Part shown: positions 1 to 64,000 of the stretch, one piece after another
Position numbering within the stretch: position 1 is the first letter of the stretch
Layout: every line of letters starts with the position of its first letter
From: Macrostomum hystrix
Lineage: Eukaryota; Animalia; Platyhelminthes
Assembly (NCBI GenBank): GCA_950097015.1
Contig: CATNEN010000024.1
Span: 62,001 to 126,000, forward strand
DNA: 64,000 nucleotides
Direction: 5' to 3'
The notes under the pieces: model-generated
Databases searched by the model: none
Seen by the model: only the letters and a program-made list of their open reading frames with translations
Told to the model about the DNA's origin: nothing
Position numbers and translations under genes: made by a program

Positions 1-161
1 TTCACTACTGTGTCGTGTTTCTAAGCCTTAAAACTGAAAATGGATTTTTTTGCTTCTTTATCTCTGAATATTACACATTCAATTTTTCGGCATTAAATGC
101 TCTACTCACAAGACTGAACTCAATAGTTTGACTACAAACTGCGCTCATATAAACCACACAG

Positions 162-272
162 AGCCGAGTCCGACAGAAAAGAAAATCGAAGCGACCTCTC
201 CGGGCACGTCGACTGCTGAAGACTCCAGACCGACTGAGGCGCCGCCGGCCGTCGCTGGCGAAGGAGCCTCAG
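162..272 (+). CDS. Candidate upstream exon of the FN3 receptor gene (Pro/Ser/Thr/Glu-rich, mucin-like)
   Basis: Acceptor cacacag|161-162 and donor G|gtgcgt at 273 are both phase 1, matching the phase-1 acceptor at 1089. Translates to EPSPTEKKIEATSPGTSTAEDSRPTEAPPAVAGEGAS. No recognisable domain, so support is weak. Confidence 0.3.
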
Positions 273-849
273 GTGCGTCCTCTGGCGGTCCAGGTCAAGA
301 AGTCATCGATGTTGGAGAGCCGATCGGTGTGTGGCAAAATATTCTCCAAGCCTTTTCTCAATTGAAACCAACAGTAATGTGTTTGGTCCCCGTTGCCTTT
401 GTGTCACATTCTTACATTTCTACTTTTAGTACAGTATAATGTATATTTTCCCGCCCCGCCCCCATCTATTCCTCTGTCAAAAGTGAAATTAGCACCGGAT
501 CGATATTTTCCGTTTTCCAAACCCCCTTTTCGCCAGCCAATCAGCGCTCTTTCCAACCCCTCACCCTCCCAGCTCCTTGAGGCGCTCTAGTTATTGCACA
601 CCCCTTTTCTAAATAAAGTTTTTCTACTGGCTTTTCTTTAACTTTTTGGCCTCAGTCAACTGCTAGAAGTTCCGGCTGGTGTTGCAAGCTTGTCAGAGAC
701 TTTTCTCACCAATTTTTTCCTTAAGTAATATACGAGTTAATATCGTAGTTAATCTCATATTAAATCAATACAGATATTTACGATTTGACCTAGTCTTGTT
801 CGGAACCGATGATATCTTTACTGCTCTTAGTTTTTGGGCGTTTTTTGAG

Positions 850-1023
850 AGTCCATTGGTTAGAGCTTCGAACTGCCAATCAAGAGGTTAGGAGTTCGAA
901 TCTCAGCCCAAGGGAAACTAAACTAAGCCGTCCGACATCAGCATAGTCGAATTATTCAGCGATCCTTGGCACAAAGACCCTGGTGACAAGGACAACTAAC
1001 ACTTCTCTGTATTAGAGACTCTA
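850..1023 (+). mobile_element. tRNA-derived SINE (pseudo-tRNA head plus family body)
   Basis: A-box-like ccattggttagagc, anticodon-loop-like ct-gcc-aa and B-box gagttcgaatctc, but no pairing acceptor stem. The body (acatcagcat...gaccctggtgacaaggacaactaacac...ctctgt) recurs, diverged, at about 49395-49510. Confidence 0.55.
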
Positions 1024-1088
1024 TTTTAGAGTCTTCTCTAAAATAAAGGGAAGGTTTAAAAAATTATGTACTATTATTTCCTTCGCAG

Positions 1089-3475
1089 TTGTGTCAGCGC
1101 CAGAAGTCACCTTAGCTGAAGGCCCGCTGGCGCTGAACATCAGCTGGACGGTGTCTCCGCCGGGTGCGGCGTTTCGCATTCGCCGCTTTCGCGTCCAGCA
1201 GCACGAACTGGCGCCGGAGCCGAAGCGAAAACGCCGACTAGCAGAGAGCTCAGAAGCTGCGGCGGCCTCCGCCTCCACTCACGCCGAGGCCGGTCTGCCA
1301 ACAACCCTGGAGGAGGTGTCCGCCTCCGTTCAGTCGATTCTGTGGTCCGGCGTCAAGCCTCGCCGAGTCTATCAGTTTCGCGTCGCCTTCGACATCATCG
1401 GCAGCGCATCGGCCAGCGGAGACGACGGTGTCAGCCCCTGGAGCCGGCCAGTCAGCTTCGCCCACGTTGTCGGCCCGGCGCCGCGCATCACAAGCGTGCC
1501 GCGTCATTCACGAGAGCCGCTCACCTGGACCTACATTGGGGACGCTGGCGCCACCGGCTTTGTGGTCTGGGTGCGGAACCTGTCGGTGCCACAGCCGCAT
1601 CGGCGCTACATCAAGTACTGGGTGGCCAACGGTTCGGCGAGGCAGTTTTTCTTCTACGATTTGGCCGCAGGTCCGAGCTACGAGCTGAGCCTGTTCGCCC
1701 GGCTGGCTGGCGTTCAGAGATCGCCTGACAGTCGCATCGAGTCGTTCAAGTTGGCTGGAGATGCCGACAATGGCGCCGGCGGTCGACAGTCGGACAGGCG
1801 AGGCGACCGCACTCGGGTGGACGGCGTCGGCGACAAGGAGGATTCATCATTGCCATCACCGCCACTGCTGATCCTGCTGGTGCTGGCCGGAGCCATCGGG
1901 CTGCTGCTGCTGGCCGTCGGGTTTGTCTTCCTCGGACTCTGCCTGCGTAGGCTGAGACGCGATCGGAAGCTGCGGGCTCGCCTAACCAGTAAGTGACCCC
2001 TTATGTACCCGTATGCACCCTTGTTATGAACTGAGGCTGCTGATTTTAGAGGTCGTTAATTATACAGTGGACTAATCAAGACATAGGAGGGGGTGTTCCA
2101 TCAGTACTTTTACTTTTTCATGCTGGATCAACACGATCTTAGTGTAGTTTTCCGTAGTCGTTTTTTAGCAGCACGAAAACATTTAAGTATTTGTGATCTG
2201 TGCTTTTCTCATAAGGTTGTCTTCAAATCCGTCTTCAAATCTAGCCATCTAATGCTACATTCGAACCACTTGATTCTTAATTTTACAGACGACTCTTGGA
2301 GCAACAACATAACATACGGTAAATTAAATTGTTTCAATGATTAAATTGTTAAATTTAGCAATCCGGAACAAAATGGTTTTCAACTCGCTGTGGACGATTC
2401 CAGCTCCCCATATGCCAATGCCGACCGCCTATGCCGTTGATCCGATGAAGGAGCCACCAAAACTGCAGCTGCAGCCGCATCAGCAGCCGCAGCTGTACTT
2501 GACCTATCAGCCTACAACCCTGGGCGGCCGGGGCCATCAGCAGCCGCAGCTGAACTTGTGCGACATGCTGGACGGTGGCATCGGTGCGAGGCCGCCTCTG
2601 GCCTCCGCCGGACAGCACAGTATCTACGCTTCGCTGCGCAGCCAGCGCGAGCGAACGCCCATGCTGCTGGAGTTCTGCCCAGCTCCAGCCGGAGCCTCCC
2701 AGTGCAGCCCGGCCGCTTTACAGGGCAACGGCGGTTGTCATGGCAACGAGGAGGGTGAATTAATCCCCGCCGCAGGGGCCGCAGCAACACCGCGACTTCA
2801 GCAGCGCTGCGCTGGTCTCAATGGACAGGCCGATACGGAATCATTGTACAGTAGCTTCGCCAGCCAGCAACAGCAGCAGCAGCAACAGCAGCAGCAGCAA
2901 CAGCACGAGCAGTCACAGCAGCCTTCGGTCTATCAGCAGCAGCAGCATTATCAGACACCGACCACTGGACGATCGTCGGCCACTCTAGACTACTCTCGAC
3001 GGCATCACAAGAGGCGACGGCGTCAGCAGGGTGAGGGAACGCCAACTCTGGCTCGAGATCAGCCGCAGCCGATGCAGCCGATGACAACGATGCTCCAGGA
3101 TCAGCACAGCAGTCCGACACCGCCGCCAGTTCCAAAGCACAGACGAGTCAACGGTACAAAGACTAATTAATGTTTTTGACAGTTTTCCAACTGTTTTAAT
3201 GAACACATCGATCACTGCCGACAGTGAAACTTGAAATAAATAAAGCCTACAAAAACCCTTTATCTACCTATTCAGGCCAGATCTATGCCAGACCCAGCGA
3301 TCTGCACGTGTTCGGCTCTGTCGGTCCAACTCCTACAGCTGTGGCGCACTTACAATCTCAACGGTATCGCTACACAATGGGCAATGGCGGCGGTTTCAGT
3401 CAGCAGCAGCGCGGCCAGGCGGAGGGTTCTGCACCGCCAGCTTATCCCGTGATGGGCCTGCCGTACAATGCCTGA
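1089..3475 (+). CDS. Roundabout (Robo)-like FN3 single-pass receptor, 3' portion; exons 1089-1988, 2289-2318, 2359-3153, 3276-3475
   Basis: Two FN3-like repeats (LNISW...GVKPRRVYQFRV...SPWS; LTWT...DLAAGPSYELSLFA), a hydrophobic TM (LLILLVLAGAIGLLLLAVGFVFLGLCL) and a basic stop-transfer segment. All three introns are GT-AG and phase-consistent (phase 1). The tail has KMVFNS...MPTAYA, resembling Robo MKTFNS...PTPYA (CC1 region), plus PTPPPVP and a C-terminal PPAY. The FN3-TM call is strong; Robo orthology is moderate. Confidence 0.7.
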
Positions 3476-5218
3476 AGCTGAGACGGTCAAGCTCAGAACG
3501 CACAGAAACGTCCGGTCCCATCCTCAATGGCTCCATATAAGCGGGCTATATAGTCCTATAAAAATTAAAATATGATGGGAAAACATTTTACGTTTTTTGG
3601 TAGAAAATGAAAACAGGCTTTTAGTCTGTATTCTAATCTAATGGACAGAACCTTTTCTCCTGCGTTTCTGTTCCGTCATTTTTATATGTTTTGTTTTAAA
3701 AGATCCAAGGTATTTTTGTTCGCAGAGTAAGTATAGATGCGGAATTACACTATAGTTTTTTCGGAAAGGTTCGACCATCATGTATAAAGGAATCAATCGA
3801 TGTTAAATTTCGACGTTATTTTTATCAAAGTATGAGCCATCTTAGCACTATTTTGACGGAGATTTGGGCGTCACTGGGAGGGATGAGGCTTGTGTAAGGA
3901 AACGCAACAAAACAAAACACCTGTGACTAGGAGTAAATATAGTAAGCCGTCTAATGACAAAAGCTGACGGAATGTGCTGTAACTTGTGTGGCATGTAGCT
4001 TGTGGTAAGATGAGAGAAGGCTATTATGGAAGGAGCTATAACTTTCACGAAGCTGTTAAGTCTATCCGCCCTTTATTAAAATATTGCTTTTATGGTCTCT
4101 GTTTCGTAATTCACACTAATATGTATCGTGAACCTTCCCATGTACAATCGATATTTGTAACTCACGTGGCTTTTCTATTTTGTGACTGCTTCTAGTAATT
4201 TCGGCGGCGGTTTTGTTTTTTGCGTTAATTCGTCTTCGACTTGTGCCATTTTATTGAATCTCATTAGACAGAGTCGGGAAATCGCATTGGTATCGTTATT
4301 TTATTTGTGATTGGCTTTGTAATTTAGTACTTAGCTTGAGTTTCAGTCTGCTTTTATATTAATTTACTAAACAAAAAACGATTAAGCGAAATTTGGCTAT
4401 AAAATTTTCAATGTTCCTTTCGTTCGCTTGACAAAAATGACTGATGGAAATATTCTCATTTAAGGTTTGGCTTGTGTCACATAAGCTTTTGCTACGAGCG
4501 TGTTTGCTGTGCAGTAATCAAACTCTAATTGTTGTATACCCAAATGAAAAAACTAGCTAAAGCAGCATTCATTAAATACACAAATCAATGTGATCGATAC
4601 CAATCTTTGTATTCATGCATAGAAAGCTATAAGAGTGTTATCCCAATGCTTAAATCTTGCAGCTGAATATTTCTAAGCTTGTTCGATTTCTAAAAATTAC
4701 ACATAATGATAGACTTTTAGTCGTCAGCTATAGCTAGTACATCATCCTCATTTGACGTGTTCGATCTGAGCAGTCTATGTCAGGATAGTTAGCCGTATGC
4801 CGATCGACTTCACAAAGTCGATCAAGATACAGGGCAGTTATACGAGTACAATTACCTAATCATCGAAAACAAAAGAAGTACCTGAGTAGCGCACATCATT
4901 TAAATTGGCGACAGTCGACGTGAAGCCGGCGATTAGATAACCCTTGACCATTCGGAATTAAGCCATATTACACTAACGTTGTTAGATTTGATCAAAGGGC
5001 TGTAAATTACATACGGGCTTTGCAGCTTCCTCACGATCGTGCAATTATCATGCCGATTTTTATGCCGTCTTCGAGCCTCATTGCAATATCTTTTAGGACT
5101 TTTGCAGAGTGTGCAAAATTGCGTTTCCCAATCGCGCAGGGACATCGGGAAACTGCTTAGGCCTAGCTAATAAGAAGATCAACACAAACACGAGGTAAAA
5201 AATCAAAAGAAGCCACAC

Positions 5219-5522
5219 TGTCGTTTGTGACAATAATTTCAAAGTTAGGTTAGTTGAAGTAGAAAGCTGTAGTTGATCGTTATTAACAGAGTTTATTTGT
5301 AGATTATTAAACGGTTGAACGGATCGTGAGAGCATAGCGCATTTGTCTCTTGAATATAATTTAGGGGTTTTGAACCTAGACAATACTGTACTGGGCTAAA
5401 GAAAGCATTCTAGAATATTCTAGAATGGTGTTGCTATTTTTAGAAGCGTGCGCATCAACTGGGGAAGGAAAGCTAGGCAAACGATAAGGGCGGTTTTATG
5501 GAGGTTCAGTCTGAACCCGACA
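5219..5522 (-). repeat. 3' LTR of BEL/Pao element
   Basis: Identical by eye to 7149-7452. Confidence 0.95.
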
Positions 5523-5701
5523 AGCTGGGGCGCCGGAAGTGCAAGCTAAAAAAAAAACGCAAGTTGAAGGTGTGAATTGGGATCGCAAATGGGTAGTAGG
5601 GTGGGTAGTAGGTTAATAACGCAAATAGGTAATAGTGTAAACTGATAAAGAAGCATGCATGAACGTCCTTTAGTCACATTAGTCAATTGAGTCTCTGTCA
5701 G

Positions 5702-6991
5702 TCAGTCCAGTAAGGCGCTGCGTATAATGTTCCGGCGTTGCGCACGCTTGGCCCGGGTGGACATTTCTGGTGTTCTTGGATGCATGCTTAAGTCCGGAGT
5801 CGGCCCAGCGTCTTGAGCTTCCAACGGTGCTGTAGCATCGAAGTCTGTGTCTGCTGTCACGTTCGGTGAGGCGCCGTTGATGTCGAGATCTACCTCGAGA
5901 GGAACGAGATGAGCTACTGCTCGGCAGGACTCGTTACCACTGCTTGTGCGCACGGTGACATAGCGTATGATACCATTGGCGTCTGGGTGTGTGGTAACGA
6001 CCCGACAGGTCTTCCATGACCCACGTGGTGTGTTCTCAGCGAGAAGGTAGAACTGACCGACTCGAGGTTCAACCCTGCGGTCGGGAAAGCGAGTACGATT
6101 GCTCAGATGAACGTTTTGAAGATGTTGTATGTACTCGCGTCGCCAGCGATGCCAAAAGGAGTCGACGATCTGTTCCCGGTGACGGTAAGCCGCTCGGAGT
6201 CTGTCTGCAGTCGTAGAACCTGTTGGCAAGATGTTGCCTTCGGGCGCACTAGGCACATCAAGCCGAGACGATGGTGCGATAAGGCACGCGGGCGTGATCG
6301 GACGTGGGTCCTTCGGGTCGCTGCTCAATGACGTCAATGGGCGACTGTTGATGACCGCCTCTATCTTGCAGAGAAGTGTAGTGAGTTCCTCATCGGTGAT
6401 GCGACGGTGCCAAAGAGCTGGGCGAAGACTTGATTTGACCATAGCCACCAGACGTTCTACGGCTCCTTGATGCCACGGTGACCGAGCCGGGGCAAACCTG
6501 AAGTGGAGCTTTTTGACTGCAGCGAACGGTTGGAGGTCGCTGTATAACTTACTCTGGAAGGCTGGAGAGAGAAGAGTGTCAACGACTTTTGCAGTGGCTT
6601 GGAACGCAGTGGCTTGATCAAGGAAAATGGTGCCCTCAGTTAGACCTCGGCGTGCCCAGAAGCGTTCAAATGCATGTAGTACGGCGTCTGCTGAATAATC
6701 GTGCAGGAGCTCGATATGAACTGCTCGACTGGTCGCACAGCAGAGGAGTAGGGCCCAACGTTTTCGAGTAAGCTGTGTTCTGGGATCGAAGGTGTAGATC
6801 GGTCCTAGCTGGTCGACGAGAATCGAATTAAAGGCAGGTTGGGACGAGTCGAGGCGTTCGGGTGGAAGCTGGCCATGTGATGGACGTGGAAGTGTTGTTG
6901 CCTTAGAGAGACGGCATTCCCAACATCCTTGAACACCACGGCGACAGCTATTGGAGCAGGTGCTCCATCGGTCATGGATCTCTACCGTTTC
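5702..6991 (-). pseudogene. BEL/Pao integrase reading frame (partial zinc finger CWEC, DDE core, DUF5641-like tail)
   Basis: Hand translation is open from 6991 to 5702: GCWECRL...QLPPERL...SILVDQLGP...AVHIELL...FERFWARRG...IFLDQATAF...SPWHQGAVERLV...INSRPL...FWHRWRREYIQHLQ. No in-frame ATG precedes the core. Confidence 0.9.
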
Positions 6992-7148
6992 TCACGACTC
7001 CATTCCCTCCTTGGCACGACGTCTTATGTCCTCCGGTTCGCGAAGCACAGCAGCAGCAAAGGCATTCCCGACGCTATCGAGCGAGAAATCGCTGATTGTC
7101 TCTGTTAAATTTCGCATTGACGCTCTCTGCTACCGCTCTGCTACCATT

Positions 7149-7452
7149 TGTCGTTTGTGACAATAATTTCAAAGTTAGGTTAGTTGAAGTAGAAAGCTGT
7201 AGTTGATCGTTATTAACAGAGTTTATTTGTAGATTATTAAACGGTTGAACGGATCGTGAGAGCATAGCGCATTTGTCTCTTGAATATAATTTAGGGGTTT
7301 TGAACCTAGACAATACTGTACTGGGCTAAAGAAAGCATTCTAGAATATTCTAGAATGGTGTTGCTATTTTTAGAAGCGTGCGCATCAACTGGGGAAGGAA
7401 AGCTAGGCAAACGATAAGGGCGGTTTTATGGAGGTTCAGTCTGAACCCGACA
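7149..7452 (-). repeat. 5' LTR of BEL/Pao element
   Basis: Identical by eye to 5219-5522 and followed on the minus strand by the tRNA-iMet PBS. Confidence 0.95.
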
Positions 7453-8594
7453 CACACATTGAAAAAGCAGGCAACACAAAAATGCAAAAAATATTTCCTT
7501 TATTTATCGATGTATAAATGGTTTTCGCAACTGAATTACTGAATTTACGCCCTATTAGGTTTACAGAATTTTAAGCAAAATGCTGGTTAAAACCATTAAA
7601 CATTTCATGCTTGTAGGCCTATCTGCAGCAAAGATTGACTGTTGAAATCTTTCGATTTAAACAAAGCTGGCGCAAATTTGAAAACCACGTGATGCATGGT
7701 TCTACTTCAGTCTCGGAGCTGAATTTTCTCTTCATTAATTTAGCAAATGTCCTCCCCTTATCACTCAGTTGTGTCATAAAAGCTTAGCTTCAAACGCCAA
7801 ACCGTTCTGAAACATAATCAGTCCAGCTTACATATTTGCAGCAACATAAAGTAAATATTTAAGTAGTGTCTAAATCTATATTATTATTACATTAACATTA
7901 TAAGCAGTTGAAAAGCATGTTATTTTTGCATTCATTACAAAAAGTGCATAATTATTAAAATCATGTTCAATATACATTTGATTATTTCTGTGTCGAAAAG
8001 GGGCCTAGCTCAACACAGCATTGTTTCATAGACAAATTTAATTAAGAGACTGCATACTACAACCCAATTTATATTAGGAATTGTTTTTTGTATTGTATTG
8101 TATGTTTGTTAAAGGTTCCAGTCCCTTTGTATGCCACCATCTCGTCTACCAATAGACAAATTGACTCATTTGTGAACAAATAAAATTCATGAGCAGAAGA
8201 ATAAGTTGCACACAGGTCACAGTACTTGATTTGATGGCTGTGAGAACATGCCTTCAAAATGAGTCAGATTTTGTTGTTTAGATGTGCTGCAGACTAAAGT
8301 GATGTAAATATAAAAGCACCACTACACCTTATAAATATGAACTTGTGCATTGCATATGCATTTTATCTAGGGCCTATTTGGTATTTTATTTTGTGACAAT
8401 TAAAGTTGAGCAGAAGAATTTGTTTCAATTGTTTGTATGACAGATGAGGTTGTATGAAGTTTCTTTTAACTTGACAAGTTAATAGCAAACAAGATCGTGG
8501 CAGAAAAAATACTGAAAACTGTTTGTGAAGTGTCAAAAATAATTATCTGTTTTTTTAATGTAATGGCTTCATAATTGTTTACTTTTTTTCAATG

Positions 8595-9436
8595 CTAACT
8601 AGAGATTTTGTCAGTTATATATCTCAGTTTATTTGTTTGTGTTGTACCGGTTGTCCTGCTAACAATGCGGGATTCGGCACACTCCAATATGAAGTCCAAG
8701 AGTACTAGGTAGTGTAGTAGTAGCACTGCCAGCAGGGCATCAGGACTTCTGTCTTCGGTGAGGTAAAGGATCCTTGGCCTGAAAGAGATAAAGTCACAAA
8801 GTCTTGAGAAGTGTACACCTTGCAGAGTTCCAGTCACAGTTAAAGGCTGTCAGAGTCCTGTGTAGCTTGGGTGGTGGGAAGAGGCTAAGTTAGTTTCAGG
8901 ACTTAGCCAGAACTGAGCTTGCGAGCAGTCACACACAGAGACTAAAGCAGGAACTTAGACACTGATGGCACTGTACTCTTGGTAAGAGAGAGTGACTATG
9001 ACAAGGCCAGAAAATTTCTAGCAAAAAGGAGAACTTTGAGAACCAAAGGAGCGGGGCTTTCTTTTATAGGCAAGGGCCTCCTATATGGTCAGTGCAGAAT
9101 TAGAAAACATGTAATGGAATCACGTGGTTTCTAAAATTAGCAACTGATGTCAGTAGCACCAGGAATGTCACTCCTATGTAGGCTCCTGTCTTATAATCAA
9201 GGCCCCAAGTGCAGTAAATATGTTTACCTGCACTTTCAAAGACAAAGAGAGAGGCCAGTCACATGAGGAGAATCAAGTGACAGACAAGCACACACAGAGA
9301 AAGAAGGACGGGGAACAGCGAAGCCAGTGAGGGACAAAGAGGTGATGACTCATCCCTGGGGGAGAGACAACACACTCAAAGTGCAGGTGCGGCCGGGTAA
9401 GGGCAGGGCAGAGAGGGAATGGACATCTCTAGTTAG
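8595..9436. mobile_element. Unclassified CpG-poor element bounded by short inverted repeats
   Basis: ctaactagaga(ttt)tgtc at the left end and gacatctctagttag at the right. The minus strand has TATAAAA and a terminal AATAAA. No TSD found. Confidence 0.35.
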
Positions 9437-11162
9437 AAATTGTACAGGAAGCTTCCCATTGGTCCTCCAAGTTTAGGCCAGTTTTTAATGACTGCATATC
9501 TATGCCAAGCTCATTTGAAAAGTGTTTATTGCGATAGTTATTGATGCTTAATTTAGTTTATATATTAGTCTCCACAAATTGCATTCATACAAATAGTCAA
9601 ACAATGAAAAAGTATAAAAAGAAACAAGATATACATATTTCAGAAAAGCATTAGCAAACAAGCAATATACATGTAAGAGCAAACTTTTTGAATGCCATTT
9701 CACTTCAAAGATTAAAAAAGCTAACTGTTATTCTAAATTGCATTTGAGCACAGAGTAGCTCAAATCCAAAAGCAGCAAATACTCGTAATATGAGCATAGC
9801 ATAAAGTAACATGCTTCATCACTATCCAGTAGAGACCAACCGGGACCCGATCCCAACTCCCGAAAACTTGGGAGTCGGGCCTTTTTTCACCATTCCCGAC
9901 AACTTGGGAGTGAGACCAGGGAGTCGGGAAAAGTCAGGCGGGAGTGAGTACAAGAAAGAAGAAAATGCAAGGAAGATAAAAGAGAAGAGGGATTAGACAG
10001 AATATTAGTAAAGAGAAGTTGGAAGTGTGTACATATAGGAACCAGAAACTGTAAGTATAAAAAGTAGATTCAATCATACTTGTAGAATTATAGAATTAAA
10101 CACCAGGTAATTTTTCATTCGCTGGGGTTCATTTTTTGTCTATCAGAATATTTTATAGAAAGGAAGGCACGATTAGAAAAATAGTTCTGAATTTTCTAAA
10201 CCAAAACTAATAGTCAATAGGATGTAAGGATGATATGGTTTCGTCATAGAGTTGTTATATTTCATTTCATGCACTTCAGTTTCAAAAGATGAACCTATGT
10301 TTAAAAGGCCTCAAGGATAGAAGTGCTGCCTTTGACGGTCTCTATAACAGAATAGAAACCGCAAGTAATAAACAAAAAGCGGACTACATAAAATCGAGCT
10401 ATGTCAACAGTACTTACATCACTCGAAGCTCATAATTGAGTACCTAATTACAAAGTAAAAATATCAAGTAACACGAAAATAGAAGCTGAGCATGAACTTA
10501 TGCATTTACGAACTTACGAATATTTACGCAAAACATGTTTTTAATTTGGCGTGAATTTGAATATAAATAATATCACAAAACAAAGTGATTGCCCTAACCT
10601 AATATCTAGTACTTACTTACTAATCCTATTATAGTAATAGTGCGGCTAGTGCCCACCTTACCTACTACTTGCCAACCTGCTACCTACTTACCTACTGGCA
10701 AGTGGCTGGCATGGCTAAAGGCTAGCTTAGCTACTACCTATACAATACATATTACATACTTAATGCACTATGCAGAATTGCAGACTTAATATTTAATACT
10801 TACTAAGTATTATACATATATATATATATACAATATCCATCTGATTCCATCATAACAATGTCATAATGATGATGACATCGACATGGTCATGAGGCACATG
10901 AGGAATATATAGGCTTAGGCATATTCTATTAATTTATGATATCAAATATAAACGAATAATAAAGATTAAAGGACATTGACATTGGAATCTATTATATTGT
11001 TGTATATAATATAATTATTATATTAATATTCATTCATATATTGGAATAATTATAGGAAATTAACATATTATATAATTATATTATATTACTATATATATAT
11101 ATAGTAGTATAATAAGTATATATATATACCATGTCTGCATGTCATTATCTGCCATATTCATA

Positions 11163-12598
11163 TCTATATATATAAAAGTGAAAACTCTGTCTGTCTGTCT
11201 GTCTGTCTGTGTGCAACCTTTTGTCTTTATAGACGCCGAAACCGCTCAACCAAATCGCACCAAACTTTGCACATACCTAAAACCACCTACGCTGAGTGCA
11301 ATAGGCTACTCAAATTCCCGAAAAATCATTTCCTTCCTGCTTAAAAGTGCAAAAAACTGCTCAAAAATCGTCAAAAAATCACTCAATTCGACATATCGTC
11401 GCCCCACTTTGTCAGATTTTCTCCAAATTTGATCCACTTACACTTTACATGTTTTCCAACAATGCTGTCAATTTTGAACATCTCTACTCAATCCAGAGCA
11501 AAGCTGCATCATCTCAAAGTAAGTCACTTTTTGTTTTCCGAGGACAGCCACCCCAACTCCCCTCCGCCACTCTGCGGGCCAAATTTTATTACAGCCACCC
11601 CCTCCCTTCCCCGGGCGCCGAAGCCCCCGACTGTACATTGTATTTCAAGCCGTGAATGTACACAGCCCAAACCCCTAGACTGTCTACTGGCCCCCAAGCA
11701 GCACTGAGACTGAGTGCGGTGAGTGCGGTGGCGTCCCAGTGCGCAGGGCTTTTTTGTAGCTAAAGTGAAAACTCTGTCTTTAGGCTCAAGGCTCAGGGAC
11801 AGTCGCTGAAGGTGGCTGGCATCAACCTGGAGACTCCTTGCTTCTCGCATGGGCAGCTTTATGTCGCCTGCTCCCGTGTTGGAAATCCAGCTGGCCTATT
11901 CATTTTCGCACCAAGGGGAAGAACGAAGAATGTGGTGTATCCCCAGGCCTTGAGGTGACTCGCAAGCAATTAATAGAAAAGTAGTCACGAATTGACCTTG
12001 ACCTGTCTAACTCTGAACTCTGAAACAGTTTAATTTTGTTTCTTTGACATTGTTATTGTTATGCCATGGCTATTTTCCTTATGCATACGCGTGCACATGC
12101 ATACTGTATACAGAGGCAGATTTAGGGGGGGCGGGGGGGCAGTTGCCCCCCTAAATTTTAATCATGGGAATAAGATGCCCCCACCAGGGGCGCCAGTCGC
12201 AGCACTGGCGCCCCTTTTCGGCCGCTGGCGCCCCTTTTTCAGCCGCTGGCGCCCTTTCTTGGCTCCTGGCGCCCTTTTTCGGCCGCTGGCACCCCCTCTG
12301 TGATTCTCATGGCGCTCCCCTGACAGACCGCCCCAAAACAAAATTCCTGGATCTGCCACTGACTGTATAGAGGAGTGGCTAAGAGACATGTTTCTAAAGA
12401 AGTAATCAAGAGGGGGCTGTTTGGACAAACTTTTCACTTATTTTTTACTTAAAACGCCCTTAAACAAACTCTTCACTTTTCATTAATGCAGTAAATAAAT
12501 AAATGGTGACCTTCACTATAAAGTTAATACAGAGACGTGAATTGCTTACTGCTTTGCTTTAAATTTCTGCCCCAAAAACAACGGGCAAAAAAAGCTAG
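11163..12598 (+). mobile_element. Non-autonomous Helitron, copy 1
   Basis: 5' A|TC-TATATATATAAAAG followed by a (CTGT)n microsatellite. 3' hairpin TGCCC-N10-GGGCA then CTAG|T. No TSD. The architecture resembles known non-autonomous animal Helitrons. Confidence 0.82.
12111..12361. mobile_element. hAT MITE nested in Helitron copy 1, 8-bp TSD ACTGTATA
   Basis: TIR CAGAGGCAGATTTAGG / CAGTGGCAGATCCAGG. TSD at 12103-12110 and 12362-12369. Internal ggcgccc repeats. Confidence 0.9.
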
Positions 12599-12602
12599 TA
12601 TC

Positions 12603-14026
12603 TATATATATAAAAGTGAAAACTCTGTCTGTGTGTCTGTCTGTGTGTGTGCAACCTTTTGTCTTTATAGACGCCGAAACCGCTCAACCAAATCGCACCA
12701 AACTTTGCACATACCTAAAACCACCTACGCTGAGTGCAATAGGCTACTCAAATTCCTGAAAAATCATTTCCTTCCTGCTCAAAAGTGCAAAAAACTGCTC
12801 AAAAATCGTCAAAAAATCACTCAATTCGACATATCGTCGCCCCACTTTGTCAGATTTTCTCCAAATTTGATCCACTTACACTTTACATGTTTTCCAACAA
12901 TGCTGTCAATTTTGAACATCTCTACTCAATCCAGAGCAAAGCTGCATCATCTCAAAGTGAGTCACTTTTTGTTTTCCGAGGACAGCCACCCCAACTCCCC
13001 TCCGCCACTCTGCGGGCCAAATTTTATTACAGCCACCCCCTCCCTTCCCCGGGCGCCGAAGCCCCAGACTGTACATTGTATTTCAAGCCGTGAATGTACA
13101 CAGCCCAAACCCCTAGACTGTCTACTGGCCCCCAAGCAGCACTGAGACTGAGTGCGGTGAGTGCGGTGGCGTCCCAGTGCGCAGGGCTTTTTTGTAGCTA
13201 AAGTGAAAACTCTGTCTTTAGGCTCAAGGCTCAGGGACAGTAGCTGAAGGTGGCTGGCATCAACCTGGAGACTCCTTGCTTCTCGCATGGGCAGCTTTAT
13301 GTCGCCTGCTCCCGTGTTGGAACTCCAGCTGGCCTATTCATTTTCGCACCAAGGGGAAGAACGAAGAATGTGGTGTATCCCCAGGCCTTGAGGTGACTCG
13401 CAAGCAATTAATAGAAAAGTAGTCACGAATTGACCTTGACCTGTCTAACTCTGAACTCTGAAACAGTTTAATTTTGTTTCTTTGACATTGTTATTGTTAT
13501 GCCATGGCTATTTTCCTTATGCATACGCGTGTACATGCATACTGTATACAGAGGCAGATTTAGGGGGGGGGGCGGGGGGCAGTCGCCCCCCTAAATTTTA
13601 ATCATGGGAATAAGATGCCCCCACCAGGGGCGCCAGTCGCAGCACTGGCGCCCCTTTTCGGCCGCTGGCGCCCCTTTTTCAGCCGCTGGCTCCCGTTTTT
13701 CAGCCGCTGGCGCCCTTTCTTGGCTCCTGGCGCCCTTTTTCGGCCGCTGGCACCCCCTCTGTGATTCTCATGGCGCTCCCCTGACAGACCGCCCCAAAAC
13801 AAAATTCCTGGATCTGCCACTGACTGTATAGAGGAGTGGCTAAGAGACATGTTTCTAAAGAAGTAATCAAGAGGGGGCTGTTTGGACAAACTTTTCACTT
13901 ATTTTTTACTTAAAACGCCCTTAAACAAACTCTTCACTTTTCATTAATGTAGTTAATACAGAGACGTGAATTGCTTACTGCTTTGCTTTAAATTTCTGCC
14001 CCAAAAACAACGGGCAAAAAAGCTAG
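12603..14026 (+). mobile_element. Non-autonomous Helitron, copy 2 (tandem)
   Basis: Near-identical to copy 1 with the same TC and CTAG termini. It differs by a few substitutions, an indel of about 33 bp near the 3' end and one extra MITE subrepeat. Confidence 0.82.
13549..13822. mobile_element. hAT MITE nested in Helitron copy 2, TSD ACTGTATA
   Basis: Same TIRs and TSD (13541-13548, 13823-13830) as 12111-12361. Confidence 0.9.
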
Positions 14027-14149
14027 TATAATATATATATTTAACCGTCTCCCATCTCCTGACTCCCGATCCCGACTGATCCCGAGAAAAAAAATAAATT
14101 CCCACCCGATCCCACCCAACAATTTTTTCTTCTGTTTGGTCGGTCTCTA

Positions 14150-17062
14150 CTATCCAGTAAGCTTAGCAATTTTTCGCTTTCCTTTATTCGCACTCGTGTA
14201 ATTAGATAAGTCTTTGATCAGATTTTTAATTGTGCAGTTAAAAAATGACCTCACAACACCTTCCTTGATGTCGTGGCCCTCCATGCACATGGTTCGGCCC
14301 ATGAAAGCCTCCACGAATGGATTGTCATCCACAAGCATATCAGCTAAACAACAAAACAGCTGCAGTTGATTAGGAGTGCACAGCAGCTTTCTGCGAAGAT
14401 CATCGTTTTGGCGAATCTCCTCAAAGATATGCCAGCAATGTTTTGCAATGGCAAATACAACCTCGGTTGGTCTAGTCAAACCACCACGATTTATTTCGTC
14501 CAGAAAAGCTGATGCTGATGGTTGAACCCAATCTTCAGTTTCAAGCAGTGGCAGAATGTCAGGACTTACTAGCATCTCATGGCAGGACTCGCATCCGCGC
14601 TTTCGATTTAGAAATGATCTTGCGATTGCGCCACTTACATAATAAATTACGGTGCAGTCCGACGTTCCAGGCTGAATGGTAAGCTCGATCTTTTCAGAAA
14701 GCTCACTTGCTAGATTAATGCACTGATGCTGATCGCGACTGTTGGTGACTGAGTCGAGGGCAGTCGAGTCGCACCGACAAATCTGAGAATTTTAGCAAAC
14801 TGATTGCAGCAATCTTGCGACTGTTCTCAATCAGCTGCCTGGCAGATATAAAATAGTTTGCTCTGGACATCTGGCGGAGCCAGCCGAATCTCTTCTCGAT
14901 ACTGTCAGACTGAAGAGAGCCAAGGAGGACATATGAGAAGCCTTCGCGATCAAGTAGGTGTCTCGCACAGGCAGCTATTGTGTGACAGGTAGTTCGACAA
15001 GCCAGAAATGTCTCCTTTGAGAGCCCATGCTTGCTGGTCGACTGCCATTCCTGTGTAGGAAAATAGAATGTAGGAATCACTGATTGGACACTAAGTTTTG
15101 TGAACTTAAGTAAAATTAGGGGTTAGTTATTAGTTGAATGCTATAATCACTTTCCTATTTAATAAAATATTCTTTCTCGTTCTTACCTTCAATATATTTC
15201 CAAAATCATCCAAAAATCGAAGCTTCCAGTCCAGAGATGATCGCACGGGATCCTGGACTATATCGCACTTGTGGTATCCTTTTCACATTAAGTATTTTCC
15301 ACAGCTTGACAATGACGCCAATAAAAATAGCTGTATCGAGCCAGTTCTTGCCTTCGTGTTCACTGTAGTACCTCAACGCATGGAGGGTAGACTTGCAGAA
15401 AAGGGATACAGCCATTTTCACAGAAGATGTTTCAATACTTTTAGGATCAAGCGTAGTAGTACTTACCTTGTGTGCCAATCTTACTGGCATCCCAGCTTCA
15501 GCGTGATAGAGCTCCCTAGTATCTAGAATATTGTGGTATGACAAATCTGGTTCAAAATAGGTGGATAGGCAGGACATTCAAAGCTTGAAAATTATTGTAT
15601 ATGTTTTTCAGGTTGTGCACCGGGTTGAATAGGAAAAAAATTGGCTGCCCACTGATCTTGTCAATAACCGATGATCGCAGTTCTCCTTCACACACAAAAT
15701 CGATAATAAACTTTCTGTTCACTGGAGCATTGTCAATAGATATAGCAATGATGGAAAACTGCATGCTTCTCAGAAGTTCCATTGTCTCCTGGAACCAGCA
15801 ATCGAGTTCGCGGGCGGTTAGTTTAGCTACCGGATACATGGACACCATGTCTTTGAACTTCCCAGCTACTGATCTTGTCATAAAGCAGCAGTACATCGAC
15901 GCTATTGGTCCATTTTCATCCACTCCGCTAACTTGACCTCCACAGTATTCCATCCGGTTAGCAATGTAGATCTCATCAATGATCAGCACAACAGTTTTTT
16001 TTCCATTTTTGTAAGTTTAGATGCCCGCAGTCGAAGGTAGCCCTGAGTGCCCAGTCCATCCTTACTAAATTTACTAGTAATAAAACAAACAGTTCGCACC
16101 GATGGAATGCAGAGAATGTCTTGCTTGCGAAGTAGTTAATATGCGGCACAGTTTGTGGAGAAGATCGTGTAGCATTGAATTCCTTCAAGAATTTGTTCTT
16201 GAAGGAAGGCTATCGACCTGTCATCCTGCTGTTCCAGAGCTTTGGATAAGTTGTCTTGGGCTAAATCAAGGAAAAAAATTGAATGCTTATGAGAATACGC
16301 TTCCGAAGAATGAGCTGAAGATGCATCCAGTTCTTCATTCAAGCACTTTACTCGTGTCATTAGATTCAGGATCTCGCTAATCAAATGTACAATGCGATCT
16401 TTCCCGACTTGCATGATCGTCATATCCTTTGGCAGTGCCGAACCCTTCAATCCGATCGAGATGTCATGGCCTGGTCCTATGACAATAGAACACGCTATCT
16501 GACAGACTTGAAGAAGCTCCAGCATGTAGATGCAGAGCTTTCCATTGCAGATAGATGTTTGAAAGCCAGCAGGCCGACTATCCGTCGAGTCAAGACGTTC
16601 TTGAAGTTGTTCGGGTGAACAATCTTGAATGCTGTCGCTGGAAAAGAAACCATCAATCTGCTCCTGTAGCCGGTCATTTTTATTCTCCAATCGCGCAGAG
16701 GATGACACTGAGCATGTGCTTCGAGCTGCAGGCGCAGTTGATGAAAGGTACTTGGGTGCGTTATTGAAGATAGAAGGCACAGCCTCAGGCTTCAAGTGGC
16801 GATTCTTCAGCCAACCATTGTCGATCTTCTTGCAATAAATATTTTTGTATTTTGTCGTTTCAACAAAGTCGTTGGCAGTGAAATGCAGTGAACATATTTT
16901 GGAATGTTTTGTCGGCTCAAGGTCTTTTCCTGGATTGGCCTTTTTCCTCTCTTCCAAAATAGTTGGGTTGCAAAATGGATAGCTATGAAAAGTTACAGTA
17001 TCCGGAGTGGAATCGCTGGCGTAACCGCTTTTGCAACCGTAAGCAGAGCACTTGTTCACCAT
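14150..17062 (-). pseudogene. THAP-domain P-element-like (THAP9-type) transposase, copy A, disrupted; intron 15051-15186
   Basis: THAP MVNKCSAYGC...FHSYP...ICSLHF...AVPSIF. Core LIIDEIY, IDNAPVNRK, FNPVHNLKNIYNNF, LQSDSIEKRFGWLRQ, INRGGLTRP. In-frame stop at 16136-16138 and frameshifts. GT-AG intron ILK|EWQ (phase 0). The stop codon coincides with the hAT TSD. Confidence 0.88.
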
Positions 17063-17839
17063 CTTGGCGGTTTGATATCTTGGCGGTCTCACCGGCGGTT
17101 TGGCGGTGAGACAAGCAGACAAGCAGAGAAAACTCTATACCTACTGACCTGCCATGGTCAGACATTATAAGGATATTGAAGCACCCTTCTGGTGAATCAT
17201 TTCATACGACCTGGGTCGGACCTGCTGCACTTCCGCAATTGTACACTGTTTCCGTAATGTACAACTCATTCCCTTTTAGTCACTATAGATATCATAAGAG
17301 CCCGCATGTGCACAATAACTCCACGTGCTGTCTTTTCCACCTCCAAAAGGCTTGCTATGGTATGAGTTTCCTTGTTGTCCCCTTCTCTTTGTTCTATTGA
17401 AAATATTTTCCCACAGCCACAAATTGAAAACGCATGGCCTAAAGTTGGAGAAAATTTCCGAGCAAAAAAATATGCTTCCTGTCCAGATTCTAACTAGAGA
17501 CGTCCATGGTTTGGCCAGGGACTTCTATAAATTGCATCTGGACTGGAAGGCAAAAAGAGCCTTTACCCATTGTGGGCATCCAATCCTTGAGCAGCAAAGC
17601 GCTTTGCTATGGAAATCGCGTGTTTTTCGCTTTAAATTGAACAGGAAAAGCAGATTGCAGTTAACTAAACTATAAATTTAAGTGAAGTAAAAAGCAATTA
17701 TTTCACGATAAATTTGTTTTCAGTTCAATAATGATTACCATGCTGATCATTCAGGTGTTGCTTGCAGAATAGCCGGATAGCTTGTTAATTTTCCGCTTTC
17801 TTCCGCCTTCATGATTGGAAATCTGCTTCGCAAGATTTT

Positions 17840-19899
17840 TCAGCCAAATCGGCGCTCGATGCAGTCGGACTGAATTGCCCCCAGAAGCACATAGGAAAAT
17901 CCCTCATGATCTAGGAGGTGCCTGGCGCAAGCAGAAATAGCACGGCAAGTTGCTCGGCAGGCAAAGAAGGTCTCCTTGGACAAACCTGAGCTCTTCGACA
18001 TTTCCCATGTGTCCAGGAAATCAGCGAACTCTTCCAGAAACTGCAATTTCCAATCAAGTGAGGACCGAATTGGGTCCTGACTGATGTTGCGCTTGCATTT
18101 TCCTTTGGAGGGGGTTTTGACATTCAAAATGTTCCAAAGCTTAAGCACGAGACCGACAAAATTGGCGGTGTCTAGCCAATCTTTGTTGGCATGCTCTGAA
18201 TAATACCTCAGCGCATCGCGAGTCGACTCGTTAAAAACAGCGAGTGCTAGCTTTGCAGAAGTTTTTTTCGATGCTCTTAGGATTAAGCACAACAGGATTT
18301 AGCTTGTGTGCAATCTTCAGAGGCTTTGATGCTTCGAGTTCGTAGAGACAAATTATGTGCTCAAACCGAGCTTCGGATGGTTTGGGTAGCATCGATGATG
18401 GTGGGAGGCTGAAGACTCTTCGACTCAGGAAATTGTTGTAAATATTCTTTAAGTTATGCACTGGGTCAAAGAGCACAAACACAGGCTGCCCTGTTGTCTC
18501 ATCGACAAAAAATGTCTCAGTGCCGTTGGCACACAGGTCCTTAACGAACTTGCGATTGACTGGAGCGTTGTCAACACAGACTGAAACAACCGTGAATGTC
18601 AACCTTTTCAAAACTTCAAAGGCCTGTTGAAACCACTCGGAGAGTTTTTTGGCAGCTAAAGTCGACACGGCGTGCATCGATACCATGTCCTTGAACTGCC
18701 CAGCAACTGAGTTAATCATGAAGCAGCAGAAGGTGGATGCAGTCGCACCATTTTCATCAATGCCACTCAATTGACCATGGCTGTATTCGATCCGGTGAGC
18801 AACGTAGATCTCATCGATTACAAGAGTGACGACTTTCTCCATCTGAGAAAGTTTAGAGGCTCTTAGCTTCAGATAGCCTTCGGAATCCAAGCCTTCACTG
18901 GAGCCAACTCTGGCAGTGATGGATCTAAGAGTTCGATCAGAAGGAAGGCAGAGAGCATCCTGTTGCAACATGGTCTTGTAAGCCGAGGCACTAATTAAGT
19001 AGATGAGGTAAGAAAAAACAAGAAGATGTTGGGAATACTTCCTACCTGGTGGCGGCTTCCGGCTCAACTTCAACTGCTCCAGAACGAAGCCTACAGTGCG
19101 GTTTTCAGACAGCGATGTTGCTTCTTCCAGTAGATCTTGAGCCAAATTCAACAGACGGGAGACCTTCTTGTCAAGAGAGTGAGGCTGGGTGCTTCGAGCA
19201 TCCTCCTTCCAGTTTTTTACTCTGGACATGATGTTGACCAGTTGGCTAAGTGTAACAACTCTTTCACCGTCCAGAAGGTCGGCAAAAGTGGCAGATTTTA
19301 GTGGCACGCCATTTAATCCACACCTGATAGTGTGATCTTCGTGCAAGCAGATGTAGGACATGTGGGGAAATGGCTCCATATCCACCATATAGATGCAAAG
19401 CTTGTTCTCCTGGATTGTGACCTGGAATCCGGTTGGCTTGCTCTCTTCCTGATCCAGCTTGTGGTTTATGTAATGGAGATCAGCGTTAGCGATCTTGAAA
19501 GTCATCGATCCTGTTCAGCAGCTCATTATTCTCACGCTCCAGGCGCCCAGTTGCTGTGGCGGCCGTTGAACGGGGCGGCAAATTTTCAGAAGACATATAT
19601 GAAGGTGCATTCGGAAAGATAGATGGTACTGCACCTCGCTTCAGAACGCGCTTGTTTAGTCGGTCTTTAGTCTTCTTACGGGTCGGATTGGAATCGATCG
19701 AAGCTTCCAAAAAATCATGCGTTTGAAAATGCTGTGAGCAAATCCTGGAATGCTTTGTCGGCTGGAAATCCTTCCTTGGATTTGCTGGGTTCCATTTCTC
19801 TAGCAGTGCTGAATCTTGCAGTGGGTAGCTATGGAAGGTTACTCCTTCAGACTTTCCTGCTCTATTCGTGCATCCATATGCCGAACAGGAATTTACCAT
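17840..19899 (-). pseudogene. THAP-domain P-element-like transposase, copy B, intronless, 3'-truncated after ERRFG
   Basis: THAP MVNSCSAYGC...FHSYP...ICSQHF...AVPSIF. Core VIDEIY, VDNAPVNRK, FDPVHNLKNIYNNF, IQSDCIERRFG. Frameshifts near 19500 and 18270 both lie in homopolymer runs. Confidence 0.88.
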
Positions 19900-22419
19900 A
19901 TTTGCCTGCTGCTTTCTGGTATTCGCAGAAAAAGTCGGTCTGTTGTTTCAGACTTGCAGGGTTGCAATTGCAATGTTTCGAAGGTAGGAGTTAGCATGAA
20001 GAATTTCAATACCAAAGTTCTTATACAGTTGCTTCCCCTTCCTTCCCTGACCGAATCCAGAGATGACTAACGCCGAGTACAGTTAGGTAAAGAGAACAGT
20101 TCCCCTCTTACTTGTTGTGGGCGCAGATGATAAGAATCATATGGGACTCCAGTTAAATAATTTTTGCATGAATTTCTAACTCAATGTACGCCCCAGAAGT
20201 GTACAAGCGTACACTTTAGACAGTCTTCTGCCTCTGCCACTCTTTTAACTCCTTTGTCCCTGTTCCACAGATTCCCCTCTGCCCTCCATCCAGAGCAGTT
20301 CGTGCGCCCAAAGAAATTCTCCATGAAGATGTCGTCCTCCATAAGCTCGTCCACGAGATTGGTGAACAAGACCATCTGGTTGGAGGCGCTGAGCAGCTGG
20401 CCTCGCAGTTTTTCGCTCCTTCGAATCGCCTCAAAAACCTTCCAGCTGTGGCTCGCCAGTTTGAACACTACGTCAGTCGGCTTGGACAACCCGCCGCGGT
20501 TAATCTCGTCAATAAAGGCAGAGGCAGTCGACTGGATTGGAGCGTCTACTTCTAGCGGGGTCAGAACATCCGACTCGAGAAGAAGCTCCCGGCAGGACTC
20601 GCAGCCACGTCTGCTCTGCACCAGTTTCTTCGCAATGCAACCGCTCATGTAGTAGATGACGGTGTAGTCGGAGCCTTCGGGCTGAACAGTCAACTCCATC
20701 GTTGCCGCCATCTCCTGAGCCAGTCTCTTCATTCCAGAATCATGCTCGGGAGTCGACTCCGCGATCGCACGATCGATATCGCGGAGCGAAAACTGAGAAA
20801 ATTTGAGCAAGCTAATAGCTGCGATCTTTCGATTGTTCTCGGACAGCTGCCTGGCAGAAATGAAGTAGTTAGCTCCGGACATCTGGCGAAGCCACCCAAA
20901 TCTGCGCTCGATGCTGTCAGACTGGAGGGCACCGAGCAGGATGTAGGAAAGGCCTTCGTGATCGAGCAGGTGTCTCGCGCAGGCAGCGATGGCTCGGCAG
21001 GTATTGCGACAGGCAAGGAAGGTCTCCCTGGACAAGGGAGCACGAGACTTGCCCGCAGGCGAACTGCCCGCCGAGATTTGCCCGCAGGAGATTTGCCCGT
21101 CGAGATTTGCCCGCCGAGGTTTGCCCGCAGAGATGTGCCCTTAGTGCATTCTGCCCGCAGGAGATTTGCCCGTCGAGATTTGCCCGCAGAGATTTTCCCG
21201 TCGAGATTTTCCCGTCGAGATTTGCCCGCAGATTTTCCCGTCGAGATTTTCCCGTCGAGATTTGCCCGCAGAGATTTTCCCGTCGAGATTTGCCCGCAGA
21301 GATTTGCCCGCAGAGATTTTCCCGCAATGCAGTTTTAATCTTGCAAAAATCGACTTATACTTATCGAAATTATTTACCTGCCAGATTTCAACCGTGTGAA
21401 TCTGAAACTCTTACTGCCGCAAATGCATAAGATATTTCTTTGGCATTCCGCAGACACCTCAAATTTCCTTTCTGCTAAATTACTGTAGCCTGTTCTATAA
21501 TCTTTTGTAGCAGCAATTTTTTGCTGGTGGAGCAGCTCACATAGCTTGTCGCATATTTTAATAAGGTAATGACTTTATTTTTCCCTTGACAGAACCGCAC
21601 AATACAATAGCTATTTTTGTACATTCACTTGGCAAAAAGTAGAACAAGGTATTTAAGCGTCGCAAGTCAAAAGATGGTGAGGCTGTAGGTATCATTGGCA
21701 TTAATTGCGAATTAACAGGTTCAACAGCGATTGTACAATCACTATGCATGCATAATACAAGCGAAAATGAATTGCAGTAGGTAAATTAGCAATTTTCACT
21801 CTACTTAGCTCACACATTAACGGAATTTAGCACCCCAAAGGAGCAAATCTTCCGATGTGCAGCGCCAGCACATCCATTTGATCCTTCCCTATTCATTCCC
21901 TTTCAATCAAGTCCTTGGGTTCAATTACTTAAAACAACTTTGTACTCTACTGCATTTTTCACTTTGCATTCGCTTAACGATAACTTTTGATTGAGCAATA
22001 ATGAAAACAATATGAAAATGATTGACCAATTGTTAACATTTACTGTGCATCGCAAGACAGGAACAGGTGGATGACGGAGTACATGGCAACAAAAGCATTC
22101 AGTGATACAGTTACAATGGCAACCTACAAGAGGAAGGGAAGGGAATGGGGAGGAGGGGTGAGTTGTTATGTAGGCAGAAGACTGTGGGTTCACTGAACTT
22201 CTCTGACCTAACCAAATTTCAGAAACTAGAAGCAACCGCAGTGCTAAATACGAGGGTTTAAAGTGCACAAAGTGAATGCCTTTGCGAATCCCATGGAAGC
22301 GGGAACTATTATTATATAGGCCACAATGAAACTAGAGCACAGAATATTAAATTTATTGCTTCTTAGTGTATTGCAGCAAGAAACCAAAATTGTAAGGATA
22401 GCTACCGTTGTCAATCAGA

Positions 22420-23862
22420 TCACTTCTTCAAATGGTGAGCGATGCCCCTCAGGTAGGAACGCAAAGGAAAGTCAGCAGGCAGACCGCCACCTTCGACGTT
22501 CCAACGCTGCGTGACGCGAAGAAGCATCGCGTTGCTCTGCACGTATCTCTTCCGCTCCTTCGGTGCTTCACCAGCGTTGGCTCGCTGCATCAGCAGTGCC
22601 TGGTGTTCGACTTCCTTTTTGAGGTCCTTCATGAGCCGAAAAACATTCGGATTGCTGCAACCCAGAATTGACTGGAACCTCCTATGCCAGGCTTCAACTG
22701 CGTTGTTCGTGCGATGAAGTCCATTCAAAGTTCGCTCACGAACATTCCAAATTGAAGGTGAGAATCGAGGCTGCCGTCTTCCTCCGCCAGGAAGTCGATG
22801 GCCGACCCACTGGGCTTCAAAATAGTCTGCTGTTGAAGCCATCTCCGCAGGAAAGTCAGGCAGCATTATTAACTCATCAAATGCTGCTGGAACACTATTA
22901 ATAGGCACAAAGGCCAAAGCAGAAAGGCAACGCAGCCAGACGGACATCTCGCCATCTTCTTCTTCAATCTGACGCTTTAATCCCTCAGCAACTGCTCTTC
23001 TGTACACGCACTGAACGAGGTGAAATAGACAGCCTGTTGACTCGATGCCAAAGACATGCTGAACAGCATTCATGTTAGCTCGCTCAAAATCTGACATCCA
23101 GCGAAGTGGCCTCATGTTCGGCGCCAATTGATGCAGAGCCTCGTAAAATCGACAGTACGTTGCTTCGGTCTTGTTGGGTAGCAATGCGTAGATGAGTGGT
23201 CTTATGAAGCCTTGAAGTTCGGCATGCACTGTCACCAGTTGAGCGAACAGTGGCGGCGAGGCATCGAATGTGCCGTCCGAGAAGAAATCTGTCGCCAATT
23301 GCAGGGCTTGAATGTTATCCTCGCTACCGAAGATTAAAATTCGATTGTTGTCCTGTCCGGAGTCATGCAGCAGAAACAGTGCTCCGTTGTTGAATTGAAA
23401 TTCTTCAGGTATAATGAGCTCGGCTCGGTTGAGCGGCTGTACTGGAAGACCTTGGTGCGTTTGACGAACATCTTGAACTTGCCGCTTTAATGCGCTTTGA
23501 GATGGAAGGGCTATGCCTGCACACTCAGACAGCCCATTTGTGTGTTCCATGACGATATTTGCCGTCGAATTCACGTTGTTCCTGGCATCCGATTTAATCT
23601 CCCGAAGAGCCTCAAGAACTTGGAATCGAGAGCCGTCAGGTCCGTGATTATGGTCATTCAGCTGTCGCACTTTAAAGCCATTCCGGATGTGGATTCGAGC
23701 AGGACATGATCCCAAGTGCCGTTCTTCACACTGCCAAAATGACACCTCTTCGTCGACCAGGCTAGTTCTTTCAAGTGTAAAGTAGTAGCCTTCGCAGGCT
23801 GCTTTGCGCTTCCCACGAATTGTTGCACTAAAGCGCACAGCGATGGGAGGAGCTGCTTCCAT
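22420..23862 (-). CDS. FLYWCH zinc finger plus MULE DDE transposase, 480 aa, apparently intact
   Basis: YYF...FWQCEERHLGSCPARI...HNH (FLYWCH); FSDGTF (D), MSDFERA (D), CLFHLVQ (CxxH), RTNNAVEAWH (E). No stops or frameshifts. Confidence 0.92.
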   Translation of the reverse strand: MEAAPPIAVRFSATIRGKRKAACEGYYFTLERTSLVDEEVSFWQCEERHLGSCPARIHIRNGFKVRQLNDHNHGPDGSRFQVLEALREIKSDARNNVNSTANIVMEHTNGLSECAGIALPSQSALKRQVQDVRQTHQGLPVQPLNRAELIIPEEFQFNNGALFLLHDSGQDNNRILIFGSEDNIQALQLATDFFSDGTFDASPPLFAQLVTVHAELQGFIRPLIYALLPNKTEATYCRFYEALHQLAPNMRPLRWMSDFERANMNAVQHVFGIESTGCLFHLVQCVYRRAVAEGLKRQIEEEDGEMSVWLRCLSALAFVPINSVPAAFDELIMLPDFPAEMASTADYFEAQWVGHRLPGGGRRQPRFSPSIWNVRERTLNGLHRTNNAVEAWHRRFQSILGCSNPNVFRLMKDLKKEVEHQALLMQRANAGEAPKERKRYVQSNAMLLRVTQRWNVEGGGLPADFPLRSYLRGIAHHLKK

Positions 23863-24574
23863 GTGGTCTGCTTGTTATTAACGTTGTCTTGAAATTCACT
23901 TTATATATGTAGAGTTGTCGCAGTCTAACTTGACCAGACTAAAGTTGAATACACTAAGCAGTAAGGAAGGGCAGTGTATTTATATATTATAGGAGATAAC
24001 AGGGGGTTGAGAGAAAGGAGGGGTGGGCAAAGAGAGGGGTTGGGTTAGGAGGCGCGATCAAAGGAATGAGGGGCACGCAAGACAAGAAGGAGGCTAAAGG
24101 GGTGGGGTGCCTGCAGCCAATCAGAAAGAGAAGAGAGAATGAGAGACCCAGACCCAGACCCAGAGAGAATGAAATCCAGACAGATTTTATGGACATTTTA
24201 TCGAAGACTGGGAATTGAGATATAGGGGTCCAGGATAGAATTAGCGAGAAAGAATCACATCAGACTTTGTTTACACTGCTTTCTGGATCTTTAGCGAGGA
24301 GTTAATAAGCAGGTCTTTAAATTTCATTAAATTTGTTATATAGATAAGCCAGCTGCCCGTCGCCACATGCACAAGGCGATGTTTTTAGAAAATGCTCTGC
24401 ATACTCATACTCTATGTAAGGGCCAGATTATAAAATGTCGTGGGGTCCCCGACATGCACCATATAGGACTCCATGGCTTATTTACTGGATTTGTCGTTCG
24501 GTGGTTGAGCAGATCGAGGTGATAAAATCCAGGCGGCTGACATGTGAATTTGAAACAGACAGCGCTCCACCAGC

Positions 24575-24782
24575 TAGAGATTCCAATACCGGGACCGGGA
24601 TTTGAGAGCAAACACCTGGAATTCCAATCTCAGGACTTAAAATTGCCCACCATTCAGCGGGATTTCAATTTTTCGGGATTTGCTGGGACTGAAAATGCTG
24701 GGGATTTTATGGGAGTTGGACAGGAATATGCCGAACCCGACAATCCTGGGATTGGAAACTAGCCGGGATTTTACCATCCCTA
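24575..24782. mobile_element. hAT MITE inserted at the inner edge of the MULE right TIR
   Basis: Imperfect TIRs TAGAGATTCCAATACCGGG / TAGGGATGGTAAAATCCCGG. 8-bp flanks CCACCAGC and CCACCAGG (7/8). Internal gggat repeats. Confidence 0.7.
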
Positions 24783-27700
24783 CCACCAGGCACCAGCAAA
24801 AAATTGCTGCTACAAAAGATTATAGAACAGGCTACAGTAATTTAGCAGAAAGGAAATTTGAGGTGTCTGCGAAATGCCAAAGAAATATCTTATGCATTTG
24901 CGGCAGTAAGAGTTTCAGATTCACACGGTTGAAATCTGGCAGGTAAATAATTTCGATAAGTATAAGTCGATTTTTGCAAGATTAAAACTGCATTGCGGGA
25001 AAATCTCTGCGGGCAAATCTCTGCGGGCAAATCTCTGCGGGCAAATCTCGACGGGAAAATCTCGACGGGAAAATCTCTGCGGGAAAATCTCGACAGGCAA
25101 ATCTCGACGGGCAAATCTCGACGGGCAAATCTCGACGGGCAAATCTCGACGGGCAAATCTCGACGGGCAAATCTCCTGCGGGCAGAATGCACTGCGGGCA
25201 AATCTCTGCGGGCAAACCTCGGCGGGCAAATCTCGACGGGCAAATCTCCTGCGGGCAAATCTCGGCGGGCAGTTCGCCTGCGGGCAAGTCTCATGGACCC
25301 CCTGGACAAGCCGCGGTGGCCGGAGCTTTCCCAAGCCTGAATTTTTTGCAATTTTTTTAGACAAGTTTAACATTTCAGTGCTGTCAATTACTTTACTATT
25401 CTATTGTTCTCCATGCATTGATTTTCTGTTCTGTTATTTTATCTATATTTTGGACTGACAAATCGACTGAAACCTTTTTCTGTTTACTCACCTGAAGAAA
25501 ATCGCTAAACTCCTCAAGATGCAGAAGTTTCCAGTCCAGAGATGACCGCACGGGATCCTGGTTGATGTCGCGCTTTCGCCGTCCCTTTGATGCTGTCTTG
25601 ACATTGAGAATCTTCCAGAGCTTGAGCACTATGTCGATGAAGTTTGCGGTGTCGGCCCAGCCCTTGCCTTCGTGTTCGGTGTAGTATTTCAGCGCGTCAC
25701 GCGTCGAGTCGCAAAACACCGCCACGGCCAACTTGACGGATGATTTCTCAATGCTTCTGGGACTGATGACAGACTGATTTAGCTTGTGGGCCAGCCTCAC
25801 TGCCTTGCCTGCTTCGATATTGTACAAGTCAATGATGTGCTGGAACTGTGCCTCACAGGTGCGCAGCAGGACAGGTGGAAAGGCTGGGCATACAAAGTTT
25901 TTTCTTGCTTGGAAGTTGTTGTAGATGTTCTTAAGATTATGCACAGGGTCGAAGAAAATGAACATCGGCTGGCCTGTGATTTGATCAATGACGGAGGTCT
26001 TGAGCTCCCCACCACAGATGTAGTCAGTGACGAATTTCCTATTGACAGCCGCATTTTCAACAGAGACGGCAATGACTGTAAAATTTAGGCTGCGCAGCAA
26101 TGCCATCACGTCTACGAACCAGGTGTGAAGCTTCTTGGCTGTCAAGTTGGACACTGCGTGCATAGCAACCATGTCCTTGAACTTGCCAGCAATGGACTTG
26201 ATCATAAAGCAACAGTACGTAGAAGCTGTCGCTCCATCGTTATCGACTCCACGCACTTGCCCAGCGCTGTATTCGATGCGTTTTGCGACGTTTTGCACAA
26301 CTCGTCTTGTGACATTTTGCAGCGTTCTCACAGACGGGAGGTGCAGAATCTCTTGGTCACGAAGAACACTATACGCTGATGTACTTATAGAGTAAATCAT
26401 ATAACTTAAAACTATTAGCTCTTGAGAATAGATCTTCGCGGACTTCTGTGTTCTGCTGAGCTGCAGCTGCTCCCTAAAAATGCCACAGAGCGGTCTTCTT
26501 TCAGCTCGAGAACACTGGCTAGGCTATACTCGGCCAGCTCAAGGAGGCCTTCAGCTTTCTCTGGCAACTCAGACAGATCTGTACTTTCCTTCCAGTTCTT
26601 CACTTTTGCCATCAGATTCATGAGACCACTCACTGTACTGACCTTGCCATCGTCGCCTGTGAAATCGGTCACCTTGCTCTTTGCCAGTGGGGAGCCATTG
26701 ATACCGATGGAGACCTGATAATCCGACCCAATGCAGATGGAGCAGGAAATCCGGCAGATGGGCTTGACATCCAACATGTAGATGCACAACTGGCCGTCAC
26801 AAATGCTTGTGAAAAAGCTGGCCGATTTTCCTCTGCGTCGAGCAGCTCCTGAATCTCCCGGACGGAGCAATTGAGAATTGAGTCTTGGACGAAAAATTCA
26901 TCGATCTCATTCTGCAGCCGAACGTTGTTTAAGTCAAGTCGGGCAGAAGACGTTGCTGAACAAGTGCTTCGAACTGGCTGCCTTGGAGCTGACAAGTACT
27001 TCGGTACATTTTTAAAAATGGTGGGCACAGCGTCAGGTCTCAAATATCGATTTTTCAGCTCGCTGCTGTCCCTCTTGCGCCAGGCGCCAAATGAGTCTTG
27101 AGACTTTTGGACAAAGTCTTCGTCCGCAAAGTGCAGTGAGCATATTCGCATATATTTCGTAGGCTGCAGGTCTTGATTGGGAATAGCTCTTTTCCACTTT
27201 TCCAATAGGATTGGGTTCTTTAGTGGGAAAGAATGGAAAGTCACACCTTCTGCCGTTGCAGAGCTTGCGTATCCACTTTTGCAGCCGACTGCAGAGCACT
27301 TGTTGACCATATTATTTGTATTTTAATGCAATTATACTGAAATGATTGGGATAAAACAGAAACAGATATTGGGGATAAAAAGACATTGGCAGATCCAGGA
27401 AAAGCTCACGCTTTTGTAGGCTGCAGTCAGAGACTTCTATAGATAACAAAGCTGTTACTTCTAGAAGTCTCTGTCTGCAGTAAACAAGTTTGTGCACTCC
27501 GCTCTGCCCCTAAAAATGCCGGCCTCAACTTGCAGGGAAAACATTAGTCATCGCTGTGCCTTGCGGGTCCAGTTGCTATTTCTAGAAGTCTCTGGTTTGG
27601 CCAGACAGTTTAGTGCCAAACAAAGAGGATGATAGACAGGTGAACAAAAGAACTCATGCAGATCATAAGGAAAAGGTTTCCACTAGTAAGGCCACCAGTA

Positions 27701-28132
27701 ATAGGAAAGGGATGATTATCAGGCTAGTGAGGGTTGAGAAGCCCCCACTAGTGATGCCACAGGTGAAAGAATGAGTGAATTAAGAAAAGCTGCGCAAAGT
27801 TGAAGGCCTCTCTAGACTAGTGTGACGAGCTAGAGTTTGTGTGTATGCAAGTTTCCCAGAAGTAACCCCAGACAAAGACACAATTTCTTGATAAATCAAT
27901 GGCTTGTTGGTGGCAGCGCTAGGGTCCCAGTCCCTTGGTCTCGAATTTAATGTATAATAGCTATTTAAAAGTTCTTTAGTCTTAAGCTATTTAAAATGTC
28001 TTAAGTCTATTCACAGCTCCACGCTCACTCTTAAGCGAACAGCTGACATTTAAAATTATATTTTAATTTGCGCCAGGTTTTTCTCAGCAAGATAAAGTAA
28101 CAAAAATATTGAATATAACGCTAGCACCCAGT

Positions 28133-28610
28133 CTTGACTTACTTGACTTATCTGCAGGGTGGTCCAATGGACACAGCAGGGAGGCAGGCGTCACCCATTC
28201 TGCTAATCTCTGAAAGACCCTCAATCAGCCGATGGCACGGGGCCAGTCAGGGAGGTCTGTGGCCGGTCCTTTCTGCAGCTTGCTCTTCACTAGGGAAGAA
28301 AGATGCTCTAGAAAGAAGAAAGGTAGCCCTCAGGAACTGGATGAGCCGTGGGATGTTCTCGGATCTGCAAACGTCGTCCATGGATGGGCTTAGTCCGAGG
28401 TGATTAAGCCCCTCTCTGGTAAAGAAAGGGCAGTGACAAATGAAGTGCAGGGCATCCTCGTTCTCAAGGTTGCAGAACGGGCACAGCTCACTTCGGAGGT
28501 CTCCTCGGAGGAAACAGTGTCTGGCGTAGCAGCCATGGCTCGTGAGGGTCATGGTGAGTGCCTAGATGTCCTTCCGGGAAGGACCTTCCGGAGCCAAGTG
28601 GATATTATAG
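28133..28610 (-). mobile_element. 3' fragment of a non-LTR retrotransposon (I/R1-like C-terminal CCHC region)
   Basis: LTSHG...CPFCNLENEDALHFICHCPF...LGL motif followed by a short (AAGT/AAGTC)n tail on the minus strand. 5'-truncated. Confidence 0.7.
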
Positions 28611-29443
28611 TGATAAAATTAGTACGCGACTAAAAACACGACAGAAAGAAATTCTTGGCTCAAAGAAGTCCACTCTTGCTTCTAAACATTCAGGTATGAT
28701 ATTTGTGTATGGTACGAGCTATCAAGTATCAAGACAAGGCATTATTATTTTATTTACTTGTAGCTTGCAGAAAAGCATTTTAGAATACAGGACTGATTTT
28801 TTTCACTTATAATGCAAGATGAGGCGAATCTTGCAGTAATAGTAAGAGTACTAGAAATTTAGCCCCCCTCCGGGGAGCACAGAACTTAACTTAACTTTAG
28901 GGGGCTAGCCTAATAGCCCCCTCTAGGTGGCATAAAAAAGTTGCACAGAACTGAGATTACAGCAAGAGAAGAAGCAATAGCATGCAACATTTAGAATTTT
29001 TAATAGAAAACACCTCGCACTGGAACCATATAAACATGGACTACTAAACAACTATATATTATGTTTAATGATTAATCGTCAATGGCATTTAAACGTTCGG
29101 TTTGGTTTTTTAATCGTCTCCGGCTCCTCTGGGTTGCTCATTGCGAGAGTATTGCGAAAATGAGTCACATTCCGAAGACTGCATAGCCGAGTACAGTTGT
29201 AGAGTCGCTTCGGCTGCAATTGGTTATGTGCGCGTGTGTCATTATGTACGTAAAAGCAGCGTATAAATACAATAACTCAGACGTGGTGAATTATCAATTG
29301 AAATTAGATATATAGCAAAGAAACACCTCCCAGCTACCCTGACGTATGCGCACGCGCTTAATGGATTGTGGGACATCTTGCACAAGTTCTTCGGCAGAAC
29401 TTGTCATGGTGCCATCTCGGCAGCCAGTTTGATGGGGTGGTAC

Positions 29444-29632
29444 CTGTATTTGTGACTGTACAGATTGTACAGTTTGGGCATCGTAATGTTCTTCAAACCA
29501 AGCCCGAGCTTTTCCAGCCTCGAGTGGGTTCGGATCAATCTGACAGTATGCGCCACTGCAGTTAAGAGATACTGACCCGTAACTCGTTGTCTTTGCGCCT
29601 TTAATTGCAAGGGCACACCCGACTGGCCACGC
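29444..29632 (-). pseudogene. Isolated exon or fragment encoding an RPA70-like OB-fold end
   Basis: ALAIKGAKTTSYGSVSLNCSGAYCQIDPNPLEAGKARAWFEE parallels RPA1 DBD-B [44 protein letters not shown], compared from memory. Flanked by ag| and |gtacc, 63 codons, phase 0/0. No complete gene can be assembled. Confidence 0.55.
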
Positions 29633-31625
29633 CTGGCCAAACTTCATATAAACTTCAGGCCAAACTTATATACTGATATATAATTATATGATATAACTGG
29701 CTTCAAAACGAGGCCAATTATACGAATCATTTGTATTTCATCAGAATTTAAGGAGAAGGAGCAAGTCAATAGTAAAACGTTGCGTACAAGCACCAGAAAG
29801 TTTTTTTAGAAGAATGCACATTTTCACGTACTTACTCCCTAAGTAGTCACTCCCACGTTATGGTCATTATGTTGCCGTTGGCAATGATTTTTATATTTGA
29901 CGATTCGAGATGCTCGTTAAAGTCCTCAGGCTTGGCGACCATAGCCTTGGTGGTGCTATGCAGCGTCCTGGAGATGTGTAGATGGTCACGAGAGTCCAGG
30001 GTTATATAGCTCTCAACATATGTCCATAGCAGACTTGATTTCTTGATCAAAACTCTTCTCTTCCCTCTCTTCTTCTTTCTTCTCTTCGCCTCGCACCTTA
30101 ATTGCTTTCATTAGGTTAAATTCTATAATACCCGCCAAAATTTTGTTCCGTAGAAAAGAAAGTCCGAGGCTGCAGTTATCAGGCCGAGGCGAAGCACAAA
30201 GAAAATCAATAATTATGAGCCAGACAGGCTACAGAGACAGAGCCACAGAGAGAGGTCAGAACAACAAGAAAAATAGCTTACGAGATTTCTGCGACATTGT
30301 AAGAGCTATATATTTAAATTCAACACCAATTTTTTTAATCCCTTAGAAGACAAAATGCTGGAAAACTGTTTGACACTGGCGGTGTCTGTTAGTTAATACC
30401 AGGCCTTGGGAGTAACGCCATTCAAACAAAAGATCAGATAGCGACTGCCGTTGGTGCTCGCTATTATTTTCTTGGATAGAACAGCCTGCACACACACTGC
30501 GCCTTTAATTTGGACAGACTCTTGGTAGATTCATCCACCCTAACCTCGTTCATTGCGTCTGATGAACCGGGTCAACAGTCTCATCAGTCAGATTCTGAAA
30601 CGTATGATTCAGCGATACATCACAGCATTTTGCTGAAACTTCTAAAAGCAATGTATCATTGTGAATCCCAATTACTTATCTCAATCCTGAAAATAATTCT
30701 AATCAGCTATCCCAATTCTAAACAATCGCAAGAATTTTGATTCTATCTGACTTTTGGTAATAGTAAACACAAACAACAATCGAAAAATTGTTATAGTAGT
30801 TTTAGATGATAATGCAGTTCATAAATCTGAATTGCCCTTTTATCCAATGATCTGTGGCAATGTGGCATATTGTCCACTTTGAAACAAATTCTTATTTTTG
30901 GCCTAAACTCTTTATGACCCACTTAAGAGAAGATAGGTCAGATCTGACAGCTCCAGATAAAACAAATATAAATAAGTATTGTCCATGTAGTGTTTTGCTA
31001 ACCACAAAGTCTCTTACTATTTTTGTTTGTATTTTTGTCATTACTGTACATTAATGTTGGAAATTTTCTCTTACTGACTTGTATGTATACTTTCAACAGA
31101 CATTCCATTTTTCATGGTTCCAAAAGAAGCTACAAAATTTGTTGGTTATAAAGCTCTGTACACCAAATTCAATAGCGACATGACTTCTTAGCTTGGAGGC
31201 ATTGAGGGATAACATCTTGCCCATCTTCCAGATGAACTGTTTCTTGCCAACACACCTTTCTACTAATCAAACACGCCGATGATTAAAAAAGGTGTTCTAG
31301 TATTTTTGGATTCGAGGGTCACTCGGAAAGTCCTTAGCCTGAACAAGAAAACAGCAACATATCAACTAAACAACCACTACAGCTTCCCAAAGTGCTCTCC
31401 CCAGCACTGATGCATGCTTGCATCCTGTGGAACCAGCTGTAATGCCTGGCGAAAATATTAATCCTCCCGAATGTGGCTGCCAGTGTTAAGTGTGGCATTA
31501 TGTTTATTTTTTTCTGGGTAGGTTCTCGATATGTATTGAATAAAATCGCTTTAGAATGTGCAGAATTATTCAACCACGTGGACAGTTTGCTAGAATACAA
31601 AAAAACTCTCAACCATTCAGCACTA

Positions 31626-34600
31626 ATGCTGCTCTGTCGCGTGCGGCTGCAGTTCATCAGCGCAGCTGCCAGTCGGACTAGCCGACAGCTAAGCAGCTCT
31701 CTGGTTAGCTCGGCAACAATAACTGACTCAACTGATGAGTTTCAATTCGGCAAGCTGGCCCGTCAAAACAAAGGCAATCGCCGATTAGAGGGCAAACAGC
31801 AACGACAAGCTACGGCGAGGGCGTCATTAGCTGCCTCGGGGCCCATGTCAACGCCTAGCCAAAGGCCCGGATCCATCGACCGCTTCGGATCCGACGATAG
31901 CGGCCGATTCGAATTCGGCGCCCTGGCTCGCACCAGCAGCCTGATTGACGCCGATCCGGAGATGGCCCGCTTCGACATGGATCTCAGCCTGGAGGAGGCC
32001 GCTGACGCAATGTCGGACCAGCCGGACGCTACGGCAATCTTAGACGATGACGATCGACCCGATCATAGGCCGTTGGCGCGCGTCGGACGAAAACACGACG
32101 AAGCCTGGTATCTGCGGCGCATCGACAAGCTGGCCGAGGCGGGCGACACTGTCGGCATTGTGCGCCTGCTGCATCGAGATATGATTGGAGAGGATCGCTA
32201 CCTGCCCACTAGGCGGATTCTGCACTCCGTGATGCGTCATCTGGCCTCGGTTGGCGCCTACGAAGAGGCCAAGGCTGCGCTCAACAGGTGAGAATCCGAA
32301 CAGCTTTTGCAACAGGTGACGACTGAAACGCTTCTCTGACAACTGAAGCGCTTCTCTGACAACTGAAGCGCTTCTCTGGCAACTGAAACGCTTCTCTGAC
32401 AACTGAAGTGCTTCTCTGACAACTGAAGCGCTTCTCTGGCAACTGAAGCGCTTCTCTGACAACTGAAACGCTTCTCTCATTCAATCGCTTCTCTCATTCA
32501 ATCGCTTCTCTCATTCAATCGCTTCTCTCATTCAATCGCTTCTCTAACAATTCGAGCCCTTCTCTAACTCTAACTCTAAAGCCGCCTTCAAGAGAACATC
32601 AACATCGTTCATGTGACCCAACTCAACTGCAAGCTAATTAAAAAGTGCCGCTAGTTATTTTAGAACCCTCTTTTAACACACGTCTAGGTGCCGTTCGGCC
32701 GGCCTCGAAGCAAACTATGTAACTCATTGTCACTACCTGCGCGCGCTGTCAAATGCCTCCTGCTTTGACGGCAAACCGGATCGTTACGCTGGCGAACTGG
32801 CTTGTCGCTATTATCACTCTCTGCTAGATGATGCATCAGCGCAGTCCGAGTTACTACATCAATACGTGTACTACTTTGCTGTGCTAGCCTGCGCCAGAAA
32901 TGGAATGGTGCAAGAGGCACTTAAGGTCTGTTGATGCTCGCTGTTTTTACTCCCTATCTCCTATTGACAATAATCTATAATCTGAATGTATAATCCACCG
33001 ATTATAGATATTCGACGACTCAGTTAACCTGGCCCAGCTTCATCCGCCGCCAAAGATGCTGGACGCCCTGCTGCACGCGGCCTACACCGACAAGACTAAT
33101 GGCAGCGCCATCGCCCTGCTGGTTTGGCGACGCTTTCGTCTGGCGTTTGGCAGTAGCCTTGACGCCTATCACTATTATCGGCTGATCAGGTGTGCGCCTT
33201 GCCCGTGTTTTGACACATTAGTGTGAATTTCATGCACCTGCGCATTGTAATAAAACTGTATGCTTGTGACGCTAACTTCAATAAACCTCCGCTAACTTCA
33301 ATAAACCTCCGCTAACTTCAGTAAAGAATAAACATCCGCTAACTTCAATTAACATCATATAACATCAATAAACCTCCACTAACTTCAATAAACATCCACT
33401 AACTTCAATAAACATCCGCTAACATCAATAAACATCCGCTAACTTCAATAAACATCCACTAACTTCAATAAACATCCACTAACTTCAATAAACATCCGCT
33501 AACTTCAATAAACATCCGCTAACTTTAATAAACATCCGCTAACTTTAATAAACATCCGCTAACTTTAATAAACATCCGCTAACTTCAATTAACATCCGCT
33601 AACTTCAATTAACATCCGCTAACTGAGTAAACCTCAGTTAACTTTAGTAAAGAATAAACATCAGCTAACTTCAATAAACATCCGCTAACATCAATAAACA
33701 TCCGCTAACTTCAATAAACATCCACTAACTTCAATAAACATCCGCTAACTTCAATAAACATCCGCTAACTTTAATAAACATCCGCTAACTTTAATAAACA
33801 TCCGCTAACTTCAATAAACATCCGCTAACTTCAATTAACATCCGCTAACTGAGTAAACCTCAGTTAACTTCAGTAAAGAATAAACATCATCTAACTTCAA
33901 TAAACATCCACTAACTTCAATAAACATCCGCTAACTTTAATAAACATCCGCTAACTTCAATAAACATCCGCTAACTTCAATAAACATCCGCTAACTTTAA
34001 TAAACATCCGCTAACTTTAATAAACATCCGCTAACTTCAATAAACATCCGCTAACTTCAATAAACCTCCGCTAACTTCAGTCTTCAATAAACATCCGCCA
34101 ATCCGCCAATCCTCTGACCCAGATGCCTTCGAGGCTGCGGCATCGGCCAGCCGAGCCTGATGGCCGCTGCCGAGGCGTCCGCCGGACCGCCTGTCAAAGC
34201 CGCTCTGCCGTCTTACGATCAGCTAGGAGGCGATGGTCGCACCCCCGGCGACTACAAAGGAGCAGACGCGGCGCTGCGCCGCCTACAGGACAACTGGTCA
34301 GCCCAGTTGAACACTCAGAAGGCTCCAAAGCTAGTGGGCTCGACAGGCCCCAAGGTCGTCTCTGAGCAGTTGCCATGGGAAACGCCAGAGTCAACGTCCT
34401 CATATTTGCAAGTCCCGGCTCAGCCGTCGCAGCCGGAGCCGGACTTCTCTCTTCCAGCGCAGCCGCCTGTGGCACTGGCGTTGAGCTGCCCCGTCAATCT
34501 TCTGCGCCCGCGTCAGCCGCTGCCAATCCTGCCAGATTCGCAAAATGCTTTCCGGTTGCCATGGCAACGCCTGACCCTAGTCGGCGGCTTAGCCGGCCTG

Positions 34601-35326
34601 CTGGAATCGATGCAGGCTGACAGAGCCAAGGCGACTCCGGCGCTGGCCCTGGAACTGTTGCAGCTGCTGCCGCCACTACCCGAGGCTGAGCAGACCATCT
34701 GGCGCTTCTGTCGCAGCCGCGGCTTCCTCCGAGCCTCCACGCCAGGCGGTGGCGTCGTATTCTACAATGCCCTGCTGCGCTACCGGGTGCGCAACCGTCT
34801 GGAGCACGCCGATGTGCTGGACGAGCTGCGATCCAGCGGACTGCGGCCCGACCGCGACACCTACGCCGCACTGGCAGGCGCGTGCCGCGAACAGCGCGAA
34901 GCCGAACGCCTCCTAGCCGACATGGCGCGCGACTCGGCCAGGCCAGACCAGCTGGTGTTCTACGCCATGCTGACTGCCGCTCAGCCCGGCGACCTGGCCT
35001 ACCGGACCTGGCTGGTGCGCCGCATGGCCGGCTTTGATGTGCCGCCCAGCCCGGCCATTGTGCGCTTGCTGGAGACCGACCTAGCCAGGCACCGGGCCAG
35101 CTTGTCTAAGCAAGACAGCTCTGCCGGATCGTCGGCACACGGCCTGTCGCTGGCCTCTCAATCGGCTTCTGTGAGTCCGGTGGATTCGGCCGATTATCAG
35201 CTGTTCCGGTCGGCCTACGAATCCTGGCTGAAGGCCAACAAGCTGTTCCAGCCCATTAATTCCATTAAATCTGAGCGAATGCGGCTCAAGCATGTCCGAC
35301 TGAAGTCTTTGAAAATGGCCAGTTAG
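31626..35326 (+). CDS. PTCD1: Pentatricopeptide repeat protein PTCD1-like (mitochondrial), about 761 aa; exons 31626-32287, 32688-32925, 33008-33189, 34123-35326
   Basis: Arg/Ser-rich, acid-free N-terminal presequence. WYLRRIDKL...LHRDMIGEDRYLP, AYTDKTNGSAIALLVWRRF, RGCGIGQP and FYNALLR...GLRPDRDTYAALAGAC follow the PTCD1 motif order. Three GT-AG introns give one 2286-nt frame with consistent phases (2,0,2). Confidence 0.85.
32316..32545. repeat. Intronic minisatellite: 20-bp GACAACTGAAGCGCTTCTCT then 17-bp CATTCAATCGCTTCTCT
   Basis: Direct tandem copies begin about 30 nt after the PTCD1 intron 1 donor. Both unit types share CGCTTCTCT. Confidence 0.92.
33272..34098. repeat. Intronic 20-bp minisatellite AACATCCGCTAACTTCAATA
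   Basis: About 40 copies fill PTCD1 intron 3 and end about 25 nt before the acceptor. Confidence 0.95.
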
Positions 35327-35407
35327 ATTTCTGCTGTACAATTCTGTGTTAGTGACGGATCAACTGGGATTATTCTAGAACCTAGAACCAGAACTTGGCG
35401 ACCTTTT

Positions 35408-35630
35408 TGATAATAATAATAATTATTAGCTAATTATTAGCTAACAGTTACAGCTCATCTGAAGGCTGCGTACAGCTGTTCAGTCCATGGACTGGGGGGA
35501 CGCTACACCCACACTCAATTACCCCAGCTGATGCTGATACCCATCTAACAGCTGGGTGAACTGAAGCAATGCAGAGTTAAGTGTCTTGATAAAGGACACA
35601 GATCCGACGCTCTAATCACTAGGCTACAAC
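35408..35630 (-). mobile_element. CORE-type tRNA-derived SINE
   Basis: Minus-strand head GTAGCCTAGTGATTAGAGCGTCGG (A-box-like). cccatctaacagctgggtgaactgaagcaatgcagagttaagtgtcttgataaaggacacag matches the CORE/MIR pattern cccatttt-acag...aactgaggc...gttaagtgacttgcccaaggtcacacag. (TAA)n tail. Confidence 0.65.
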
Positions 35631-36648
35631 CTCGTTGTTATTCTTAGAAAATTACTCACAGAATCCGTCATTGAAGTCAGTTGCTTATGTTATTTCTACT
35701 ATTAGCTTGTCGTTTTCATATTTCTTCCGCAATGCAATTATGTGCTCTATATTTTAGCATTTGATTAGCTACCTGATGCCCGAAATCAAAAGTGCGATAA
35801 AATTTATAATTAAATTGAAAAGCGAATACACATTTGAACAGGCACATGCAAACAGCTTTCGGTAGAATATTGAGAGTTAAGAGTGATTTTTTCAATATTT
35901 ATTCTTCTTCATTGATTATTTATATTTAATGGATAAACTAGATGGATAATTTCAGAAAAAAAGGTGCGTAGATGAAAAATAGATTAATACGGGAGTAATT
36001 TCAGTTTTTTCATTTGCTTTTTGGAGAATAGGAATTTACTATAGCAGCGACTTCTAGTAAACAGAATCCCAGCTGATTAACAGTAGAACGAACATGCTAT
36101 ATTTCCCCCTGGGGAAAGACCAGGGTGCATTTCAAATACCCACTGCCTATTTCACTATATTGATAAAAAATTTCCGCCCTTTACAATGAGCCAACTTTCA
36201 AAGCCAGCGTCGTCGAGATATACAGCGATTTTTTGTCGAAGACCCTTCTGACAAGGACAAATAAAATTGGTCAGTATAAACCTATTTGGCCAATCCATAT
36301 CGGTTCAAAAGTGTATAAGTTAAATATATCATCAACAATACATGGTTAAATGATAACATTTTGTGGTTTTTGCCACCAGACACCCCCCGACGGGAATCGT
36401 TGAATATCTCGACGATGCCGATGTTTTGTGATTCTGGAAATAGATTCATCGGATAGAGCGGAAAATTTTAGCCCGTGTTCTGAATTTTATGGTGATTGTT
36501 TGAATATTGTGGGTATTGGGTAAAAGAAATAGCCATCTGTGGTCTTTCTACTGCTATAAGCCCAGATTTGATGGCGGAATCGTCTAGAGTTCGATTTCGA
36601 ATATTAATTATCACAATTCAGTGGATCACTTGACCAGTTCATTTCGCC

Positions 36649-37639
36649 TTAGTCGTTCGCCTTCTCTCCGTCTCGACGTCGCTGTTCTGCTTCTTTAGAC
36701 TTCTTCTCCACCTTGTCGTTGTGCTGGCTGACTCGCTGCAGCTTCTCCTGCTCCCTTTTCTGGCCGTGATGGAAATCGAACGATAATAAACGTGCAATTT
36801 ACGCCAATGAGGGTCAGCCCTTCACAGTAAGTGCACACTGCCTGACAATGAGAGTCCGGGCAGATGTGCACTCTTTAGCACGTCCTGTTTTAGCTTGTAT
36901 AAAGTAACAAACAAAATAAGCCTCGTGGGCGTAATATTGCACGCACGACCGGCCCCAAATTTACGAGTATGCATGGCCCCGCCGCGGAACTCCCGGGTAC
37001 TGTAGTGATAATAATATAATAATAATTGCAGGAGGGCTGCAGCGAGAAGTTCATTTAGTGACACTAGAACTGCAGTCAGTAGGGAGGCAATTTTGCCCAT
37101 TTCGCATGTGGACTCCTGAGCACACACGCACACAGATACCGGACGCAGGCATACGCTCACACAGGTGTGTACATCTGCCCCGACTTTCTCATCGTCAGGT
37201 AGTGTACACTCTCACTGTGCCTTGGAGGTTGGCCTTCAAAAGCGTAAATTGCACGACAAGCCTCTAAGCCTTCTCTCTGCGGCTGCACCCGAAATGAAAT
37301 GTGGCCTCGCCGCGGATTCGAGCTCAGGGACCTTGGTGCGAGAAGCAAACGCATTGACCGCTCTGCCACTCACGCTCCTAAGGGTATACGAGCTACCTTG
37401 GAGTCAGCCTCTAAAATTTGCCATACTATTCATTAACTCGAGACCCGATGCTTTCGCTCTGTAGATTGTCTCACCTTTCGTCGCTCCTCAGCCTCCCGTT
37501 GTCTCTTGTCGATTACGTCGGGTGTTGAGGGTCGGTCTTCGAGACGCCGCTCCAAATGACGCGGCTTGCCGCTGCGCGATTTAATGTTATCCTCGTCTAT
37601 GCTCACCTCGAACGCCATGCTGGTATTTCGGCCCGACAT
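36649..37639 (-). CDS. Stathmin-family protein, about 91 aa; exons 37639-37475 and 36759-36649
   Basis: MAFEVSI...TPDVIDKRQREAEERRK resembles stathmin QAFELIL...SLEEIQKKLEAAEERRK. A phase-0 GT-AG intron joins it to a charged coiled-coil exon KREQEKLQRVSQHNDKVEKK... ending in TAA. Confidence 0.75.
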
Positions 37640-39085
37640 CTCTGAGAGACTGAGACTTACCTGTTTATTAGCTTGGATGCTAGAATTAAACCGCGGCAAG
37701 ATTCACTGGATGCAGCTCTGAGCTTATAATAAAACATCGGTGAATTTTTCAGCTTTTTTATTGCCCGCCATTCCTTTTGGTCTTGCTCAGCTCTCCCCCG
37801 CCGACTAGAGCAAGAGCCGGTCAGGTGTGTCGCCAGAACCGGCTCCCCCCGCACTGGCCCTGTTGTCATTTAATTGTTTGAGCCTGGCCGCTGCTGTCAT
37901 CGCTTCCCTCATTCCGTCTCTAGCACCGACACTCGTCATCCTTTCACAACTGGACTGGTTAACGTGCCATTGTACCAGGCTATAGCTGGATTAGGGGAGA
38001 ATTATAAGCTAGTTGTGCCCACGCACAGGTACATTACTTAGTCATGGTCCGTTTTTGTTTTTTATCTGACTTTTAAGCCACACTGTGTTGATACTATATC
38101 GGGCATGTATTACGATTTAATTTTTGCCTATAATTCCACTAAAATGTCTAAATAAGCATTCATTATATTTCACTGTTGCCATGCTTACGGATATTATAGT
38201 ATGTCTGTACGTTAGGACTGCAGTATATATTATAGTAAATAGTAAAAAGTCAAACTAGTAAATAGCTAGCGAGCTATTAAACAAACTGTTTGTTCATTCA
38301 AACGTTCATTCAAACAATGATTTGAATAAATGTCAAGGATTCCTTCAAAACAAATATTTTTATATATGAATCCAGGGATTACTCCGAGTATTTATTTTAT
38401 TCCTAGCAATTACTGATGAATGAAAACAGTCAGTGACATTACAGACTCAACACAGTTACTTATTCGACCTTGCTACACGGTTGAAGCGCAGAAACTCGTT
38501 TCTTTGAAATTATTTAGGAGGCTTTTGCCGAGAAATACACTACGCAGATTGCAAGTTTTTTATATTTGAAATCGTGACCGTTTTTTATTAAAAAAACGGA
38601 CCCAAATCTTTTTTATTTAGCTTTACCTAATCTTGTTGCACAAAAAAGGTTATATGGTTTATTTGGTTTATCTTGATACGTTTTTCTGTACTAAAAAAGC
38701 ACTTAATAATGTCTGTGTTCGATACAAGCCAGCTTATGGTTTGACTTAAAAAGGGAAGTTTAGCGGAATAAAAAATATCTGGCATCGTTAGTTGCATGCT
38801 ACAATTTATTCTTTAGAATACTAAATACGATCAATTTTGGTCCCATGTTAATATTCGTAAAATTAGCAAAAAATGCGAAAATTCTAATCGTTAATTGTAA
38901 AAAGCACACAAGACTTTTCTTTAAAAAATATGTTTAACTTAAAACCTTAAAAGTCTAAAAACCACAGATAGACGCTTTTAAAACAATTTAACTAGTTGTA
39001 ATGCTTCAACTCAGAAATACAAAATGCGGTAAAAATAAAATAAATTACTTTCCGCGAAAAACTTTTCCGCCTATAATAAATCCTT

Positions 39086-39826
39086 GGGAGCCCGACATTT
39101 GACTGCTGCCATTTGACTTCCACCATTTGACTGCGGAGCATTTGACTGCGGACAATTTGACTGCGGACAATTTGACTGCGGAGCATTTGACTGCGGGCAA
39201 TTTGACTGCCAGCCATTTGACTGCGGACAATTCCACACTTTTGGCTGCACATTTATTGACTGCCACTTCAAAACGAATTTCGTTTAGATGTTTATAATTA
39301 GTCGCAGAGCGGTTGAAACGAGGGTCACTTTAAACCCATTGCAAATTCCCATGGCTCCGTGGGAGAATTTCAATTGCAAACAATTGTCAACAGAGGATTT
39401 TCCTTCTCTCAGAGCTCGAAATTTCCTAGATAAAAATGACTATAACAAAGTGTGAGAGCAACCGTAAAATACTCATAATTGGTTGCTGAGGCACAATTTT
39501 TCACTGACAAATTTATACTTATTTATCCGGAAATAATTATATACCTATTGCGAAGCTTTCTGGTCGTGGAGATAAAATGTTATAGGCCTAATGAACAAAT
39601 TTACCATTTATTCTGGTTCAGGAACTGGGGAATCAGATTGTGTTAGTCAAATGGCTGGCAGTCAAATTGCCTGCGGTCAAATGCTTGGCAGTCAAATTGT
39701 CTGCAGTCAAATGCTCTGCAGTTAAATTGTCCGCAGTCAAATGCTCCGCAGTCAAATTGTCCGCAGTCAAATGCTCCGCAGTCAAATGGTGGAAGTCAAA
39801 TTGCAGCAGTCAAATGTCGTAGTCCC
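39086..39826. mobile_element. Non-autonomous Mutator/foldback MITE, 741 bp, 9-bp TSD TAAATCCTT
   Basis: TIRs GGGA(GCC/CTA)CGACATTTGACTGCTGC followed by 14-bp catttgactgcgga modules. TSD at 39077-39085 and 39827-39835. Confidence 0.93.
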
Positions 39827-40995
39827 TAAATCCTTATCTGTACATTCAAAGTGCACTGCCTTAAAAAAATCTTTGTTTCCTTGCATATCATGGACTACAG
39901 AGGAAGATAGGATAATTCCTAGTCCTAAACCTGGATCCTAAGTTTATGTACTTGACTTACATACTAGGCATGAAGAAAACTTTCGTATTCAGAAAGCGAA
40001 GTGAATATGTTAAGATATTGTAGTGGTATTTAACATAATTTGTTTAAATAAACAGTAGATTCATGTCGCCACAGGACTTTAGCTATTATAATAATCAAAT
40101 CAAGTTATGTATAAGTTATATATATTAATTCTTTGCAAGTTGTTTTCTATGGCATAGATTCTTAAAATGCAATCATGTTGCAAGTATAGTTTACTTTTGA
40201 CACTCGTTATTATCAGTTATCTTTAATATTTTCAGCTAACAAAAGTTAGAAAAATATTTACTTCTTTTTGCAGATAGCATAAAATTATAGTAACTTACCA
40301 TAGATTTTATGGTGCCTATGTGCTAGCCAGCCAATCAGTTTTTACTTTCTTTTGCCCCTGTTGATCAAATGAGAAAACTGGCAAAGTAATGACAAAATGG
40401 TAAATGTCTTTCTTGTTGTATTTTAGGTACAGACATCCAGAAAAGTTTCGATGAATAAATATAGCATATTAGATTATGTTAAAAGCTTTCATGTAGCTTT
40501 CTTTTTTTTATCTTTATTGTATCAGCTTTAGTATTCTCATATGAATTAACACACACACATACACACAAACACACTTTTAGAAAAAATGATATATTAAAAT
40601 AAAACATTATTAGGGATATATTTCAGATCTGGTTTAACATCATCAAAGTCTTTTATTGAACTCTTAGTTAATATTTATATGACTGGTTCTAAATTCTGTT
40701 ATCTATTTTGTTATAAAAATAAAATAATTTTTTCCCTTTCTCTTATCAAACAGTATTATTTTATAGTTGAATTTATAATCTTTTTACTTATATAGAAATT
40801 ATTGCCATTTTATTTTCATTTTGCTAAATTAACATTTCAGAAGAATGTCTGCTTTTTAAGGAGACAAAGAAAACAAAAGTTGTTTTGCTACTTTAAATAA
40901 AAAATGTTCTGTTTTTTAGCCAGAATTACTTTTTTCTGAAAAAAACTTGTTTGCTTTTCTATTTTCTTTCTTTTATATTAAGATTCTAAACTGCA

Positions 40996-41829
40996 ATGGC
41001 CATTGTAGGTTTTTTTGTACATGAAAGCATGATAAACATTGTATAACATCTTTTGAATTCCAATTTAAAACACAAGTTGCAGCAGGAAGTGGCTCAAAGT
41101 GGCATCCTTGAGGCCCAGCTGGGCCGGGGAGGGCCTGGCCAGGTGCAGCAGCAGCAGCAGTCTCATGAAGACCGCAGCCGCACCAATCTAATCATAAACT
41201 ATTTGCCGCAGACATTCGACACTGAGGATCTGCGCGCCTTATTTGAAAAGGCCGGGCCGATCCGGACACACAAGGTTGTGCGCGACAAGCAGACTGGCGC
41301 CTCGCTCTGCTATGGCTTCGTTGACTTCCTGTTTCCCGAGCACGCCGAGAAGGCCATCGGCGAGTTTCATGGCATGAGGCTGGGCAACAAGAAGCTGCGC
41401 GTTGCCTACGCGGCCACCGGCAGCAGCTCCTGCACCGGCTTTGTTGGTCCCGATGGCTCGCCGCTGCCACTGCCGACCATGCCGCCTCGTGCCGAGCGTC
41501 ACAGCGGCGGTGCCGGCTCCGGTGTCGGCAATGGGGGCAGCTTCATCGGCGGCGGTGGCGGCCTCTGCGGCTCAGGCAGCGGCGGTTCCGCGCTGCCGTT
41601 GCGCAATCCCGGCAACCTGTACGTGTCCGGCATTCCGCGCAGCTGGACCGAAGCCGATCTGAACGCGCTATTCTCCAGATTTGGCAAGCTGGTTCAGATC
41701 CGCGTGCTGACAGATCCCAACAGCGGCCTGTCCAAAGGAGTCGGCTTCGTCACCTTCGATGACAAGGGCAACGCCGAGAGGGCCATAATTGAAACTAACG
41801 GGCTGCAGGTAGGCAAATGCGGGGCTTGA

Positions 41830-41863
<34 letters not shown>

Positions 41864-44800
41864 TTCATTCCTGCAATTTCCAAAGTGGCGTGCAACTAAT
41901 AACCACCCAGGTGACTGTCCCTGTGTTACTTTGGCTTTACTCTACTGTTGCCTCACAGTCGCTAGGCTGTAATTATCCTATTTTTGGGGGATTTTATGGC
42001 GTTTAAACCGCTAGAGGGACTCAGATAAGATAACGATCCACGCGACGATTTTAGGGCGCGCTTAGAGAGCGATTAGCATCTGCTTCCCAAATCTTTCTAG
42101 CAGCTAAACTATGCCAGCTAACACACGGTTTGACAAATTTATATGCCTTGCCAACTAAACAGAGAACGAATTTAATAGACGACATCGGGCCGGATCAACA
42201 TAGAGGACTAAAAACAGAGGATAGATGAGACGTAGGAGAGATGAGTAAGGTGAGAGATAATACCAGGGACAGATAAGGCAGTAAAGACAGGGGAGAAATG
42301 GGAAATGGTCATGGAAGGTGAGATATGAGAGAGATTAGGAAAGATTAGATAGGAGACGAGAAATTAGGTTCGAGAGGTGAGACCGGAGAGGTTAGACATG
42401 AGAGATTGAATAAGAAAGTTGAGATAGGATGGACGCAGTTGCCCGACTCCTGATCTGATCCAACCCAATCTTCACCGTCTATTCAACTTTTTTAAAGAAT
42501 AATTCCGCAATGAGTTCTTTACTCTAGTAAATATTAGAATAGTGTGTGCGTCATCGCCTAGTACAGTAATCACTATTTATAGACCAATCTAGATGGGATG
42601 GAGAGAGAGTGTGGCTGGGTGGGCTTTTGTTGCCCCTCCGTTCGATCAATAGACCCCAGTTGCCTCCCTTTGCTATGCCATCCACCGCCGTGCAATTTTC
42701 GTGTCTCCTTCTCTGCCCTCTCTCTTCGTAGTTGAAGGCGTATGTCAATGCCTCTCAGACTTAAATTGAGTAACCAGACTAAACCCAACCCAGCTTAAGC
42801 TTTCCTGCAACACTGACTCATTGTACTTAGGCGCATCATTGTTAGTGGGTGGACGCCTAGATGAAGTAGCCAACACGCACAAAAGAAGTTTCCAGTACGT
42901 TTCTGGTTTGTTGAAAATCTTTTACAAGCTTTGGTTGTTCGTCTGTACTGTAAGAAGCGGTCATTATTGTTGAGATTCCATTGTTCGCGCTAGGCTTGTC
43001 TGTCTAGCCTAAATTATCTAATAGGTTGGCATTGTGAGTGCGCCTGCTTTCCCACGCGAGTTCATAGTTAAATGCGCGACATGATTTTAACTTTTTTCCT
43101 CTCCTAAAAGAAGATAGACGAACAAGATGACCGATATTAAGCAGAGTAGAGTAGTGTGCTCAATGTGAAGCCTGGGAGAAATTCACGCGATGAGACAGTG
43201 CTCAGCATGTGCCAAGCACAATACAGTATTGTATTGTTTCCTGCTGAACCATACAAATGTGATTATTAATGTGTCTGTCACTTCTGGATGTCTAATACTC
43301 TTTCAGAATTGGTCAGCACCCAATAAAAAATTAACTATTACGGTTTTATAGTAGACACTGAAGCACTGGGTCTCAGGGTTTTATAGTACACTGAAGCACT
43401 GGGTCTCAGGGTTTTATAGTACACTGAAGCACTGGGTCTCAGGGTTTTATAGTACACTGAAGCACTGGGTCTCAGGGTTTTATAGTACACTGAAGCACTG
43501 GGTCTCAGGGTTTTATAGTACACTGAAGCACTGGGTCTCAGGGTTTTATAGTACACTGAAGCACTGGGTCTCAGGGTTTTATAGTACACTGAAGCACTGG
43601 GTCTCAGGGTTTTATAGTACACTGAAGCACTGGGTCTCAGGGGTTTGTTTTACCCGACCAACCTCCTCAGGGCCCAGAATGGCCGGCTCCGCTGCTGGTG
43701 AAATTCGCCGAGGATGGCTCGGCCAGGGCCCGCTCCGGACCGCGCCACGCTGGGCTGTCAGCTTCGTTCAACCTGCCGCTGGACACCGGGCGTCAGGGCG
43801 GCTCCGGCGCCTGCCGACTGAGCGCCAGCCTGTGCGGCCCGTCCAGCTCAGCCATGAACGGATCTTCGGGCTTCAGCTCCGGCGGGTGAGCACTTGAGGC
43901 TGCATTTTTGAATTTTATGTTTGTTTTTACCTGCGCGGATATTGCCTTACCTGAGATTATCCAGCGCGGAGATTGTCTCACCTGAGATTATCCAGCGCGG
44001 AGATTGTCTCACCTGAGATTATCCAGCGCGGAGATTGTCTCACCTGAGATTATCCAGCGCGGAGATTGTCTCACCTGAGATTATCCAGCGCGGAGATTGC
44101 CTCACCTGAGATTATCCAGCGCGGAGATTGCCTCACCTGAGATTATCCAGCGCGGAGATTGCCTCACCTGAGATTATCCAGCGCGGAGATTGCCTCACCT
44201 GAGATTATCCAGCGCGGAGGTTGTCTCACCTGAGATTATCCAGCGCGGAGATTGTCTCACCTGAGATTATCCAGCGCGGAGATTGTCTCACCTGAGATTA
44301 TCGAGCGCTGTGGTGGTCTCACGTGAGATTATCCCTCCAAGAGATTTTCTTCCCTTAGTTACTGCAATAAAAGAAATTATTCTAAATGAAGTTTTTTTCT
44401 CTTTAGTTTTCCCATAGAAAGTGTTAGAAATTTTGTTTTGTTATTTTAGCTTCTGAGTTCTTTAAAATCAATGCTCAATTGAGTACATTTGGCGGCTTAC
44501 TTCAAAGAGTTGCTGGGGTCAATTTAGAAAACAGAAAAAGGCACAACTGCAATAAAAAGCGCAGCTGTGTGATAAGATTCAGGTGACTTGTAAAATTAGA
44601 TTTTTTTATTACAATCTAAATCTTGCTCACACAGAATTATTATTATAGGTGAGTAAGTTAAATAGACAATACAATTTACTATCCTTCAGTTGAGCACTGT
44701 GCCCAACACATGAGGGACTCATAGTAATATCTTTTTGGACTCAGTGAATAAAAGCTGATTAAAATCTTGCAAGTAGTGTTTGCGCTTCCAAACTGCTTAT

Positions 44801-47800
44801 GAAATAGGGCTCTGCAGCTATCGCCATTTCGTGTTTACGCGCTTCGTCAGTTTATAATTGTGCCGTGAGCCAGAGTTTAAATAATACAAGTTGTGTAGGA
44901 ATGCTATTTATTGTTAGAATCTATATAGCATAGCACAGGTTGCTAATTTTCTTACTCCGGCCGGAAATTGCTTTGCATGTGGGCTCCGAACGGATTGAGA
45001 AAGATTTCTATCGCTTATGGAGGTCATTTTGGTCCACGAACAGTTTTGCTTGCTGTTTGACTATTTGTGTAGATTGCTAGAGAAATTCAGGCATAATTCT
45101 AATAGCAATTATAAGGGGGTCATATTTGAAATGATTAGACAATTAAACTTAATAAAAGCTGCATTTCAGTTAGTTAGTGGCGCATGTACTAATTACATGA
45201 TGGATAAACAAATGTACTTTTATCCAATTAACCGCTTGTTAAAGTAGCGTTTTTTATTTTAGGAAATAAAGCTGCCCTCGATACCGTAGCTCTGTCCTAC
45301 CTATAGAATTGAGCCTATAGTTGAGTAGCTACATGCTCTCCCTGAGAAACTACCTCAGTTGATTCCGTTCCGAAATATTTTATAGTGCTTTTTCTGTTTC
45401 TTGCAGGTTAAAGCAAGGGTCTGGATTTCTAAGTAATTAATTATCTTTCGAGCATTTTTTTGCGAAATACACATTTAATAAAAAATGTAAAATGATCCCT
45501 TTCGTTTTGTTTAGCTTAGTGTCTTTAAATTAAAAGTGTATTTGAATATATAGCTTGCATTTTTTAGTTTATCACAGTGCCCAGGGGTCAATTATTTGCA
45601 TGGGTTTCTAAAAACATCACTATCTATGACACTGACAGTAGTCTAAAGTCATTATCTATGGCTGGAGTCTAAAGTAATTATCTATGGCTGGAGTCTCAAG
45701 TCATTATCTATGGCTGGAGTCTAAATCATGATCTATGGCTGGAGTCTCAAGTCATTATCTATGGCTGGAGTCTCAAGTCATTATCTATGGCTGGAGTCTA
45801 AATCATGATCTATGGCTGGAGTCTCAAGTCATTATCTATGGCTGGAGTCTCAAGTCATTATCTATGGATGGAGTCTCAAGTCATTATCTATGGCTGGAGT
45901 CTCCAGTCATTATCTATGGCTGGAGTCTCAAGTCATTATCTATGGCTGGATTCTAAAGTCATTATCTATGGCTGGAGTCTAAATCATGTTCTATGGCTGG
46001 AGTCTAAATCATGATCTATGGCTGGAGTCTAAAGTAATTATCTATGGCTGGAGTCTAAAGTAATCTATGGCTGGAGTCTAAAGTCATTATCTATGGCTTG
46101 AGTCTAAAGTAATTATCTATGGCTGTAGTCTAAAACCATTATCTGTGGCTAGTCTAAAGTAGTTATCAATGACAGGTGTCTAAGTAATTATCTATGACAG
46201 GTGTCTCAAGTAATTATGTGTCAGGTTTTTTAAGTAATTATTTGTGACAATAAAGTAATCATCTATGGCAGGTGTCAAATTATATATTTATGGCAGGTGT
46301 CTAAAGTAGTTATCAGATTTATTAAGAATCTTATTTGAAAAGAGCATTCATTCTCTTCCGCATTGGTTCCTTATCAGATTCGGTCTAAGCCGACTACTCG
46401 ACTCTGACAGTCCCACCGGTGGCGGCGGCGGCGGCTTCGGCTTTGGCGGCACGCACGCTGGCATTGAAGAGATGGTGGACAGTTTGCTAATGCTGAACGC
46501 TCTGGGCACGCAGAACGCCTTTCGCACCCTGACTGGCGGCGCCAGTAACGGCGTCGGACTGGGCAGTATCGGCACCGGCCACCGGCCGCCCGGCCACAAG
46601 GAGATCACCTCCGACCTGGACGTGTCGCTCTCCAGCAACGGCTCCAGCCTTGATTCGCCGCCGCACGACGCCCTGACTGCCCTGTCCCAGCTGGGCCTGC
46701 TGGACCCGGAATTGGCCGCTGCAGCTTCGGCCGGCGTGGCGCCCGCTCCGGCGCCATTGCACATCCGCACGCCGCTAATTGAGAGCCGACCGCTGGCCCG
46801 GGCACTCGGCATCAAAGGCTGCCGTGTGTGGATCAAACTGGAGAACTGTCAGCCAACTGGCTCCGTCTGTCTGCGTGGCATGGCCAACGCTGTGCGACGC
46901 GCCGCCGAGAGGGGTTTCACACACGTGAGTGTCATAGTTATTTGATTCCCACAGTTCTTTGATCTTGCCGCCAGGATACCCTAATTAGTTGTTTGATGTT
47001 TCCACCATGCTTCTAACTGGTTCTTAGATTTAGCTGCCGCTTATCTAGCCGGTCTTTATCTTGCTGCCGCATGTCTAATCGGTTCTTTGATCTTACCGAC
47101 GAACTTTTAATCGGTACTTTGATCTTGCCCCCACACTTCTAACCGGTTATTTTATCTTGCCGCCACGACGATTCCCTAATTAGTTTTTTTATGTTTCCAC
47201 CATGCTTCTAACCGGTTCTTAGAGTTTGCCGCCAATTTTCTAGCCGGTTTTTATTTTACCGCCGTACTTGTAACCGGTTCGATGATCTTACCGACGCATT
47301 TAAACCGGTTATTTCATCTTGCTTCCACACTTCTAACCGTTTCTTTGATCTTGCCGCCCATTTTCTAACCGGCTGTTTGATCTTAGTGCCGCACTTCAAA
47401 CCGGTTATTTCATCTTGCTTCCACACTTCTAACCGTTTCTTTGATCTTGCCGCCCATTTTCTAACCGGCTGTTTGATCTTAGCGCCGCACTTCAAACCGG
47501 TTATTTCACCTTGCTGCCACAATTCTATCCGTTTCTTTGATCTGGCCACCACACTTCCACCAGTTCTTTGATCTTGCCGCCTCACTTCCCACCAGTTCTT
47601 TGATATTGCCGCCTCACTTCTAACCGTTTATGTTATTTAGCCGCTTATTTTCTAACCGGCTGATTGATCTTACCGCCGCACTTCGAATCGGTACTTTCAT
47701 CTTGCCGCCGCATTTCCCAACAGTTATTTATCTTTCGAACGTATCGCTCTCTTTTTTTATAATTTCTCTGGGATTTATTTAAACTTTTCTCGCCAAAAGA

Positions 47801-49251
47801 AACCTTGTCTGTTAAATAGGCTTTAAATATTTTTTCTGCTTTCCATGACTTTAAAACAAATTTCTGCGTCATCGTTCGTGGGTAAACGGGGCAGTACCTA
47901 GAACGCGACAAGTTTAGAAATGTATCCTCAATAATAACTAGCTAACAAAATGGTTCATTCGACCAGCGAATTGTTCAACAGGCTTGCAACGATAAAAAGC
48001 AGAGCTGCAAATTGCAACGAACGCAAATATAAATTCATTTTGATCCGCTTTGCGGACATTGTGAACAGAAATGTTTTTTTTAACAAGCGAATTTTGTGCG
48101 AAAAAAAACGATTTAGAGATGCTGAAGCTGAATTCCTTCGCATTCATTCCTTGCTGTTAACGTGCTTTAACAATTTTAGCTAGAATTCTAGTTGCATATC
48201 TTTTTATCAAGCTTTCTATTTAAGCTATTTCGTCAATTGTATGCAATGTGCCTCTGCTACATATTTTTATAGAATTTTAGTCCATTTCTGCGTGAATATT
48301 TTTATTCCGAATCATGAGAATAGATATCCCCATTTTGGGAGAATCTGAGTTCAAATGAATTCTTTTATTAGGGATAATATTTATTGCTCTAAATTTTACT
48401 GTTATCCCAAAATGACACCTGCACCTCCAGGTCGTGACAAGCAGCAGCAGCAGTGGCAACTGCGGCCTCGCCTGCGCATACGCGGCTGCCCGTCTGGGCC
48501 TTCAGTGCACTGTGGTGCTGCCCGACCCGCTGGCATGCGGCCCCGGCTCTGGCTCCGCTGCTAGCGGCTGCTTAGCCGAAGAGGTCCGCGCGCGCATCGC
48601 CGACGAAGGCGCCCAGGTTGTGCTGGCTGGCTCGGCCTGGCCGGAGGCGCACGCCAGAGCCGAAGTCCTGGCCAATCAGCTGGGCCACTGCGCCTGCCTG
48701 CTGCATCCCTTCGATAGCGAGGACGTCTGGGCCGGCTACAGCGGCCTAGTCGACGAAGTGGCCGAGGCGCTCAATGGCGAACAGCCGGACGCTGTCGTCC
48801 TGCCCGTGTCCGGAGGCGGCCTGCTGTCTGGCATTGTAGCCGGCCTGTGGCGCTACGGGTGGGTGACAACGCCGATTATTGCTGCCGAAACACGCGGCGT
48901 TGATCATCTGGCCGCGGCTCTGGCTGGCGGCGGCGGCGGTGGCGGCCGTCCTTGCCAGCGCGCTCTGGAGGCGGCAGGTGAGCAGCCGCTACACGCGGTG
49001 GCTAGCAGCCAGGAGGAGGCAGCCAGGGCCTGTGTGAGCTTCCTTGGCCAGCATCAGCAGCTGACGGAGCCAGTCTGCGGAGCCGCCTTGGCCGCTGTGT
49101 ACAACCGACAGTTTGGGCCGCAGCAGCTGCTGACCAGGCCTCACCCAGCTAACATCATCGTGCTCGTCACTGGTGGCCGCTCCGTGGGGGTTCAGCAACT
49201 GTTTGAACTGGCTGGAGGCTCCCCGCAGCCGCCATCACCACTGCCACTGCC

Positions 49252-49286
<35 letters not shown>

Positions 49287-49291
49287 CTTAG
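40996..49291 (+). CDS. Predicted ELAV-type RRM1-RRM2 / serine dehydratase-like fusion protein, about 785 aa; exons 40996-41004, 41083-41808, 43671-43885, 46378-46924, 48431-49291
   Basis: All introns are GT-AG and the summed length of 2358 nt is one open frame. The critical junction GG|gtgagc (43885) to ttatcag|A (46378) is phase 2/2. The first 9-nt exon is tentative. Confidence 0.62.
41083..43885 (+). CDS. elav: ELAV/Hu/Sex-lethal family RRM1 and RRM2 coding exons
   Basis: RTNLIINYLPQ...VVRDKQTGASLCYGFVDF...KKLRVAYA; NLYVSGIP...LFSRFG...SGLSKGVGFVTFD...NGLQ|GPEWPAPLLVKFA. These are diagnostic ELAV RRM signatures. Confidence 0.92.
43345..43641. repeat. 33-bp minisatellite TAGTACACTGAAGCACTGGGTCTCAGGGTTTTA
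   Basis: About 9 near-perfect copies end about 30 nt upstream of the exon at 43671. Confidence 0.95.
43946..44310. repeat. 31-bp minisatellite CCTGAGATTATCCAGCGCGGAGATTGTCTCA
   Basis: About 12 copies start about 60 nt after the donor at 43886. Confidence 0.95.
45645..46315. repeat. 26-bp minisatellite AAGTCATTATCTATGGCTGGAGTCTC, decaying to the right
   Basis: Tandem copies with variants; the array ends about 60 nt before the acceptor at 46377. Confidence 0.9.
46378..49291 (+). CDS. L-serine/threonine dehydratase (SDS/SDSL, fold-type II PLP)-like domain lacking the Schiff-base lysine
   Basis: LHIRTPLIES...KLENCQPTGSVCLRG; SSGNCGLACAYAAARLG; HPFDSEDVWAGY; PDAVVLPVSGGGLLSGIVAGL; IIAAETRG; TEPVCGAALAAVY; VTGG. 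Motif order is the same as in SDS. Confidence 0.9.
46950..47720. repeat. Degenerate 31-32-bp minisatellite (CTAACCGGTTCTTTGATCTTGCCGCC core)
   Basis: Recurrent aaccgg...gatcttgccgc modules start about 25 nt after the donor at 46925. Confidence 0.8.
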
Positions 49292-49394
49292 GAGGCGATA
49301 TGTTTAGAAATAGTAAAATAACTCTGGTTGCTGAAGAGCTACTCTATTTTAACAATGGCTAGAAAATTTGGATCAACATTTCACGATGAACTAA

Positions 49395-49510
49395 CTTTCA
49401 AAGCTGTCTAACATCAGCATCGTCTAAATATTTAGTGATTTATGTCGAAGACCTTGGTGACAAGGGCAACTAGCATTGCTCTGTGTTATCCTGTTAGGCG
49501 AAGAATCTAT
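49395..49510 (+). mobile_element. Headless fragment of the SINE family seen at 850-1023
   Basis: acatcagcatcgtc...gaagaccttggtgacaagggcaactagcattgctctgtg aligns with 930-1010. Confidence 0.55.
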
Positions 49511-49899
49511 ATTGGTTTAATAGTATAAAAATCAACACTATAACCAATTCATCATCATCAACAATAATAGCCGACTAAGTTTTGTCGATTGGTTGAATAG
49601 GTATTGAGCTACAAAGACTAATAATGTGTTAATTTTTCTGATGTTTTTCTGTTTGATAATTTTCTAAGCTATCCGTGTTGTCTGTTAATTTGGTTCCGTT
49701 TGATTTCATTTTTCAAATTTGCCCTATTTTTTAATTCAATTGCCTGTTTGAAAATCTATATAATTTCCTTTTATTGAATTTCCTATCCTCTCGCTCTGGC
49801 TCCTTTAATTTTCTACTAATACTGATATTTATTATTTGCTTTTTCTACCGTACCGTATATTTTGTACGGCTGACTCGAAGAACTATATTTTTTATACAC

Positions 49900-52720
49900 A
49901 CTACTTGTAACATTAGTATCATGTGGTTTTTATACGCTAGCTTTGAGGCTCATGGCTACAGGATCTATTGATGCCAATACCTTATTTGATGCTGATGATA
50001 ATAGTGCTTGCTTAGATGTTGATTGTACTTTTTGTTGTGGAGCGAGTATTACTTTTTCTGACCGATTTGGATCAACTAATTTAACGTCACATCCCGGTTT
50101 CAGCGTTACATGTGAAAAAGTATAGTGTTTCCATAGCATACCTGACTGCCAGCTGAGGTGTGTGCGTGTTTTCTATTTTCTACTAACTTTTCTATTATTA
50201 TATAGCCTGCTTTTCTATTTAGTATCAGACTGTTTTTTTTCTATTTCTTAGTTTTTTTTAGCTTTTTTTTTATTATCAATAATTTTGATTTTGTTTTATT
50301 TCGCTATCGTCCAAAACTTCTTGGTTCCTCCTCAAAGAAGCATAAAAGCTACTAAAAGGAAATTTTTTAGTTGGTTCATTACAGTCCATTGCAAAGCTGA
50401 ACTCCTTCTCCGGAGCAGTTGAGATATGAAATTCCTTTATTTATGGGATTGCATTGATTCTCCGCCTGTTGAATCTAGAAGTTGAAAATGCAACCATTTA
50501 TTACTAGAAAAGGTGCGTCATCGATTAATTAGAAAATGGTTTCAATCCCAGTTATTTATAATCAAGGATTAAAAGATTGCCATACTCGCTATTGAATGCA
50601 ATACATTATCGATTAATCGACAGGCTTAGAGGGCTTTTTCTACTTAACTTTCTTTTGTACTTCTTCACAGCTAATTTTTCTGTTGATTTATCCAGATACC
50701 CTAATTGGTTTTTAGTGAATTGGAATTTGCATCTTTAATAATAGTGCACTGTACAGCTGGTTACCAGTGCGCGTGATTCTAGTTTATCATGTGATTCAGC
50801 TTCGTAGAAACAGGCTAGAGAAGAGACCTATCTAACCACCTGAACTGTTTCTACTTCATTCATTTATGTTAAAATATTTTTATTGGTCTGTTTCTGTCAT
50901 AAATGCCATGGTATTACTTCTCCAAACCTTTCTCACCAATCATAATTGCGTAGTTATTTTTCTATTGTATACTACATTTTCTGATTCTTCTGCTCGACCC
51001 ATAGGTCCTTTTGATTTTTGCACCAGTTTTTTAGCATTCTATTTCAAAGAGGCGTAACGCATTATATGATTTAGCTCGTAAATATATGCACATTTCTGGC
51101 CATATTTGTTCTTTTTTTAACCTCTAGTCTTTTATTGGTTTACTCTTTCGTCATATCCATTCTCAGTTTCGCTGTTGCTTAAGTTTAGCTATTGCCGCCT
51201 CAAAGATTTTTACTTAGTATAAAAGTCCTACTCACTCGTACTCAACATTTACTTTAACTCCACCAACCACCTCACTCCGCCAGCCACCTCACACCGCCAG
51301 GCGCCAGCCACCTCACTCCACCAGCCAACTCACTCCGCCAGCCACCTAACACCGCCAGGCGCCAGCCACCTCATTCTACCAGCCACCTCACTCCGCCAGT
51401 CACCACCATCCGCCAACCACCTCACTCCATCAACCACCCCACTCCATCATCCACCTTAGCTTGCCCATGTAGTAGAATATTTGCAGTTCTTCAAACAGCA
51501 ATGGTACCCTTAGCCAAACACCGAAGAGTGTTTGTGATTGAGTTTTTGCTTGTGTCACGCTCTCGACCCAGAAATGGCAAAATTCTTTTTTTGTGTATTA
51601 CGCCACAATCTTTCTTTACAAAGCAAGTATCCATAAATATTTATTGACTTTATTTTGTTACAAAATTGTTATACATTTTCTTCTTCTATTGGTCTAATCC
51701 GGTAAAAATTGTGTTTTTTTAAAACAAATTTGAAAACTTGAATTATTTCATCCAGGTCACCTTCTATTTTAAATGGAGATTGTTTCTCTTTATTAGTTTT
51801 CTTAGCTTTAATTTCAATATTTTATTGTTTCTTTGGTGGGCGAATCTCTGCGTGTCATATTTTAGTGTTTTGTTTGTTTTCTACATTTCTTTCTTTTCTT
51901 AGCAAACAATAACATATAATGCTATGTTAGCCTTCTCTACTAAGTGAGTAGTATCTATTCTATGCTATGTAAAGTAGGAAAAAGTTTTTTTATAAAAAAT
52001 GTGCACTAATTTTTGGAAGATAACTTTGCATCCAATTTTCAGCTCTCTGTTTATTTGTTAATAAATCAGGTTTATCTGATACTCGTATAAAAAGTTATTT
52101 TCAAATTCTGTTTCTTTAATTTGTACTGTAGTTCGAGCAAACTATTTTGAATGCTTTTTATCCTTCAGTTAAATTTCAGTTCAATTGTGTATAACTGTCG
52201 GGTTTTTTTCGCTTTTTTATTTAAACTGCCGAAATTGTTTGCGTCTAATTTGTAATATATGATATTCCTTTTCTGCAATACAGATACAACTGATTTAGCC
52301 TGGTTTGTTTAATTCATTGTTTCCATTTTTTCACTTCTTTAGTGTCTATTTTTTGTTTCGATTTTTATACTTCTAATTTCTTCGCTAATTTTTCAGTTGT
52401 TTTATTGCTTCAGTTTTTTTGTTTGAATTTAAAGTATAATTTATTGAATTTTTATTTGAATTAATCTCCGTTTATCTAGCTAAAGATAGTTTTCTACCTG
52501 AACCGGGTGGATAATATGAATTGACTAACTAAACCATGTTAACTGATGATTAATTTCTGTTGCAAATTTCTGCGATTTTATCTGTTTTTTTCTACTGAAT
52601 AAAAATTGATTATATCTGCTTTTTTACTTCTGTTTCTTTGTTTTTCACCTTTTTGTTCTTTGTTTATCAAAAAAATCTACTTTCAAATACAAACAAAATA
52701 AACTATTATGAGATTATATT
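49900..52720 (-). pseudogene. Possible highly degraded non-LTR retrotransposon ORF2 remnant
   Basis: About 2.8 kb of strongly A-rich minus strand with stop-riddled protein-like stretches, including VDFLI and LVNSYYPPG (APE-endonuclease-like). No catalytic motif can be confirmed. Confidence 0.3.
51258..51455. repeat. 17-bp C-rich minisatellite CCAGCCACCTCACTCCG
   Basis: About 11 imperfect copies inside AT-rich DNA. Confidence 0.85.
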
Positions 52721-52834
52721 TATATTTATATCTATTAATTTCCTTTGCACGATTCAAATGGAACTGCACTCGTGTTTGTGTCACTCTAGTCGTTCATTTC
52801 TCCTGTATCAGTTGTAACTGAGTGAGATTAGGCC

Positions 52835-54321
52835 TATCTAGATGTCCATTAGAGATTATCTAGATGTCCATTAGAGATTATCTAGATGTCCATTAGAGAT
52901 TATCTAGATGTCCATTAGAGATTATCTAGATGTCCATTAGAGATTATCTAGATGTCCATTAGAGATTATCTGGATGTTAATTAGAGATTATCTAGATGTC
53001 CATTAGAGATTATCTAGATGTCCATTAGAGATTATCTAGATGTCCATTAGAGATTATCTAGATGTCCATTAGAGATTATCTAGATGTCCATTAGAGATTA
53101 TCTGGATGTTCATTAGAGATTATCTAGATGTCCATTAGAGGTTATCTAGATGTCCATTAGAGGTTATCTAGATGTCCATTAGAGATTATCTAGATGTCCA
53201 TTAGAGATTATCTAGATGTCCATTAGAGATTATCTAGATGTCCATTAGAGATTATCTAGATGTCCATTAGAGGTTATCTAGATGTCCATTAGAGATTATC
53301 TAGATGTCCATTAGAGATTATCTAGATGTCCATTAGAGATTATCTAGATGTCCATTAGAGATTATCTAGATGTCCATTAGAGATTATCTAGATGTCCATT
53401 AGAGATTATCTGGATGTTCATTAGAGATTATCTAGATGTCCATTAGAGATTATCTGGATGTTCATTAGAGATTATCTAGATGTCCATTAGAGATTATCTG
53501 GATGTTCATTAGAAATTATCTAGATGTCCATTAGAGATTATCTAGATGTCCATTAGAGATTATCTAGATGTCCATTAGAGATTATCTAGATGTCCATTAG
53601 AGGTTATCTAGATGTCCATTAGAGGTTATCTAGATGTCCATTAGAGGTTATCTAGATGTCCATTAGAGATTATCTGGATGTCCATTAGAGATTATCTAGA
53701 TGTCCATTAGAGATTATCTAGATGTCCATTAGAGATTATCTAGATGTCCATTAGAGATTATCTAGATGTCCATTAGAGATTATCTAGATGTCCATTAGAG
53801 ATTATCTAGATGTTCATTAGAGATTATCTAGATGTCCATTAGAGATTATCTAGATGTCCATTAGAGATTATCTAGATGTCCATTAGAGGTTATCTAGATG
53901 TCCATTAGAGATTATCTAGATGTCCATTAGAGGTTATCTAGATGTCCATTAGAGATTATCTGGATGTCCATTAGAGATTATCTAGATGTCCATTAGAGAT
54001 TATCTAGATATCCATTAGAGATTATCTAGATGTCCATTAGAGATTATCTAGATGTCCATTAGAGATTATCTGGATGTTCATTAGAGATTATCTAGATGTC
54101 CATTAGAGATTATCTAGATGTCCATTAGAGATTATCTAGATGTCCATTAGAGGTTATCTAGATGTCCATTAGAGATTATCTAGATGTCCATTAGAGGTTA
54201 TCTAGATGTCCATTAGAGATTATCTGGATGTCCATTAGAGATTATCTAGATGTCCATTAGAGATTATCTAGATGTCCATTAGAGATTATCTAGATGTCCA
54301 TTAGAGATTATCTAGATGTCC
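52835..54321. repeat. 22-bp satellite TAGATGTCCATTAGAGATTATC
   Basis: About 67 highly homogeneous copies; most contain TCTAGA. Confidence 0.97.
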
Positions 54322-55387
54322 AATAAAGGCTTTTGGATTTGGATCTTTTTGGGTTAATTGAGTGAGATTATCGTGATTATCTTTGAAATATTACGTCTAC
54401 CAATGACTGATTATCAATCAGATTATCAGTGAGAGATTGCGCCACTATCAACTAGAGTTTGTCAAGGCCATCAGTAAGAGATTATTCAGATAATCCAAGA
54501 GAATTTACAGAAACGCTGAGTTACAGTTGACAGGTATTCAAGCTTCTATACTCAGTCTCTTATCCTCCGATTGAAGAGGATAATGCGGTGCCGAGTGAAA
54601 GCCAATTGATATTATCTCTGTCCCTGGCTGTCTGGTACTGTGGACCAATCCCAAAGCGGCTAGACAGCATTTGTAGTGGCCCTCCTAAATGCACAGAATG
54701 AGAGAAAGAACGAGCGAAACACAAATTCATCAGCAGCTTGGAAATTGGAAGCTACCACTAGATTTTAATCAACTCTCACTGCCAAACTGAAGCAGCGGCG
54801 GCAGCAGCAGCAGCAGCATCAGGCTCAGTAAAATATACTCCTTCAGGTAACAAAGAAAGCGTAGAACAAGAATTGAGAGAACTGAAACAGCCCCACTTAC
54901 TCTTTATTGCTGCATGGAGTTAATTTAGCGCACAATAGTCGGGCGGTTTAGTCACACACACACAATCTCTTTCTCTACTCACGACTAAATTCCAGTGTGC
55001 GAATCGCCATGCAATATGACAATACAAAGCACGACAATTAAATGAAAGAGAGAGCGAAAGAGAGAAAGAAACAATCACTCGACGAATTATAATATAAGAG
55101 ACAAGGCGAGACAGGCGCCAAAGCAAATAAATTATTATATATAGGCGCTGGGTGGGTGGTTTTACACTTGCAATTACTTTTACCAACTCTCGCTTCTGAC
55201 TAGAAGATTAAATAGGAGTATCTACTACTTTTCTTGTCCGGTAAGTGCCGCCATTTATATGCGGGGATCATTGCGTGTGGATTAAATTGTGTTCAAGGTT
55301 TCCCATTTTTCGTTGCTTTGCAAACCTTTTTGTTAAAATCGTCATGTTTTCTCACCACCAGGTTCCTCAGATTATTTGATTCAGGCT

Positions 55388-56700
55388 TATTAAAGTATCA
55401 CCTTCATGCATTAGATTCTCTCCTTCAGGTCCTGAAAAATCTCAAATGGAGGTTCATTAGATTCTCTCCTTCAGGTCCTGAAAAATCTCAAATTGAGGTT
55501 CATTAGATTCTCTCCTTCAGGTCCTGAAAAATCTCAAATTGAGGTTCATTAGATTCTCTCCTTCAGGTCCTGAAAAATCTCAAATTGAGGTTCATTATAT
55601 TCTCCCATTCATGTTGATTAGATTCTCATCTTCAGGTTCATTCGATTCTCATCTTCAGGTTCATTAGATTCTCATCTTCAGGTTCATTAGATTCTCATCT
55701 TCAGGTTCATTAGATTCTCATCTTCAGGTTCATTAGATTCTCATATTCAGGTACATTCGATTCTCATCTTCAGGTTCATTAGATTCTCATCTTCAGGTTC
55801 ATTAGATTCTCATCTTCAGGTTCATTAGATTCTCATCTTCAGGTTCATTAGATTCTCATCTTCAGGTTCATTAGATTCTCATATTCAGGTTCATCAGATT
55901 CTCATATTCAGGTACATTAGATTCTCATATTCAGGTTCAATCGATTTTTATCTTCAGGTTCATTAGATTCTCATATTCAGGTTCATCAGATTCTCATATT
56001 CAGGTACATTAGATTCTCATATTCAGGTACATTCGATTCTCATCTTCAGGTTCATTAGATTCTCATCTTCAGGTTCATTAGATTCTCATCTTCAGGTTCA
56101 TTAGATTCTCATCTTCAGGTTCATTAGATTCTCATATTCAGGTACATTCGATTCTCATCTTCAGGTTCATTAGATTCTCATCTTCAGGTTCATTAGATTC
56201 TCATATTCAGGTACATTAGATTCTCATATTCAGGTACATTCGATTCTCATATTCAGGTACATTAGATTCTCATATTCAGGTACATTCGATTCTCATCTTC
56301 AGGTTCATTAGATTCTCATCTTCAGGTTCATTAGATTCTCATATTCAGGTACATTAGATTCTCATATTCAGGTACATTCGATTCTCATCTTCAGGTTCAT
56401 TAGATTCTCATCTTCAGGTTCATTAGATTCTCATATTCAGGTACATTAGATTCTCATATTCAGGTACATTCGATTCTCATATTCAGGTACATTAGATTCT
56501 CATATTCAGGTACATTCGATTCTCATATTCAGGTACATTAGATTCTCATATTCAGGTACATTCGATTCTCATCTTCAGTTTCATTAGATTCTCATCTTCA
56601 GGTTCATTAGATTCTCATATTCAGGTACATTAGATTCTCACCTTCAGGTTCATTCGATTTTCATCTTCAGGTTCATTAGATTCTCTCCTTCAGGTCCTGA
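55388..56700. repeat. 23-bp satellite CATTAGATTCTCATCTTCAGGTT with 46-bp dimeric units at the left edge
   Basis: About four 46-mers (55405-55600) then about 47 23-mers with recurring variant combinations. Confidence 0.95.
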
Positions 56701-57359
56701 AAATTCTCACCTTCAGATTTAGATTAAGATTTAAACCTTTATATTAGTGCTTCAAATCAGAGGATCAGATTGAAAATTTCCACGTTCCGCATTTCCCGAT
56801 TTGAAATCAGAACACCATTTTTTCCTTTAAACTAAGCTCACACTTTCTTAGAATCGATAAGCAGTTTACTTTTGCTCATCTAGTCGGGCCCGCATATACC
56901 AGCTCGCAGATAGCAAGTAATAACAAATTAGATTTAGTCATCGGTCAGGTCAATTTGGAGCTAATTTGGTTCGCTAAATTTCAATTTATCTCAAAACAAG
57001 CAGGAAGGAGGGCTGTCCATTGCGCAATCCTAGAATTGCTGATGTGTAGTAAAAATACTTGAAGTGCTTCCCAAATTGAGTTGGGATATTCTAGAAAATG
57101 GGACAGAATTCCCAGGAAACTCAAATGGTGACAGGATCGCTAATGAAGTGAGCAACTTTTGGAGGCCAGCTCCAGATTCAATGCTAAACCGCGGCGCGAT
57201 TTGAGGATAAACTTGTTGCCTATGGGATGAAAAATAATTTTGTCACTGCACTGCTGGGCGAGAAAATCTTATTTGCTTATTTGCTTTCAACAAGTTTGCG
57301 TACAGAACCTTGAAGTGTCCCAAAATGAGCGAGATTAACTAGAGGCTTTGGTGAGACAA

Positions 57360-58735
<1,376 letters not shown>

Positions 58736-58807
58736 TACGTATGTAATCAATCCAAGCCACTCAATTTTCGCCAATTGTGTAAAGCAGTGCACATTTCTGG
58801 TATGATT

Positions 58808-59325
58808 GTGCAGTAACCTGTGAGTTCGGGTTAAAGTTGATGCTGTGCAGTAACCTGTGAGTTCGGGCCAAAGTTGATGCTGTGCAGTAACCTGTGAGTT
58901 CGGGCCAAAGTTGATGCTGTGCAGTAACCTGTGAGTTCGGGCCAAAGTTGATCCTGTGCAGTAACCTGTGAGTTCGGGCCAAAGTTGATCCTGTGCAGTA
59001 ACCTGTGAGTTCGGGTTAAAGTTGATCCTGTGCAGTAACCTGTGAGTTCGGGCCAAAGTTGATGCTGTGCAGTAACCTGTGAGTTCGGGTTAAAGTTGAT
59101 CCTGTGCAGTAACCTGTGAGTTCGGGCCAAAGTTGATGCTGTGCAGTAACCTGTGAGTTCGGGTTAAAGTTGATCCTGTGCAGTAACCTGTGAGTTCGGG
59201 CCAAAGTTGATGCTGTGCAGTAACCTGTGAGTTCGGGCCAAAGTTGATGCTGTGCAGTAATCTGTGAGTTCGGGCCAAAGTTGATCCTGTGCAGTAACCT
59301 GTGAGTTCGGGCCAAAGTTGATGCA
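58808..59325. repeat. 37-bp minisatellite GTGCAGTAACCTGTGAGTTCGGGCCAAAGTTGATGCT
   Basis: About 14 contiguous copies with no spacers. Confidence 0.96.
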
Positions 59326-60957
59326 ATCGCTTTAAACAGCTGCACTAAAAACGTGCGGTCTACAAAAATTTCTGCTAGTCGAGTCTTGTTCCAACCATGC
59401 GGGGGGTCCTGTGACAGACAATGAGAACTGCAGAGTAGATGATAAATGTTTTAATTGAGTGAAGTGGGTTTGGCCGGGTTCTCACTATGTGCTCAGTGAA
59501 AACGGCTAGCATTTTTTCTCAGGTTGTTGGCAAATAAAATGATCTGTTCTTCTTTCTGATACATTTCTTTTGCACATAGCAACTATCTATATTTGTGGCA
59601 TTTCGTATTTTCTTGATTCTATTGCTCGAAGCACGCCTCAATGTTGACACTGATAAAACATGAACACTCGCGCCTATAGACAGGCCAGATCAGACGCGAT
59701 TGCTTCTGCTAAAAGGCAGAAAGCTTCAGGTAAATTTAAGAGAAACTATTCTACTTTCTAAATAAAAAACCAATTTGAAAATGGGTCTAATTGTATAGGA
59801 CCATTATGCCGCTCGTTTTAATACCAATGGGAATTTCCCCCTGACAATTTTTGTGGTTCTTCTGAAACAAAAATCAAGTCGCCAGCCCTTCAGACCGTCG
59901 AGACATTCAATGTTTCTGGCCGAAGGTCCGATTTTTCCCATAAGAACTAGTGTATTTCATGCACCCCTGTACACGAATTTGCACTTCGACCTTCAAAATT
60001 TATCAGCACGTCACCCGAATGTGCCTGTATCATCTCCGTCTTCGGTGGTCACTCAACTTTATCTAGACGGAGCTGCTGGACCTTCAGCAAGTAATAGTCG
60101 AGTTTAGGCCAATCCATAGCCAGCTGGAAGCACTCTGCTGACGTGCTTCCAGTACGGATGCCACGGTGCTAACGGCGTCGGGGTGGTGACTGATTGGTTG
60201 ACAGACTAGACGAGGGTCCTGTGCTGCAACTTGGAGGTTGGCTTGGTAGTTCTACTGTTAATCTGTTCTGATAGTTGCACAAAGCTCCGTGGTTGATATA
60301 TGAATTGCATCATCACTGCTGACTGATGAGCTGAATATTTCTGTTGTTGGGGCGGCCAGAACCCGGGGCAGTGTCCTGGAGTAAAATAATCCAAGGAAGA
60401 AATCTGAAATCAGATAAGCTGTTTGGCGCTTTGAAAAGATTTCCAAAAAAATTTAGAAAGGGGTGGAGAAAGACGAATGAGAAAGCTGAAATTCTTGCAT
60501 TTTTTATTTCTCATTGTGTAGCGCCATTGCGTCTGCTTTTACCTTTAGTTGTTATCTCGAAGCGAAATCGCAAATAGCAATATTTTGTTTTCCGCCAACC
60601 CGGGCGACAAATTTATGATTATAAGCAATACTTAATTATACTCGTAGTTGCTAGGCCAAGCAGTAACCTATGTAGACAAGCATCTGAACCAGTTTGTTTG
60701 AAATCGTAACAAATTTTTGAACAAAAAAACAGCCAGAGATCAGATCGTGAAGTCTTATATGCTTGGTTTTTCTAAACCAATGTAAATATATCGGCTTAGT
60801 GTGATGTAGCTGCAGCATCCTACTATGGATTTTTGTGGCTTACAGAAAATAAACATTCAGTTCACAACATTTAACGCATAAATACGAAAATAAAAGCGGA
60901 ATATAAGTTTCGTCTGCAGCGTTTGTTTATGATGAGGGTTAGGGTTAGGAAGGTGAG

Positions 60958-62745
60958 GTGTAGAAAGAGCTAGAGAGGTGTAGAAAGAGCTAGAGAGGGG
61001 TAGAAAGAGCTAGAGAAGGGTTGAAAGAGCTAGAGAGGTGTAGAAAGAGCTAGAGAGATGTAGAAAGAGCTAGAGAGGGGGTAGAAAGAGCTAGAGAGGT
61101 GTAGAAAGAGCTAGAGAGGGGTAGAAAGAGCTAGAGAGGGGTAGAAAGAGCTAGCTAGAGAGGTATAGAAAGAGCTAGAGAGTGGTTGAAAGAGCTAGAG
61201 AGGGGTAGAAAGAGCTAGAGAGGGGTAGAAAGAGCTAGAGAGGGGTGGAAAGAGCTAGAGAGGGGGTAGAAAGAGCTAGAGAGGTGTAGAAAGAGCTAGA
61301 GAGGGGGTAGAAAGAGCTAGAGAGGGGTAGAAAGAGCTAGAGAAGGGTTGAAAGAGCTAGAGAGGTGTAGAAAGAGCTAGAGAGGTGTAGAAAGAGCTAG
61401 AGAGGTGTAGAAAGAGCTAGAGAGGGGTAGAAAGAGCTAGAGAGGGGTAGAAAGAGCTAGCTAGAGAGGTGTAGAAAGAGCTAGCTAGAGAGGTATAGAA
61501 AGAGCTAGAGAGTGGTTGAAAGAGCTAGAGAGGGGTAGAAAGAGCTAGAGAGGGGTAGAAAGAGCTAGAGAGGGGTGGAAAGAGCTAGAGAGGGGGTAGA
61601 AAGAGCTAGAGAGGTGTAGAAAGAGCTAGAGAGGGGGTAGAAAGAGCTAGAGAGGGGTAGAAAGAGCTAGAGAAGGGTTGAAAGAGCTAGAGAGGTGTAG
61701 AAAGAGCTAGAGAGGTGTAGAAAGAGCTAGAGAGGTGTAGAAAGAGCTAGAGAGGGGTAGAAAGAGCTAGAGAGGGGTAGAAAGAGCTAGCTAGAGAGGT
61801 GTAGAAAGAGCTAGAGAGAGGTTGAAAGAGCTAGAGAGGGGTAGAAAGAGCTAGAGAGGGGTAGAAAGAGCTAGAGAGGGGTGGAAAGAGCTAGAGAGGG
61901 GGTAGAAAGAGCTAGAGAGGTGTAGAAAGAGCTAGAGAGGTGTAGAAAGAGCTAGAGAGGTGTAGAAAGAGCTAGAGAGGTGTAGAAAGAGCTAGAGAGG
62001 TGTAGAAAGAGCTAGAGAGGTGTAGAAAGAGCTAGAGAGGTGTAGAAAGAGCTAGAGAGGTGTAGAAAGAGCTAGAGAGGTGTAGAAAGAGCTAGAGAGG
62101 GGTAGAAAGAGCTAGAGAGGGGTAGAAAGAGCTAGCTAGAGAGGTGTAGAAAGAGCTAGAGAGAGGTTGAAAGAGCTAGAGAGGGGTAGAAAGAGCTAGA
62201 GAGGGGTAGAAAGAGCTAGAGAGGGGTGGAAAGAGCTAGAGAGGGGGTAGAAAGAGCTAGAGAGGTGTAGAAAGAGCTAGAGATGGGGTAGAAAGAGCTA
62301 GAGAGGGGTAGAAAGAGCTAGAGAGGTGTAGAAAGAGCTAGAGAGGGGTAGAAAGAGCTAGAGAGGGTAGAAAGAGCTAGCTATAGAGGTGTAGAAAGAG
62401 CTAGAGAGAGGTTGAAAGAGCTAGAGAGGGGTAGAAAGAGCTAGAGAGGTGTAGAAAGAGCTAGAGAGGGGGTAGAAAGAGCTAGAGAGGTGTAGAAAGA
62501 GCTAGAGAGGGGGTAGAAAGAGCTAGAGAGGGGTAGAAAGAGCTAGAGAGGGGTAGAAAGAGCTAGAGAGGTGTAGAAAGAGCTAGAAAGGGATTGAAAG
62601 AGCTAGAGAGAAGTTGAAAGAGCCAGAGAGGTGTAGAAAGAGCTAGAGAGGTGTAGAAAGAGCTAGAGCGGTGTAGAAAGAGCTAGAGAGGTGGTAAGAA
62701 AGAGCTAGAGAGAGGTAGAAAGTGCTAGAGAGGGGCAGAAAAGGC
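60958..62745. repeat. 20-bp purine-rich satellite TAGAAAGAGCTAGAGAGG(T/G)G
   Basis: About 88 copies. The plus strand is strongly A/G-biased, and longer variant blocks are repeated. Confidence 0.97.
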
Positions 62746-63464
62746 TAGAAAGGGTTAATTTTATACCTCTCGTGAGTTAGAGAGGGTAGAAATAGTTTGA
62801 CTGGGGTTAAGAGAGTAAGAGAAAAGAAGGATAATTAGAGTAAACGAAAGAGAGGGTAGAATTAATGATAATTCAAATGAATCTAATTGTGTAATTTATT
62901 GATTTCATGCACAAAAAAGCAGATTTCATTGACCCTAGTTTAAACTGGTATTCAATTTGTTAAAGTGCTTTGCTTCCGTGCCCGTTCGCCCTGATCCCAT
63001 AATCCCACTACTGTCTTTGTCAATCAGATTCTCCCTGTTCCCAACTGGGATCTAATATCTAATAGCCATGCGCCGAATGTGGAAGCAGAAGTGGCCACTT
63101 ATGATATTTCAAACTGGCACAGTTCGTTTTCATTCGTGTTTTTTCATGGGTTTTCCTGCGTCTTCTGGGGGCAGCAGCTTGGAGGTTGCACGAGTAAATA
63201 TTTAGTCAAGCAGCGGGTAGCAATGTCAGCCTTCAGCAATGCCCTAAGCAGGTTTTATGGTTTGGACAAGTTGCTCTGGTTTGACCCTTGGTCAGTTAAG
63301 ATCTGGGACAATAGTAGATCAAGGCCGAGATTGATGGGGTCAATATGAAGTTTCTATTAATTCCGATATTGCGCAAAGCTTTTGTGCATTATTGTTCCAG
63401 CAAAGGGACATTGTTGTCTAACTGATAACACGATAAGAATGGCAGAAATCATAAATGGAATGCG

Positions 63465-64000
63465 ATGGGAGATTCTGTCTAACTCATTGGGAGATCTTGT
63501 CTAACTCATTGGGATATCCTGTCAAACTCATTGGGATATCCTGTCTAACTCATAGGGAGATCCTGTCAAACTCATAGGGATATCCTGTCTAACTCATTGG
63601 GAGATCCTGTCAAACTCATTGGGATATCCTGTCAAACTCATAGGGAGATCCTGTCAAACTCATGGGGGGATCCTGTCAAACTCATTGGGAGATCCTGTCA
63701 AACTCATGGGGGGATCCTGTCAAACTCATAGGGAGATCCTGTCTAACTCATTGGGATATCCTGTCTAATTCATTGGGATATCCTGTCAAACTCATAGGGA
63801 TATCCTGTCAAACGCATAGGGAGATCCTGTCAAACTCATAGGGATATCCTGTCAAACTCATAGGGAGATCCTGTCAAACTCATGGGGGGATCCTGTCTAA
63901 CTCATAGGGAGATCCTGTCAAACTCATAGGGATATCCTGTCTAACTCATTGGGAGATCCTGTCAAACTCATGGGGGGATCCTGTCAAACTCATAGGGAGA
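63465..64000. repeat. 22-bp satellite GGGAGATCCTGTCAAACTCATA, running off the window
   Basis: About 24 copies visible. Confidence 0.96.

What the first reader, a model, noticed from the sequence alone, without database searches (positions are those of the whole stretch)
40996..49291. ELAV-type RNA-binding protein apparently fused to a catalytically dead serine dehydratase domain in place of RRM3
Seen: RRM1-RRM2 exons end at a phase-2 donor (43885). The next strong acceptor with open coding sequence (46377) is also phase 2. It leads through a Gly-rich linker of about 125 residues (FGLSRLLDSDSPTGGGGGGFGFGG...) straight into an SDS-like domain. No RRM3 exon is visible. Established: ELAV/Hu proteins normally end in a hinge plus RRM3, and I know of no characterised ELAV-PLP-enzyme fusion. 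Inference: this may be an RNA regulator carrying an amino-acid- or B6-related sensing or oligomerisation module, coupling metabolism to mRNA splicing or stability.
Basis: partly seen in the sequence, partly recalled or inferred. Interest (0 to 1): 0.88.

Follow-up and report, generated by a model that had tools for sequence, protein, structure and literature searches.

The report
ELAV-like protein fused to dead dehydratase
This is one real flatworm gene that joins two ELAV-type RNA-binding domains to a serine-dehydratase-fold domain lacking its catalytic lysine; the same architecture occurs across parasitic and free-living flatworms, where databases and at least one paper treat it as an enzyme.

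Summary
Four exons on the + strand (about 41083-41808, 43671-43885, 46378-46924, 48431-49291) encode RRM1, RRM2, a roughly 180-residue hinge and a serine-dehydratase-like PALP domain.

- **Junction:** Intron-free contigs from three public runs each carry the disputed 43885|46378 GT..AG junction. The same contig also holds the end of exon A and the 46924|48431 junction.
- **Orthologue:** The deposited Macrostomum lignano protein BOX15_Mlig010810g1 is 78% identical. It has the same four-exon layout and the same upstream PPR gene.
- **Distribution:** RRM+PALP proteins occur in about 25 trematode and cestode species. Most are named "L-serine ammonia-lyase".
- **Dead site:** The PLP lysine is Cys (TGT 46868-46870) in both Macrostomum genes. 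It is also lost in all cestodes seen, but kept in most trematodes.
- **Selection:** The dead domain is under purifying selection (dN/dS 0.16). Its cofactor-pocket loops stay more conserved than the rest of the domain.
- **RRM3:** No RRM3 exists in the window or in any family member checked.

The sensing or oligomerisation role is untested. I found no paper describing the fusion. Echinococcus "EmTD" (EmuJ_001093200) belongs to this family and lacks the lysine. The start codon is unresolved. The scan also noted a second copy of this fusion elsewhere in the same genome (s1-084963, not tested).

The parts
41083..41808 (+). Exon A: N-terminal Gln-rich stretch, RRM1, a 65-residue Gly-rich inter-RRM insert, and most of RRM2. 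It ends in phase 0 at CAG|gtaggc. The 5' boundary is inferred (acceptor ttgcag|CAGGAA).
   Evidence: Pfam RRM_1 x2. Splice contexts. Nucleotide similarity to the M. lignano locus starts at 41076. The loose end of the transcript contigs equals the end of this exon.
41182..41415 (+). RRM1, ELAV/Hu type (RNP2 LIINYL, RNP1 CYGFVDF).
   Evidence: Best solved relatives are HuD, HuR and HuC (E 3e-38), ahead of Sxl (5e-29). The TNLI(I/V)NYLPQ signature is shared with EXC-7 and ELAV-like 2/3/4. dN/dS is 0.008.
41611..41808 (+). RRM2, first part (RNP2 LYVSGI, RNP1 GVGFVTF). It continues in exon B to 43715 (...LLVKFAED).
   Evidence: dN/dS is 0.04.
41809..43670 (+). Intron 1 (GT..AG), holding a (TG)16 run at 41831-41862 and a 33-nt x 9 tandem array at 43342-43646.
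   Evidence: The contig loose end before 43668 shows exon A joined to exon B.
43671..43885 (+). Exon B: the end of RRM2 plus the first part of the hinge. It ends in phase 2 at GGCGG|gtgagc.
   Evidence: The hinge is highly conserved against M. lignano.
43886..46377 (+). Intron 2 (GT..AG, 2,492 nt), the disputed junction. It holds a 31-nt x 13 array (43933-44334) and a 26/77-nt x 22 array (45640-46217).
   Evidence: The joint 43884->46377 (cut +1) is carried by one contig in each of X2, X3 and X4, with 217 nt on the shorter side. No contig coverage lies inside it except two 61-nt pieces within a repeat in X3. Arrays.
46378..46924 (+). Exon C: about 125 residues of hinge (Gly run and conserved motifs such as GIEEMVDSLLMLNAL), then the N-terminal part of the PALP domain from about 46754. 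It ends in phase 0 at CAC|gtgagt.
46862..46879 (+). Cofactor-lysine motif reading SVCLRG. Cys (TGT 46868-46870) stands where serine dehydratases have the Schiff-base Lys, and Val where they have Phe.
   Evidence: Aligned to SFKIRG of rat SDH and of human SDS and SDSL. M. lignano has the same residues. No variant letters were reported here in the RNA contigs. Coordinates.
46925..48430 (+). Intron 3 (GT..AG), holding a degenerate 32/96-nt tandem array at 46954-47716.
   Evidence: The joint 46924->48431 is seen in X1, X2, X3 and X4. Array.
48431..49291 (+). Exon D: the rest of the PALP domain, comprising the Asn loop SSGNCG, the phosphate loop SGGGLL, a Gly run replacing about 12 residues at 48920-48955, and EPVCG. 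It ends with a poly-Gln tail ((CAG)n 49252-49285) and stop TAG 49289-49291.
   Evidence: Pfam PALP 1.5e-38. PDB alignments. Colinear contig 48431-49228. Coordinates.

Best explanation
**What is shown.** This is a single cis-spliced, four-exon Macrostomum gene. It is orthologous to M. lignano Mlig010810 and belongs to a flatworm-wide family. The protein has these parts:
- two ELAV/Hu-type RRMs with intact RNP motifs, separated by an unusually long Gly-rich insert;
- a roughly 180-residue hinge that is mostly disordered but strongly conserved;
- a C-terminal serine-dehydratase-fold (fold-type II PLP) domain where ELAV proteins have RRM3.

In this species the Schiff-base lysine is Cys and the neighbouring ring-stacking Phe is Val. 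The domain therefore cannot carry out PLP-lysine chemistry and is a pseudoenzyme. M. lignano keeps a separate, intact stand-alone serine dehydratase.

**What is inferred.** The protein acts as an RNA regulator through RRM1-2. The dehydratase-fold domain supplies what RRM3 and the hinge supply in ELAV, namely self-association. Solved relatives of this fold include dimeric and tetrameric threonine deaminases. The domain may also retain a small-molecule pocket (for PLP, an amino acid or a nucleotide-like ligand) that modulates this.

I put about 0.9 on the gene structure and pseudoenzyme status. I put about 0.4 on dimerisation as the main role, and about 0.2 on ligand sensing that gates RNA regulation.
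For: - **Junctions in RNA:** X2, X3 and X4 each have one contig spanning the end of exon A, then B, C and D, with GT..AG at both junctions. X1 confirms the C|D junction.
- **Frame:** The reading frame stays open across all junctions, giving a 782-aa product.
- **Orthologue:** The M. lignano NCBI protein P0001 is 779 aa with RRM_1+PALP. It has the same four exons and the same phase-2 junction, is 78% identical, and has an orthologous PPR gene upstream.
- **Selection:** dS is 0.75. dN/dS is 0.008 for RRM1, 0.04 for RRM2, 0.12 for the hinge and 0.16 for PALP.
- **Family:** RRM_1+PALP proteins occur in Paragonimus, Dicrocoelium, Opisthorchis, Clonorchis, Schistosoma spp., Heterobilharzia, Trichobilharzia, Fasciolopsis, Echinostoma, Calicophoron, Schistocephalus, Spirometra, Mesocestoides, Echinococcus, Hydatigera, Taenia and Hymenolepis. 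A 728-aa Fasciola relative aligns with them.
- **Next-best relatives:** After the fusions, the best hits to the family profile are canonical ELAVs (EXC-7, ELAV-like 2/3/4).
- **Sequence and fold:** RRM1-2 best match HuD and HuR. PALP best matches human SDSL and SDS and rat SDH. In the AF2 model of the orthologue, all three domains have pLDDT above 90, and the PALP domain scores TM 0.82-0.86 against SDS, SDH and SDSL.
- **Lysine status:** Cys in both Macrostomum genes. Leu, Val, Ala or Thr in cestodes. Lys in most trematodes.
- **Stand-alone enzyme:** M. lignano SDS P0004 has an intact SFKIRG.
- **Pocket loops:** In lysine-less members they are more conserved than the domain average (0.80 against 0.60; 0 of 5000 permutations reach this).
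- **Oligomeric relatives:** Structural hits include dimeric and tetrameric TdcB entries.
- **RRM3 and multimerisation:** RRM3 is implicated in ELAV multimerisation, as summarised in PMC2795745.
Against: - The transcript evidence consists of assembled contigs, not single long reads. Contigs drop rare isoforms, so a minor SL-trans-spliced or ELAV-only isoform cannot be excluded.
- X2, X3 and X4 all come from one study.
- No start codon has been demonstrated. Exon A has no in-frame ATG upstream of RRM1.
- Nothing here measures RNA binding, oligomerisation, ligand binding or the absence of enzyme activity.
- Pocket loops are also core structural elements, so their conservation does not prove ligand binding.
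- The 65-residue insert between RRM1 and RRM2 departs from the tight ELAV tandem and may change how RNA is bound.
- The structure model is of the 78%-identical M. lignano orthologue, not of the window protein itself.
Confidence: 0.88

Rival explanations
1. Two adjacent or operonic genes. An ELAV-like gene would end after exon B, and a separate SDS-like gene would start at 46378 by SL trans-splicing, translated from ATG 46472. The join would be an artefact or a rare read-through.
For: SL trans-splicing and operons are common in M. lignano: about 30% of genes are SL-spliced (PMC8629364). An in-frame ATG exists at 46472. A TGA follows the 43885 donor if the intron is retained. Contigs cannot exclude minor isoforms.
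Against: - A GT..AG joint at exactly 43885|46378 sits in one contig per run in three runs. These contigs also carry exon A and exon D.
- No SL-like loose end is listed at 46378, and no coverage extends past the donor in X2 and X4.
- The same junction, in the same phase, is in the M. lignano gene model.
- The residues flanking the junction and the hinge are conserved, with dN/dS 0.12.
- RRM+PALP occurs in one polypeptide in about 25 other flatworm species.
Confidence: 0.03
2. A bifunctional protein in which the C-terminal domain is still an active serine/threonine dehydratase, or another PLP enzyme using a different residue, tethered to RNA by the RRMs.
For: - Most trematode orthologues keep SFK(I/V)RG along with the Asn, phosphate and N1-contact loops, so the ancestral fusion may have been catalytic.
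- The phosphate loop and the EPxCG motif are retained in the window protein.
- Databases name the family L-serine ammonia-lyase.
Against: - In the window and in M. lignano the Schiff-base Lys is Cys and the stacking Phe is Val.
- About 12 residues of an active-site-proximal segment are replaced by a Gly run, which is modelled with low confidence.
- A separate intact SDS exists in M. lignano.
- The lysine was lost independently in cestodes, which argues that catalysis is dispensable for the family's conserved role.
Confidence: 0.05
3. A decaying conjoined gene. The fusion transcript would be real, but the C-terminal domain would be a non-functional relic on its way to loss.
For: Loss of the catalytic Lys, a Gly-run replacement and a poly-Gln tail suggest relaxed constraint on catalysis.
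Against: - The PALP domain has dN/dS 0.16 at dS 0.75, with no frameshifts or stops.
- The architecture is retained across Macrostomorpha, Trematoda and Cestoda.
- The domain is modelled as a complete, confident SDS fold.
Confidence: 0.03

Closest known systems
ELAV/Hu proteins (HuR, HuD, HuC; C. elegans EXC-7; M. lignano melav1 and melav2)
   Same: RRM1 and RRM2 are of ELAV type. They carry the TNLI(I/V)NYLPQ RNP2 signature and find their best sequence and structure matches in HuD and HuR. A hinge follows RRM2.
   Different: There is no RRM3; a serine-dehydratase-fold domain stands in its place. RRM1 and RRM2 are separated by about 65 residues instead of about 10. Melav2 is a 422-aa, three-RRM protein and so is a different gene (PMC2795745).
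Sex-lethal (Sxl)
   Same: It is an ELAV-related protein with only two RRMs. It is the second-best group of solved relatives.
   Different: Sxl has no C-terminal globular domain, and it scores lower than the Hu proteins (5e-29 against 3e-38).
L-serine dehydratase / SDS-like (human SDS 1p5j and 4h27, SDSL 2rkb, rat SDH 1pwe and 1pwh)
   Same: The fold-type II PLP fold is the same, with TM 0.82-0.86 and about 35% identity. The Asn loop, the Gly-rich phosphate loop and the Cys that contacts the pyridine N are retained.
   Different: The Schiff-base Lys is Cys and the preceding Phe is Val. About 12 residues are replaced by a Gly run. The domain is fused behind two RRMs and a long hinge.
Deposited flatworm proteins named 'L-serine ammonia-lyase' or 'serine dehydratase-like' (M. 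lignano BOX15_Mlig010810g1; Schistosoma, Opisthorchis, Echinococcus and others; EmuJ_001093200, 'EmTD')
   Same: They share the RRM-RRM-hinge-PALP architecture. The M. lignano entry is the orthologue: 78% identical, with the same exons and the same synteny.
   Different: These entries are automatic annotations as enzymes. None is described as an RNA-binding protein. Trematode members keep the lysine, and neodermatan members have a degenerate RRM2 with a large insert.
Tubulanus polymorphus (nemertean) 'serine dehydratase-like' XP_074641592.1
   Same: It is an SDS-like domain with N-terminal non-enzymatic modules in another spiralian.
   Different: The N-terminal modules are two PDZ domains, not RRMs, and the lysine is intact. 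In the tree it falls with stand-alone SDS proteins, not with the flatworm fusions.
IRP1 / cytosolic aconitase (from general knowledge, not tested here)
   Same: It is the textbook case of a metabolic-enzyme fold serving post-transcriptional regulation and reporting a metabolite or cofactor state.
   Different: IRP1 binds RNA with the enzyme fold itself and switches by Fe-S cluster loss. Here, canonical RRMs are joined to a separate dead-enzyme domain.

Membership tests
ELAV/Hu family | Tandem RRM1-RRM2 with ELAV-type RNP motifs and closest similarity to Hu proteins | tested here: met
   HuD, HuR and HuC are the top PDB sequence hits (3e-38), ahead of Sxl and PABP. Foldseek matches the RRM pair to HuR, HuD and Sxl. 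The RNP2 signature is shared with EXC-7 and ELAV2/3/4. The family profile's next-best hits are ELAVs.
ELAV/Hu family | Short linker (about 10 residues) between RRM1 and RRM2 | tested here: not met
   RRM1 ends near residue 115 and RRM2 starts near residue 175 of the exon A translation. The insert is Gly-rich, modelled as disordered in the orthologue and less constrained (dN/dS 0.22).
ELAV/Hu family | Hinge followed by a third RRM | tested here: not met
   Pfam finds no third RRM in any exon or in the family members scanned. tblastn finds no RRM-like exon elsewhere in the 64 kb window. The transcript contigs run from exon B through C and D to the stop.
L-serine dehydratase / threonine deaminase (fold-type II PLP enzymes, Pfam PALP) | PALP fold and sequence homology to SDS/SDSL | tested here: met
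   Pfam PALP. Human SDSL and SDS and rat SDH match at E 1e-44 to 1e-45 for the orthologue's domain. TM is 0.82-0.86.
L-serine dehydratase / threonine deaminase (fold-type II PLP enzymes, Pfam PALP) | Schiff-base lysine in the S-x-K-x-R-G motif | tested here: not met
   The motif reads SVCLRG, with Cys codon TGT at 46868-46870. M. lignano is the same. No variant is reported in the RNA contigs.
L-serine dehydratase / threonine deaminase (fold-type II PLP enzymes, Pfam PALP) | Gly-rich phosphate-binding loop, Asn loop and the Cys/Ser contacting the pyridine N | tested here: met
   The loops read SGGGLL, SSGNCG and EPVCG, against GGGGLL, GGNAG and EPACG. The assignment of these loops to cofactor contacts rests on my knowledge of SDS structures, not on a test here.
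L-serine dehydratase / threonine deaminase (fold-type II PLP enzymes, Pfam PALP) | PLP-dependent deamination of Ser/Thr | not testable with these tools
   This needs recombinant protein, a PLP spectrum and an activity assay.
Flatworm RRM-RRM-PALP fusion family (uncharacterised) | One polypeptide with an N-terminal ELAV-type RRM1 (EDRSRTNLIINYLPQ...), a second RRM, a long hinge and a C-terminal SDS-like domain | tested here: met
   Family alignment. The Pfam architecture PF00076+PF00291 appears in all members listed. The PALP tree places 20 fusion domains plus the M. lignano stand-alone SDS on one side of a split with 97% support.
Flatworm RRM-RRM-PALP fusion family (uncharacterised) | Orthology to M. 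lignano Mlig010810 (same exon structure and synteny) | tested here: met
   The four exons have the same boundaries and phases. The upstream PPR gene is 62% identical. Only the exons align at the DNA level.
SL-resolved operon (two genes) | Trans-spliced leader at the downstream gene's first acceptor, with no cis-splice from the upstream gene | tested here: not met
   A cis joint 43885|46378 is seen in three runs. No SL-type loose end is listed at 46378. A rare isoform is not excluded.

The most novel reading that the evidence does not exclude
The dead dehydratase domain may be a ligand sensor. Its conserved cofactor and substrate pocket would bind PLP, serine, threonine or a related metabolite without turnover. 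Binding would switch dimerisation or the availability of the RRMs. Flatworms would then couple amino-acid or vitamin-B6 status directly to mRNA splicing, stability or translation through an ELAV-derived protein. This would be an IRP1-like logic built from different parts and conserved across free-living and parasitic flatworms.
Probability: 0.17. Interest if true: 0.85.

Novelty: new variant of a known kind. Interest (0 to 1): 0.62.

Why it matters
**For RNA biology.** ELAV/Hu proteins are among the best-studied RNA regulators. Their RRM3 and hinge are central to multimerisation and target choice. A whole animal phylum has a paralogue in which RRM3 was swapped for a metabolic-enzyme fold that repeatedly lost its catalytic lysine. 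This is a natural experiment on what RRM3 does and on how pseudoenzymes are recruited into RNA regulation.

**For parasitology.** Databases name these proteins L-serine ammonia-lyase or threonine deaminase. An Echinococcus metabolism study took the family member EmuJ_001093200 as the parasite's threonine deaminase. Its qPCR primers encode FLQPTGSV and QHIVCPT, matching the lysine-less fusion protein. Metabolic reconstructions for cestodes that include this "enzyme" are probably wrong.

**Tractability.** Macrostomum has established RNAi and transgenesis, so function can be tested directly.

Tried and rejected
- **RRM3 elsewhere.** I looked for an RRM3 exon anywhere in the window, including downstream of the stop, in case the SDS exons were nested in an ELAV intron. 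tblastn with RRM1 and RRM2 found only the two known RRMs. ORF lists show nothing RRM-like.
- **Alternative ELAV endings.** The candidates were TGA 43887-89 and the "45407 exon". There is no contig coverage at 45319-45509 and none beyond the donor in X2 and X4.
- **Identity with melav1 or melav2.** Rejected. Melav2 is a 422-aa protein with three RRMs, and melav1 is described as a conventional elav-like gene (PMC2795745).
- **Start codon.** Exon A has no in-frame ATG before RRM1; the M. lignano in-frame Met is Ile here. Three options remain open:
  1. an SL-donated ATG, since the M. lignano leader ends in ATG (PMC8629364) and a splice at 41083 would be in frame;
  2. a mini-exon ATG 40997-41005 with a gtaggt donor, which is in phase but not conserved in M. 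lignano;
  3. a colinear 5' end with no ATG.

  The X2 and X3 contigs both extend 751 nt upstream of 43668, which is about 28 nt beyond 41083. That fits option 1 or 2. I could not read those letters.
- **SL RNA gene.** A search for an SL RNA gene in the window found nothing.
- **Spurious joint.** The joint 46442->48926 "with 167 letters between" and the many loose ends at 46417-46442 and 48926-48946 come from unrelated GGC-rich transcripts matching the Gly-run codons. I disregarded them.
- **Literature.** Searches for a described RRM/ELAV-serine dehydratase fusion found nothing.
- **Window protein in the database.** The window's own protein was not found in the protein collection, so I could not fetch a transcript contig for it.
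- One row of the PALP tree (Mesocestoides) was cut at the wrong motif. This was corrected and does not affect the conclusions.

Full report
**Anatomy.** The region is eukaryotic, with GC-rich exons separated by AT-rich introns full of repeats. I read four + strand exons:
- A, about 41083-41808
- B, 43671-43885
- C, 46378-46924
- D, 48431-49291

All introns are GT..AG. The exon-end phases are 0, 2 and 0, and together the exons give an open 782-codon frame ending at TAG 49289-49291. Pfam finds two RRM_1 domains in exon A (E 3e-36). It finds the two halves of a PALP domain in exon C (2.5e-10) and exon D (1.5e-38).

Public runs holding this sequence were found, and their contigs were laid on 43600-49300. 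In each of X2, X3 and X4 (one organism, one study) a single intron-free contig of 1.9-2.4 kb does three things:
- It joins 43884/5 to 46377/8 (GT..AG, 2,492 nt skipped, 217 nt on the shorter side).
- It joins 46924 to 48431.
- It continues upstream of 43668 with letters identical to the end of exon A.

X1, from a different organism label and study, confirms the C|D junction.

Coverage is zero across 44364-46273, including the proposed 45407 exon. X2 and X4 have no coverage past the 43885 donor, while X3 has two 61-nt pieces inside a tandem repeat at depth about 2. No leader-like loose end is listed at 46378.

Three caveats apply. These are assemblies rather than single molecules. Contigs hide rare isoforms. 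Eleven loose ends were not displayed.

**Independent support from relatives.** An exhaustive HMMER search with exon D returned, as by far the best hit, a 779-aa protein with the PALP domain at its C-terminus (P0001, E 2e-112). It also returned several other long proteins. Pfam shows RRM_1+PALP in P0001, P0008 and P0062.

P0001 is M. lignano BOX15_Mlig010810g1. Its locus (L001) has the same four exons with the same boundaries and phases, including the phase-2 junction. It also has the same PPR-type gene upstream, 62% identical. Only the exons align at the DNA level. The window protein is 78% identical to P0001 by BLASTP, or 85% over gap-free aligned codons. Synonymous divergence is about 0.75, so the window comes from a different Macrostomum lineage. 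That last step is inference.

Word-indexed searches with P0001 and with a family profile list RRM_1+PALP proteins in about 25 trematode and cestode species. After them come canonical ELAVs (EXC-7, ELAV-like 2/3/4). No non-flatworm RRM+PALP protein appeared. A nemertean protein has PDZ-PDZ-PALP instead.

**What the parts are.**
- **RRM1-2.** Their best solved relatives are HuD, HuR and HuC (3e-38), then Sxl. They carry the ELAV RNP2 signature.
- **PALP domain.** It aligns end to end with human SDSL and SDS and with rat SDH.
- **Model.** An AlphaFold model of the M. lignano orthologue gives pLDDT above 90 for RRM1 (28-110), RRM2 (165-243) and PALP (about 445-760). It gives disorder for the inter-RRM insert and for the hinge, apart from one weak helix at 344-355. 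Confidence is low for the Gly-run segment around 650-670.
- **Fold search.** Foldseek matches the PALP domain to SDS, SDH and SDSL at TM 0.82-0.86. It matches the RRM pair to HuR, HuD and Sxl.

**Dead or alive?**
- Serine dehydratases have S-F-K-I-R-G at the cofactor site. The window and M. lignano have S-V-C-L-R-G, with Cys codon TGT at 46868-46870.
- A segment of about 12 residues present in SDS and in the neodermatan orthologues is replaced by a Gly run.
- Across the family, most trematodes keep the lysine. All cestodes sampled have Leu, Val, Ala or Thr. One Trichobilharzia species has Glu.
- In the PALP tree the neodermatan fusions form one clade (99% support) with the cestodes nested inside it. 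Lysine loss in cestodes and in Macrostomum was therefore independent.
- M. lignano also has a stand-alone 337-aa SDS with intact SFKIRG. It sits on the fusion side of a 97%-supported split, which is consistent with the fused domain deriving from the flatworm SDS lineage.

**Is the dead domain functional?** Between the window and M. lignano, dN/dS is 0.008 for RRM1, 0.04 for RRM2, 0.12 for the hinge and 0.16 for PALP. The hinge holds long blocks that are identical between the two species. In the nine lysine-less members, the four cofactor and substrate loops are more conserved than the domain as a whole: 0.80 against 0.60, with 0 of 5000 random column sets reaching that value. This fits a retained pocket. 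These loops are also structural, however, so it is not proof.

**Mechanism.**
- **Shown:** one gene, one transcript, an ELAV-type RRM pair, an SDS fold without the lysine, and purifying selection.
- **Inferred:** the protein regulates RNA through RRM1-2. The SDS-fold domain replaces the RRM3 and hinge functions of ELAV. Chief among these is self-association: RRM3 is implicated in ELAV multimerisation (PMC2795745), and solved relatives of this fold include dimeric and tetrameric threonine deaminases.
- **More speculative:** a ligand-binding role is possible.

**Comparison with what is known.** Against the defining ELAV features, the RRM1-2 type is met. The short inter-RRM linker and RRM3 are not. 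It is therefore ELAV-derived rather than a canonical ELAV. Against serine dehydratase, the fold and loops are met and the catalytic lysine is not, so it is a pseudoenzyme.

I found no paper describing an RRM/ELAV-dehydratase fusion. The M. lignano elav paper covers different genes.

An Echinococcus study named EmuJ_001093200 as the parasite's threonine deaminase by reciprocal BLAST, with only 37-40% query cover. It found the gene barely expressed and the protein undetected. Its qPCR primers translate to FLQPTGSV and QHIVCPT, which match the lysine-less Echinococcus fusion protein P0181. The paper mentions neither RRMs nor the lysine.

**Open points.**
- The start codon is unresolved; see Tried and rejected.
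- The transcript evidence comes from contigs of essentially one study plus one further run.
- An earlier scan note reports a second RRM-SDS fusion copy on another piece of the same genome (s1-084963). I did not test it.

**Verdict.** It is not a one-off. It belongs to an uncharacterised, phylum-wide family that public databases hold under enzyme names. I rate it a new variant of a known kind, with interest about 0.6.

Noticed in passing
window 43342-43646, 43933-44334, 45640-46217, 46954-47716: Every intron of this gene carries its own minisatellite array: 33 nt x 9, 31 nt x 13, 26/77 nt x 22, and 32/96 nt x about 24. The introns do not align with the M. lignano orthologue at all.
   Followed up: partly
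window 34160-35326 (+) and upstream exons near 31900-33200: An upstream gene encodes a PPR-like protein that is 62% identical to the gene upstream of the M. lignano orthologue. Gene order is therefore conserved between the two loci.
   Followed up: partly
P0181 (Echinococcus) / EmuJ_001093200 in PMC11795093: The gene treated as Echinococcus threonine deaminase ('EmTD') is a member of this RRM-PALP family with Ala at the lysine position. The published qPCR primers translate to FLQPTGSV and QHIVCPT. The paper reports it as almost unexpressed and undetected by proteomics.
   Followed up: yes
P0005 (Tubulanus polymorphus XP_074641592.1): A nemertean 'serine dehydratase-like' protein carries two N-terminal PDZ domains and an intact lysine. 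This is a second, independent case of an SDS-like domain fused to interaction modules in a spiralian.
   Followed up: partly
P0075/P0176 (Trichobilharzia szidati) vs P0180 (T. regenti): T. szidati has Glu at the lysine position (SFEIRG), while its congener has SYKIRG. This is either a very recent loss or a sequence error.
   Followed up: no
window 46460-46504; P0001 residues 344-355; neodermatan hinge 'LELLDLLDG': The hinge holds a conserved acidic and hydrophobic stretch, GIEEMVDSLLMLNAL. It is the only predicted helix in the hinge (low confidence) and resembles a leucine-rich export or docking motif. A comparable LLDLLD block is conserved in trematodes and cestodes.
   Followed up: no
trematode orthologues, C-terminus (e.g. 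P0008, P0153): Trematode members have a long C-terminal extension ending in a conserved LNPHDLVNFSKLLA motif. Macrostomum and cestodes lack it.
   Followed up: no
window 46417-46442 and 48926-48946: The GGC-repeat codons for the Gly runs attract pieces of many unrelated, highly expressed transcripts in the read-laying. These produce a spurious 'joint' 46442->48926 and depth spikes of 500+ in X1.
   Followed up: yes
window 57000-59400 and 61000-63000: These stretches have very strong GC and AT skew (GC skew 0.6-0.78). Overlapping repeat-derived ORFs on the minus strand at 58532-59345 suggest long tandem or satellite arrays.
   Followed up: no
another piece of the same genome (scan note s1-084963): An earlier first-stage note reports a second ELAV/Sxl-type RRM pair spliced to a serine-dehydratase-like domain elsewhere in this genome. 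That would mean at least two copies of the fusion gene.
   Followed up: no
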